A DNA stretch of 63,962 bases, the filler included, from Olpidium bornovanus S191 (Eukaryota > Fungi > Olpidiomycota): NCBI GenBank assembly GCA_017911155.1. It is 34 parts of 34 records of this genome, joined end to end, with 100 filler letters (N's around TTAATTAATTAA, not from the genome) between each part and the next. Parts side by side here need not be neighbours in the genome. Positions count along the whole stretch, not along the records: positions 40,375 to 44,337 come from JAEFCI010012404.1; 33 more parts are not named here. One strand, 5' to 3'. Below, piece after piece: positions 1-63,962 of the stretch (its first letter is position 1; the number at the start of each line of letters is the position of its first letter). Position numbers and translations under genes: made by a program. Below the pieces are notes generated by a model. The model saw nothing but the letters and a program-made list of their open reading frames with translations, was not told where the DNA came from and did not search any database.

Positions 1-1139
1 CATGGCGTTGGACACCGGTTGAGGAGAAGAGCTTCCTCGCGCTCAAGGACCTCCTCGCTTCCGATCCGGTCGTCACGCACCCCGATCCTCGTCGTCCTTT
101 TGAGTTGACGGTGGATGCCGGGCCGCGCGCCATTTCTGTAAACCTTTACCAAACGCGACGACAGCGGCCACCACCGCGTCTGCTATTACGGCAGCTGGAA
201 ACTTTCGCGTACGGAGCAGAATTACAGCTAGCCGAAGCGGGAATGCCTTGCCGTCGTTCGCGCCTGCCGGGAATACCGCCCGTATCTTCTCCATAATCCG
301 TTTATACTATGGACCGATTGCACCGCGATCGTCGACTTAATCAAGAAGCCGGACTTGAGCAGGAAGTTCGCCCGCTGGGTAATGTTCTTGGCTGACTTCC
401 CCTTCGACTGCCGCCAACGCAGCGCCGCCCGCCATCGCGATGCGGACGCGCTCTCCCGCCTCCACCCCGTCGACGAGCAGAAGGGGGAGAGGCCGCAGGA
501 CGTCGGGTTGCTCGACGACGGCGTGGAGGATAACGTTCTGCTAAGTGATGATTTTGGGGGCTTTCTTCGCCCCCCCGAGGGATGTTTTGTTCCGATGATT
601 CTGCGCACGTCTTCCGTTCCCCGCGACGACGCCATTGACACCGATCGGTTCGCCCTCCGTGCACGCGCACGCACTTCAACCTCCGACTGGAAGCTCCACC
701 CGGCGTGGTTTTGCGCTATCGACGCACGGTGGGGACCCCAAACGATCGATCTGTTTGCCACCACACGAAATCGCCATCTTTCCCGTTTTGCCTCTGCCGT
801 TCCCGAGGAGGGAGCGGTCGTTGACGCCTTTTCCATCGACTGGTCCGCCGAAAACGCGTGGGCGAATCCCCCTTTCGAAACGGACACGTTTTTCCGCATC
901 CTTTCAAAGGTGCAAACGGACGGTGCGACGTTGACGCTTCTGATCCCCGCCTGGACGACCGCGCCCTGGTTCTCCGCCGTTTTGCGGCAAGCTATGGACA
1001 CCCCGGTCGCCCTCCCTGGCGATTTCGACCTGTTTCTCCCTGGCTACACGGACAACCGGATCGCAGTTGGCAGTCCGAGATGGCCGGTGCTGGCGGTGCG
1101 CATCTCCGCTGCCGGAACGCCGAGCGGCCTCGATCCGCC
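1..1139 (+). mobile_element. Degraded retrotransposon pol fragment: Ty3/Gypsy-type RT connection/RNase H followed in frame by a DIRS-type (Dam-like) N6-adenine methyltransferase domain
   Basis: Frame 3: WRWTPVEEKSFLALKDLLASDPVVTHPDPRRPFELTVDAGPRAISVNLYQ. After a +1 shift at about 153, frame 1: YGSWKLSRTEQNYS*PKRECLAVV...YRPYL...WTDC...ARWVMFLADF...DADALSR, with TAG at 229-231. Then SDWKL...WGPQTIDLFA...DAFSIDW...ANPPF (865-876)...LLIPAW...PWF. Confidence 0.88.
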
Positions 1140-1626
1140 NNNNNNNNNNNNNNNNNNNNNNNNNNNNNNNNNNNNNNNNNNNNTTAATTAATTAANNNNN
1201 NNNNNNNNNNNNNNNNNNNNNNNNNNNNNNNNNNNNNNNCATGCCCTCAGCGCTCTTTCAGTGACCCTACGCCTGGTTGAAGTTTTGGCCAGCGTCATTT
1301 TCGGCGTTGCAGCCCCCTGCCCTGAAACGCTGGAGGGATAGAGGTAGGGTTGTCACGGATAGGGGAAGCGGCTTACCCTTTTACCCACTACGACCCGGTC
1401 ATTCGTGGCAGTGGAATTAAAGCTCCCTTAAAGCGTTTTTTATGAGCAACATGGCGCAAGAGAGCCATAAGGAGTAATACGCGAAACATCTGGCGACGTT
1501 TCCATGGCGGCGGGGGCAGCAAGCTGCCAGGGCTGCCTCGGTTTCCTGCGGCCAGAGATATCCTGCCTTTGTTGCTGGATTTGACCTTTCCGGCACGGGA
1601 AGCTTACGAGTGGAAATCTACAAGAA

Positions 1627-3122
1627 ATGCGGATACCAACGCTCGAGGCAGTGCTCGTCTTAGCCGGCGCCGCCGGAGCCCTCGCCGCAAACCGTGAGTC
1701 CCTGTAATTGCGGAGTTTGGCGAAGATTCCGCTTTCTGCCTCTCCTGGTCACTGACAACTTCGTCGGCCCAGGGTGCGCGGGACCTTACGACGGCACGGC
1801 GTGCCGGAATTACGTGAACTACACGTACTTCCTGGCGGGCAACGACACCGTTGAGACTATGGAATCGCGGCTCGCCCACCTGCCGGCGCTCGTTCGCGCA
1901 CTGGGAGAGTCCGACGAGTGCGTGGACCAGTACTACCGGTGGGCGTGCGGGAGGTTTTTTCCGCAGTGCCGGCTCAACGTGGTGTTCTACAGCTGCCGGA
2001 GCACCTGCGAAGCCGCGGTCAGCAAGTGCTCGGTGCTGCTGGCGGGATTGGGCCTGGAGTCCTACATCCCCGACTGCGCGGAGGAGATCCCGCCGTTCAA
2101 TAAATCGTACCAGCGGTCCCAATGCATCCAACTTGAGCCCATCGTCCGCGGGCCGACGGAGGCAAGCTGCCCGGCGCCGCTGGTGTCGAGATCCTCGGCC
2201 CCGGGTAGCGGAAGCGCCGCCGGACGAAAGTTGTGCGTCGGTGGATGTTGCCTGCCGTGCCCAATCACGCGCTTCTTTTACACCGAAGCCCAGGCCGCCT
2301 TGGCGGAGAAGATAGTCCTCTTCTCCGGAATCGGGTCGTTTTGTCTCGCGGCGCTGAACCTGATCGCGTCCGCAATTGTCGTGCGGAAGCGGCAGCTCCC
2401 TTCCACTATACTCTGTCTCGCCGTCGCCGTCACGATATTCCAGAGCACGTACTTTTTCGACTACGGCACGCCGAGCGACCGCTGCGCAGCTGGCGCGGAA
2501 ACGACGCGGGAGCGGATCCTGTGCGCACTCCAGGGACCCTACACCGTCTTCGGGGCGTTTGCCGTGGTCATGTGGCTATCGTTCTTCATTGTCAGTTTCC
2601 ACCTGATCAACGTGTGGAACTCGTCCGCCTTCGTCAGATATTTGCGATACGCGAATGTTTTCTGCTGGGGAACCGCCGTCGTCATGGCAGGCATAGTGGC
2701 CGCAACAGGAGGTGGGGGCGAGGAGCGAGGTTCCGAGAAAAAGAGGTCGTTCCACTTTCCCCCAGTCGGGGGCGGCGAAAAAAAAAAAAAAAAAAAGATT
2801 TTCGCGGCCGCGCGCTCATTCACGTCGGTTTTCGCGCGCGACAACGAAATCTTAACGCCAATATCGCGCAGACGCCACCAGCTCGAGGCTGCTGTGCGAA
2901 GTTTCTCCGAAGGTGTCAAACACACTGTTTTTCTACCCAATGGCCGGGCTCATATTTCCGCCCCTCCTTGTCCACGCCGGCACGACCGTCCACATTCTCT
3001 GGAGGGCGAGGGCCCGGGACGCGAGTTTGGAGGCCCAGCGAAGAGTTTTCGGCTCGCCCACGATTGACTGGCGGCCATTGTGCCTGGCTTTCTTGCTCCA
3101 GCTGACTTTCATTTTTTACTGG
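1627..3122 (+). CDS. Frizzled/Smoothened-like class F GPCR: signal peptide, 10-Cys CRD, six of seven TM helices; 3' end truncated
   Basis: Exons 1627-1693, 1773-2711 and 2872-3122 with GT-AG introns that keep the frame. Signal peptide MRIPTLEAVLVLAGAAGALAA; CRD C..Y.G..C..YV...C..YY.WAC..FFP.C...C...C...C...C...C; linker CPAPL..CCLPCP; hydrophobic TM1-TM6. Confidence 0.85.
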
Positions 3123-3276
3123 GTAAAGACGTGATGCGATGGGCTGCGATCGATGTCGGTGTGCAAATGTGCCATGNNNNNNNNNNNNNNNNNNNNNNNN
3201 NNNNNNNNNNNNNNNNNNNNTTAATTAATTAANNNNNNNNNNNNNNNNNNNNNNNNNNNNNNNNNNNNNNNNNNNN

Positions 3277-4620
3277 CCGTCCGACATCCCCGGCTCCACG
3301 TACACGTCCAAGACCGCCTTTTCCGCCGTAACGCCCTCGGCTTTGCACTTCCTGCACCGGTCCTTCTCCCGAAAACTTTTTCCGCGCCCGTTGCATGCCG
3401 CGCACTCGGTCTGGACCTGTTGGATCATCCCCGGGCCCACTTGCCGGATGGTCAGTTTGATTCCGCGCCCGTTGCAGAAGCCGCATTCTTTCAATTTCCC
3501 TTTGCCGCCTTTGCTGTTACGACCGGAAAAAAACATGAAAATTCGCATCCCAGTCGTGACGGCGAGAGGCACGCGCGCCGATTGAGGAATAACGACGGCC
3601 ACACCCACCCGGCGCAATTGGTACATGTTCGTTTCCGCTCTATTGATATCTTGGACTGCGCGCCCTTGTACAAATCCTCTAACCGGACATCAAGCTGAAT
3701 TTCAGAGTGATCGGCGCGCCGCCGGCGGGCTGCAAGGTCGACGAAATCAGCAACTCCAACTGCGGCAGGCGGAACGACGGGTGAAAGGCGACGGTTTCCC
3801 GGACTCACCGGCTCTTCGCGATCCTCGATTCCCGCCACCGCCAAAAAACGCCCCGCCTTCAAACAGGTCGAAGAAGTCTTCGGGCACGCCGAATCCGTTC
3901 ATCCCGCCAGCTCCACCGTTAAGTCCGGCTTCCCCGAATTGGTCATATAACCTCCGCTTCTCCGGGTTCGACAGCACCTCATACGCGTGGCTGGATTCGC
4001 GATTCCCGCAAAGTTCAAAACGCCGCGGATAAGGCAAAACTTCTCTTGCTTGAGACACGATCGACGGAGCCGGGGTTGCGGAAACGGAAATCTTACCTTA
4101 TCTCTTTGTGTAAACCCAAGCCCAGGCGGCAGCGCGGAGGAACAGCGGCGTATGGACCGGAGGCGGTTACGAAGTCAGTGTGCGACCCGGTTGCTTCACG
4201 GCGGCGCTAACGTCGAAAAGCGTTTGGCACGGCTGTACCTTTGAACTTGTCGCCGGCGTCAGGATTTTTCTACGAAAGCACGAGGACAAGGAGAAAAACA
4301 ACGAGTTGGCCCGTGTGGCCCGCCTGCACACCGAACTCGCACGCTCCTAGAAAACCTGCGTGCCACTTACGTCAGGCTGGAGTGAGTGCGCCGCCCCCGG
4401 TCAGAACAGGCAGGAAGTCCGTTAGCCAAGCGCGGCCAAGCGTTCAGCGAATTCGTTCACTGACGTGAACGCGGCGCGCGGTATTCGCCCCGAGGAAACC
4501 GGGGGGGGGGGGAGAACTAACATGAAACTGCAACGCCAACTTCCTGTACGAGGCCTTCAGCTGCGCGTCGGTTGCGTCCGGCTGCACGTTCAGCACGTCG
4601 TACAGGGTCTGTTCCGACAT
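3277..4620 (-). CDS. Type I DnaJ/Hsp40 co-chaperone (Ydj1/DNAJA family), 3' truncated
   Basis: Exons 4620-4522, 4376-4371, 4269-4239, 4103-4097, 3990-3809, 3729-3609 and 3513-3277 give MSEQTLYDVL...ALQFH|PD|KNPDAGDKFK|EIS|HAYEVLS...G/F region...CxxCxGxG zinc repeats...VEPGM. Confidence 0.95.
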
Positions 4621-4864
4621 TCTGCAGCGGAGACTACGCCGGCGGCGGCGTGGACGGGGGCCGCGAGAAGGACGGGGGTGTCGGAGCGGGCGGGGCGGGC
4701 GGGCAAGGCCGGGGGGGGGGGGGGGGGGGGGTGGGCGCGCGGGTGGGGGGGGGGGGGGGGGAGNNNNNNNNNNNNNNNNNNNNNNNNNNNNNNNNNNNNN
4801 NNNNNNNTTAATTAATTAANNNNNNNNNNNNNNNNNNNNNNNNNNNNNNNNNNNNNNNNNNNNC

Positions 4865-5628
4865 ATGAAGTTCTCCGCTTCTCTCCTGGCGCTGGTCGCC
4901 CCCGTCCCGGCGGTAGTCTCCGCGTTCCCTCCCTCCGGCCAATCGCAGAGGCTACGGGCCGGTCCCCCCGGTACACTGGGCCGACGTCCTTTTGGGCGCC
5001 ATCCGGAACCGTGTCGACCTGGCAAAATTAACGGTGAACTTCATCGCAAAGAACTTCGAGGACCCTCCCGATCCATATTCTGACAGAAATAAAGCTGCAA
5101 AAACTTGATCTTGTGATGCTCGCCCTCGGCTATTTTTACTTCGTTGATTACAGCGGCGGCCCTTTTCCCTTTGCCAAGCTCCGTGACGCACAATTAATCG
5201 TGCACAGAGGCGGCAGTGCTGCTCTCAATTCGATGCTCTACTGGATTCCCTACGCCAACTGGACACTGGACAGCTTGTTGGCCTCGAAAGATGCTAGAAT
5301 CAGCGATATAATTGGACTCGATGTACAGGAACCCTTACTCTTCAACGTGAACCGATCCCAATGTTTTGCTCATGTCCTCTGCGACGGCGCACCGGCTCGC
5401 GCGGCGAAATTAGGGGAGATCTACAGAACCATCCGGGACCGCGTGTTTTCCTAAGTGCCCGCACGCGATGATGCCGGCAGAGATCACCAAGGAATAGAAC
5501 ATCGCTTGCCACGCGTGCCCGACATACTTCGCTCAGTTTACAGCGACCTTTTGAATCCCCGAGGGCAATTCACGAACGAGGCTGTTCGCGAATTGCTGCT
5601 TTTCGTGGCAGACGAGCTGTGTAGGTGA
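4865..5628 (+). pseudogene. Probable disrupted gene for a secreted protein of unknown family
   Basis: Signal-peptide-like start MKFSASLLALVAPVPAVVSAFP. Protein-like sequence continues across two frame changes (about 4935 and about 5100) and an in-frame TAA (5452-5454) up to TGA at 5626-5628. No splice signals explain the shifts. Confidence 0.45.
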
Positions 5629-5909
5629 CTCTCAGATCTCTACAAGGCCGCAAAGCACCTTCATGTTTCCTGATGACTTTTACGACTGAGAGCGTCGTCT
5701 CTAGGCGATATTCCAGATACATACATACGAGAATGATCCCTCACTTGGCCATGGCTCGGCACTGAGACAGCTTTTTCGAAAGCTCCTGCGTGGTGCGATC
5801 GATGAAGATCTCGGACTCTCCGACGCCGCGATTACGAGGGCAGCCAATGCTGCAATGGCCATGTACGGTACCGATAACGAAAGAACTCGAAAATCATGAT
5901 GATTTGGAC

Positions 5910-6345
5910 CTGGATAATATTTTTCTATTGACTCAGAGATTAGGATTGCCGCCATTGCCCAAAGGTACGTTTGCTGCCCAAGTACTAAAAAATATAACGT
6001 AGCCGCGGTAGCAGTTTAGCCTAAATGAACCTGGATAATATCTTCCTATTGACTCAGAGATTAGGATTGCCGCCATTGCCCAAAGGTACGTTTGCTGCCC
6101 AAGTACTAAAGAATTAACGTAGCCGCGGTAGCAGTTTAGCCTGAATTGACCTGGATAGTATCTTCCTATTGACTCGCCATTGCCCAAAGGTACGTTTGCT
6201 GCCCAAGTACTAAAGAATATAACGTAGCCGCGGTAGCAGTTTAGCCTAAATGAGGGGCAAAATATGGTGTAATTCTGTAATGGAGTTTAGCCGCGGTAGC
6301 AGTTTAGCCTAAATGAGGGGCAAAATAGGGTGTAATTCTGTAATG
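5910..6345. repeat. Tandem repeat with a unit of about 120 bp (3 copies, the third with an internal deletion) plus a duplication of about 60 bp
   Basis: The unit ctggata.tat..t.ctattgactcagagattaggattgccgccattgcccaaaggtacgtttgctgcccaagtactaaa...gtagccgcggtagcagtttagcct starts at 5910, 6031 and 6151. Confidence 0.9.
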
Positions 6346-6411
6346 GAACTCGACGGGATTTTGGAATATGGGGCATTATGATTCTAAGTTTCGGCGGAAT
6401 TGATCATTTGG

Positions 6412-6652
6412 AGTTTGGGCTCCCGGAATTTGTTAGTTTGCAGCGGGTATTTTGGGCCGGCGCCCCGGCGCCGCCTCCTTTCCCAGGCAGCATTTTATGC
6501 CTTCGGGTTTTGGGCTGCCGGAATTTGTTAGTTTGCTGCGGGGTTTTTTTGGCCGTCGCCCCGGCGCCCCTCCCCCCTCCCCGGCAGTTTTGTTAGTTTG
6601 CTGCGGGTTTTTTTTTGGCCGGCGCCCCGGCGCCCCTCCCTCCTCCCCGGCA
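6412..6652. repeat. Degenerate tandem repeat of about 3 units
   Basis: tttgttagtttgc.gcggg..ttttt.ggccg.cgccccggcgcc..ctcc..cccc.ggcag recurs three times. Confidence 0.75.
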
Positions 6653-7136
6653 GCATGNNNNNNNNNNNNNNNNNNNNNNNNNNNNNNNNNNNNNNNNNNN
6701 NTTAATTAATTAANNNNNNNNNNNNNNNNNNNNNNNNNNNNNNNNNNNNNNNNNNNNAAAAAAAAACGGAAAAAAAAAGAAAAAAAAACGGAAAAAAAAA
6801 GAAAAAAAAAAGAAAAAAAAAAGGAAAAAACGCGGCTTTCACGCACAATTCGGGCCAGAGGAGAGAAAAATCGATCGGTTTTTGAAAATCTCGGCTTTTC
6901 CCGCCCCTCCCCTCCTCAACCCCCCGGGCCCGGCTCGGCCCCAATTAAAACCAGCCACCGCAGAGAGTTCGGCCGGAAGGCGCCACGCCCCTTACCCTTA
7001 ACCCAACCGAACCCGGTCAGGCCAGGCCCCGCCGGAGACCGAGGCAACGCGGGGAGACAGCAAGAGGAAAGCGGGGACAGGACGAGGAGGACGAGGAGGA
7101 CGAGGAGACACTGTCGGGGGAAAAGAAAAAAGAAAC

Positions 7137-9179
7137 ATGGCAGACGCCCCGCATGGATCCTTTTCGCCAGACGATCACGGCGGCGGGCGGGACGCAGACC
7201 GGCAGCGTGACCTGCCGAACCAGGCCGCGGCCGCCACCATCCATCAGCGGCCCGCCTCCGCCCTCCAGTCTTCCCCCACCCCGCGTTCGCTGCGCTCGGA
7301 GCTGCGGGTACGGACGAACGGCGTGTCCAGCATCAGGACGATGCTGGACGCTGCGTCGAGAACGAGCAAGATCATACTCGCGTGCTCTTTGACCCTGATG
7401 GCGGCCCAGGTGAGCCGCGCGGGAGACCCGTGCAAGAGGCCGGGGGGCAGGGGGAGGGGTGCATTCTGCCCCTGCAGTTTGAAAAGCAAGGGTAGGGTGT
7501 GAGTGCATGTGGAAGGGAGGTGGGGTTCGTGGGTCTGCCCGGCTTCTTCGCAACGATCGCAGTTTCTTTTTGTTCGGCGTTGCGCTTCCGTTTGTTCGTT
7601 GCTTATGCGGCGTTGACGGCCTTGGCTTTCCCTATGCCCCCCCCCCTCCCCAACCGCTGCCCACGAGGGGTCGCAGATCGTTGCAACCAGCTGCGTGTTG
7701 GCGCTCACGCGGGCCCGGCCGATCGACCAACCGTTCCGCAGCTTCCTGGTCGTGTACATGCTTCGGTCCTTGTTCGCAGCGCCGTTCCAGGTAATCCGGC
7801 GGCTTCGACCCAGGCGGCGGAGGCGGCAACAGGCGGCCGACGCATCGTCGGCCGAACAAGATCTCGAAGCCGCCGGGTCCGCCGCGGAACTTTCGCCGGC
7901 CACGCGAAGCCCGGACGGTGCGGAGGGGCCCCGCCGCGACCCGAACCCGGCGCCCGCATCTCCGGCGGGAGGCGGCGCCGGGAGGCGGAACAGCGAGACC
8001 GCGCGCCGGACCACGGCGCAACGGTCTCGTGACGTCGAGTGGTCGAACGAGACTCACGAGCGATTCGCAAGGTAACCGCTTTCGTTCAGTTTTTTTTTTT
8101 TTTTTTTTTTTCGGCTCCGCTTGCGAATGTCGGGAACAAGAGCCGTCGCCCGGAGTTTCCCCCCGAAGCGCGTGTATTCGGTAGTAAGGCGAGCCGGCAA
8201 TTGGTGCTGATCATCCCAATGAAATGACGCAGAGCGCGATCGATCGTTGATCTCACCGGTTCCATCTTGTTTGTATGGGGCAACTGTACGTGGCCAGCGT
8301 GTTTTTTTTTTCTTTTCCTTTTCCGCGGATCAACTTTGCCGCCCTGCAGTTGACACCGCAGTCCGGGTCTTTTGATTTTGGCTGCTTTTCGCCTTCCAGA
8401 TCTTCTCCTCCAAAGTCCCAACGGCGTTTCCCCACCGGTTTGGAACCTAACGCTGGCCTGGGTTATCCTGGGCTACCTGGTCGTGATGATACCGGTCCTG
8501 CTCGGCGCCGCCGTGATCTTCTGCCTGCCGTGCGCCCTGGTTGCGATGCGGCTCATGCGGGTCGCAGAGTTCGCGGGAACGGGCGCGGAAGAGAGCGAAA
8601 TCAAAAAGATACCTGTTGTGAAGTTCCGCCGAAGATCGCCGCCGCCTGCCGACGCCGGACTCGCAGCATCAGCGTCGTCGCAGAACCTCGTCAACCGGGC
8701 GCAACCGGGTACAAAGCGGAAGTGGCTGCGAAAGCTGTTGAGCAGAAAGAAGGTGTCTCAGCAAGCGGACGCGGACGACGGCGAGGAAAGTTATCTCACG
8801 CTTCCCGACGAGGATGCGGTGTGCGTCATCTGCCTCGCCGAGTACGAGGACAGCGAGGAGCTAAGAAAGCTGCTGTGCGGTCACCACTTTCACACCGCGT
8901 GCGCAGACGGTTAGTAGGGGGGGGGTTAAATCGCGGATAATGGTCCGCGAATGCTTTTTTTTGTTTTGCTTTTCCGCCGGTTCTTTTTTCGCTGCCGCCC
9001 ACCGGGGGAATTTTGGCTCATTTTCGATGTGCGTCCTTTAAAACGCCTCAGAATGGCTGCGGTTGAGTCGCACGTGTCCGCTGTGCAAACGGGACATCGG
9101 GGCGCCCCCGGACGCGCCTGCTGCGGCAGCCGCCGGAAACTACCCGCCCGTTCCTGCCGGCTCCACCGGTGTGTCGTGA
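7137..9179 (+). CDS. Multi-pass membrane RING-H2 E3 ubiquitin ligase
   Basis: Five exons with GT-AG boundaries. TM segments (KIILACSLTLMAAQ, IVDLTGSILFVWGNY, LTLAWVILGYLVVMIPVLLGAAVIFCLPC), then CVICLAEYEDSEELRKLLCGHHFHTAC..EWLRLSRTCPLCK; TGA at 9177-9179. Confidence 0.9.
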
Positions 9180-10452
9180 CCGTTTTGTCGCAGGAGGTGA
9201 GGGAGGGCGCGGGGGGGGGAAGGGGGGGGGGAAGGGGAGGGGGAGGGGGGAGTGGGTTGCCGCCTTTGGATTAGCCGTTTTGAACGGCGAACAGTCGGTG
9301 TGCCCACCCGCATTCCCCGCCCCGCCCCGCCCCGCCCCGCCCCCCGCGGCTTTGTCCAGGCGGGAAAGCTCGGTCTTTTGTCCCGCTCGCACTCCGCTCG
9401 CACGCGCGTGCATTCCCCCATTCCCCAGGCAAAAGGTTTGATAGCGTCGACCAAATTTGCTTGATACCAATGATGCTGATAATTCCCGCCCACCCTAACT
9501 TTCTTCGGTGTCCCCCTCGCCGTCTTCCGTTCTTCCCCTCTCGATGACCAGTAATAGTTCCCCTATCTCTCTCTCTTTCTCTGCCTCTCTCTCTATCTCT
9601 CCCCCTTCCCCTCCCTCCATCCCTCCCTCTCTCCCTCCCCCCCCGATTTCCCCCCGCCCCCCCACACACACACAACTTCAACGCGCACACTCGCAACACT
9701 TCTTTTTTCAATCCCCCCCCCTCCCTCGCCTTTTTTTTTTCACAATTGTCTCTCGCATGTGATTTTTTGGCGGCCATTCACGACAATCTCCCCTCACCCC
9801 TCACTTTTTTTTTTTTTTTTTTTTTTCCTTCCCCTCCCCCCGTCGCATGTAGAATCTTCGGTCGTCTTAGAGTTGCGCGCGCGGATGACACTTGGCCTGG
9901 ATCATGCCGAGTCGAAAATGAGCCGTCCGGTGTAGTAAAACGGCGCGAGTCCGGCAGGCGTTCAACTGACGCGGGAGCGGGTGGGGTGGGAGGCCGAAAA
10001 AGACGTCGCCCAGATTTCCGGCCNNNNNNNNNNNNNNNNNNNNNNNNNNNNNNNNNNNNNNNNNNNNTTAATTAATTAANNNNNNNNNNNNNNNNNNNNN
10101 NNNNNNNNNNNNNNNNNNNNNNNCTCCTCGGAGGTCGGGAGATTCGCTACCCTCGTGTGCGAGAAGCTTGGGGACGCCGGGCCAAGCCTGGGCGCCCGCA
10201 AGCCATGGCGCGTCGTCAGGGAGCCCCTGTCAGCGGACGAGAGCACGGCAGCCACAGAAACGGCGGACGAGAGCGCGGCGGCCGCCATCTTTTTTTCCCC
10301 TTGCTTCCTTTTCTCTCTTTGTTTTGTGTTGGTGTTTTGGGGAGGTGGGCGGAGGGGCGGCGGGCGGAGAGGCAGCGGGCGGAGGGGCTGGCGCCTTTTA
10401 TGCCTGCGAGGGGCGGGCGCGGGGCCCGCCGGACGACACCCTCGCCGGACTG

Positions 10453-10489
<37 letters not shown>

Positions 10490-10609
10490 GAAGGAATATA
10501 ATTAAGCTGCCCCGGGCTGCGGTAGGCTTGTTCCACCGCCGGCCCTGACGATGGCGTCGGCGACGGCCTCCGGAATCCGCGTCCTCTCTGCTTCTCCCTG
10601 TCCCCGCAG

Positions 10610-11164
10610 ATTGGGATGACTCGGCCCTCGCCGACGTAGAGGAGCTCCTGTCGAACATTGATTGGAAGGCCACCGGTGATGCGGCCGCGCTCGAGGCGCG
10701 CCTCCACGGCGAGCTGAGTGCGCTGGAGGCGGTACAGTAAAATAAGCGAAATAGGCGCGCTAGTGGCGTCGCGGGCTTGCCTGCCGACAGTCCAGCGCCC
10801 AGGCCCTGGTCCTGACGTCGGCCCGCCCCATTTGCGCCCTCTGCCGTCGTGCAGGCAAACATCCATGCAATCATTGAATCGGAAGAGAACGTCTTGGCGA
10901 TTGTTCGACAGATCGATAAGGCGATGGTTGAACTTGACGCCATGGAGAGCTGGGTGTCTCTCTACGCGACTGAATTGGAGGTTCGGCAATTCAGATAAGT
11001 CGTCCCGATCCACCTGGATAGCCGCGGCTGAAGCTGGCGAATCGCGATTGCCGTATATCTAGGCACGAGGAAAGGAGGTTCACCAGATTGAGTCTAGGAA
11101 CAAAGGTCTGCAGGTTCAGGCCGTGAACCAGAAAAATTTGCTTGAAGAGCTAGAGACGTTCCTG
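10610..11164 (+). CDS. SEC3: Exocyst subunit Sec3/EXOC1, three internal exons
   Basis: Exons 10610-10731, 10855-10980 and 11063-11164: ...ALEARLHGELSALEA|ANIHAIIESE...LDAMESWVSLYATELE|...HQIESRNKGLQVQAVNQKNLLEEL, matching the Sec3 coiled-coil region as recalled. Confidence 0.85.
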
Positions 11165-11343
11165 GTGCGGTTGGTTTTCCTGGCACGACCGAACCTTTGC
11201 GACTGTGAAAGCCGAATGGGAATCTGTTTTTTTACGGACATGCNNNNNNNNNNNNNNNNNNNNNNNNNNNNNNNNNNNNNNNNNNNNTTAATTAATTAAN
11301 NNNNNNNNNNNNNNNNNNNNNNNNNNNNNNNNNNNNNNNNNNN

Positions 11344-11502
11344 AAGGGCGACGTGTACATCAGCGCTGGGGAAGTGACGGGCTTGACGGCGGAGGTGGAG
11401 GAGGAGCTGCGCGCCGCGAAGAAGAGGCCGTGCTTGTCGTACGGGGACATCTCCATATCTCATGCCAGGGCCCTCTTGAAATATCTTGAGAATTTGCCAT
11501 GA
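11344..11502 (+). CDS. 3' end of an unidentified gene
   Basis: Open frame KGDVYISAGEVTGLTAEVEEELRAAKKRPCLSYGDISISHARALLKYLENLP* with coding-like codon usage, followed by T-rich 3'-UTR-like sequence. Confidence 0.55.
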   Translation, partial: KGDVYISAGEVTGLTAEVEEELRAAKKRPCLSYGDISISHARALLKYLENLP

Positions 11503-12563
11503 TAAACGTTTCAAAGGGACCTTTGGCCTTCGCCGATCTTTTCCCCCTCTATCCCGCCCCCTTCTTCTACTTTTCACTGCAAGTTGCTGCCTACTCATCA
11601 TTCCTAAATTGTCTTTTTCCTTTTTTTTCTCTGGGTTTGCGGTAACCTCGAACACGTTTCATTTTCTTTGGACTTTTCTTTCCTTTCCAAGAACGATTTT
11701 AATACGGGTCGGTTCAGTTGGCATCAAGCCTGGTATATCAAGACGGTGGCACCACTGCAGCGGCGTGTCTTTTTAGAAGCCTCTTTTTTCCTTTGTTTTT
11801 ATATCCCGCTGCCGTTTGAATATTTCGCCTCCCGTCCGCCTATTTCGCCTCCAGTACGCCCGCCCGCCTTTAGCTGTACAAACCCGAATGTTTTTTTCTA
11901 AGCTGAGAAACAAAACGCTGAGGGTGGGGGGCGTTGGCGTGTGAAGGGTGCGGTGCTTCGGCGAACAAAACGGTTATATAGTTTTTGGGTATGTTACCGG
12001 ATGGCGGAACTCGGGTCGCGGGTTTGGTTTATTAATATTATCTCCGACGACATTCCTGAGGTCATTTTGGGAGGTTTGTTCGCCCACACTAGCCGGCATA
12101 AACGACAGAGGTTCTCTTGAAGCGCGGACTTTGCCGTTCCGTTTTAACCTTTTGGGGAGTGGCGCTGGTGAAGGAGGGAGGGAGGGGGGGAGGAATTGGT
12201 GTTGGAGCGGAGCCGAAGAATGCGCAGACGCAGAGTTCGCCGCGTGTCTGTAAGAAAGGGAAGGGAAGGAGAACTGTATTCGGGGCGTTTGTTTACTAAT
12301 TTTCCCTGGCCCTATTTTATATGGCGCTAACTAAAGAATCTACGCAGGGGTAATGTGGTCTGGTGCGCTCAGTGGCCCTTTATTCTACAATTGGAAGGGT
12401 GATGTCAGAGGGGTGTGAACGGACCCCGCCCGATTTTGCGACCGCCCCATGNNNNNNNNNNNNNNNNNNNNNNNNNNNNNNNNNNNNNNNNNNNNTTAAT
12501 TAATTAANNNNNNNNNNNNNNNNNNNNNNNNNNNNNNNNNNNNNNNNNNNNCCAAAAAAAGAA

Positions 12564-12609
<46 letters not shown>

Positions 12610-13662
12610 AAAAAAAAAATACCGGTCCTGACGTCCGCCCGATCTGCACCCGCCGCCCATCCACCCACACACCGCCCGGACCCCACACTCCCCCTTCTCG
12701 GATTTGACACGAGGGACGGTATCTTGCAATCTAAAACGGACCTCCCTCCAACGGCATCTGCAAGTTTGTGTGGCCTGCGGCCCGGCCGACGAAATCGACT
12801 GCCATTCGTGGCCCACTTCTGCCAGCCGAGGGCTGCCTTGATTGGCCGGAGGGAACCTGCGCACTAGGACGAAGGCCCCGGAAGAGGAGAACTCGCAAAG
12901 ATGTCGGGGCTGTGGGAGATACAGAGCGCCCTGAATAAAGTGTGAGTTTGCGGGCGCCACGCAGCCCCGTCGCGTGTGTTTGGGACAGCATGAAGAAGTA
13001 CGTCCACGCGATGATCCGGAAGCGTCCGGGACGTTCTCCCCTCCAAAGTGGCAGCGGACGGGGGCGCTTTACGGATTTTCTGCCGGGACATCCTCAGGTG
13101 CGCGGAGACCGTGCAGATCTTCACGCTGATGAAATGATGCTCTACCCGATAGCAAAGCGGTAGTGCTCAACTACACGGAAATGGAAGCCAAAGTCCGGGA
13201 AGCGACAAGCAATGAGGTAGGAGGTGACTTCAATCACGGCGAAGGAAATTCCACAGTCTGCCCTTGGGGCCAATATTTTTCCTTGATGGCGACTCCGTTC
13301 TATCACTATCTTGTTGGCAGTTCCCGTCGCAGTTTGTAGTTTCTTGTACTCGCCTTTGGCTTTTGAAGCGCTTCAAGTTGGTGTTGAAAGCTTAATACGG
13401 GCGGCCTCGCGAAAGGTTTCTGACCTGCTCTTTTCTTGTCCTGCCTTATCAGACCTGGGGTGCATCGAGCACACTCATGCAGGAGATCGCTCAGGGCACG
13501 CAAAACTAGTACGTCTGTTAACACAGGCGGTTTTCAAGACGGTTTAATCCTGTGCACTCGGGNNNNNNNNNNNNNNNNNNNNNNNNNNNNNNNNNNNNNN
13601 NNNNNNTTAATTAATTAANNNNNNNNNNNNNNNNNNNNNNNNNNNNNNNNNNNNNNNNNNNN

Positions 13663-14280
13663 CATGACGGTTAAGATTCAGAATGACCGCCAGGTCGCTG
13701 CGGTAGAAGTCCTCGCTGGATATATGAATTTCCGGGCGCAAGGCCTTGATGAAATCAACAACCTTGGTTGCCTGGTTGATGATAGAGTCCGTATACTTGC
13801 CGTGAGAAACTCGCAAAAGTACGAACTGGTACGACGTGAACACCGTCGAACGCCTGCTAGATTATAAACGAGGACGGCTTTGAGTGGAGGGCCGCGCAAA
13901 CGGCGGCGCAATACACTCCGAGTACAATCAAACGGAGCAAAACCCGTCTCCTCGGCGGTTTTCGCGTCGCCAAAGTGACAGCTCGTGTGTGTAAAGTACC
14001 TTCGCCTGCAAAACCCAAAGGAAGTGACACAGTCCTGACAGGACTGTTCGCTCGTGACAGGCGAAGTGAGATCAAGGTGCCTCGCGCCAGGTTCGTCCGG
14101 ACCCTCCCCCGCGATCTTTACCTTGGTGCTGGAGTCGAAGAACGCGTTGGCGAACCTTTTGCACACGAGTTTTCAGGAGCCCACGCAACTTGCGACCCTT
14201 TGCGCGCAAGCCTTCGACGAACCTTCCGTCCTGGACTCGAGGACGCTGAAGTTGGCGGTCCCGCGGGCTCCTGCGCGGCT
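13663..14280 (-). pseudogene. Degraded homocitrate synthase (LYS20/LYS21/lys4 family)
   Basis: Collinear motifs NFSVLES.., FANAFFDSSTKVKIA, LDLTSPVTSEQSCQDC, THTSCHFGDAKTAEETG, GVxGVHVV.TSSY, SHGK...ATKVVDFIK...SSEDFYRSDL. There are several frameshifts and the TLREGEQ motif is destroyed. Confidence 0.85.
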
Positions 14281-14487
14281 TCCAAACGAGTTGCTCGGGC
14301 TTGCGGCCGCCTTGGCGCGGCCGCTCGCCCAGAGTGTTGCGGCGCGACGCAAGGCGGCCGGGAGGCCGGCCGGCAGCGGGGTGTGCCGCGGGGCCGCCCG
14401 CCTCCTCTCCCGCCCGCGGCGGGTTCTGCGGCCGTTTGGGGTCGCCCCACGCCGAGTTCCGCGAGTGCGCCCCGTCCTCGGAGCGCC

Positions 14488-14585
14488 GCAGGCGGACGGC
14501 GCGGCCGCCGGTTTGCCGCGGTTCAGGCCGTCACACAGGCGGACGGCGCGGCCGCCGGTTTGCCGCGGTTCAGGCCGTCACACAG
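14488..14585. repeat. Direct tandem duplication of about 48 bp
   Basis: caggcggacggcgcggccgccggtttgccgcggttcaggccgtcaca occurs twice in tandem. Confidence 0.9.
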
Positions 14586-14949
14586 GCGGCAGGAGAGGCC
14601 CCGGGGTAGGGGCGCAAGGGCGCAGCGCGGGTGAACGCCGGTTCTGCTTGAAGGACGGAGGTTGAGTCCGGCGGTCCGAGAGGCCGACGGCGGCTGCGAA
14701 CCGAAGAGCCAGCCGGGGGGAAGCGCGGCGCGCGGGGGCGTCTGTGAGTTCAGTTTGCGGAGCGTCTGTGAGCGAGAGCGGCGGCTGCTGCGACGGCGGA
14801 GGAAGACGAGGACCGGCCCCGGACACGCCGCGCGCACGTGATCACACCCCCCTTCTTCCCCGCGCCCGCACACGTCCGATCAATTCTCTGTACACGGCAG
14901 AAGACACACGTGCACTGTCAACCATCTCTGTAACAGCATCAAGTGCACA

Positions 14950-15300
14950 CCCAAATACCGGCGGCCACCAAAAAAAAAAAAACGAACATGGAAAAGAAAA
15001 AACCACGCAGGCGGCCGCCAAAAAAAAGAGCATTCAGGCGAATCAAAAAAAAAACAAACAAAACAGCATGCGCCGGAGGCTGGTAAAAACAGAACAAAGT
15101 CAAAAAGCATAATATCTACCAGAGGAGCACAAAAAAAAGGAAAACCGCACACCGGCGGCCATCCAAAAAAAAACCACACACCGGCGACCATTAAAAAGTA
15201 AAAAGATGCATGCCCGTTGGCCATCGGAGGAAAAGAAAATATTTTTACACCCGTGGCTGTCAAAATAAAAAAAAAACATATATGCCCGTTGTCAAAAAGG
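14950..15300. repeat. Degenerate A-rich repeat (caccggcggcca-A tract units)
   Basis: Variants of accggcggcca..(A)n at about 14956, 15006, 15149 and 15178. Confidence 0.55.
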
Positions 15301-15846
15301 GGGGAGGGGGGGAAATGTACATTGGGGGCCATTGCAGAGCTGCATCTGTGAATCAACTTTCTTATCTCGTCCCCTGCAAATCGTGATCAGCCGGCCATGC
15401 AGGCGACGCCCCCGACATGATTCCCACAGCCTTCTTCTTTCACTTCACCCATCGACCGGCGTCCGTCCTCTGCGTCGACCGGCGGCTTCCCTCCGTCGTT
15501 ACCCCCCCGTCGCGCTCGAGCGTGACCGCGACTCGGGCTCCCCCGCCTATACAAACCGCCATCCCTTCCGTCTTTCCCCCGCATTCCGCAAAGACTGCCA
15601 GCCCGCCCCTCGGTCGTCCGGCTTGGAATCATGCACTTGGGCTCGCGGGACGCGCGCGTGAGCGATTGATCCAATCACGCGCGAGCGAAGCAAGCAGGAT
15701 CTTGCACTTTCTCCTCCCACATTCCAAAAGTCTGGTGGGGGCAGCCNNNNNNNNNNNNNNNNNNNNNNNNNNNNNNNNNNNNNNNNNNNNTTAATTAATT
15801 AANNNNNNNNNNNNNNNNNNNNNNNNNNNNNNNNNNNNNNNNNNNN

Positions 15847-18253
15847 CAGCTTCCTAGAGTCGCCGTGCTTGCATCAGAAATTCTCAACACGACTCAAGCA
15901 CCCCCCCCGAACCCTGGCCCTGATGCCATATTCCTCGCGGCCGTGTTCGCCGTTTTCATATACATGGGACCCAACGTCGTTGCGGCTGTGATGGCTTTCC
16001 ACATTGGAAGGGGGCTCGAGAACGGTCACAGGAAGCGGTGAGAATCACCCACCAGATTTGTCCCTAGAAGTGCCGTCCGTGGCTGCCCGCCACTTTTTTT
16101 CACGGTGGGCCGACGCTAAAACCACCACCCCCGTCGCGCATGCCGTAATACCTCGGCAGGTTCATTCGAACCAAGATCGTCCAATTCGACCGCGACCGCC
16201 TAATCCGCGACCGCGACCGGTCGGCGAAGCTCTTGGCTATCGTTTTTCCGGAGCCCGTCATTTCCCGGCTGCTAAGCCTCCGCCACGCGAGGAAATTCGA
16301 AAGCGCGGTGGAGCGGAGCGAGCGCGCGTTGGCAGGGAACGACGGCGCCGGCGAATTCTTTGCTGTCGACGAGCTCGCAGCGGCCGTAGATCCCGGTTCA
16401 CAGGACGACGAAGAGGAACAAAACGCTGACCCGTCGCCATACGCCGGCCTTGAACTGTCCGAGCGGATCAACGGCGTTGCCGTGGCTTTCATAGACTTTT
16501 ACGCGCAAGACATTTTCGAGGGAATCGGCGGAGAACAGGGACGCTGCCCTCACAGCCTGGCGCATGCAAAAAGGTCCGTCGGTCTCTTAAACCTGACGTT
16601 CGAGAAGTTCGACGCCCTCCTGGAGCGCTACCCAGACATCGAAAAAATTAAGGTGGGTTGGGACATAAAACAATTCGGATAAAACAATTTTTTTTCGCGA
16701 ACTTGTGGTGGCCGGGCGGCGACTTGCAACTGCGGCTTCGTTACCAGCAATCTGCAGCTAATAAGCAGTGCGTTCCGTCCGCTTCCGTTTGAATAAATCT
16801 TGCCAATAGACTATTGGGACTAAAGTAATGATAGCCGCCGGACTCTTCGACAGCGACAGTTACAAGAGCTCACCTGAACCGGGCGCGCCGTCGATAAGAT
16901 GGCGACGGAACACGAAGAGCTCCTTGAGAACACTAGGATCCTCTTCGAGCGGCCAATCTTTTTTCCGAGAAGCCGTTGCCGAACGTTCCTTGTCGCTTAT
17001 TCGAATGGCCCTTGAGGCTCTCGGAACTATGAGCAGGTACGAGGCGGGCGAGCTGGACGAACTCGACGACACCAAGCTTGACGCCGCCGTTGTCAGCGGC
17101 TGCTCTTGTCCGGCCGGCCGCGGCTTGGAGGTCGTCCAACAGCGCTCCGTCCGTGTCGGCATTGCCTCCGGGTCCGTGGTGGCGGGGATCGTCGGCCTGG
17201 AGAGGTTCTGTCTCGACCTGTGGGGCGACGCCGTGAACACAGGTGTGTGTGCGGGAGAGCCACGACCAGCTTCAGCGTCGCGCAGCAGGCGAGCGTCGTT
17301 GCCCCGGTCGCGGGGCAGCGGCGCCGTTCTCCTAAACGCTACGGGTTCGTCCTCCGCCCGACAGCCAGCCGCATGCTATCGGCAGCGTCGGCACGCGACG
17401 TCGTCGTGACGCAGGAGATCAAGGAGCGACTCAAGGGCCGCAAGTTGTCGGTTAAGCGGGGATCGGAGGAAGGGACGCCAGGTGAAAAGATGAGCGCGCG
17501 AACCGCCCCGGCCGGTTTTTTTTTTTTTTTTTTTTTTTGTGTTGCAGAAATGTATTATATACCAGCAATTGACACGTGCTCTTCCACTTCCCCCACACCC
17601 CTTTACCTTATCCCCCGGGCAAAAAACAAAAAAAAATTCTCTCATTCCGCACCATACCAACCCCGTCAACGCAAACGCTCGAAAAATGTCCGGATTTCGC
17701 CCACATCTGGCGGCGGCGGCAGCAGCCGCATCACCAAAGCCGCTGCCATCGGCGCCAGCAGAAGGAGACTTCCGTTTTCAGTCGTTGGGCACGCGAGAAA
17801 TAAAAGGCAAGGGCGTGATGGAGCTGTTTGCCGTGCGTCCGGGAACGCAAAGGATGCTGCCGGTGGGCCCCACCTTGCCCGCATCCAAAAATCCGCACGC
17901 CAGGAGAACCGGCACCAGCATTAAAAGGAGGCCCACGAAATACAGGCGCGCGGCAGCCGAACTTGCTCAGGCCGCCATTGGCCTGGCGGAGGATGCCGGC
18001 AGTAGCGAGCCGACGCGCTCGCGCGGGTCGCTGCCGGCCGCCGCGTCACGAAGTCCGCGGGTCAGGTATTCCCTGCCGCCGACAAGTGACGCGCACAGAC
18101 GAGTTCATATGCCAGAAGCCCCCTTTGTTGATTCACTGGGTTCTCAGAACGCCATTACCACCTCGCTGAAACCTGGAATGTATCAGCACTTAGAGAGTCC
18201 AGAGTTCCGAATTGAAAACTACGGCAACGGGCAAGCAACAGGCGGACACCATG
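15847..18253 (+). CDS. Membrane-associated class III adenylyl-cyclase-like protein, truncated at both ends
   Basis: TM stretch AIFLAAVFAVFIYMGPNVVAAVMAFH; helical linker RSAKLLAIVFPEPVISRL; cyclase motifs AVAFIDF, LLNLTFEKFDALL..EKIK|TIGTKVMIAAGL, VRVGIASGSVVAGIVG..FCLDLWGDAVNT|ASRM, EIKGKGVM. Confidence 0.9.
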
Positions 18254-18353
18254 NNNNNNNNNNNNNNNNNNNNNNNNNNNNNNNNNNNNNNNNNNNNTTA
18301 ATTAATTAANNNNNNNNNNNNNNNNNNNNNNNNNNNNNNNNNNNNNNNNNNNN

Positions 18354-19392
18354 CATGAAGGCGATTATCGTCAGATCCAGCTCTTTCCGGATCTGCTGCG
18401 CGAGCTCAAGATGATTCCTTCCCGTTCGCTCGAATTCGGCGCGCACCACGTCGAGCGAATTCTTCAGCGTGCTGGTCGGACAAAAGGGCCGCACCGCGGG
18501 GGACGGTCGTCAAATCCCGTACGCGCGCACAAGCTTACAACAACAGACGGCGACGCGCACCCCCCCCCCCCTCTCTCGCCCAAAAAAAAACTTGCCAAAA
18601 AAAGACGAAAAAAAACCCGTGCTGACCCTTCTTCCTTCTCGCCAAACGACGACTTGGACATCTTGACGAGCCTCTTTCCGTAATCCTCCTCCAAGGACGC
18701 TCTGAAAAAGCGCGGTTTTTTTTTTGTTTGTTTCCGCGGTCAGGGACAGGGGGTTGTGGGGAAATCCAGATGTAAAACAACCGCCGACAAAATAGAGCTG
18801 GCCGCGATCGCGGGGTCGCCCCCAGGCTGGACAGCGCGCGGATCGGAGGGGTCGTGGGGGGGGGGCGCACCGGTTGAGCAACAGGTCCTTGATTTCTTTC
18901 GATACCTGCTTGCCGCGTCGGAGCCGCGCCAGGACCGCATCCAACCCAGCGTCGTCTTTTCCCTGAAAGGAGTCGCGCGGGGAAGGGGGGGGGGGTCAGC
19001 GTGCCGACCAAGAAGGTTCGGCGGGGGCGAAAGGCGCGAGCGATCTTCGTTTGCCGGTGAAAAGGGGGCCCGGGGAGGGGGGGGCCGGGGGGCAGAAGGC
19101 GGGAGGAGAAGGCGAACGGGCGAGGGCCGGCACGGACCCAGAAGTGGTCCGCGAACGCCAGGCGCGGGCCCTTCGCCTGCGGCTGCTGGTGCGGCGGCCG
19201 GCCGCGGCGGCCGTTCCCGTCGCCGGCGGCGCCGGAAAGGAGCGAGGGGGTCCCCGTGGGCTGATCCCGAGGCGCGCCGGCGGCGGGGGCGAGGGCGGGC
19301 GACTCGGCCAGGGCGGGGTCTGCGCGCAGGGACGGCGGCGAGGATCCGGCGGCGCCCGCCTCGAGCGACGAAGCGGCGGAGGGCGCGTACAT
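18354..19392 (-). CDS. F-BAR/FCH protein of the Cdc15/Hof1/PSTPIP family, 5' part
   Basis: ATG at 19392; FADHFW|GKDDAGLDAVLARLRRGKQVSKEIKDLLLNR|..EEDYGKRLVKMSK..|TLKNSLDVVRAEFERTGRNHLELAQQIRKEL. Confidence 0.9.
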
Positions 19393-19412
19393 TGCTTGCG
19401 AAGTGATTCTGC

Positions 19413-19445
<33 letters not shown>

Positions 19446-19703
19446 CGGTTTCCTCTCTTCCCTTCCGGTTTTTCCCCCTCCCCCCCCCCCCCCCCCCCCC
19501 CCCCCGCCCCCCCCCGGCGGCCNNNNNNNNNNNNNNNNNNNNNNNNNNNNNNNNNNNNNNNNNNNNTTAATTAATTAANNNNNNNNNNNNNNNNNNNNNN
19601 NNNNNNNNNNNNNNNNNNNNNNCCCCCCCCCCCCCCCGCCTCTTGCCCCGCCGCATACCCCTGCTTCCCTCCCGAAACCAACTTTCCCACCCACCCCCCC
19701 CCT

Positions 19704-19734
<31 letters not shown>

Positions 19735-19873
19735 GGATATAAAAGCAGCCTCGGGGCAATCCCCAGAATTCACTTCTTCGCGTTCCTCCAGGTTTCTTAC
19801 AAGCGGCCCTCACAAGCAGTTCCAACTGCTTTTTCGAAAAAAAAAAAAGAGAAAAAAAAATCCAGTCCGAAAG

Positions 19874-19938
19874 ATGAGGAGCGTCCTTTCCCTCGCCGTG
19901 TTCGCCGGCGTTGCGGCCGCTTTTCCGCAACAGCAGCA

Positions 19939-19998
<60 letters not shown>

Positions 19999-21129
19999 GG
20001 GGCCGTGCACGCCGGACGTCCTCAGAGGCTTCATGATAACCTCCCCGGTCAGCATGGGGTTGCTGAACGTGAGTATTTTCGAGGGATATTTTTGCGGAAA
20101 AAAAACGCTCCTTTGGACTCGGTCTTTTCTAACCCGGCCCCGATTTCGACTCCTAATTCCCTCTCCTCCCCCGCCCACCTTTCTCGCACCCTCCGCCCAC
20201 TCTGGGATGGGAAAAAAAAACAACAGAATTCACAGGCCATTCTGCCTGACGGCGCGACGTTCCTCGATCCGTCGAACACCACGATGCTCTTGCAAGCGGA
20301 GCCGACGAAGCAGGGCGAGAACCAAACGCTCAGCGGGATGAAGTTCACAAACGACACCGAAGTCTCGGTCGAGCTGCCGCAGAAAAGCGCTTTTGCCGTC
20401 TCCTGGGTGCAGCAGGAGGAGGGCCAGCAGCCGGGCCAGAGGCAGGGCGCGCAGGCGCCCGGTCAGGCGCCCGCCCAGCAGCCGCCCGCCCAGACGCCCG
20501 CCCAGCAGGCGCCCGCCCGGCCGACACCCACGCCGCAGCCCGCCCGGCTAGTGAACGGGATGCAGGCGCAGCAGCCCCAGGAGCACCAGCAGAAGCTGCC
20601 GTCGACTCAGGTCCTGCCGACCGGTCTCCAGATGGTCGATCCGCAAGGCAACGTTCGGAACGTTACGGAGGTAATCAGCTTGTTTGGAACCGCCGAAGCC
20701 GCCGATCAGCACGGCGAGGGGGAGCAGCCGGCTGTCGGCGCGCAACAGGCCCCCGCGCCGCAGCAACCGGCGCAGCCCGCCCAGCCGCAGCCCGCCCAGC
20801 CGCAGCCCGCCCAGCCGCCGGCGGGACAGCCCGGTCAGCAGCAGAAGGCGGCCAAACCGCAGATGCCTGACAACGTCGGAGGAGCGGTCGCTTACATCGG
20901 GCCCGAGTGAGTTTCCGGAAAGGGCGGAGGAAGGGCATCGAAAAGCCGCCGACACTGAATTTCTTTTTTCTTGGATCTCAATTTACAGGATTCCGCCGGG
21001 AACGTATTCGTTCCTGATCACCACGAAAGTCACCAAAGGAGGCCAGCAACAGGCCGTCGCCGCCCAACAGGCTGGCGGTCAACAGCAGAACTACACCTGC
21101 CGCATCCTCACCCACCCTATCCGCGTGCT
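19874..21129 (+). CDS. Secreted Gln/Pro-rich protein with a 23-residue polyQ tract directly after the signal peptide; function unknown; 3' end not resolved
   Basis: MRSVLSLAVFAGVAAAFP followed by Q23 (19928-19996), GT-AG introns, Q/P/A-rich spacers (QPAQPQPAQP) between beta-strand-like segments, and N-x-T sequons. Confidence 0.8.
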
Positions 21130-22324
21130 GTACGTAATCGGCCTGCGCCCCGTTTTTCGAACATTTTTTTTTGGTTTCCCCGCGATAACAGCTGCGTAAA
21201 CGGCCGCGGTTTTTTTTTTTGTGCGCCAAACAGGAATGCGGTCCGTAAGGCGGGCTGAGGCGTCCACAGGTCGAGAAGAGAGATGGCGCAATTAGCGGTT
21301 TCATCGGAAGATTTGGCTTTTACCTTTTATGGCCCGCGACCTGGTTTGCTTTTACCGACGGCTGGCACCCGGCACCCCCCCCCCCCCCCCCCCCCCTCCC
21401 CCCCCCCCCTTTCCCCCCCCCCTTTCCCCCCAAAGCCCGCCCCTTCCGGGGGGGGGGGGCCGGGGCCGTTTTTTTTTTTTTAAAAAAAAAAAAACAAAAA
21501 AAAAAAGAAAAAGGCGCGCCCTGCCGCACGGTGGAAGGTTGCAGGCGAAAAGCCGTTCTTCCGGGCGGCTTCTTTCNNNNNNNNNNNNNNNNNNNNNNNN
21601 NNNNNNNNNNNNNNNNNNNNTTAATTAATTAANNNNNNNNNNNNNNNNNNNNNNNNNNNNNNNNNNNNNNNNNNNNCGACCCGGCGGGTGCGGTAGGAAG
21701 ATCGTCAGGACGCCCGAGACGCGGCAAAAGAAAGCAGCCAAAAAACGGAAAAATCCGCGAACCCCTTGTCTACCGGCACACCTTGTATGGGTTCATGCGC
21801 CTGACGGGTTTGTTTCCGTCTCCCCCCCCCCCCCCCCCTCCCCCCCCCCCCCCCGCCCCGGGGGCCTACCCAAACACCCAAACCCCCCCCCCCCCCCCCC
21901 CCGCGCGCGCGCTTTTGGTTCCCGCAGGCTCTCCGGGGAGTTACAAAGAGTTCGTTAAACGATGAGAAGAACAAAAAAAAAAAAAAGAACAGGCGCGGAA
22001 CAAGCCCCGCATACCACCCCGCGCGCTTTTCGCGTCTGCGAAGTCTTCTGAGAGGCGGTCCGGTTTCGAACGGGCGACGGACGCCAAGAAACGGAAAGGG
22101 CGGGCCGCGACGCAGAAAAACCCGCTTCGAGTAGCGAAAGAACTGCCGGACCGCCAGCGATCGCCGCCCCGATCGCATCCGGGCCGGCACGTGGAACTCG
22201 GTGCGTGAAAATGTCGACGAGCCGCCAACGGCAGTAATAGCACTCAGGGACAACGGGGGGGGGTGAGGGGGAGGGGGGGGGGAAAAGTCGGGTCGCGGCG
22301 CGCGGAAGTTGTTAACTCCGTTTG

Positions 22325-22625
22325 CCGCACCTCGGTGAGCTTCGCTCCCTCGAAGATAGTGTGGGTTTCCGCTTGATCATCGCGTGGAAAAGTAAAGTTA
22401 TATTGTCAAAGGGCGCCCCGGCCCGCGATCCCTTATTCCTGATCCCTGAGAATTCTGCGAGGTCGTTGTAAGTATCGGAGATGCGCGCATACTTAATGTT
22501 CCAACCATGCTCCTCTTCGTGGTAAGCGCTGAACATATCATTTTCGGAAGACCGGCGTTCTCGGAGAACCAACATCTGGATAGCGTATTGAATTGCCGTG
22601 TTGACGCCCCAGCCGGTCCATGTCG
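22325..22625 (-). CDS. Probable internal exon of an unidentified gene
   Basis: Stop-free stretch of about 100 codons (WTGWGVNTAIQYAIQMLVLRERRSSENDMFSAYHEEEHGWNIKYARIS...) ending at a GTGCGG donor; no family recognised. Confidence 0.35.
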
Positions 22626-22845
22626 GCGCACGCAACGCAGGCGGTTTCCCTTCTTGTCAGCGCAAAAGCAATCGCCGCACGACGGCGTATTTCCGGAGTC
22701 ACATTCGGTTGCTCTTCTCTAGCCTGAGGACGGACGAAANNNNNNNNNNNNNNNNNNNNNNNNNNNNNNNNNNNNNNNNNNNNTTAATTAATTAANNNNN
22801 NNNNNNNNNNNNNNNNNNNNNNNNNNNNNNNNNNNNNNNAAAAAC

Positions 22846-22876
<31 letters not shown>

Positions 22877-22908
22877 AACCCCGGGTTTTTCCGCCCCCGG
22901 GGGGGGGG

Positions 22909-22947
<39 letters not shown>

Positions 22948-23513
22948 AAAAAGCCGCTGGAGCCGGGGCGGGGCCCGGGATCGGCGAGCAGGAGGGACGG
23001 GGAGCGGGTTCGGGAATCCTACAACGGACGGAGGGCAAGCGAAAACAAATTTCCGCGTTGGCAAAAAAGGGCAGAGAAGTCGAACTGAGCACAACCGTCC
23101 TCACCCGACGAGCGGTGCTTGCGGCCTGCATGCCACGAGTCAAAAAAAATTCATATATTTGGTGAGAAGCGCGCGTCGCGAATTTCTTCGAGTAAAAAAA
23201 GTAAAGCGGCCGGGGGGGGGGACCGCCGAGCGGATAACGCGGCGGCGGAAGACAGCCTGCGCGCCTTCCTGGCCGCGGCCGCACGCACGGGACCTGGGGA
23301 TGTTATCTAAAAAAGACATCATGTTCTTGCAATTCAGGACTTCCTGAAAAAGAAAACGTGACAGCGCCGAACATTGGATGGTCTAACAACAAAAAAAAGA
23401 ATAACGAAAAAATCGGGAATGTATGCAAATGGCGATTGCCCAATCATGGCAAGTAAGGAGATTCTAGACTACAGTGTGTTTGCCTTGCTTGAAACGTTTT
23501 CTTCTTGCACCAA

Positions 23514-25226
23514 TTAAAACCTCTCCTTCATCCTGGCGGCCACGGTGCGCAGCTGGCCGAGGATCTTGCCTGCGGGGGAGCCGAGAATGAGGCTGCAGAG
23601 CGCGTCCTTGGCGACTTTGATGTTCGCGAACGAACCCAGAATGTGTATACGCTGGTCGGCAATGACGATGCGAGTGCGCGAGGCATTCTCGATCGTGAAT
23701 TTGGTCTTGCCGCCTTTGCCAGCCAGGCGGCCGATCGCCCGGCTGAGATGATCGCCTTGAAGTGTTTTGACTAAGTGACAATGGAGGAAAAGTAAGCAAA
23801 CGGAGACATGTTAAAGGCAGGGCGGACGCCAGGCGCGAACGGCTTTCAAAATCTCCGGAACGACCGTGAGCGCACAAAAAACAGAGGTAGGAAAACGAGC
23901 ATCTCCGTACCATCTTTGATATCAAAAGTGTCCATGTAAAGGTCGTCCAATCGAAGAAGAGCGAGGGCATCCTAAGAAGGGAGATACACCGGCGTCAAAC
24001 TCGCCGCATCTCTCCCGGGCTGGGGTGTGAGTGCGCACTGCATGTCTCGCGGACGGGGGAGGGCTGTACACTTACATCAATATCGAAGCCTAAAGTGAAC
24101 CTGGAAGTTTGATGAACAAAGAGTTAGTTGGAAGTCCCAGTGACATCAATTGAGGAAACGATCGGGCGACGCCCAGAGTTTACATCCAAACATACGCTTT
24201 TACAAAATCGGCGCCCTTCTGGAGATTTGCCACTTCGGTGGTGTGCTTGGAAAGCTAAAAACAGGACGCAAAAAGGATAAGTCGGAAGCGGACAGCACGA
24301 TTGTCGACGGCGCGCCAAAGTGGAGCCTAAAGTATCACCAGGCAAAACGAACCTTCAGCTCCACGCACTTCGACTTTGTGTTCATTCTCACCATGAGCCG
24401 AAGGTGCTCGACCAGAGGCGAAAATATCTTCATCCAGTTGTTTATCAGAGGGCGCATCCGGTGCGGTGGTACGGGAACCACCCGGGTCTCTGCCGTGTTC
24501 TAGCACGCGCACGGGACGCGCGGCGGCCGGCGGCGTGGACAGCGCGGGCAAAAATTCAGTGCACGTGCCGTCGGCGCGCACGACGACTTTCCCCACGGAT
24601 TAGCATAGGGGGCTCACGTTCATAAATGCGGACGCCTTCGCGGGTTTGAAGGAAGGCTTCGCCCCGGCTCCCCGGTCGACCTCCATCGCGTCGCCAGCGC
24701 GGACTGCAGTGGCTTTCCCGGCGTGGGCGGCAGTCCTCTTGGTCGACTTCGCCCTGGATTTACCGCCGAACATCACGGTTTCCGGCAACGGCTGACCAGT
24801 GCCGCTCATTTCCACCTCCGGCAGCTTCTTTGCGGCACGTGCCACACGGGTCCACTCGCCCCCGGCGGACGCCGCTCCCTCTTCGGTTCTGGTCGCGACC
24901 GCCATATCGACGTCGTCCCCGGTGCTCCCGGCCTTCGCTTTTCGTCGCTTCTGCCGCCGTTTCCCAGCGGCCGTACCAGAGTCGGGGGGGTTCTCGGCCG
25001 CCGGCGTCGGTTCTTCTCCGACGTCAACATCCGGCGCGTCGGCGGCGTCCCCCGCCTCCGCCGGCGCGCAGGCATCGTCTCCCATGTCAACGTCGTTCGC
25101 GCCGAGCAGCTCCGCCCTCGTCTCCCTGGCGGCGGCGGCTTTCCGCCTCCTCCGGCGCTTCTCGCGGACCTTCAGGGCGACGGCGCTTTGGGCGGGCTTT
25201 GCGGGCGCGGTGGCCGGAGCCGACAT
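23514..25226 (-). CDS. PNO1: Pre-40S biogenesis KH-domain protein Pno1/Dim2
   Basis: Spliced translation ...[26 protein letters not shown]..|..[10 protein letters not shown]|FTLGFDID|[12 protein letters not shown]..|[29 protein letters not shown]...RMKERF*; includes a 25-nt exon at 24076-24100. Confidence 0.97.
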
Positions 25227-25402
25227 GTCGTCGTCGTCGTCGTCCGGCTGGTCGTCGTCGTCCCGGGTTCCCTTGCCTGGCCGCCCGGAGAAGGGGGGGA
25301 GGAGAAAGGGGGGGAGGAGAAAGGGGGGGACCGGGGGGAAACGGGGAAACCCGGCCGAGCGCCGCGGGTGTCGCGCACCCTTGCCGTTTCTCCAAAACCA
25401 AA

Positions 25403-25442
<40 letters not shown>

Positions 25443-27189
25443 NNNNNNNNNNNNNNNNNNNNNNNNNNNNNNNNNNNNNNNNNNNNTTAATTAATTAANN
25501 NNNNNNNNNNNNNNNNNNNNNNNNNNNNNNNNNNNNNNNNNNCATGTGTTTTGGTATTTTTTTTCTTATATGTTTAAAATTGTGTTTGATAAGATTTTGG
25601 ACGAAACACGTATTTTTCGAGCTGATCTATTGCGGTATACACGATATGAGAGCACGTTTATTTTAGACACCCGTTTTGGAACACGTGTAAGGTTTTCCAG
25701 AGTAATATGTTGATGTTTTTGGATTTCCGGCTTAGAGGTAATTCAACAAGGATATAGTGTTTGAATTAGGACTTAAGAAAGAAAAAAAACAAGATGTGGT
25801 CGATTTTTGACATTGCGAAGGTCATAAAGAGTTTGTGTCTTCTGTTTGTGATCTTTAAGGGATTGGAGAGGGTGGTAAATAGGGTGATCGAGGTCGTTGA
25901 GTTGATCACAAACGTTCAGTTGACGCGCCTCCCCCCCCCTCCTCCTCTCCGCCTCGCGAAAAACCACGAAAAGACCCGGAGAAAAGTCACTTGGAAAAAC
26001 GCGTCTGGACGCGGTTGCGGATGTAGGAGAGGCCTGCACGGGCTGTACACGTAAGAGGCGGCAGAGAGTTCGGCGCGGTTGGTGGTTGGGTCGCCGCAAA
26101 GGAGGAGGAAAGAACCACGAGGCGGGGAGGGAGAGGAAAATCCGGTTACACGAGCTCGTGCTCGTCGTGATGGTGGTTGGGGAGGGGCCTTGGGGCCGCG
26201 AGAGTAAGAAATGTAATTTTTTCTATGTTTGCCGAGGCCCGGTTGGTGCACGTGCCACGTGTGTGTCACGTGAGCCGCATTCATAAAGATCGTGAAGTCC
26301 GAGTCATGTTTTATCACGAACCTCTTTCCTCCGTTGGTGAGGTCGAACGTCGCCCGCTCCTTTATTTCCCGGGAAGCGGGCGCTCAAAAACGGCACTTAC
26401 CCTTTGAAGACCTCGGCGAACGATCCCTTCCCTGGCCCCTCCTCGAGCCGGTTGAAACAAATAGATCACTGTTGAGATGCTCGCGGCAGCAGAGGGCTCA
26501 CCCTCACGCGGCCCACAAGTACCCACGCCTCCCTTTCCCCCCTCCTCAAAAAAAAAAACGATTTGCTAAGCACTCACCTGCGTTGCAGCTGGGGCCGGCC
26601 ACCGGCAACAACGGATATCTGATTTAATCGTGCCGATCACCGCCGAACTTAACTTCTTATAATTCTTTTGGTCGATCGCCCGCCATAAGCGCCTCCACGT
26701 TTTTCCGGCTGAAGGGTTTATTCTCTCCAATTGGCGTCTTCACGGCGATTGACTTTTTCTGTATGGAGGCCGCGCTTCGTGAGTAACTTCTCTCTCACGC
26801 GGAGTGCCGCCTCTTCCCAAGCGGGCAGGTCTCTCTCACTCTCCCGGCGGAGGCGGGGGAGCGTGCGGATGCGGAAAGGGAATTCGTCGCGCGGTTTCCC
26901 GGGCGTTTCGCGGGCGTGCGTCCCCCAGAGATATCCCGAGAGCTGCGCGCAGACTTGGTTATGTCCGGGCAAATTCCCGACCCTCGACATCACAAACTCG
27001 TGTAGAATCGCAAAACGCGGCGCAAAACCATTGTTCGGTAAAATGGCGGGCCAGCTTTTTCATTTTTTTTTGTCATATTGCCTCTCCTTGAGGGCTAACT
27101 ACCCCCCATATATCCCCAGAGGGAGCAGGATGACGACGGGAAACTCAGCAGGAAAATGCTGCCCGCCATCTCTCCACTCATTTCCCCTC

Positions 27190-27679
27190 GTTTCGAGACA
27201 GCATGGTCTTGCCTTACCGCCGCTACGTTGTTATCTATCATGAGCGGTGTGGCTGCTGGAGCTGTGCAAGGATCGACGCATGTGAGAATAGAACCGGAGC
27301 CATTTGATCTCCTGTGCCGTGGGAAATCCTGAGATGTACTCGACCTCGCATGAGGACGTAAGTATGTTACTGCAGAAGTAATGGTTGGAGGTGCGAGATA
27401 TCTTCGACGGTCGCACCTGTGAAGTCCTGTTACTGCGTACTACTTCTGGCGGGCCGACCGCCCGGACACAGGAACTTGGTTGTACATGATCACCATCCCA
27501 GTTGTCGAAGCTCGTGTTTTGCGGAGGCCGGGCCCAGTCCGCATCGGCAGAACGCGGTCATGTTTTCGTCCGGCCTTGACGATGAGGGACCTGGGACGTA
27601 AATTTCCCTGGTTGCTGGTACCGCGTAGGTATTGGAGCACACGTTTACAGCTCCCCAATGGTGATCTGCCGGAGCTGCC
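27190..27679 (-). mobile_element. Degraded Ty1/copia RT-RNase H fragment
   Basis: HWGAV/KRVLQYLRGT, DADWA, TRASTTGMVIMYN..VS.RS.RQK, SSCEVEY..AQEIKWLR and DNNVAA, spread over several frames. Confidence 0.85.
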
Positions 27680-27779
27680 NNNNNNNNNNNNNNNNNNNNN
27701 NNNNNNNNNNNNNNNNNNNNNNNTTAATTAATTAANNNNNNNNNNNNNNNNNNNNNNNNNNNNNNNNNNNNNNNNNNNN

Positions 27780-29012
27780 CATGGCGGCGGCGCTCCCGGA
27801 GGAGGCGCTGGTGCTCCGGCTCTGGGCGGCGGCGGCGCAGGGCCCGAAGGGGTAGCTGGAGGCGCAGGTCCCGGTGGGCCTGGTGAAGCAGGCGGACCAG
27901 GTGGCGCACCAGGGCCAGGCCCGGGAACGGCAGCAGGACCGCCGGCTGCCGGCGCTGGGGCGCCGTTTGATGGTTTCCCGTTCGCTCCAGCGGGCGGCGC
28001 ACCTCCTGGAGGTGACGGTCCGGGAGCAGGACCTGGAGCAGGACCTGGAGCAGGACCTGGAGCAGGACCGGCCGCAGGAGCAGGACCGTTTGACGGTTTC
28101 CCGTTTGCTCCGGCAGGCGGCGCACCGGAGAGCGGCCCGGGACCAGGACCGGGAGCGGGAGCAGCACCGGCGCCTGCCGGCGGTGAGTCACCATTTGACG
28201 GTCCAGCGGGCGGCGAACCGGGAAGTGCGCCAGGTCCCGGCATGGCCTGGCGCAGACGGTGGTTTCCCATTTGCTGACGGAGCCGGTCCGTTCGGTGCAG
28301 GCCCGGGAGCAGCCGGTGCCGGGCCGTTCGGTGCAGGCCCTGGGGCAGCCGAAGGCCCTGGAGCAGCCGGAGCCGGTCCGTTCGGTGCAGGCCCGGGAGC
28401 AGCCGGAGCCGGTCCGTTCGGTGCAGGCCCGGGAGCAGCCGGAGCCGGTCCGTTCGGTGCGGGCCCTGGAGCAGCCGAAGGCCCTGGAGCAGCCGGAGCC
28501 GGTCCGTTCGGTGCAGGCCCCGGAGCAGCCGAAACTGGTCCGTTCGGCGCAGGCCCAGGAGCAGCCGGAGCCGGAGCCGGCCCGTTCGGCGCAGGCCCTG
28601 CAGCAGCCGGAGCCGGCCCGTTCGGCGCAGGCCCTGCAGCAGCCGGAGCCGGCCCGTTCGGCGCAGGCCCTGGAGCAGCCGGAGCCGGCCCGTTCGGCGC
28701 AGACCCTGGAGCACCCGGAGCCGGCCCGTTCGGCGCAGGCCCGGGAGCAGCCGGTGGCCCTGGAGCAGCCGGAGTCGGTCCGTTCGGCGCGGGCCCGGGA
28801 GCAGCAGGAGCCGGTCCGTTCGGCGCGGGCCCTGGAGCAGCCGGAGCCGGTCCGTTCGGCGCGGGCTCTGGAGCAGGCGGACCCGGTGGGGCGGGCGCAC
28901 CTGCCGCATTCGGTCCCTTTGGCGCTCCGGCATTTTGAGGCGGCGCTGTCCCGGCTGATTCTGGAGCCGGCGCCGGCTCCCCTTTCCCCAAATGAGAAAG
29001 TTCATTGGGCAC
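27780..29012 (-). CDS. Pro/Ala/Gly-rich repetitive protein (APAAPGPAPNGP repeats); one frameshift near 28241; 3' end truncated
   Basis: ORF 29012-28188 continues after a one-base shift in the frame running to the contig end. The Pro/Ala bias extends past the stop of the antisense ORF. Confidence 0.65.
28280..28870. repeat. Coding tandem repeat with a 36-bp (12-aa) unit
   Basis: ggagccgg(t/c)ccgttcgg(t/c)gc(a/g)ggcc(c/t)(g/t)ggagcagcc repeated more than 12 times, with occasional 18-bp inserts. Confidence 0.92.
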
Positions 29013-29287
29013 AACATATTTGTATTTCGGATTAACTTATGTAGCTGGTTTGAGAACATGGTTGCATTCGACAGGGAGGAGAAATAAGGGGAGGAGGGAT
29101 TTTGGAGATTGGTCGCGCTGCATTTCGCCTGTTTACGGCAGAGTTTCCAGGAACAGGCTTCCAGCAAAGGTTTGAGANNNNNNNNNNNNNNNNNNNNNNN
29201 NNNNNNNNNNNNNNNNNNNNNTTAATTAATTAANNNNNNNNNNNNNNNNNNNNNNNNNNNNNNNNNNNNNNNNNNNNCGCCCCCGCG

Positions 29288-29362
<75 letters not shown>

Positions 29363-29397
29363 GGCGGGCCCGCGAGAAGCGGATAATATCTCAATAT

Positions 29398-31034
29398 CTC
29401 ACACCGTGATCTGAACTGCTTCCGCCCCTTCTCCGGGCCCGTACAGCAGGCGAATGACGCGATTCGTCAACGAGAGCGACGCTGCGTTCCACTGACGAAT
29501 GACCGGAGCTCGGTGCGTCCAGCTCGCGAAGCACGCCTGCATAGAACGTCGCAATCTTAGCTTCAGGCATCGACCGTTTCGTGGCTTGCGGCCCACTTCA
29601 CCCCTTTTACCCTACCCACCCACCCCCCACCCCCCGGCAGACACACACACACATACACACACACACCACACACACTGCCGACAGAATCTACCTTCAACTG
29701 TTCCCACATGGTCACATCGCTGGTCTGCGACCTCAGCCAGATCTCAAAGAGGGCACGGAGGAGGTGCTCGCAGAGGTCCTCGGCCATTTTCGCAGAGCCA
29801 TCCGGAGAACCGACCTCCGCGGGGCCGCATCCCCTCAACAGCCCGTCCACCGATCCGAGCAGGCACTTGAGCAGGACGGTCCAGGTCTCTTCGGTGAACC
29901 CGAGACGTGGGCACCTGGACGCGGCCGTCAGCACCTTGAGGATGCTCTTGCAGAGGTCGATGTGGCCGGCGAGCGGCCCCTGCGGTTGCTCCGCCGGCGC
30001 TTCCGGCGCGGCGGCCGACCCCGCGGGCCCGGCAGCGTTGGCGGCGTTGACGCAGCCGAGTTTCACGTCGTCGAGGGCGGTAAGCGCCGCAGCGAACGCC
30101 GGCGCGCCGGCCGGGCCGGCCGCGGGCGGTGCGGCCTGGTTCGACCGGGCGGCGGAGTTCCTCGGGGCAAACAGGAGCGACAGGTGCTTGAAGATAATCT
30201 ATCTGACCCCAAAAATATATATATATATATAAATATATAAGAAAAAAAAATTGTGGGAGGGTGTCGCCGGAATTCCGAATTTTTTTCATGCCGACCGAGG
30301 CTCCCTTCCCACCCCGTCTTCCCCGCCGACCCCGCACGCACCTGATAAAACGACTGATGCTGCAGTCCCTCCTCCACTACTCCCGCCGGCCTGGCGGAGC
30401 TGTCGAGCAGCCACCGCGCATACACGGCGGCCGACTGCGCCGCGAGCGGCCAGTCCTCCGCCGGGAGGGACAGGCCCGCGCCGACGACCTCCATGACCCA
30501 TCTCACGTGATACTGCGACCGCAGTTCGACGCCCGCGGGCGCTCCGCCGTTCGTCGGACTTTGGGCCGCCGCGGCTGCCGCGCCGCCGCCCCCGCCGGAC
30601 CCACCCGGCGCGGGCGCCGGGGCGGCGGCCGACGGCAGCAGGGTCGGCAAGATCGCCGAGATGAGTGACCTGCGGACCGGGTACGGGAACGCCGCGAGGA
30701 TGTTTGATTCTGCGATGAGGGGGGGGGTGGGGGGGAACGGGGGAGGGGGAACGTTTCGTCCCGCGGTTTTTTTTTTCGGCGATCGTTTGCGGAGTTAATC
30801 CCATTTCCAACGTGATTCCAACGCGTCGGGGCGCCGTAGTTTCTTCGGACACAGCGCGGACCGGAAATCGGGCACCCCGCGCAACGTTCCCCTCGCCGCC
30901 CTCTGCCGCCGGATCTGGTGGGGCGGGACCTCCTCCCCAATCCCCCCACCCCTCTTTCCAAAAACTGGTCGCCGCGGGACCCGCTCTCGAACGTGTATCG
31001 CCGTCCGCCTCGCGAGGCCTAACCTGGATCATGC
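29398..31034 (-). CDS. RALGAPB: Ral GTPase-activating protein subunit beta, N-terminal part
   Basis: HVRWVMEVVGAGLSLP, IIFKHLSLLFAPR, HIDLCKSILKVL, EETWTVLLKCLL, AEDLCEHLLRALFEIWL and FASWTHRAPVIRQW...LTNRVIRLLYGP are collinear with the human RALGAPB N-terminus as recalled. Confidence 0.9.
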
Positions 31035-31886
31035 NNNNNNNNNNNNNNNNNNNNNNNNNNNNNNNNNNNNNNNNNNNNTTAATTAATTAANNNNNNNNNN
31101 NNNNNNNNNNNNNNNNNNNNNNNNNNNNNNNNNNCATGCATTTCGCCGACCAATAAATTTCCTGGTGTGCGCGTAAGCGTCGAAAAAAGACTCCGCAGTT
31201 TCCAAGTCGGCAAACTCGTCTCCGACCGCAGTTTTCAGAAAATTATCTGCGAGAACCAGCGGTTAATACCCTACTACTGCTTTCTTGGCAACTGCAAAAC
31301 CGCGTACCAAACCCTCAGCAGAAGTCTCCACGACTCCGATATCATTTCGTAGCCGAGCACCTGTACCAAATTGGGGCGTGTTGCTACCGTAACTTGCGAG
31401 ATCTCGGATATTCACCTACCGTCCGGAGTTTCGGGCGATGTTCGAAACCTGCGTTGCCCGCCCTTCCGACATCGCCAACGTTACCCCCGGCTCTGCAGGC
31501 GCATGATCCTCCGCCACCGAAACAGCGTGCGTAGTCGGGCAAGCAAAGATCTTTGCCGCACGGCACGATCTTTGTTGGCTTCTCCCTTGCATCGTCGTTG
31601 TCCGTTCGTGTCCCTGTCGTCCACCACCCCGTAGGTTCCATGCTCTCGTGGCTACCCTGCCTAACGCGTTAGATTTTGCATATATCAGATAACCGCAGAT
31701 TTAGCCGCGGCGACAAGGATCGGCGGGAGGGTCTGAGTTCGAGGGGGGAATTTTTTGGGGGGTGTTGCGTTTGCTTGCACATTGACCGAGCTTGTCACGT
31801 GACTCGGTTGAGGCTATCCGACCCCAACACAGGCCACATGGTGTAACATTCCGGCCGCCGCCGCCAACACTCGACGTTTCGACGAA

Positions 31887-33158
31887 ATGACGCAGAAGGA
31901 CACGCCACGGAAGCCGGTTCTGGCCATCGAGGGCCCCGCCTTCTCCGGCGCGGATCTAGTGCGGCCTGCCCCGGGACACACCGCGGCGGCCCACGAAGGT
32001 TTCCGCATCAACGGGAAGAGGCTGTACACGTCGTGGCAGGGTGACGACACCGCAGCAGCGGTGGTTGGGGACGGGGACCACGCGGTCCAGACGGCAACGT
32101 CAACCTGGGACTGCGTGGGTCCGCGAGAGTGCGTCCGCACCTTTGTTTTTTTGGGGGTTTTTTTTTTGGGGGGGGGGCCGCCCTAGCACACCGGCATTCG
32201 GAACATCCCGACCCCCGCCGCAAAAATCGACAGTCGGAAATTCAAAGGGCCGGGGTGCGGACGAAAGGCTCTTTTGACCTTTTTTTGTTGTTGTTATTAT
32301 CGTTCTTGTGGTGGTGTTTTTGGCCCTACGACGCATACACAGAGCATCATCCTCGCCAAGTACCTCGAACGCAACTCCGAGCTGCTAGGCCTCGCTAACT
32401 CACGCGTCGTTGAGTTGGTCAGTCGTCCGCGTTTTGCAGCCCAAAAAAACAAAAACAAAAGAAAGGAGACGGTGAAGACGAACGATCGCCTAACGATACA
32501 TTTCTACTATCTATTGTGGCAGGGTGCCGGTCGCGGCCTCGCCGGGATGTCCGCGGCCGTGTTGGGCGCGCGTGTGACGCTCACAGATGCGCCGGTGGCT
32601 GTCGACGCGCTTCGGTGGTCTGTGCAGGTCGTGAACCAGTTTCTCATTGGGAAAGCCCTGGCCGGGGGTGGCGGCGCGGTCGAGAATGTTTCCCCACTTG
32701 ACTGGACGGATAGGTCGGACGAGCTGCCCTGATCCTGGATTTCTGGAGCCATGCCTGATCCGGCTGACTGACCGGTTTGGACGGGCACGCATCCGTTAAC
32801 TGTAGGGAGAGGTACCTTCCGGCTCTCCTCTCTAACCCGCTTCAGTTCGACCTCGTCATTGGCGCCGACATCGTCTGGTTGGATTGGCTGGTCGAGCCGT
32901 TGGTGGCGACTATCGACGGTGAGATGCCTTTTTGCGCTGTTGACCGCGACGCCTGCCGCACCGGCTGAACCAAAGCCGGCCTTCTGGCGCCTGCATAATT
33001 ACCTCCGCAGCCATCCTCTCGGCGAAACCCTCAGCCTCATGCATCCTCACGCACCAGTCGCGGTCGACGCGGACCGACGAGATTCTGTGGTCGGAGCTGA
33101 AAAGCAGGGGCATCTCGGCGCATATGGCAGAGGGAGGCTTGGATCCGCGGTGGTGGAA
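31887..33158 (+). CDS. METTL21-like (Methyltransf_16) protein-lysine methyltransferase, 3' end truncated
   Basis: TWDC|SIILAKYLE...RVVEL|GAGRGLAG...VTLTD...LDW..FDLVIGADIVW...LVATID across GT-AG introns. Confidence 0.9.
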
Positions 33159-34322
33159 NNNNNNNNNNNNNNNNNNNNNNNNNNNNNNNNNNNNNNNNNN
33201 NNTTAATTAATTAANNNNNNNNNNNNNNNNNNNNNNNNNNNNNNNNNNNNNNNNNNNNCATGGTCGTCTACAAAACTATATAAACGGAATTGTGTACCTT
33301 TGGCGTGTGAAGGCTCTCGGGCGGTTTCTCGTTTAGGTGTTCCTTTTTGCGCATGCAGATCCGATCACGAAATTTCGTGAATTTCAACCAATCCGACGGC
33401 TTTGTGAAAATGTCGGCTGGGTTGTCTACCGACGGGACTCTCCTGATCTCGATAGGCCCCTTCAGCCACGCTACACCTCATGTGGGGATACACCTGATGT
33501 CAATGTGCTTCGATCACCTGGAGACCTTGGCGTCACCGGCCGATTCGGCTGCACCGTTGGTATCGATTTAGAGCACAGTTGCCTCTTGCGTCGGGGATGG
33601 GGTCCAGCTCGGCCCGGATCGGTCGCAGCCGTTTGACTTCTTGAGCGGCTGGCGGATCCCGCAACGAATTCCGCCTCACATGATGATGCAGCGACAGCAG
33701 CTCTGGCGGGCTTGGCCTCCAGGATATTCGTCCCGTTCGGTACGTGATGATTAGACCGCTCGTCGATGCCCCCTCGTCCAACGACAGCCTGCCCCTTCTG
33801 CATCACAAAATGCAGTCGTTTCGATCCCAACCCTCCTCCAGCGAAGCAAAATGCCGAAGTCCACGGTTGTCCTTAGGTATCGTAAAACCCGCTTGACGGG
33901 CGATCTGGCGGCGGTCGGTCGGTGAAGACAACGAAACGCGCCAGGGTCGACGATCCTTTGCGAGCGAACGGGACAGTTTGGGACAGGTTAAACGGCGCGC
34001 GAAACGGCGGAGAGCTCCCGAGTTCCGCGAGGTGTCCTCGCGGCGCCGCGGCCCTTTTGGCGCAATCTGCCTCTCTGTGTCCGCGGGGGTTTTCAAAGTC
34101 CCCCGAGCGGCGACTCGGCTCCTTCCAAGGTCTGCCTCTCCATCTGTCCGCCTCCGTGGTTAGCCTGTGCGGTGGGCGTCGTACTCCCTTCCGCTTCCGC
34201 GGTCGGTTCTTCTTTGAGCCTGCGGGGCTCACAACCTGCAGGATTCGGGGAGTTCGTCGACTGCCGCCCATCGGTTTCTGGCCTCGAGGACAGGCCGGCT
34301 CCATTTTAAGGTTTCTCGTTTT

Positions 34323-34362
<40 letters not shown>

Positions 34363-34504
34363 CTTTTTTTTTTTTTTTTTCTCTCCCCCCCCTCTCCCNN
34401 NNNNNNNNNNNNNNNNNNNNNNNNNNNNNNNNNNNNNNNNNNTTAATTAATTAANNNNNNNNNNNNNNNNNNNNNNNNNNNNNNNNNNNNNNNNNNNNCG
34501 CTGA

Positions 34505-34790
34505 GCGGGGCGTGCCGGGCATGGGCGCACCGGGCATGGGCGCGCCGGGCATGTGCGCGCCGTGTGGGGCGCTCCAGGCGGGGCGTGCCGGGCATGGGCG
34601 CGCCGGGCATGTGCGCGCCATGTGGGGTTCCGCGCGGAGACAGTTTCATGGGGGAACAGTTCCCCATGCGGGTATCGAGCGTGCGGCCCGCCCTTGCATG
34701 GGTCCGCAGAGCGTGCGGCCCTCCTGCGTGGGCGGGCCGAGTGTGCGGGCCCCCCGGCGTGGGCTGGCCCCCCGGCGTAGGCTGGCCCAT
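34505..34790. repeat. GC-rich tandem repeat with a 15-bp unit (gggcatgggcgcgcc) and a higher-order duplication
   Basis: The unit and its variants are repeated at 34510-34625, followed by degenerate ggcgtgggctggccccc units. Confidence 0.75.
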
Positions 34791-34998
34791 GTGGGTTATG
34801 TGACCGGGGCGGGGGCCACACCGCGGGGTAGTCGCACCTTGGTGTGTCTAGTGGCCAGGCACGTGACTAGAGCAGCCTGCAGGCGTGCGCCTGTGACACC
34901 CCCCACTTTCTGGCACAGGAAGTATCGAGGTCAAATTATCTGACAGGGCGGGGAGCGCGCGGCCAGCGCGCCCGTCAATTTTTTTGTTGGTTTTTTTT

Positions 34999-35032
<34 letters not shown>

Positions 35033-35242
35033 TCGGCGGGAGTCGCTCGCTTTCTGGAACCTCTCGGGGGAAAGCGCCCGCGGAATGAGACAAAAAAAAA
35101 AAAACACAAAAACAAAATGATAACAAGGAAATCAAGCTGCCCGCGAACATAGCGAACAGCGATGTTGGCTATGCGCGTTTCGGGTTTGCGCAGCCCCGGG
35201 CGAGCTGACCTTGCCGTGTTCTTCGTTCTCCAACGGAGACAG

Positions 35243-35910
35243 GATGCACTCTGCCGAGGTTATGGTCGTTCGTCGACGCCTTTTACCGCTCCCGTCTGCC
35301 GACGTGCCACCCGGTCCCAGCTACCCACGGCGTCCCCTCCGCCTCGGCGCAGGCGGCCTCGCCGTTGCAGCCTGCGGCAGGAATTCCCACAAATCTCGAT
35401 GACGCATTGAAGAGCTTCTTGTGGAAACTGCTCTTGCATCAGGAGGACATCATTGTCGACATAAAACCAGACAGTGAGTGGGAAGGGTTCACCGCCAGGA
35501 ACCCTCCGAGGAAGCAAAGCGAGGTGCGGCCCAGAGTTTGTTCTCCGTAGTGGCGGGCGCGTTTCGAATTTTTCCCTCCTTACGGACTTCATTTTTTTTT
35601 TTTTGCAGGAAGATAAGCGGCGAACGGCGGGCAAAACGAAAAGAGCCTTGGCGACGCCACCCTCGGTGCTCGAAGAGCAATATGGCACGACACTGCGGAT
35701 CCTATGTTCGGACCGCGCTCAGCAGGCCGCCCTTCTCGGCGGTGAAGTCGACAAAAAGTCGGTTCCCAGCGACGTCTCCATGCTGGTTCTGTCAACGATC
35801 GCGAGAACGCGAAACACTGGCATAACTACGGCTCGGCTCTGCAAAGACCTCCTGGTCGATCCACGCAACGTGTTCCCGGTAACGAACCGCCTCATCGAAA
35901 AAAACCTTAT
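35243..35910 (+). CDS. TFC3: TFIIIC largest subunit (Tfc3/Sfc3/GTF3C1), N-terminal exons with the B-block binding domain
   Basis: GCTLPRLWSFV...LDDALKSFLWKLL; LSTIARTRNTGITTARLCKDLLVDPRNVFPVTNRLIEKNL. Confidence 0.8.
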
Positions 35911-36067
35911 GTGAGCACGCCAACTTCCTTAATTCTTATCCTCGCCTCGCGTCTGGCGGTTCATGCCNNNNNNNNNNNNNNNNNNNNNNNNNNNNNNNNN
36001 NNNNNNNNNNNTTAATTAATTAANNNNNNNNNNNNNNNNNNNNNNNNNNNNNNNNNNNNNNNNNNNN

Positions 36068-36490
36068 CATGGAGATTCCAGATTTGGCCCTACACAGATA
36101 CGTTGTATCTGACTGGGCATCCGACGCCAATGTCCGATGATCATACGCTGGCTACGTGTTCCGTTGTACGCTGAAAGTTGGTCTTCACAGCGCAGTATCA
36201 CGCTCAACACCGCAGTGGCCAAGATACTTGCCGCCTTTGAGGCTGCACGCGACGCGGTTTTGATCTTTACAATCGTCAAAAAACTGGTGTAATTGCATCC
36301 AACGACAAGATCCCGCTTTTTATTGATAACTCGGCCGCAAAACTACTTGCAGAAGGCGCCATTGGCTCCGCCAGGAGCAAGCATATCGACGCGCGCCGCC
36401 AATTCGTTTGCCAAGCAATTGTCGACGGGACCATCGAGTTGCGCTGCGTACTAACTACACATAACACAACCGATGGACTCACTTTTTGAT
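36068..36490 (+). mobile_element. Degraded Ty1/copia RNase H fragment
   Basis: SDWASD...YAGYVF; IPLFIDNSAAKLLAEG...RSKHIDARRQFV.Q.IVDGTIEL..V.T..NTTDGLT, with stops and frameshifts. Confidence 0.88.
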
Positions 36491-37009
36491 GAAAACAAAT
36501 GCCGTTATCCATAACACCGCGATTAACATTCACAATCTCAACCATTCGCCAGCCATTCTTGTGGGAGGTATCTGGTCTGTCGGGTGTCCCTGGAGCTTCA
36601 AGGGGGGTCAATGCCACTAGCCCCTCTCCGCTGGCCTCTGCCCCACTTGAAGGAGAATGGAACCCAGTGCTGACACAGAAACACTACAAGCACAGCAAAC
36701 AGTATGCACAGTATAATTTGGCCGAGGAGCAATGTAATACATAATCCTAACTTGAATAATAATATCCAGAGCCGAGAAAGGGGGCTGGCGGGTGTGCAGG
36801 ACTCAGGAAGAAGCGTAAACAGGAAGTTTCCTTCAGAGCGTCCCGACGCTACTACTCCAGGTCTCATTTGTAAGGCAGATAACTAGGGACGTTACGGGGG
36901 GACGAAAGGGGGAAACGCGGGGCCCATTTCTTTTACAGTTAGGATTAAAGGAGGTGGGCGGGTGCGTAAGGACCGCTCGGCCCCACCCATGGCGTCCTCA
37001 CCTCCAAAA

Positions 37010-37709
37010 TAAAGGATCTTTTTTTTCGGACGTGCAAATCTTCTTTCTTTTGAGACGTGCAAATCTTCTGTTTTTCGGGATGTGTAAATCTTCTTTTTTA
37101 TGCGTGGTTCGAATCTTCTTTCATTTTGCGAGTTTTGCGAATTGCGAATCTTCTTTTTTATGCGATGTGCGAATCTTCTTTTTTTATGCGATGCAAATAT
37201 TCTTTTTTTGCGACATGCGAATCTTCTTTTCTTTCGACGTGCGAATCTTCGTTTTTTGCAACGTGCGAATCATCTTTTTTTTGAGACTTTCGCGACTTGC
37301 GAATGTTCTTTTTTTGCGATGCGCGAAACTTCGTTTTTTTGCGACTTGCGAAACTTTTTTTTTGGCGACGTGCGAATCTCCGTTTTTTTGCGATGTGCAA
37401 ATCTTCTTTTTTTTGCGACGAATCTTCTTTTTTGCGATACGCGAAATTTTTTTTCTTTGCGCCTTGCGAGTCTTCTTTTTTTTGCGACCTGCGAATCTTC
37501 CTTTTTATGCGAAGTGCGAATCTTCTTTTTTTTGCGACGTGCGAATCTTCTTTTATGCGACGTTCAAATCTTTTTTTGATGTGCAAATCTTCTTTTTTTT
37601 TGCTACGTGCGAATCTTCTGTTTTATGCGACGTGCGAATCTTCTTTTTTTTTCGACGTGCGAATCTTCTTTTTTTTTGCGACGCGCAAATCTTCCTTATT
37701 TTCGACATG
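37010..37709. repeat. Minisatellite with a 21-23 bp unit, consensus about GCGACGTGCGAATCTTC(T)n, roughly 30 copies
   Basis: The GCGAATCTTC core followed by a variable T-run recurs continuously up to the contig end. Confidence 0.93.
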
Positions 37710-37881
37710 NNNNNNNNNNNNNNNNNNNNNNNNNNNNNNNNNNNNNNNNNNNNTTAATTAATTAANNNNNNNNNNNNNNNNNNNNNNNNNNNNNNNNNNN
37801 NNNNNNNNNCACGACGAAGCGCCCGAAGCCCGAGCGGCACCTCTTCCGCCGAGATACAGAAGAGCAAATAAGCCCTACGCA

Positions 37882-38978
37882 ATGGGGAAAAAGGGGAAAC
37901 AGGATTTGCCCTTGCACAAGGTCATCATGGTCGGGTCTGGAGGCGTTGGGAAGTCCGCGCTGACGCTGCAGGCATGTCTAAAAGAAAATGAGCACGTTAT
38001 ACGTCCAAAGTTCCACTGCCTGGCTTTCCCACCTCCCCACCCCAGATCTCTCTCTTTCTTTCTCTCAATCTTGCTCGGACCTAACCATCTTCCGAAGAGG
38101 ACGGGAAGAAAGGGGAAGACCAGAAGGCTAAGTCGACGAAATTGATTTTCGTTTTCTTTCCTCTCAGTTCATGTACGGTGACTTTGTCGAAGAGTACGAC
38201 CCGACCAAGGCCGACTCCTACCGCAAGAAAGTCATGTTGGATGACGCGGAATGCCAGATAGACATACTTGACACCGCGGGCCAGGAGGAGTACGCGGCGG
38301 TGCGTCGAGGGAGGCGATGGAGAGTCCGACGGGACGGGACTTGGCTGCAGCGTCCGACTAGGCGCGGTTCAGGGCGATTCTGGCCAAACTCTGTTTATTC
38401 TGCTTTTCCGTTGACGACCGTGGAACCGACCCGTCCCTTCCCCAGATTCGGGACAACTATTATCGGAGCGGGGAAGGCTTTCTCTGCGTGTTCTCCATAT
38501 GCGAGCACGAGTCGTTCGTTCACACGCAAGAGTTTCGGGATCAGATTCTGCGGGTCTTGGACGACGAGACGGTACGCGAGAGATTTTTCGAATGCTCGAT
38601 CCACGCCCTTCTTTCTCCACCCCTTCCCCTCCATTCTCCAACGGGCAAAAAAAAACCCACCCGACCAAATTTATTCTCATATGTCCGCATGGCATTTTTT
38701 TTGGACTGGGCGAAAAATAATTCGAAATCATATCACCGCAGGTCCCGTTCATCTTGGTCGGCAACAAGTGCGACCTGGATCACCTCCGCAAGGTGACGCA
38801 GCGGGAAGCGGAGGCGAAGGCGGCGGAGTGGAAGTGCAGTTACGTGGAGACGTCGGCCAAGACGCGCAAAAACGTCGAGGAGGTGTACCTGGGCCTCCTG
38901 CGCAAGATCCGGGAGCGGAAAGAAGGGGCAAAGCAGAAGGACTGCCACTCAAAGAGAGGGAGGTGTGAATTGCTGTGA
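37882..38978 (+). CDS. RAL: Ral-type small GTPase, complete, 4 exons
   Basis: Exons 37882-37971, 38168-38299, 38446-38571 and 38742-38978. [40 protein letters not shown] (Ral-specific switch I PTKADSY), [20 protein letters not shown]-terminal CaaX CELL. Confidence 0.95.
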
Positions 38979-39479
38979 GAGGGCGNNNNNNNNNNNNNNN
39001 NNNNNNNNNNNNNNNNNNNNNNNNNNNNNTTAATTAATTAANNNNNNNNNNNNNNNNNNNNNNNNNNNNNNNNNNNNNNNNNNNNCATGTGCGCAACTGG
39101 ATCATAAAAGGACAGCGCAATGGCCAAATCTTCCGACAAAATTAAAAAATAAATGAATAAATAAAGAAAAATAAAAGTTCGGAGCCCTCTGCGGCACATC
39201 ACCTGGATGATGAACGCAACCGGCATAGCTCCGGGCCGTTGGAAAATATCGGATTCCAGGCCGCAGCGGCCGGCAGACGGAGAAGCCCCGCCCTACGGCG
39301 TCTACTCCGATTCACGGCGCCACGGACATACGCGGGGCTGCTGCGAAATTGGCGCTCCTCCCTTCCTTTCCCCCCCGCGCACTGGGAAAAAGGGCGCGTG
39401 GAATCGTGGATCCTTATTCACCGTCTGACGCGGAATTTCTCTCCGGTCTCCTTATTCCCCGCCGCCAAAACAAAAAATA

Positions 39480-40252
39480 ACCCCACAGCTCGTCGTAGTG
39501 AACATCGATAACAATAAGTGTTTCGAAATTCCGCTTCTCCAAGTCCTGCAAGGTCCCTTTCAGCAAAGCTCCACGGCATTGTCGGAGGAAGACGACCCTT
39601 TCTTAAATGTTTCCCCGCACTGCACGGGCATACATAGTCTGGCAGTGAACCCGTCCGGCACGATGCTGGCTGTCGGTGCAGGGCAGCCAATGGGCGTCAC
39701 CATCTCCCGCCTGCCTACGCTCGAGCCGCTTGCTGCGCTTACCGTGAGTTTCCTTTTTTTTTCTTTTCCTTTTTTGTTTTGCTTTTAGTTTTGCCTAAAA
39801 TTTCAGAAAACCCGTGGACTTTTTTTAATTCTGTTTGTTAGTTTGCGGGTCGCGCCAGACGATGACAACTCTCATACTGTCGCGCGCGCAAAACGTGTTC
39901 AGGGCCACACCGACATGGTCTTCGCCATCGCATGGATGAACGACGACATTTTGGTGTCAGGTAACCCCATCGCGGAACGCGCCGAGCTTTCGGGTCGTGC
40001 GCCGGCCGGTTGGGTTCGGAGGGGGGGGGTTGAACGTTGTTGCGGAGCGGACAATCTATACGGCGTGTTTCCTGTAACTGCAGGTTCCCGGGACATGTCT
40101 CTGCAGGTCTGGTCGGCCTCGAGCTCGGAGGTCGCTCAGGTTTCCATATTAGACATGATCTTAAAGGTCAGAGGTCCTATGCTGGCGTTGAAAGAGCACA
40201 AGAGCAAGGTACGGGATCTGAAATACAACCGCAATACAAAGGCAAGTATCTG
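39480..40252 (+). CDS. DCAF12-like WD40 protein, internal exons
   Basis: FEIPLL...CTGIHSLAVNPSGTMLAVG...RLPTLEPL..|GHTDMVFAIAWMNDDILVSG|SRDMSLQVW...KVRDL, matching the DCAF12 pattern CGIHAIELNP..RLPTLDP..GHxDWIFSIAW...SGSRD. Confidence 0.8.
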
Positions 40253-40785
40253 CCCCATTTCTTTTACCTCGCAANNNNNNNNNNNNNNNNNNNNNNNNNN
40301 NNNNNNNNNNNNNNNNNNTTAATTAATTAANNNNNNNNNNNNNNNNNNNNNNNNNNNNNNNNNNNNNNNNNNNNCATGATATAGTGGCCCTACGTAAACC
40401 AGTCTGCGGGGGGGGGGGGAAGGAACGCGCCACTCCCGACGGGAAAAAAATGAATAAATAAATAAAATAAAGTAAAAAGAAAAAGAAAAGAAAAAGAAAA
40501 GAACAACAAAAAGAAAAAAGAAAAAAACGAAAAGTAAAAAAGAGAAAGAAAGGAAAAAAGAAGAAGGAAAAAAAAACGCTCTCCCCGGAGAAGTTTGATT
40601 TGAAAAAGAGGTTCCTCTCCCCCATACGCTAACGCCCCTCCGCTGCTTAAAAAAAAAAAAAAAAAAAAAAACGCGTACCCGCTTTCCGTTTCCTCTCCGC
40701 CCACCGCCCCGCCGCCCCGCGGAAAAACCACCCGCTCGACCGCTCTGCGCCACGGGAGACTGCCGACGGCGACGCCTGCGCAGAA

Positions 40786-43700
40786 ATGGCCCAGGGGTCC
40801 GCGGACAAGGCCGAGCACCATGCTGGCCTGGTGCTGTACCGCTTGTCGCCGACGACGGGTGCCGCCGAGGTTCTGCTCTTCAACGACGTACGCAATTCAA
40901 CTCCAAACGCCCCGGTTACCCTCGGGCGCACGAAACCCCGCGACCGGTTGACACAGGAGGAGTGTGAAGACCGCACGTTGAACTTCCCCACGTTGAACTT
41001 TTTGCCAGTGTGCTTCGCCATCCTTTTAATTTGAAACTTTTCTGTCAGCGGTGGACTAACTTTCCTACTACACCGAACGCGCGCGTGCGTTGCGTTTGCG
41101 GGGTGCCTGCCGAATCCGCACACGATAAACGTGGGCGTTCCGCTCGCGCGTTGGCGTTGCGTGACTGAAGAGCTTTTCTCCAAAGGTTTGCTTTATTAGG
41201 CTCACGATCCGCTGCCGGCAGATTCGCTGACCTTAAATCCTCGTATTGCTCACGCAGCGACATTGGACACCGGCGAAGGGAAAAGTCGTTGGTTCTGAAA
41301 CTGATTTGAAGTACGTAACCGAACCATTTAGGAAGTGGGCTTTGGCGTCACGGAGGCATCTACTTACCTGTACGCCGGCCGCCCGACAGCTGCGCAAGGC
41401 GTCAAGTCGGCGAACTTACGGGGCTAGCTCCGAAGGATTACATGGTGGAAGATGACTTTAGGGTTGAGATTAAGTACCTCGCCGACACAAGGTGCGTCAA
41501 CGTTGACTTCGTACTTGTTCGCCAATAAATGAATGAACACGCGTACGGTTACTGGGACAACGCTTGACTTCTTCGTTTACCCAGACCAAAACGCGTAGTG
41601 TATCTTTTGGCGCACGTTTCGGACCAGGCGAGAATCGTGCCAGCGGGAGAAGGGATAAGTTTTGCATGGCTACCCGTGCAATCCGCACTGGACAAGTCGA
41701 TGTTTCGAAGCATGCATGACGTCCTCAGGAAGGCTTTCGAGTATATTGAGAAAGTGCGAGCCGCACGGGTCCCGCCGCCTGGTGCCATACTTGGAACTGG
41801 CGGAAGTCACCATTTCCGGACGCCGCATGAACTTGATCAGAGATTTTTGCGGAGCATGAATTTAGGGTCGCTGGAGGGGCAATTCAGTCGGCACCCGAGT
41901 CCAACACACAGCCCAGGTCAACAGCAATGGGGCGAAAGGCCTGGGGATGAGGAACGGTACTCACCCGGACCGCGCGTCGGTGGCAGTGAACCGCCGAGTG
42001 GCACAGCGGAGAGCACACTTTACAAAACGCGCCTGTGCGAGCGGTTTGAGAACGAAGGGCACTGCTCCTTTAGCTCCAAATGCTCGTTCGCCCACGGCTT
42101 GTATGAACTTCGCGAACGGCCCTTGCATCACAGCCGCAACGGCGGGCCGTCCCAGGCGGGGCCCGCAAGCGAAAACCGGCTGTTTAAGACGAAGCTTTGC
42201 GACAGATTTGCGCGCGAAGGGACCTGTGGCTATGGTTCCGCCTGCAACTTCGCTCACGGGGAGGCCGAGCTGCGTGAGCGACCCTCACCGCCGTTTGGCA
42301 GGACTCATTCGCGGGACGGCGAAGATGGCGACTCGGCGACGTGGGCGTCCTCCCTGCCCCGGCCTGGGGGTGAGAGGAAGTCCCGCCCACCATCCGAAGA
42401 ATGCCAGCTCCGTCCAGAGTCTCCTGGATTATTGGTGATGAAGCATCATCCTGGCACTTACGCCTTTAAGATGAGGTTGAATTCCGAGAAAGATCAAACA
42501 GTTGCGGCGACTACGTCTGCTGCGGGACCTGTCGAGTCCGGATCTGGAGTTCGACGAAGTCCCGCACGTCCGACGGAGGCGGAGTAGGTGTTTTCGCGCA
42601 CATCGAGTTAGCTTTATTGTTCCGAATGTCGCTTTTCTTTGGACCATTTTGTTTTCCGTATCCACACGATTTCTTAAACACCTCCCATCTCCCTCTTGTC
42701 GGCAGCTCTCAGCTAGCGAATCATGCCGACGGCTCTTACCGACAAGCAACGCCTGGCAGTACGCGAGGCGACGTCGATGCGGGTAGCGGCACGAAGGGTC
42801 TGACAAGCGCAGCGGCGTCAAATATGCGGTCCAGCGGCCGCGGAGACGCCCGAAAGAACGTTTCTCTTAAAGAACTGTTAAGTCAAGAAAAGGTATGAAC
42901 AAAGGCGCAACGTTTTGTTTTCTCTGCTCCTTCCACCCGCCTTCCCCCCACATTTACCCTTACTTCTTCCTTGGTTGTTATGCACCGGCCAAGATCAACG
43001 TCTCATACTTTTCTCTCCACATCCACTTCCCCAATTTTGCCGCTCCATTTTAGACAGAACAGGACCGAGCGTGGGTCCAGGTAGTGGAATATTTCGGAGA
43101 CGAACAAGAGAAAGTTAGGTTAGAGTAGACCGATGCCGTGTATAAGGTGCGTCGTGCATACGACAGGTTGTTTAGAATAACACTTTCGGTGAAGTCGGCC
43201 ACCTCCGAAGGTCCAGCAGCGGAAGCCGCCGAGTAAAGAGGAGCAGCTCGCAGCGGAGCTGAAGGAGTTTATGACAGGCAGCTTGGCGACCCTTCAATCC
43301 GCCGGCCCCGGTCCCGAGCAACAGAAGCTCTTTGCCGCGGAGATCAAAGGTACAAGAAATGGTTGCTTTTTTGGGGTTTCTGCTTTAGGGCTTCGTCTAT
43401 GCTTATGAAGCGCGTGAGACGGCTGACAGCGACGGAATGTGTTTGTGTTCCACAGAGGTCACCAGAATAGAGTTCCGGAATGATTTGTCAAAGCCGCAGT
43501 TATTCAACGTGCTGGTGCCAAGCTTGTGCGACGCCCCAGAATCGTTTGCGAAGAACCTGAAGCTGCGAATGCAGCTGATGAAGACAGTGAGTGTTTTCCA
43601 AGCAATTTGCGAACAGCTGTCTGCTCTACTTTCTTTAGCTCTACACGGAGAAGGGGTATCTACGTATTCGCTCTACTTCATCGCTAGTTCCCCTTGTACT

Positions 43701-43967
43701 TCGTTGCCTCGACGTTACCAGTTCGTCCGCTCCACAGCAGACCAGACTGCCTGGATCAATGCGTGGGAGCGGTGGCTTGCCAAGAATCCAGTGTTCCTTC
43801 CGCGCAGCGCTGCCGTATTCAAATTTTTCTATGACGTGGAGCTCGTTGAGGAGGACGCGTTTCTGATGTGGCACGCGGGACCTGTAGCCGCGGGGGGGAG
43901 CGCTGAAGTCCGCGAAAAGGTCCGACCGTTTATTGAGTGGCTGCAGAGTGCCGAAGAAGAGGATTGA
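40786..43967 (+). CDS. Multidomain protein: degenerate Nudix domain, 2 CCCH zinc fingers and a C-terminal W2 domain
   Basis: Proposed exons 40786-40887, 41171-41185, 41258-41310, 41390-41491, 41585-42583, 42706-42892, 43054-43118, 43195-43349, 43456-43586 and 43722-43967, all GT-AG and frame-compatible. The exon 7/8 boundaries are the least certain. Confidence 0.8.
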
Positions 43968-44438
43968 GGATTATGATCCGCCGCGCTACGAAGTACGCAC
44001 CGATTTGTTTCGTCGGAGGGAGGGGGGGGGAAATCTTTTTGGATCTCTTTCCTTATTCAAGTGACCCTTTCTCTGGAATCTTGGAAGAGCTGAATTTTTC
44101 GTTTCTTCGTTTTCCTTTCCCTTTCTTTGTTTTTCCTGTTCTTTTTTCTTCTTCTTTCTTATTTCTCTTTTTTTTTTTTCTGTTTCGTGTTCCGCGCGCC
44201 CACTAAAGGAAGTTTCACCAAGGTGGAGAACAATTCTAGGACTCGGAGAAAAACTCCCGGTCCAAACTTTTTCTCCCCCACTTGGTTATTCTTGTTCCCG
44301 TCTACGCCGCCGGCCGGATTTTAATCTCTGCCACATGNNNNNNNNNNNNNNNNNNNNNNNNNNNNNNNNNNNNNNNNNNNNTTAATTAATTAANNNNNNN
44401 NNNNNNNNNNNNNNNNNNNNNNNNNNNNNNNNNNNNNC

Positions 44439-45869
<1,431 letters not shown>

Positions 45870-46042
45870 NNNNNNNNNNNNNNNNNNNNNNNNNNNNNNN
45901 NNNNNNNNNNNNNTTAATTAATTAANNNNNNNNNNNNNNNNNNNNNNNNNNNNNNNNNNNNNNNNNNNNTAATAAAAATTTAATGGATTATCACCTTGTT
46001 CCCAAAACAGGCGGACGGGAGTAACGTTTTAGGAATAAGCAC

Positions 46043-47119
46043 CATTCTTCGAACTGCGCTCGTGTCCATTCGAACCGGTGGTCGTCATGACGCATGTAGG
46101 TCCCGCGCGGCGTGAGTTTAAGACCATCGAAGTGAACGTTAAATTCCACTGCGTGCAAGGCAGCGTAACGGGGAGAGTGTGAAAGAAGCAGTAAAGCACC
46201 GCCAAGAACGCTGCAACCTACAGGGCCATACCATTGGGTGTCGAGATTACGACAACCTTTGGACGGTAATCGCCGAAAAGTGTTTTCGGCAGGGCAGCGA
46301 GGACAGGCGGATCCAAATGTTCAATCCTGCAGAGAAATTCGAAGTCAGTGTCCGCTGCGTGTTGGTACTTTCCTGATGGCATTGGGATAGGTACGCACAC
46401 TTCAATGCATATCGCCGCATCAAACCCCCGGAGCCTGTCGTCTGCAACTGCCACGGATCCTGCAGGGCGCGCCGGTAGGACCGTGTCGGTGCCATTTCAA
46501 AAAATTCGTTTGTTTCCCGGGCCCCTCGGCTTCCGCGCCAGGACGACCTCGAACCAAACCTTCATACAGCTCGACCACGAGAGGCGAATGCCGCAGGTGG
46601 GTAAAGTCGGCCTCCCAAGGCTTGCAAGCCTCGGACGCCCGCTTAATCTCCTCCGGGTCGATGTCCACACCCGCCAACCTGCACACGCTTGGACCGGCAC
46701 CGCCGCAAGGTATAAGGAAAGCCAGGTGGGAGCCCTCACCGCATCCAATGTCGAGGACCTGCGACCGGCCGGAGCCGACGTGGGACAATGTGCGGGATTT
46801 TAGGAGGTTATTTCCATCGTTGGTCGCGAGCTGCGCGCATGGGCTGCGCCCGGCGTTTCGAGCGGGGGGAGGGAGATGAGGGGGGGGGGGCACGCACCGA
46901 GACGACATCCCTATCTCGGAGGATCCCGGCCGCCAGCAACCGCCTTTGGCGCCAAAGCGGCGGAGAGAACAACGCCGTCTCCCCGACGTCACGCTTTTCC
47001 CCTTCAAAGTCAGGTTTTTCTTCCTCCGCCGAGCCGCAGGCGACCGCAGGTTCCGCAGCCAACGCTGCGTCGCAACACGCTTCGGGCGCAGAAGAAGCAC
47101 GGTTGACATGGCCAGCCAT
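46043..47119 (-). CDS. HEN1: HEN1/HENMT1 small-RNA 2'-O-methyltransferase, 5 exons, 3' end truncated
   Basis: FSPPLWRQR, VLDIGCGEG, GVDID, FDAAICIEV|IEHL, TPN.EFN, RHDDHRFEWTRAQFEEW; the metal ligands are intact. Confidence 0.95.
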
Positions 47120-47950
47120 GGTCCCGGACACAACACAGCCCCGAGTGGCCGGGTGAGCTGGTTTTGCCTTTTTTTTTTCTCCTTCTTTTGCTTTTTGCCC
47201 CGTTGCTTTTTGGGTGGCGGAGTGAATGCGCGCCGGCAACCAGGAGCGGAAATGAGGAAAAGTTTTCTTCTTCCCCGGCGACGCGACACCAGGCCCGGAA
47301 GATTTGCGCGCAGGGAAACCTGAGACAGAGCCGGCACCCGCTCCGTCAAGGCGACTCCGGCCCCTGTGCCCGCGCAATCGTCGTTCGTGAGCCGGGAAGT
47401 GGCAAAAGCACGGCCGGCCGAACGGTGGGGTGCGGTCTGGTCCAAGAAGAAATCTGTTGCGGTCGGTTGTTCAAGTTCGCGACGCTTTCTCCGCAGCCAC
47501 GCCGGCGCGTCGGTTTGATGCCTTATTTAACAACGGTTAAAAAATAAATAAACAAAATAGTAAAAAATATGTTTGTGTATAATATAAGAGAATTCTTGCC
47601 GACCTTGACGGTATGCACACACCTTCCGACTTTGGCTCCTTCAGCGCGTCCGCAAACGCTTGAAGCCTTACTTCCCCGCACCGGCTTCAGGCCTTCCGAG
47701 CACGCCGTGTCGAACGTTTCCTTCGCGCGCGCACCGCTCAAAATCCTCCTCCGCGCACACCGTTTGAAATCTCTGTTTTCCGTGCACGTCGCTTCGAACG
47801 CCTGCTTCCGCGCACATCGCTTCGACGGTTTCGGGCCTCCGTTCGTATCTCGCCCGGAATATACGCTCCCCGTAACTTTTTCCCGCATCCACAACCCGAT
47901 TCACGCATGCATGGAGACAAATGTGACTCGCCTTTCTTTTCGTGTTTAGC

Positions 47951-48320
47951 AGCGCGGGAGCTCAATTTGATCCGTACCAACGGCCGGCAATTGACAAGAA
48001 CTCCGTGAAAGACAAGGTACGCCAATTTGCGGAGTGGCCATCGCCTGGCCGTGCATGTGCCTCGAAACGCATTTGCCAATCTGTAGAAGGCGAAGTTAAA
48101 GATGGTCGTTTTCGGGCTCGTCACCGTCGCAATCGTCGGGCACATTCCCAACCTGGTTTTTTTGTAATGGGGTTTCAAAAGCCTGACCAGCACGGATTTG
48201 ACGCCCGGAAGTAGGAAATTTTTTCTGGACATCGTCAACAACTTACTCAGCGTGGCCAGCAGAGTCGGCTCCTACGTCGAAACGACGATGAGATCCTGCG
48301 TTTACTTTCAAGAAACTCAG
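47951..48320 (+). pseudogene. Possible disrupted membrane-protein gene fragment
   Basis: Two exon-like blocks with splice sites. The second encodes a TM-like stretch (MVVFGLVTVAIVGHIPNLVFL), an in-frame TAA at 48165-48167, then about 50 more open codons. Confidence 0.35.
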
Positions 48321-48823
48321 AGTTGCTTTGATGCTTTTACATTTTGCTTTTTCTTTTTTTCCGTTTTTTTTTTTTCCTTTTTTTCGTCGTTTTCATTTTT
48401 TATTTTTCTTGCTTTCTTTTGCTTTTTTTTTCTTTTTTTTTTCTTTTATTTTTATCTTTGTTTTTTTGGGCCCTTCTTCAATTGGATGTCCTCAGACCGC
48501 TAAATCACGTTTTTACGTTACAGAATCTCCGCCTTTGCCTACAAAAATTTCTGCGCGAGGCATAGATTTGAATTCTGCGCTACGGGAAGGCGTCCACTTT
48601 TTGGCTCGTTTTTTTTTTTTCCGGATGCTGAATACGCGGTAAACAAAAGCCCTTTCTTCTTTTTTTGATGCTGATCACGCGGTGAAGAAAGCTTTCCTGT
48701 AGTACAAAATTGTACAAACATGANNNNNNNNNNNNNNNNNNNNNNNNNNNNNNNNNNNNNNNNNNNNTTAATTAATTAANNNNNNNNNNNNNNNNNNNNN
48801 NNNNNNNNNNNNNNNNNNNNNNN

Positions 48824-49448
48824 AACATGAGAGTCTTGTATGTTGCCACAAAGTAGGCTAAGTTCCTGGAATGCGCCTTCGTCGCTTTCAACACGAACTT
48901 CATTTTGTCCGCGAAGCTACGTGAGGAAAAGACAGGTGTGAGAGGAAAGCGGCAAAAGGACCGTCAAATCAAAACTTATCCGAAATTCAGAAGCGCTTCC
49001 GCCTCTCAAGAAAAGCAAAGCCAATTCAACGTTGTTTCATCCATCGCAAAGGGGGAGAACCGGAATAAGATTTTCAGACGTCGACGGCCCCAGGGCTTCA
49101 GAGTCAAACTCGTACCTCCCCTTCCTAAAAAGGAATGTCATCACCAGTGCGTGTGGAAATCTGATCTTCGCGCCGTACACGGCGCCGTTTCGGAACCCCT
49201 AACGAAGCAGGGCGTGCGTCAGGAAATTACGAGGTTCCCCCCTGCCCCCCCCCCCTTTTTTTCCGCTAGTAGTGGTCTCCCGATCTATGCAAGAGATCAC
49301 AACGTCCCGCCGTTTGGGCTTTCTTTTGAGGACGCCCCGCGCGATCGGGCACGAGCGGCACCTTGATTATCGCCAACCAGTCGTGCTTTGCGGGGTCGTT
49401 GACGACGCGCGTCAGCGAAGCGACGAGCGGCAGCGAGTTGGTGTCCAT
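48824..49448 (-). CDS. PXMP4: Peroxisomal membrane protein 4 (PXMP4/PMP24, Tim17 family), 5' part
   Basis: MDTNSL...HDWLAIIK|GFRNGAVYGAKIRFPHALVMTFLFRKGS|FADKMKFVLKATKAHSRNLAYFVATYK. Confidence 0.93.
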
Positions 49449-51058
49449 GGTGCCACTTCCCTGGTTCCCTTGGCACAGCAGTGCCGAACTCTCCCCGTCC
49501 GCCGGCTTTCGCGGCGGCAGCTGGTAGGGGAGGGAAAACGAAACGAGGGCAGTTGGTGGGGCGAGAGACTCGGGTCGTCCCTCGTCGGACCTCCTCCCGC
49601 ACACACACGCGCGCGCGCCGCGCGCGCGAGGCGCTGGGCGGTGGTGGTGTTAGCTTGCGTTGTCCGCCGCTGCCGCTGCCGGTCAAAACTGGTTAAAGAA
49701 AAGAAGATATTGGCCTTACAACGGTACCTTGCACGAGCCTCGCTCCTTCAAAGCTCCTCAGCGGGCGCCTGCGTCCCGCCTCTCCTCTTAAAAAGGTTCA
49801 GAAATGGGCCCATAATGCGGCCATGGAGTGCAAAAAGCACGCCCGGGATCACGTGACCTGCAGGCCACACGCCCGCCCTTTCCCGTCGGGCCAGGAACGC
49901 CCTAAAAAAACGTATCGTTCTCGGCACCAAGGCCGCGCACGGACCCTACGGAAAAACTCTTACCACAAACTCAGCTGCGAAACCGATTATCCGAATCGGC
50001 CTTCCAAATCCGCCTTCCCAATTTACGTTGAGCATGCCGTCCAAATCTTGCTGATTTTCGAATTTGCGTTCAAAACTTTATTAAGAGCGAGCGCGCCTGG
50101 TGTGTTTGAAGCTGCGCACGACTACCGGGAAAAATACGGCGCAAAGCATTTGAAATTGTGATCTGGCATGATTTTGAGGATATTTTTGCAATTTCCAACA
50201 TGTGATATTTTTGTTATTTCAGTTTGTTTTTTCCTTGGCATTATTTTAGCATGTAAAGATTGTAAATGGAAAGCCAGGAATTGCGAGAATTTTGTTTTAT
50301 ATATGTGCAGGGCGTGGACAGCGCCAGGATGTGCAGGCAACTCGTAACTGCATACATAAGAACGCACATTTTCCTCGTGCTTGCGCCACGCACATGAGGG
50401 TGTGCATGTGCGCAAGTATGTGTGTGCATGTGGAATGCAGTGTGGGAGTCACCCCGTGCATGTGTGTCCCATGCGGATAGCCCCGTGCGAGCGGATCCCG
50501 TGCGAGTCAACAATCACGTGAGAGGAAGCCCCACTACTGTGCGCAGACACACCGTGCGTAGACATGACTGGGACTCGATTCTCAAGCTGCGCCTGTGACA
50601 GATTGTGCATGACATACGATTACTCGAACAACAAAGAAAAGTCTCCTGCGTGCCCATAATTGCCCATTTTTGGGTTTTCCACAAAGTAGTTCGAAGGTGA
50701 TATTGTGCACAAGGCAACACAAGGTAANNNNNNNNNNNNNNNNNNNNNNNNNNNNNNNNNNNNNNNNNNNNTTAATTAATTAANNNNNNNNNNNNNNNNN
50801 NNNNNNNNNNNNNNNNNNNNNNNNNNNCATGATGTTGCACGAATCGTGCTTGAAAACCGTACCGAGTCTAAAAAAACTGCTCTAAATCCAAAAAGTTCCC
50901 CGGCCTAATGCCCCTGCATTTGGCAAGCGGACGACCGTAGACCTTGATGTAGACATCCGGAAGCCCCTCGATGGTGATTCGTGGACACGGCACCACCCTG
51001 GATTTGACTCGGGTTTCCTCAGAAACCGGTCCTGAAAAAAAATATTCCGATCCGGACG

Positions 51059-51969
51059 TCAGCATTCGATGCCGTTCTCCAAGATCTCGGTTATCCGCTG
51101 CTGCTCATTCTCGCCGAGTTGAGGAATCGGAGGCGGCCGCTGCCGCTTGACCGATGGCGCGCAGAATTCCATCAGCCTTATCGCTTCGATGGAGTTTGGC
51201 TGTCCGTCCACTAGTATTTGTAGTTCTCGCTCCTGCGTCGAATAAGCCATTGTAAAGGATGCATCCCGGGTGGTGGATCTGCGTCCGTTGATTCTGTTTA
51301 CAGGGCCCAGGGGCTTACCTTCCTTTGCATCCTCCTCCTCTCCTTTTCAACCAGTCTCTGTCTGGCGGCGTCCGGTCCCTGCCAATTGGCAACCTGGGCA
51401 GCCCCTTCGTAGAATCGGACTTTGGGAGGAATGGGCGGCCAACCGTCCGGGTGCTCAGCGCGCCACTGTTGCTGGAGCGCGCGAGTCGTGGCGCGGACGC
51501 GTCGCGCCGCTTCCTCCGTGAAACTCTTGACCGCCGGATCGGGCTTCTCGTAGACCAGATACTTCGCCCGCTCGCTGGGAGACATGCTCCACCACCGCTG
51601 CTTGGGCACCCGCGCTCGGTTGTAAGTCATTGCATTAGCGTACAACTCAGCCAGCCGGGCGCTCCGCGTCGCTCCCGGTTCTGCTCCTCCCCCAGCCGCA
51701 TCCCTCGCGGCAGCGGCAGGTTGCTTCGGCGCCGACTGCGGCGCGGAGAGCGGCGTGCTGCATTCTGCCGCGGCGGCGGCAGCCGTTCCGCCGCTCGTTT
51801 CGTCCGATACCTGCGCCGGCCGCCGGTCGAGCTTCCCGATCGCCGGCAACTTGGAGGTGGCGGCAAGGCTCGCGCTGCTCCCCGTTGGCTGCCGCTGCTG
51901 CTGCTGCGTTTGCCGCACGCCCGCCGCTTTCTTCCCGTTGATCGGCGGCAGGCTGGTCTCGTTGGCCAT
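51059..51969 (-). CDS. Divergent LKAAEAR1-like protein (tentative)
   Basis: MSPSERAKYLVYEKP...|ERELQILVDGQPNSIEAIRL...EQQRITEILE resembles the conserved blocks of the LKAAEAR family as recalled, but the namesake motif is not present verbatim. Proposed intron about 51319-51235. Confidence 0.5.
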
Positions 51970-52717
51970 CTGGCCTGCCGGGACCAGGGCTTTGCCGGCG
52001 GGGGAAGGGCGCTGATCAGTTGCGAATCGAAGGTTTCGCCAGCATTACCAGTCCGCGGGGGGACTTCTTCTTCAAAACTGGGGTTTCCCCGGGGTCCGCC
52101 TTTCGGCGCATGCGGGCCGCGGGAGGGGCCCTTTCCGTCCCTTTGGGCCGTGTGGGGCGAACAGTGTTCCTGTGCCCGACGTAGCGGGACGCTGGCGGCG
52201 TCTCCGCCAACGAGCCTGGGGATCATCTTGCGCGGAGGGCGAACGCCGCCCCCCGCTCAGCGATGGCAGCAGCACAACATCACCTTCGCGACAGAAACGG
52301 ACCACTTCCGCCGCATCATGCGCTCGGTGAACGACATTCATTTTGTCGCAGAGTTTGCAGGAGCTGGCATTCTGAACGGGCCCGGCGCTCAAAGCCCTTG
52401 CCGACTGCGACTCGGCCGCTTTGACTTTGCGGTAAAAGGCACGTCACGGCCGCGGGGAAATTGCTAAACGCGGGTGGGGCGATGGGAGGGGGGAGAGGAA
52501 GAGCGGGGAACCAAATTTTTGTGGGATTGCTTGGTAAGGGCGCCGTTCCCACTTGGACGATTTCCTTTGGGCCACATCTGGTTTCACTCCTAATTATTAT
52601 GATCTTGGCGCCATGCNNNNNNNNNNNNNNNNNNNNNNNNNNNNNNNNNNNNNNNNNNNNTTAATTAATTAANNNNNNNNNNNNNNNNNNNNNNNNNNNN
52701 NNNNNNNNNNNNNNNNC

Positions 52718-55046
52718 ATGACAAACTCGCCGATGTACATTAGGCTGGCACCTCCGTTCCGGGATTTATGGATGGAGTGGAAGAACCAGAAGGTATCGGC
52801 GCGCCTCGAAACCCCCAATCGTGAGTTGTCAAATGGCTGACGAATCCCGTCACTGCGCTAGATGGAAAGCACGAGGAGGGCCACGCTCGAAGAGGACGTT
52901 GCTCGTTACAGGTTTCTGAAGACTCTGCTTCCAGAGGGCGCGGATCTTGCCGCCCCCGAGGTATCCATTTGAGCCTTTTGTTGCGGACGGGCAACCGAAC
53001 ACCACCTGTGGGTGTCTGCTAGTCAACAGCCGAGCACTAATGCGGAAACTTTCAGGTGGAGGAAACAGAAGTCAAAGAAGTGCAGGCCGAACCGACAATT
53101 CGCGCGCGTCCGCCGCGGGTCATTGACATGGACCGGCCGAGCGAGAAGGGCGAAATCAGGCGGCGCAAATTCACGAGCAGGGCCAACGACGAAGAGTACC
53201 AGAGGCTTGCGGTATGGTTTTCGCCGTCGCACGTGCGATACTCTGACGTCATCACATCATGAATGGTTCCCGCGTGCTTTTTCCCCCTTTTTAATTCACT
53301 CGCTTTTGCAGGCCCAGCGGTCGAGCCTTCCGGCGTCGAAATTCAAGCAGCAGATTATTGACCGAGTCCGAGCTGACCGGGGCCTGATTGTCAGCGGTGA
53401 TACCGGGTGGTACGTTTTCCCGTCGCTTGCGCGCATGTAGGGTCCCCCGGGTGATTTCTGATTATTTGCGTGCACGGCTTTTTTTTTAGCGGCAAGTCCA
53501 CCCAAATACCTCAGTTCATTTGCGAGGATGCGCTCGTCCGCGGCGTGGGAGACCGGTGCAGCGTCGTCTGCACGCAGGTGAGTCCGGAATCTCTTTTCCC
53601 CTGCGTGGTCTCGCGGGACGCGAAGCGACTCTCACCGTGCAAAACGGCAGCCCAGGCGGATATCCGCAATGTCCATAGCACGGCGCGTATCTGCGGAGAT
53701 GGGTGATCCGAAAAGCGGCCCCGGCACCCCGGGAGCGTTGGTCGGTTACCAGATACGGCTGGAAACGAAGATTTCCAAGTCAACGATCTTGACCTTTTGC
53801 ACGACTGTGAGGCGCGGCCTGTCGTGGTTTTACATTCCGGTGTGCAGGCGGCGGTGGGGATTTGACGCCGTCACGGAAACAGGGCATATTGATTCGCCGC
53901 ATCGAAACCGATCCGTACCTCGAGGGCGTGACGCACGTCGTGGTGGACGAGGTCCACGAAAGGAGCATGGAGACGGATCTGCTGCTGATACTCTTGCGGC
54001 AGGTTCGGAGCCGGAGCCCCGACATTGCGTAGGCGTTCCTCAGCCCTGTTTGCGCATCGTGGCTCTCGGCGGCATCTCGCGCAGGCGCCAAATTTGACGC
54101 CTCGCTCTGCTCAGCCTCGTTCTCATGAGTGCCACCATGAACGCGCAGCGGATCGCGCGTTATTTCGGGGCGCCGATAGTCGAGATCCCCGGCCGCACAT
54201 TTCCGGTTGCGACGGCGTTTCTCGAGCAGGTCGTGGAGATGACAGGTTCGGCGGGCGGAAAGCGCAATTTTTTCGGCTGTGCGTATTTACGCGTAGCTCA
54301 CGTTTTCTGCGACTGCAACCGCAGGATTCCTTCTTGAGGAGGACTCTCAGTACTCAAAGCGGATGGCGCAATGTAAGCCGCGATACCCGGTCCCACGCCT
54401 TACTAAATCACGGCAAGCGCGGCTAACGGACTTGCAGCGAGCGGCCGAGTCGAGGTTTCGAACCGCGGAGGCTCGCGGGCGGTCAATCTGGAATGGGACA
54501 GTCGGGACGTCTACGGCGAAGACAGCGTCGTCGGCAGCTCCACCACCGCGGCGCTGGAAGACCTTGCGGGCCTCTCCGATCGGGCGAAGCGAACTCTCGA
54601 CCGCGTGGACGAGGAGCGAGTGAACTACGACCTGATCCTGTCGCTTCTGGGACTCATCGTTGACGGCAAAAACCTGCCGCCGGCAGTTCCTACGGACGGC
54701 GCGGTTCTGGTGTTCCTCCCGGGGATGCAGGACATCCGCATCCTTTTTGACATTGTCGCGGGGACCCGTTCGCTGGAGGAGCGGTGCGTGGTGTTCCCGC
54801 TGCACTCCTCGCTGGCTTCGGCCAGCCACGCGGCCGTGTTCGACCCTCCGCCGGCGGGGAAAAGGAAGATCGTCCTGGCCACCAACATCGCCGAGCCCGG
54901 CGTCACCATCCCCGACGTGACCGTCGTCATCGACACGGCCAAGGCCCGGCAGATCCGCCACGACGACCGGAGGAAGATCACCAGCCTCCAGGACGTTTTC
55001 GTCTCGCGCGCGTCTTGCACCCAACGCCGCGGGCGGGCCGGGCGAG
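52718..55046 (+). CDS. DEAH-box RNA helicase of the DHX29/DHX57/DHX36 group, partial
   Basis: YIRLAPPFRDLWMEW; GDTG|CGKSTQIPQF, TQ|PRRISA, VGYQIRLE, DEVHER, MSAT, VFLPG, PLHS, TNIAEPGVTIPD, QRRGRAGR. Confidence 0.93.
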
Positions 55047-56550
55047 NNNNNNNNNNNNNNNNNNNNNNNNNNNNNNNNNNNNNNNNNNNNTTAATTAATT
55101 AANNNNNNNNNNNNNNNNNNNNNNNNNNNNNNNNNNNNNNNNNNNNCGCCCCCCCCCCCCCCCCCCCCCGGCGGGGGGGGGGGGGGGGGGGGGGAGAAAA
55201 ACTAGGCGCGCGCGTGTTAGACCACGCCCGCGTTGCTCGCGTGCGCGTCAGACTCCCCTCGATCCGCGTTTTCAAGACCGGGTGGGGGGAAAAGGGAGGG
55301 TTTTGGAGTGAAAGCAGCCTTTGCCGGCCTTGGCCCGCGCGAAGGCGTTCCTCTCCAAGTACGGAAGAAGGGGAAACCTTTCTTTCCTCCGTTCCTAGGC
55401 GCCGACCGGACGCCGTTCCCGGCCAAAAGTAAAAGTTTCGCCCCCGATTGATGAAAGAAAGAGAGAGAAAAAAAAAATAAACCGCGAAAAGGACGCGGCC
55501 GGCTTGAGAAAAAAGAACCGCAAAAAGCGATTTTGTGCAAAAAGCCTGACAAGCGATCGGGGAAGGCGTGGTGGTGGAGGAGGAGGAAGAGGAGGAAGGG
55601 GGGGCGGGGGGGCGTGTGAGAGGAATTCGAATCGTTCTTCGTTCCTTTTCTTCATTTTTTTTTTCTGTTGATTTGCTTTTAGGAACTTCCTCGCGCTACG
55701 GGAAAAAAAAAACAATAAAAAAAGAAAAAGAAAAACGAGGATGTTTTTCCCCGACCGAGAGGAGTAGGTGGGGGGGGGGTGGGGGGTGGGGCGGGAAGGG
55801 GTACGGGAAAAAAGGAGGAAGGGTTTCTACGATGAAAGCGCCTCCAGACCGGAATACGGCGGGGCGGGTGGTGAGGTTGGGAAAGAAGGGAAGGGGGAGG
55901 GGGGGGGGGAATGTTTACAGGAACGCCGCGCTGAGAAAGGTTACGACGGAGGGTGGTGGTGGGAAAAAGAAGAAAAAAACGGAAAACGAAGGGAGAAAAA
56001 GCAGAAAGTAGAGAAAAAACAACAGGAAGCAAAGGAGAAAAAAGAAAACCAAAAAACAAGAGAAAAAAAAATAAGCAAGAAAAAGATACTGTTTTAACCG
56101 ACGATGTGCGAGTGTGGGTATGTGTGCATGTGTGTTTGTGTGTGTTTGTGTGTGCGCGCGCGTGTTCGGGAGAGGTGGGAGAGGGGGGAAGGGAGTGAGG
56201 TGAGTGCGCTTCAAGGTATACGAGTGTAGACTCTGGTGAAGGGAGAAAGCGGAGGGGGAGGGGGGGGGGGGGGGGGGGGGAGGGAAGGGGAAAGGAGTGT
56301 TTAATTTTATGAAACAGGAAAGGAGGGCAGGGGGAGCGGATTTCGCGTGCGGCAAGAAAAATAGAATGTCTCAATCGCTTTCGAGAGGTTTCTAGTGCGA
56401 ATCGGGTGTTTTGCGGATGGAGGGCTCTCTTATGCTGGCCGGGGGGCACCGCCAAAGCGAAGCACCGCCCTCCTCCCTCCTCCGTCCTCCGTCCTCCATC
56501 CTCCCTCCTCCCTCCTCCCTCCTCCCTCCGTCCCTCTTCCCCCCACCCCC

Positions 56551-58050
56551 TCAGCACGCGCGCCCGCGCGACGCTGCTGCCCGCGATTTCGTCGCGGAAT
56601 TGGCCGCCGTGTCGGTCACGGGCGGGGCATGGGCACTGTTACGGTGGTGGAGGTGGAGGAGAGGGAGGGGGTGGTGGTGATGGCGGTATTGGTGGTGGTG
56701 GTTGCGGGGTCTGGACAGCCGCCGCGCGCCGGCGCGCTGCTGCTCCCGGACGCCGCCAGGAAGGAGTTCGTTGAGGCGGACGGCGACACACTCGAAGGGC
56801 TCGTGCGTCTCCGGCCGCGGGAACGAGTAGTAGCACCGGGTCGCCTCCTCACGGCTCGGCGGGGACTGCTGCTGCTGCGGGTCCGCGTCGTCGAGAACCA
56901 GCGTCGCGGAAGACAGGGACGACGACCAGGCGGAGGGGTAGGATTCCCAGCCCTCGACCGAACGAGGGACGCAGTGCCTCGCGTCCGCAGGCGTCGGCGG
57001 CGGCGGCCCGGACGCGACGTAGTCGTACTCGTGCTCGTCGTCGTTCTCGCTGCCGCCGCCGTCGTCGTGCTCGTCGTCCTCGTCGTGGCAGTCGTGAGCC
57101 GGCTCGCAGCCCCGGCGCCCGCGGCGGCCCGAGCGGGACGGGGCCGGGGACGACGGGTACAGGCGGGACAACGACCGCAGGATCTCCGCCGCGCCCACGA
57201 ACGTGGGCATCGCCACCGCCGTGGCGACCGCCGACGAGGGCGACACGGGACCGACGCCGATCGAGCCGCCGGTCTCAGGCGAGCACCTAAACCCGGCCCT
57301 CGGGGACTCGCGCGCGTCGTCGGCCGCCCGTCGGCATTTGGCTCTCTTGGTCCCTCCCCCGCGGCAGTCCCGCCGGCCGCAGCACGGCGGCCCCCCGCCG
57401 CCAGGGGTCCGGCAGCCGGCCTCGGCGGCGTCGCCGGCGTCACCGACGGGGGCGGGCGGCGGCGGCTGCGGACCGCAGGCGGCCGGCGCCGACAGGCACG
57501 GCCTCGGCCGGAGCGGAACCGCGGCGGCGGCCCACGTCAGCCTCTCGACGGTCTTGACGAAGCGCGGGATGAACGGGAGCAGGGCGGCGGGCTCCTCGGA
57601 CGCGGCGGAGCACGACGGGAGGGGCGGGTACTGGAAGAAACAGCCGCGGACGGGGCGCTCGCCGCCCGAACCCGCCGGCGGCTCGGCCTCGCAGCGGCAG
57701 GCAGGGAGCGCGCCGCCGCCGGCCGGCGGTCCGTCGGCGAAGGGCCTTTTGGAGTAGGGGAGCACGGTCGCCTCGCGCGGCTCGTGCTCTGCGAGGGAGG
57801 TGGAGGTCAGGCGCATGGCGGCCGTCGTCGCCCAGGCGCCTGGTCCCCCTTCGTTCACCCGCCCACGGCTCCCAGCTCCGAGCGGCTCGCGGCGGACGGG
57901 TCTCGTTGGCGGCGATTTCGACGGGCTCCGGGTTGGGCAGCGGCAGTGGCGGGACGTCGTGGCGGGGGGGGGGACGGGGAAGGGCTTGCAGCCAGTCGGG
58001 GTGCGGGGCGAAGGGGTCGAGAAGAGCGGCCTGCCCCTCTGCTGCTGCAC
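56551..58050 (-). CDS. Low-complexity hypothetical protein
   Basis: 499-aa ORF with an acidic tract (DEDDEHDD...), a His-rich tract and a few hydrophobic blocks. No family recognised, and the overlapping + strand ORF is equally long. Confidence 0.4.
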   Translation of the reverse strand: MQQQRGRPLFSTPSPRTPTGCKPFPVPPPATTSRHCRCPTRSPSKSPPTRPVRREPLGAGSRGRVNEGGPGAWATTAAMRLTSTSLAEHEPREATVLPYSKRPFADGPPAGGGALPACRCEAEPPAGSGGERPVRGCFFQYPPLPSCSAASEEPAALLPFIPRFVKTVERLTWAAAAVPLRPRPCLSAPAACGPQPPPPAPVGDAGDAAEAGCRTPGGGGPPCCGRRDCRGGGTKRAKCRRAADDARESPRAGFRCSPETGGSIGVGPVSPSSAVATAVAMPTFVGAAEILRSLSRLYPSSPAPSRSGRRGRRGCEPAHDCHDEDDEHDDGGGSENDDEHEYDYVASGPPPPTPADARHCVPRSVEGWESYPSAWSSSLSSATLVLDDADPQQQQSPPSREEATRCYYSFPRPETHEPFECVAVRLNELLPGGVREQQRAGARRLSRPRNHHHQYRHHHHPLPLLHLHHRNSAHAPPVTDTAANSATKSRAAASRGRAC

Positions 58051-58144
58051 GTCCGTGCCCGGGCGGGCGGGCAGGGCGGCCGAGGCGGGATGCGGAAGGA
58101 AGGAAGAGGCCGGCTGGAACGTGGAAAGAGAAAGGAAGGGAAAG

Positions 58145-58183
<39 letters not shown>

Positions 58184-58197
58184 CGGGCGGGGGGGGG

Positions 58198-58263
<66 letters not shown>

Positions 58264-58485
58264 AAAAAAAAAAAAAAAAAAAAAAATAAAAAAAAAATAA
58301 AAAAAAAAATAAAAAAATAAAAAAACTAAAAAAAATAAAAAAATAAAAAAAGTGGGTGAGGGAGGGAGAAGGGTGTCGCGGTAANNNNNNNNNNNNNNNN
58401 NNNNNNNNNNNNNNNNNNNNNNNNNNNNTTAATTAATTAANNNNNNNNNNNNNNNNNNNNNNNNNNNNNNNNNNNNNNNNNNNNC

Positions 58486-59593
58486 ATGTCTTCCGTAAAC
58501 ACGTCCGCCTCGACAGCGGCTACCTCCGCGGTTCTGTCGCAGGAGCCCTCCTTGCGGTCGTCTTCATCGCCGACGGCCGCGGCGGCTCAAGAACCAACTT
58601 GCTCAAGCGACCTACCGCCAAACTGGGGAAGGAAAGTCACGGCCGATGGCAAGGCTTATTATTACAACTGCTTGACGGACCGGACAGTCTGGACTCTTAT
58701 CGGCGTCAACCCAAAGACTGGCGAAATGGTGGTAAGGACCGTTTCCAGAAAACGACATCACCAGCGCGGGTGCTGATTGGAAGATCTGCTGCTGTTCGTA
58801 CTTGCTATTAATATCTCCCCAACGGCTTATCGTCTGCCAGTCCGACGTTGGGAGCGCAAAAGAGGAGGCCGCGTCGGGCGTTCCCAGCGAGAAACCAACG
58901 CATTTAAGGAAACTGGACGGTCTGGCAGGGTCGGCTGCTGACGCGAGCGCCAATGTTACCTGGGGAAAGCTGATGGCGACCGTAATCATGTACATCCACG
59001 AGCTGATTGACTCGGCGAAACGGCATGCGAAGGCCAACTACATTTCCCAGTCCGCTTGCGTCGTAGAAGCAATAAGGGTAATGCTGTATGCGTCGGGTAC
59101 CGCGGAGAAGGAGTCCCCCCTGGTGCGAGCCCACAAGATCCTAAAGGTACACCACCGCAATATTATGGCCGTTCTGTCGAAATTGGTGCTCAGCGCCAAG
59201 CTGGCAGCGGGGGTGTGGCCTCCACCCGATGCCGATCACAGGCTGCAGCTCGACGCCAACGAGGTGTTGCTAACCGTCAGGCACTTCGTGGCCGCTGCGC
59301 GGGACGCCGGCGTGCGGCCGTCCCCAGAACACCACGTGGCGTCACCCGTCAGTTCTGAGACCGGGAAGGACGACGGAGCGATTCCTCGCCACTCATCAAC
59401 GGCTCAGCCGCAACAGTCAACGCCGCTACCGGCCGCCGTTAATGGTGTCTACGGCGTAGGAGGGTCGGAGGCCATGGATGTTGCGGAGCGGCGCCAGGCG
59501 CCTAACAGTTTGGACGGGAGGAGGCCCGTATCACCGTGGGATCAGGTGTCGCGGCGTAGGCAGCAGCATCAAAGGGAAAATTGCAACCCCTCG
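58486..59593 (+). CDS. Cdc25/Ste6-like RasGEF, N-terminal region with a WW domain
   Basis: WW domain LPPNWGRKVTADGKAYYYNCLTDRTVW; then TWGKL...IRVMLYASG...HHRNIMAVLSKLVLSAKLA.GVWPPPDA...DANEVLLTVRHFV, typical of fungal Cdc25-type GEFs. The GEF domain itself is not in the contig. Confidence 0.75.
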
Positions 59594-59913
59594 NNNNNNN
59601 NNNNNNNNNNNNNNNNNNNNNNNNNNNNNNNNNNNNNTTAATTAATTAANNNNNNNNNNNNNNNNNNNNNNNNNNNNNNNNNNNNNNNNNNNNCGGGGGG
59701 GGGGCCCGGGCGCGCGCGATTCCGGCCGCGGCCCCCCTCAGAAAAACCCAAAGGGGGGGAAACGGGGGGGGGGGGGGGGGGGGACGTGCGGGGGGACAAG
59801 AGGCGGCGACGAGAGTAAGTGAAGCGGCCCGAGGTGGGGGCGGCCCCCACACGGCGCGAACTTCCGCGCGCGCGGTTCAACTGCGGGGGGGGGGGAAACA
59901 AGGATTTTCTCAC

Positions 59914-60054
59914 CTGCTTGCGGTCGACGACCCGCACGGCGCTGACGCCGTGGCGCGCCAGCTCCAAGGCGGCGAAAAGGCCGACGGGCCCTCCGCCGAC
60001 CACGAGGACTTCGAGTCCCCTCTTTCCGGCTTCCCGCGCCCCGGGCTGTTCCAT
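59914..60054 (-). CDS. First exon of an FAD-dependent monooxygenase (FAD_binding_3 type)
   Basis: MEQPGAREAGKRGLEVLVVGGGPVGLFAALELARHGVSAVRVVDRKQ, followed by a GTGAGA donor. Confidence 0.8.
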
Positions 60055-60404
60055 CTTTCTTTCTTTCTGCTTCGAGATGGGCGGTGGGTGGGGAGGGGGC
60101 CGGACGGAAGAGCCCGCGCGCGTGTCGCGTCTGCCCCGTTGTCTGCTGTGGCGTAAAAAGAGAGCGCGCGCGTCTTTGAAGAAAAAAAGAAGAAGAAAAA
60201 AAAAAATAAAGCCGGAGGGCCCGTCTCAGATGCCCGCCCTTCTCCCGTCTCGTTCCGCCGGGGCCTCGGCGTGCCTTTCCGTCCGCCGCCGTCTTCCTTT
60301 TCCGGACGACGGGCGGCGGACGTCGGAACCCTGCCACGACGACGACGGCCGCGGCGGGCGAGACCTGCGCTCTCCCACCCGAGCTAACCTCGAAAACCGC
60401 GCGA

Positions 60405-60485
<81 letters not shown>

Positions 60486-60952
60486 GGAAAAAAAAAAAAA
60501 AAAAAAAAAAAAAGCAAAGTCTAACCTGCGCGCCCCTTGACTAATTGATTGATATGAATTCCGCGCGGGACGAAGTTAGGGGAAGATGGGACGCAGTCAA
60601 ACGGCGGCGAAGTCGTTGAAAATCGCGGCACACGAAACCCTGAAACCAGAGAGCATTTCAATATAGCAAACCCAGACAAACAAGGTTGTTGAAGTGAGGG
60701 GTGACAATATGTGCGTCATACGGCTTACATTACAGTACAGTGTGGTGTACAGTTCTGTGTATGTGGTTCAAAAAATCAAAATGGCCAAGGGGTGCGCAGG
60801 TTAGTTATCCTGCGCACGGGTGCGCCGGATAGCAAACCAAAAAAAAAAAAAANNNNNNNNNNNNNNNNNNNNNNNNNNNNNNNNNNNNNNNNNNNNTTAA
60901 TTAATTAANNNNNNNNNNNNNNNNNNNNNNNNNNNNNNNNNNNNNNNNNNNN

Positions 60953-61367
60953 CTTACCAGTACGCCAAGGAGGCAAGCTCCGCCTGAAAACCAAGCGGGA
61001 TGGAGTCACCGCCTGGGAGGATGCTGCCGATATGACGGAAACCGAGCTGGTCAACGAATACTGCAGCCGCATGATACTGGGCATCGACGAAGAGGGCGTA
61101 CAGCCGGCGGCGCACAAACAGCAGCGGTGGCACGCGAACGAAGACGAAACTCAACCGCTGCGACCGCCGCCGTGCGACACGGCGGTCGTAGGGTTCAGCC
61201 GGTTGCATCTGCGGTCGTACGTCGGCCTGGCTCTTCCCTGGCGGCGGTGCGCCTTCGACGCGGACTGCTACGTTCCCGGGCGCGGCGACGCGCAAGAGAA
61301 GGCCGTCTTCTCGGTGCTCGCCCGCAGCTTCGGCTTCAAGTGCGGCGAGAACGGGCTTCCGGCGTGA
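60953..61367 (+). CDS. 3' end of an unidentified gene
   Basis: Open frame ...ELVNEYCSRMILGIDEEG...LRSYVGLALPWRRCAFDADCYVPG...FGFKCGENGLPA* with GC3-rich coding-like codons. Confidence 0.55.
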
Positions 61368-61447
61368 AAGGCGGGCGCCCGTCGTTCTGCTCGGCCGCGT
61401 TTCCCCCTCGCTCGGTGGTCACCAATCCAACGTCCGGAGACGTCACG

Positions 61448-61516
61448 TTTCTCCACGCCTCCACCGACATTTTCTCCACGCCTCCACCGACATTTTCTCC
61501 ACGCCTCCACCGACAT
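61448..61516. repeat. Three perfect tandem copies of a 23-bp unit
   Basis: tttctccacgcctccaccgacat at 61448, 61471 and 61494. Confidence 0.95.
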
Positions 61517-62231
61517 TTTGTCTTCTTATACTTTCATATGTTTATTTACCCGTTTTTCTTCTTTTTTCATTTTTATTCCGTCGTGTCGACCTGGCCGCAG
61601 AGCCGGTGTTCGTTCACATGTCCATCCTTTGCCATTCTCCTTTTGCTTATTTTATTTCTTTTTTTTTTGTTAACGTGCCGTTCTGCGCTTTTTTGCATCA
61701 TGTGTCCCTCTTTTTTCCTCTTCCTCTCCCTCTTATCATTTTCTTTTCGCACATTTTCGCATAGATTTTACAACCACCCCCCCCCTCCCCCCGTCTTCTT
61801 CCCAGCTCGCCTCCGCCTCTCCGGCGGCCCGCGAAAATCAAAAACGTGAAAACCGTGTGTGGCCGCGTTCGGGCGACCCTGTTGGAAAAAAGTGGGAAAG
61901 GGGGTTGGACGTAGCCGGCAGCGCAGACTCCTGCGGGAATCATCCCTCCTTTCTTCCCCCTGTAAATCCCGCATGCCGACGCCATACAGAACAAACCGAA
62001 AGAACTCTACAGCGTTCCGAACTGTGCAGTGCAGTCTCCGGCGTCCCCACCGTCCGCCATCCGCCGTCTCCGCCCTCCATCCTTGGTCCCTCCATTGCGC
62101 ACTCGTCTTCCTTTGTCTCCTTTGGTTCCACGTCCGTCGTTCAGGTTATGAGCCCAACCGGCGACTCCAAAGAAGAGAACTACTGCCTCCTCTCCGTCCG
62201 AAGCAGAACCACGGAAAGGAGAGAAGCAACC

Positions 62232-62606
62232 ATGGATGGAAGAGAACTTGCGGGCGAAAGCACGACGCCACCGTACACCGCTCCAGGCGTATGACGCATG
62301 CGGAACACGACTGCGTTTACGACCTCAAGTCGGTCAAGGACAGTCAAGGACTCCGTGAAGGCGCTCAGGGAACGCCACAGGAGAGAGGAAACAGAGCAGC
62401 GTCACCAGGAGGAGCTCGAAGACCTACGTCAAAAGCTGGCGCGGGAGAAAACCCACCGAGCACGAGCGGAGGAACGCATGAAGGACATGGAAGCCGCACT
62501 TCTTCAAGCAGAAAATGAGGAAGAAGAGGATGACCAAGAAAACTCCGTCCAGGGTGACCGAGATGGCTCTGCCAACGAAGAGCGTGTTCGCGTGGAACGC
62601 GTGGAA
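62232..62606 (+). pseudogene. Intronless coiled-coil ORF interrupted by one TGA (possibly gag-like)
   Basis: ORFs 61857-62294 and 62298-62654 are in the same frame, separated by TGA at 62292-62294; E/R/K-rich heptad-like sequence. Confidence 0.3.
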
Positions 62607-62730
62607 NNNNNNNNNNNNNNNNNNNNNNNNNNNNNNNNNNNNNNNNNNNNTTAATTAATTAANNNNNNNNNNNNNNNNNNNNNNNNNNNNNNNNNNNNNN
62701 NNNNNNCGGAAAACAGGGGGCACGACGCAC

Positions 62731-63256
62731 CTATGTCGGCAAATTTCCGGTCTTCGAAAATCATGAAGTCGTGCTGCCTCGCGAGCCCGACCAGCCTGTC
62801 TACGAGCTCCTGGTCAAAATCCTCCACGATATCAATGTGCGTCTAAACGAAAACGAAACAGAAGGGGGAAAAGAAAAAGAGCGGGAGGCGAGTTCAGGGC
62901 GTTTTACCCAGATTCACAGACTTCTAAAAGCACAAAAAAAACTTCCCCCCTCCTTCCGTCGCCCCCCGGTAAAAGAAAAAAACGCCCCGGAGCCGCTATC
63001 CCGTCCCCGCGCTCGGATACGGCGCCCTGAGCGGGAGGAGGGAGAACGTCCGGCGAATTTTTTCGTTCGCCGTTATCACCTTGAGGAGGCAGATCTCGGG
63101 GCCGACGGCCTCGGCAAGGCGGAGGAGGTCGGCCTTTTTAGTGACGTCGACGGCGACGGACAGATTCGTTCTTTTCCGGTGCATCAGCTTCAGCAGGCTT
63201 TTCGCCGCCGGGTTCGCGAAGTGCTGGGCGCGCTCGCCGTAAGTGAGAGCCGCCAT
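62731..63256 (-). CDS. URA3: Orotidine-5'-phosphate decarboxylase, first two exons
   Basis: [38 protein letters not shown]...GPEICLLK|THIDIVEDF...[13 protein letters not shown] (DxKxxD catalytic motif). Confidence 0.98.
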
Positions 63257-63962
63257 TCTTATTCCTTTCTTTTTCCTCTTGGTTTTCACCTCGGCCCAAA
63301 CTTCGGCTCCGCGGGGTGCCAGGCACGCTTCACTCTCCCACCCGCGCCTTCCCACTCCTACCCGCCCGGAGTGCCCTTGTAGAAAACTGAGCCGTTGCTG
63401 ACCGGTCTCGGGTGGGACCTTGCTTTTTCTGTGGTGTGCGGGGGCGTGGGAGGCGGGAGGGAGGGGGGGAGGAGGGGAAGAAACTCTGCGGTCATAAGTT
63501 GACATTTCCCCCGGTTTCTTGTTCAGCCACCCCACGGCCGCGTGGGAAGTCAGTCTCTTCGCGCGGCAGGAAAACTTGGGGCGAGTGCGGTGTGAGGTGG
63601 GGGCAAAGGGCCGCCCCGTGCACGCCGCGAGCGAAAGACCTCTCGGCTGTCGCCGCGCGCGCGGTGGGCCGGAGTGTTGTGTGGGACATACCGCCGGGAA
63701 GAGTCGGGACAAGAAACCCGGACGCGCAAGCGAAGTCGCAGGTGAGCAGGGGAGGGAAGGGGTTCGCGTGTTGCTCTGTCTCTTCTTTCCGCGCGTGGCG
63801 TTTCCGGCGGAAGTTTTTTTTTTATTTATTTTTTTTTTGGTCGGAGCATAAGCTGAATTAGTCACGTGACTCCAAGCGATCACCGCAACTGTGACGGGAA
63901 TCCCGCTCTGAACGGAGGAACATTTTCCGCGCTTTCCTGGCCTTCCCCTGGCTCTCGCATGC

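Follow-up and report, generated by a model that had tools for sequence, protein, structure and literature searches.

Does one gene of Olpidium bornovanus, a fungus that infects roots, place a Nudix fold, a pair of CCCH zinc fingers and a W2 domain in one protein, and if so, what would such a protein do? The gene in question is the single gene, on the (+) strand, of JAEFCI010012404.1, a 3,963-bp contig that is contained whole at positions 40,375-44,337 of the window, that is, the entire stretch of 63,962 nucleotides (filler included) that was analysed and along which all coordinates are counted. An earlier interpretation made from the DNA without database searches (the sequence-only reading) had put forward this architecture, and each of the motifs that it quoted is present where it had been placed. 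A database match identified the deposited protein for the locus as KAG5456024.1 of Olpidium bornovanus.

The spliced model has 10 coding exons and yields a corrected protein of 684 aa (Table 1). Seven GT..AG joints, namely 41310>41390, 41491>41585, 42583>42706, 42892>43054, 43118>43195, 43349>43456 and 43586>43722, are present in X1 and X4, which are RNA contig sets from two independent studies, and these include the three junctions (42583-42706, 42892-43054 and 43118-43195) that had been named as the check on a single transcript. No reads for the stretch came from the raw-read RNA runs X19 and X16, which have no bearing on the transcript either way. A 1,421-nt contig (X1) extends from the Nudix exon at 41390-41491 through the CCCH exon to exon 7, and a 1,676-nt contig (X4) extends from 41952 in the CCCH region through the W2 exon to the 3'UTR. 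The Nudix, CCCH and W2 parts are one spliced transcript and one protein. The genomic long ORF does terminate at the TAG at 42585-42587, which would assign the W2 exons to an adjacent gene, for example eIF5 or eIF2B-epsilon, but this extremely improbable artefact reading is already refuted by the RNA contigs, as the TAG lies, as had been proposed, within a GTAGGT donor and is spliced out by the 42583>42706 joint in both studies, the two contigs above bridge CCCH to W2 and Nudix to CCCH and exon 7, at least 66 proteins, drawn from many orders of fungi and differing in intron structure, have the identical three-domain order, and a GAP or NT-transferase domain is absent upstream of W2.

Although every junction of the sequence-only reading stands, its gene model had missed a 15-nt micro-exon, and an intron in the 3'UTR, beginning 25 nt past the stop codon, has also been added. 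The GenBank model of the gene is wrong at three places, the micro-exon being among its omissions, and these errors have hidden the Nudix domain in the annotation. A search of the contig piece against Rfam gave no match. Minus-strand ORFs were rejected as genes, being either low-complexity read-through of purine/pyrimidine-rich flanks or antisense to coding exons.

Table 1. Exons, zinc fingers and 3'UTR intron of the Olpidium gene, with the basis of each assignment.
Feature	Position	Strand	Content	Basis
Coding exon 1, aa 1-34	40786..40887	+	Start codon; first Nudix beta-strands (AGLVLYR...EVLLFND)	ORF and GT donor; N-terminus alignable to family N-termini; RNA contigs over 40706-40887
Micro-exon, 15 nt, aa 35-39	41171..41185	+	SFSPK, close to family consensus SFSNK	AG/GT flanks; X1 contig reading AGCTTTTCTCCAAAG past 40887, then exon 3 start; loose contig ends in X1
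Coding exon 3, aa 40-56	41258..41310	+	RHWTPAKG motif; first half of Nudix box (GKVVGSETDL), the box GKVVGSETDLNCARRQVGELTGL being interrupted by the 41310>41390 splice	Joint 41310>41390 (X1, X4); alignment with family and NUDT2
Coding exon 4, aa 57-90	41390..41491	+	Second half of Nudix box, NCARRQVGELTGL (RE>RQ, EE>EL); strand with adenine-contacting Tyr (EIKYLA)	Both flanking joints in X1 and X4; residues compared to 21 canonical NUDT2
Coding exon 5, aa 91-423	41585..42583	+	Nudix end (KRVVYLLA...FAWLP...), disordered linker, both CCCH fingers, Ser/Gly/Pro-rich region	Exon end one base ahead of GTAGGT donor
CCCH finger 1, aa 242-261	42036..42095	+	C-x8-C-x5-C-x3-H; lead-in LYKTRLC from 42018	
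CCCH finger 2, aa 296-315	42198..42257	+	C-x8-C-x5-C-x3-H; lead-in LFKTKLC from 42180	
Coding exon 6, aa 424-486	42706..42892	+	Disordered Ser/Gly-rich linker	Joints X1, X4; open frame
Coding exon 7, aa 487-507	43054..43118	+	Motif RAWVQVVEY just N-terminal of W2 (family K-x-W-x-K-V-V-E-L); short helix in AF2 model of orthologue	Joints; conserved column block in alignment
Coding exon 8, aa 508-559	43195..43349	+	Linker; helix 1 of W2 HEAT domain	Joints; family alignment
Coding exon 9, aa 560-603	43456..43586	+	W2 helices (KEVTRIEFRNDLSKPQLFNVLV...)	Joints; conserved block KE.TR.EFR.DL.K.QLF
Coding exon 10, aa 604-684 + TGA	43722..43967	+	W2 core; AA-box 1 FYDVELVEEDAFLMW; AA-box 2 PFIEWLQSAEEED, ending at the stop	
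3'UTR intron, 216 nt	43993..44208	+	GT..AG (GTACGC...CTAAAG)	Joint 43992>44209 in X1 and X4

The same three domains are found together in at least 66 relatives from chytrids, Zoopagomycota, Mucorales, Mortierellales and Glomeromycotina, the last three being groups of non-zoosporic fungi, and the Olpidium protein can be aligned over its full length to chytrid, Mucorales, Mortierellales and Glomeromycotina members. Pfam recognises NUDIX, two zf-CCCH and W2 in nine orthologues, and precomputed Pfam assignments show them in most of 107 profile matches; the named three-domain matches are all from non-Dikarya fungi, and the family appears to be absent from Dikarya. These relatives were already in GenBank and UniProt under automatic names, and a survey of fungal NUDIX proteins has described a fungi-only, highly disordered 'subfamily A' of 84 proteins, distantly related to human NUDT2, most of which carry W2 (PF02020) and zf-CCCH (PF00642) (Pasterny et al., BMC Genomics 2025; PMC12210691). 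This survey treats subfamily A as enzymes with a preserved motif of 'at least two glutamates' and docks Ap3A and Ap4A; Olpidium was not included, and no RNA or translation role was put forward (PMC12210691). Judged by its NUDT2-like Nudix domain, its two fingers plus W2 and its fungal origin, the Olpidium protein is a member of subfamily A. The earlier claim that no characterised protein has this architecture therefore holds, because subfamily A remains uncharacterised, but the architecture itself is not new, since it occurs in dozens of early-diverging fungi and in the survey.

The Nudix exon pieces of Olpidium are too short for Pfam scoring, and the fold was assigned by comparing the spliced model with the family and with orthologues; structural and whole-protein Pfam work was likewise done on orthologues standing in for the 684-aa protein. 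When the spliced N-terminus (aa 1-160) was compared locally with family members, the best match reached E 2e-49. Orthologue Nudix domains score up to 45 bits with Pfam NUDIX, match human NUDT2 (3U53, E 3.9e-18) and the C. elegans enzyme (1KT9, E 1.4e-17) among PDB sequences, and superpose on NUDT2 structures in Foldseek with target TM 0.83-0.91 and rmsd of about 2 A, in agreement with the NUDT2 likeness first proposed; Dcp2 and the decapping enzyme g5R of ASFV are matched more weakly in sequence. Conservation along the protein is highest in the Nudix domain, where mean column identity is 54% vs 24% overall.

What sets this domain apart is its Nudix box. Against the canonical GX5EX7REUXEEXGU, Olpidium reads R-Q-V-G-E-L, so that the changes of RE to RQ and EE to EL noticed at the outset are real and leave the protein without two of the three REUXEE glutamates. 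Comparison of 67 fusion proteins with 21 stand-alone NUDT2, in human NUDT2 numbering, shows that the loss is conserved: E62, the second Glu of 'EE', is Glu in 21/21 stand-alone enzymes and acidic in 0/67 fusion proteins, all of which have I/L/V/T/A instead. E58, the 'RE' Glu, is kept in 41/67 fusion proteins vs 21/21 NUDT2, having disappeared from at least six lineages, one of them Olpidium (Gln). Mutagenesis of MutT and of the C. elegans Ap4A hydrolase reportedly found that loss at these two Glu positions costs 10^3-10^5 in kcat. NUDT2 E58A is inactive (PMC8616924), and the MutT equivalent of E58, Glu53, is the general base (PMC9173781). PDB titles, read with their numbering offsets, place the inactivating mutations of 4IJX and 1XSA at the E58-equivalent residue, E63A of 1XSA (numbering +5) being E58A.

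The Ap4A-hydrolase-like domain of Olpidium is thus probably inactive, although residual or altered catalysis may occur in the fusion family, because Glu at E49, E61 and E110 is still present in most members, Olpidium included, and because the survey treats the family as enzymes (PMC12210691). The residues aligned with the NUDT2 pocket have been retained: W38, K42, E49, R57, F76, K89 and W116 are each found in 67/67 fusion proteins, F/Y128 in 67/67 and the adenine-contacting Tyr82 in 66/67. Both features of ApnA hydrolases, the specificity Tyr (Tyr82) and the phosphate-binding Lys (Lys42 and Lys89), are therein preserved, and the role of the nucleotide-contacting Tyr in these enzymes has been described (PMC5389931). 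Because the pocket is kept and catalytic glutamates are lost in every member, this domain is a natural candidate receptor for Ap4A or unusual RNA 5' ends. To our knowledge, eukaryotic readers of such ligands are largely unknown. A profile search gave stand-alone NUDT2 in animals and bacteria only, and a search by word index, for which one Nudix domain served as query, returned fragments of the same fusion family and nothing else; this points weakly to a stand-alone NUDT2 being absent from fungi, and the fungal NUDT2 lineage may survive only as this pseudo-enzyme and may have been lost in Dikarya.

The zinc fingers are well defined. Pfam recognises two zf-CCCH in the Olpidium protein at 66 bits (E 2.5e-18), well over the curated cut-off, and their best PDB matches are TTP (1M9O, E 8e-15) and TIS11d (1RGO, E 3.6e-13), which bears out the assignment to the TTP type. 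The family consensus of the lead-in is PLYKTRLC. The TTP/TIS11 family is defined by exactly 18 residues between the fingers and by an (R/K)YKTELC lead-in. In Olpidium the spacer is 34 aa, exactly as first counted, and over the 67 members it ranges from 26 to 102 aa and is 18 in none; the RNA specificity of the fingers may for this reason differ from the UAUUUAU-type element.

The W2 domain of Olpidium (PF02020) scores 66.4 bits in Pfam (E 2.4e-18; cut-off 30), and both aromatic-acidic boxes foreseen by the sequence-only reading lie in the last exon, at the C-terminus of the protein. Their consensus sequences, Y-D-x-D-L-V-E-E-D-x-F-L-x-W and P-F-x-x-W-L-x-T-A-E-E-E, are conserved family-wide. 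In the AF2 model of an orthologue the domain has 9 helices over about 170 aa with pLDDT of about 90. The orthologue W2 is closest to the eIF5 CTD (6KND, E 6e-9; also 2FUL and 2IU1), ahead of eIF2B-epsilon (3e-4) and eIF4G (3e-3), a sub-type that was assigned by sequence, the whole-protein Foldseek list being taken up by Nudix matches. In window pieces and orthologues alike, Pfam did not recognise an N-terminal domain of the eIF5/eIF2-beta type, which in eIF5 is the GAP domain with its Arg finger and zinc-binding module. W2 domains have several partners, including eIF2-beta, eIF3c, eIF1 and Mnk1. As far as we know, the characterised ones are all in cytoplasmic translation factors, being known solely from eIF5, eIF2B-epsilon, eIF4G/DAP5 and the general repressor 5MP. 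One such protein without GAP, 5MP1, is a translational repressor that binds both eIF2 and eIF3 (PMC3201852).

Taken together, these features suggest, with about even chances in our estimation, that subfamily A is best explained as an mRNA-specific translational adaptor combining a non-hydrolysing Nudix domain, RNA-binding fingers and an eIF-binding W2 domain. The fingers would most likely recognise a pair of U/A-rich half-sites in single-stranded RNA, and these need not adjoin given the spacer of 34 rather than 18 aa, and the W2 domain would most likely bind the eIF2-beta K-boxes and/or eIF3c/eIF1, as do eIF5 and the eIF5-mimic proteins. On the transcripts to which it is bound, the protein could in this way capture eIF2/eIF3 or compete for them. 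[quoted passage not shown] As to the direction of regulation, repression seems likelier than activation, because a W2 domain without a GAP domain is the mode of 5MP/BZW. The role in dormant spores or zoospores that the sequence-only reading suggested is conjecture, and the family is also present in fungi without zoospores.

Among the alternatives, the one that survives best is that of an active RNA-targeted Nudix hydrolase, in which the fingers would bring a NUDT2-type enzyme to chosen mRNAs, removal of the cap, Np4N cap or 5' phosphates would lead to decay, and the link between this reaction and initiation complexes would be made by W2. TTP brings in Dcp2, and here the same would be achieved in one chain. 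NUDT2 does act on RNA 5' ends, which it favours over free NTPs (PMC8616924), and ApnA hydrolases are able to cleave cap analogues (PMC5389931); the g5R and Dcp2 matches, the survey's preserved motif and docking (PMC12210691), and the glutamates kept at E49, E61, E110 and, in 41/67, E58 are also in keeping with an enzyme. The replacement of E62 throughout the fusion family is not, however, nor is the repeated loss of the 'RE' Glu, mutation of which kills NUDT2 (PMC8616924; PDB 4IJX), and we regard this alternative as unlikely.

A second alternative would make the protein a nuclear or 3'-end mRNA-processing factor like CF Im25 (NUDT21), with the dead Nudix domain and the fingers recognising RNA and W2 serving as a general HEAT interaction module unrelated to eIF2. 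CF Im25 offers a precedent in mRNA processing, since its Nudix glutamates are replaced by Leu/Ile and it binds Ap4A at 2.4 uM while hydrolysing no Ap4A, ATP or cap analogue (PMC2425470), and most members of the new fungal NUDIX subfamilies are predicted to be nuclear (PMC12210691), a prediction that also counts against the translational adaptor. However, the Nudix domain here is of the NUDT2 type rather than of the NUDT21 family PF13869, and the W2 domain resembles the eIF5 CTD in particular, with both AA-boxes retained. W2 domains, so far as they have been characterised, are known from cytoplasmic translation factors alone, and this alternative seems to us quite improbable.

Returning to the translational adaptor, a more specific version is conceivable, though we hold it only tentatively and think it rather doubtful: a translational switch, found in early-diverging fungi alone, that acts on specific mRNAs and is gated by a ligand. 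In it, the dead NUDT2 pocket would sense either Ap4A, a stress alarmone, or the group (m7G cap, Np4N cap or triphosphate) that the bound mRNA carries at its 5' end, and the state of the pocket would decide whether W2 captures eIF2/eIF3 on transcripts picked by the TTP-type fingers. If true, one polypeptide would connect a nucleotide alarmone with an AU-rich code and with the ternary complex. More generally, a W2 domain wired to TTP-type fingers would allow eIF2/eIF3 capture to be aimed directly at particular mRNAs, which in animals takes multi-protein assemblies. The fungi that carry the family (chytrids, Olpidium, Zoopagomycota and Mucoromycota) include mycorrhizal fungi, agents of mucormycosis and parasites of plants and amphibians, and its apparent absence from Dikarya means that it may mark a translational control overlooked by yeast-centred work. 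Tractable hosts such as Mucor and Spizellomyces make the idea testable.

Finally, the protein can be set beside the known systems from which its parts are familiar. It shares fold and sub-type with NUDT2 (human 3U53 and C. elegans 1KT9; E 4e-18, target TM up to 0.91), and the HWTPPKG motif, Tyr82, Lys42, Lys89 and Trp116 are conserved in the fusion family, but the REUXEE of NUDT2 is RQVGEL in Olpidium and RE/N-x-x-E/D-hydrophobic in the family, and the fusion proteins are about 530 residues longer, carrying RNA-binding and W2 modules. CF Im25/NUDT21, which likewise has a Nudix fold and handles mRNA, parallels the proposed dead pocket in function but is no homologue at the sub-family level, being a nuclear PF13869 protein of 3'-end processing without CCCH or W2. 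With TTP/TIS11 and Zfs1-Cth2 it has in common the C-x8-C-x5-C-x3-H fingers, an (L/R)YKT(R/E)LC lead-in and the aromatic residues; the Olpidium lead-ins are, however, near rather than identical to R/KYKTELC, the spacer is never the 18 aa of TTP, and the C-terminus is W2, with no NOT1-binding motif noticed in the family alignments (inspected without a dedicated motif search). Like the eIF5 CTD and 5MP1/5MP2 (BZW2/BZW1), it ends, at the very C-terminus, in a W2-type HEAT domain that bears both aromatic/acidic boxes, and it lacks the GAP domain of eIF5, as 5MP does, and, unlike 5MP, the MA3 domain. Its W2 is instead tethered to RNA-binding fingers and a Nudix fold, an arrangement that we know from no characterised W2 protein. 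To subfamily A it is most closely similar, being of the same family with NUDT2-like, zf-CCCH and W2 parts, and the present analysis adds to the 2025 survey the loss of E62 in 67/67 members, the recurrent loss of E58 and the invariant residues of the nucleotide pocket.

The gene under study is the single gene, on the plus strand, of a complete 3,963-bp contig (40375-44337) in the metagenome-assembled genome of Olpidium bornovanus, an early-diverging, zoosporic fungus that infects roots. An exact protein look-up gives the deposited product as KAG5456024.1, 'hypothetical protein BJ554DRAFT_4349'. In a model built from the motifs of the sequence-only reading and GT/AG boundaries, the frame is open throughout from ATG 40786 to TGA 43965-43967, and the corrected product has ten coding exons and 684 aa. 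The mRNA after 40887 reads AGCTTTTCTCCAAAG and then enters the next exon, as seen in the loose ends of contigs from X1, one of two RNA studies used here; the micro-exon thus recovered was missing from the earlier model, and its peptide agrees with the family consensus SFSNK at the same position. KAG5456024.1 (770 aa) already links all parts and contains three errors: both Nudix-box exons are mis-spliced (about 50 residues wrong), the micro-exon is omitted, and the last two introns (43350-43455 and 43587-43721) are kept. Because of these splicing errors, Pfam calls no NUDIX domain on the deposited protein. A further intron begins 25 nt past the stop codon, which is too near to it for an obvious NMD trigger.

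Contigs assembled from the RNA of two independent studies (X1 and X4), compared with 40375-44337, contain the GT..AG joints 41310>41390, 41491>41585, 42583>42706, 42892>43054, 43118>43195, 43349>43456 and 43586>43722, among them all three junctions (42583-42706, 42892-43054, 43118-43195) that had been predicted from the genomic sequence. The apparent stop TAG 42585-42587 was correctly placed inside a GTAGGT donor and is spliced out by the joint 42583>42706. In X4, a 1,676-nt contig starts at 41952, upstream of the fingers, and covers all later exons into the 3'UTR; in X1, a contig of 1,421 nt runs from the second Nudix-box exon (41390-41491) through the finger exon to exon 7. This joint and these long contigs therefore exclude a Nudix-CCCH frame that ends at the TAG, with the W2 exons in a separate gene.

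Several minor features of the RNA contigs were also observed. X1 differs from the genomic contig by A>T at 41642 (Pro110) and T>C at 42425 (Pro371), both synonymous, as expected if strains vary under purifying selection. Intron 1 is unspliced in lower-depth contigs (X1 record 2, 40858-41185; X4 records 7-8, 40951-41310; depth about 21 versus 93 for the spliced contig), which could reflect intron retention, pre-mRNA or DNA carry-over. In X1, 81 nt upstream of 40706, ending ...CAACCACAGGCAGTCA, are unmatched to the genomic contig, and the X4 contigs start at about 40710 without this extra stretch. Since no AG acceptor is present there, an ordinary 5'UTR intron is excluded; the extra sequence may come from contig chimerism, from mis-assembly of the low-complexity 5' flank, or from a leader of other origin. 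Long purine-rich (A/G) runs at 40440-40570 upstream and pyrimidine-rich (T/C) runs at 44100-44175 downstream, together with G and A homopolymers, are of low complexity; all of these were passed over as repeats in the RNA comparison and account for spurious minus-strand ORFs.

On in-frame pieces of the window, Pfam scores two zf-CCCH fingers at 66 bits (E 2.5e-18) and a W2 domain at 66.4 bits (E 2.4e-18). The C-x8-C-x5-C-x3-H fingers, with the lead-ins LYKTRLC and LFKTKLC, occupy residues 242-261 and 296-315, and their closest solved structures are TTP 1M9O (E 8e-15), the C. elegans cytoplasmic zinc-finger protein 6NZL and TIS11d 1RGO. The Olpidium Nudix exons are singly too short for Pfam scoring, and the domain was identified through the spliced N-terminus, whose best match among relatives reaches E 2e-49, and through those relatives, which score up to 45 bits for Pfam NUDIX. 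Their Nudix domain matches human NUDT2 (3U53, E 3.9e-18) and the C. elegans Ap4A hydrolase (1KT9, E 1.4e-17), and decapping enzymes far more weakly (g5R 7.5e-5, Dcp2 4e-4). Modelled by AlphaFold2 with the family alignment, the Mortierella orthologue shows a confident alpha/beta/alpha domain (1-150) and a C-terminal domain of nine helices (544-710, pLDDT about 90), besides two small finger modules and long disordered linkers; in Foldseek, its Nudix domain falls with human and nematode Ap4A hydrolases (target TM 0.83-0.91, rmsd 1.8-2.5 Å). For W2, compared through the Basidiobolus orthologue, the nearest match is the C-terminal domain of eIF5 (6KND at E 6e-9; about 3e-6 for yeast 2FUL and human 2IU1), ahead of eIF2B-epsilon (3e-4) and eIF4G (3e-3), and aromatic/acidic boxes 1 and 2 are kept throughout the family alignment. 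Just 5' of W2 lies RAWVQVVEY (aa 487-507; 43054-43118; family form K-x-W-M-K-V-V-E-L), a short motif kept family-wide and predicted as a short helix in the orthologue model, which may be a W2 extension or a separate docking motif.

An exhaustive phmmer search with the large exon, together with local scans, revealed dozens of proteins that share this module order and are 500-1,000 aa long, and a profile search gave 107 matches at E <= 1e-20. The proposed three-domain architecture is thus real and conserved, with the Nudix motif, two fingers and W2 end shared by 66 fetched relatives plus Olpidium. All named three-domain members are non-Dikarya fungi: many chytrid orders, Olpidium, Basidiobolus, Dimargaritales, Kickxellales, Harpellales, Mucorales, Umbelopsis, Mortierellales, Endogone, Calcarisporiella and Glomeromycotina. 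A suggested link to dormant spores or zoospores is unsupported; non-flagellated fungi carry the family too. Database names are all automatic ('hypothetical', 'nudix-type motif 2', 'Cth1p', 'eIF4-gamma/eIF5/eIF2-epsilon-domain-containing'), and full-text literature searches found no functional study of the NUDIX, zf-CCCH and W2 combination. A 2025 survey of fungal NUDIX proteins lists 84 of them from 183 proteomes as 'subfamily A', found in fungi only, 51% disordered, most with W2 (PF02020) and zf-CCCH (PF00642), and with human NUDT2 as a distant relative; it mentions neither Olpidium nor inactivity, and it gives this subfamily no role in mRNA handling or translation (PMC12210691). Therefore, the architecture was already on record, though uncharacterised, and the Olpidium protein is a new member of a catalogued family. 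A separate profile search, which needs shared words, recovered the 21 stand-alone NUDT2 enzymes aligned below and no stand-alone fungal NUDT2, its fungal matches being partial fusion-family fragments, and the fungal NUDT2 lineage may exist solely as the fused, glutamate-poor form.

Features of the gene (coordinates along the window) and of the Nudix domain (human NUDT2 numbering; 21 stand-alone NUDT2 aligned with 67 family members, many of them closely related, so that counts reflect lineages and not independent events)
Feature	Position	Strand	Stand-alone NUDT2	Fusion family	Basis or remark
Micro-exon, 15 nt	41171-41185	+			X1 contig loose ends, AG/GT flanks; encodes SFSPK
3'UTR intron, 216 nt, GT..AG	43993-44208	+			Spliced in X1 and X4
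Second 'EE' Glu	E62		Glu 21/21	Acidic 0/67: I 48, L 7, T 7, V 4, A 1	
'RE' Glu	E58		Glu 21/21	Glu 41/67	
Glu	E61		Glu 21/21	Glu or Asp 62/67	
Glu	E110		Glu 21/21	Glu 54/67	
Conserved set	W38, K42, E49, R57, F76, K89, W116		Invariant, but F76 17/21	67/67	
Adenine-contacting Tyr	Y82		21/21	66/67	
Aromatic	F128		Mostly Phe/Tyr	Always Phe/Tyr	

The degenerate Nudix box read from the Olpidium sequence likewise proved to be conserved, most strictly at E62. Mutation of this second 'EE' glutamate reportedly lowers kcat by about 10^5 in MutT and the C. elegans Ap4A hydrolase. E58 is replaced by Asn in all Glomeromycotina and in Harpellales, by Val/Ser in Dimargaritales, by Val/Ala in Spizellomycetales, and by Gln in one Mortierellales member and in Olpidium, a distribution that implies at least six separate losses and leaves Olpidium with one glutamate fewer than most members. 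NUDT2 E58A is inactive on 5'-triphosphate RNA (PMC8616924), the inactivating mutations in PDB 4IJX (E58A) and 1XSA ('E63A', numbering +5) affect this same residue, and its counterpart in MutT, Glu53, serves as general base (PMC9173781). The role of Tyr82, which is Tyr87 in the NMR structure, has been described (PMC5389931). The Nudix domain is the best-conserved part of the protein, with a mean column identity of 54% versus 24% overall. Judged from the alignment, lost catalytic residues, a frozen pocket and strong constraint are together the signature of a putative ligand-binding pseudo-enzyme.

Because TTP-type lead-ins and aromatic positions are kept, the fingers probably bind U/A-rich single-stranded RNA. 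[quoted passage not shown] An active RNA-targeted hydrolase seems unlikely. The survey takes the new subfamilies to be enzymes whose motif is preserved, and it docks Ap3A/Ap4A (PMC12210691); against this stands the family-wide replacement of E62. CF Im25, in which Leu and Ile stand in place of two Nudix glutamates, is a precedent for a dead Nudix domain, binding Ap4A at 2.4 uM and leaving Ap4A, ATP and a cap analogue unhydrolysed (PMC2425470); we give a similar nuclear processing role for the Olpidium protein only a slim chance. A gene-fusion artefact is effectively excluded, as the long X4 and X1 contigs connect Nudix, fingers and W2.

Overall, the sequence-only observation is confirmed and refined, and its interpretation holds in part. 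New are the RNA-supported gene model of the Olpidium member, the finding that catalytic glutamates are lost family-wide from a domain whose pocket is conserved, and the assignment of W2, by similarity, to the eIF5 type. The family is a testable, lineage-wide candidate for connecting eIF2 with RNA recognition of the AU-rich type and a nucleotide-binding pseudo-enzyme.

In the TTP family the inter-finger spacer is 18 aa, and the Olpidium protein, with 34 aa, departs from it, as does every member, the spacer ranging from 26 to 102 aa; therefore, the RNA half-sites of the two fingers may lie apart. The likeness to 5MP1 lies in an eIF5-like W2 with both aromatic/acidic boxes and without a GAP domain: 5MP1, a characterised GAP-less W2 protein, binds eIF2 and eIF3 and represses translation and, in its authors' speculation, works as part of mRNA-specific repressive complexes (PMC3201852).
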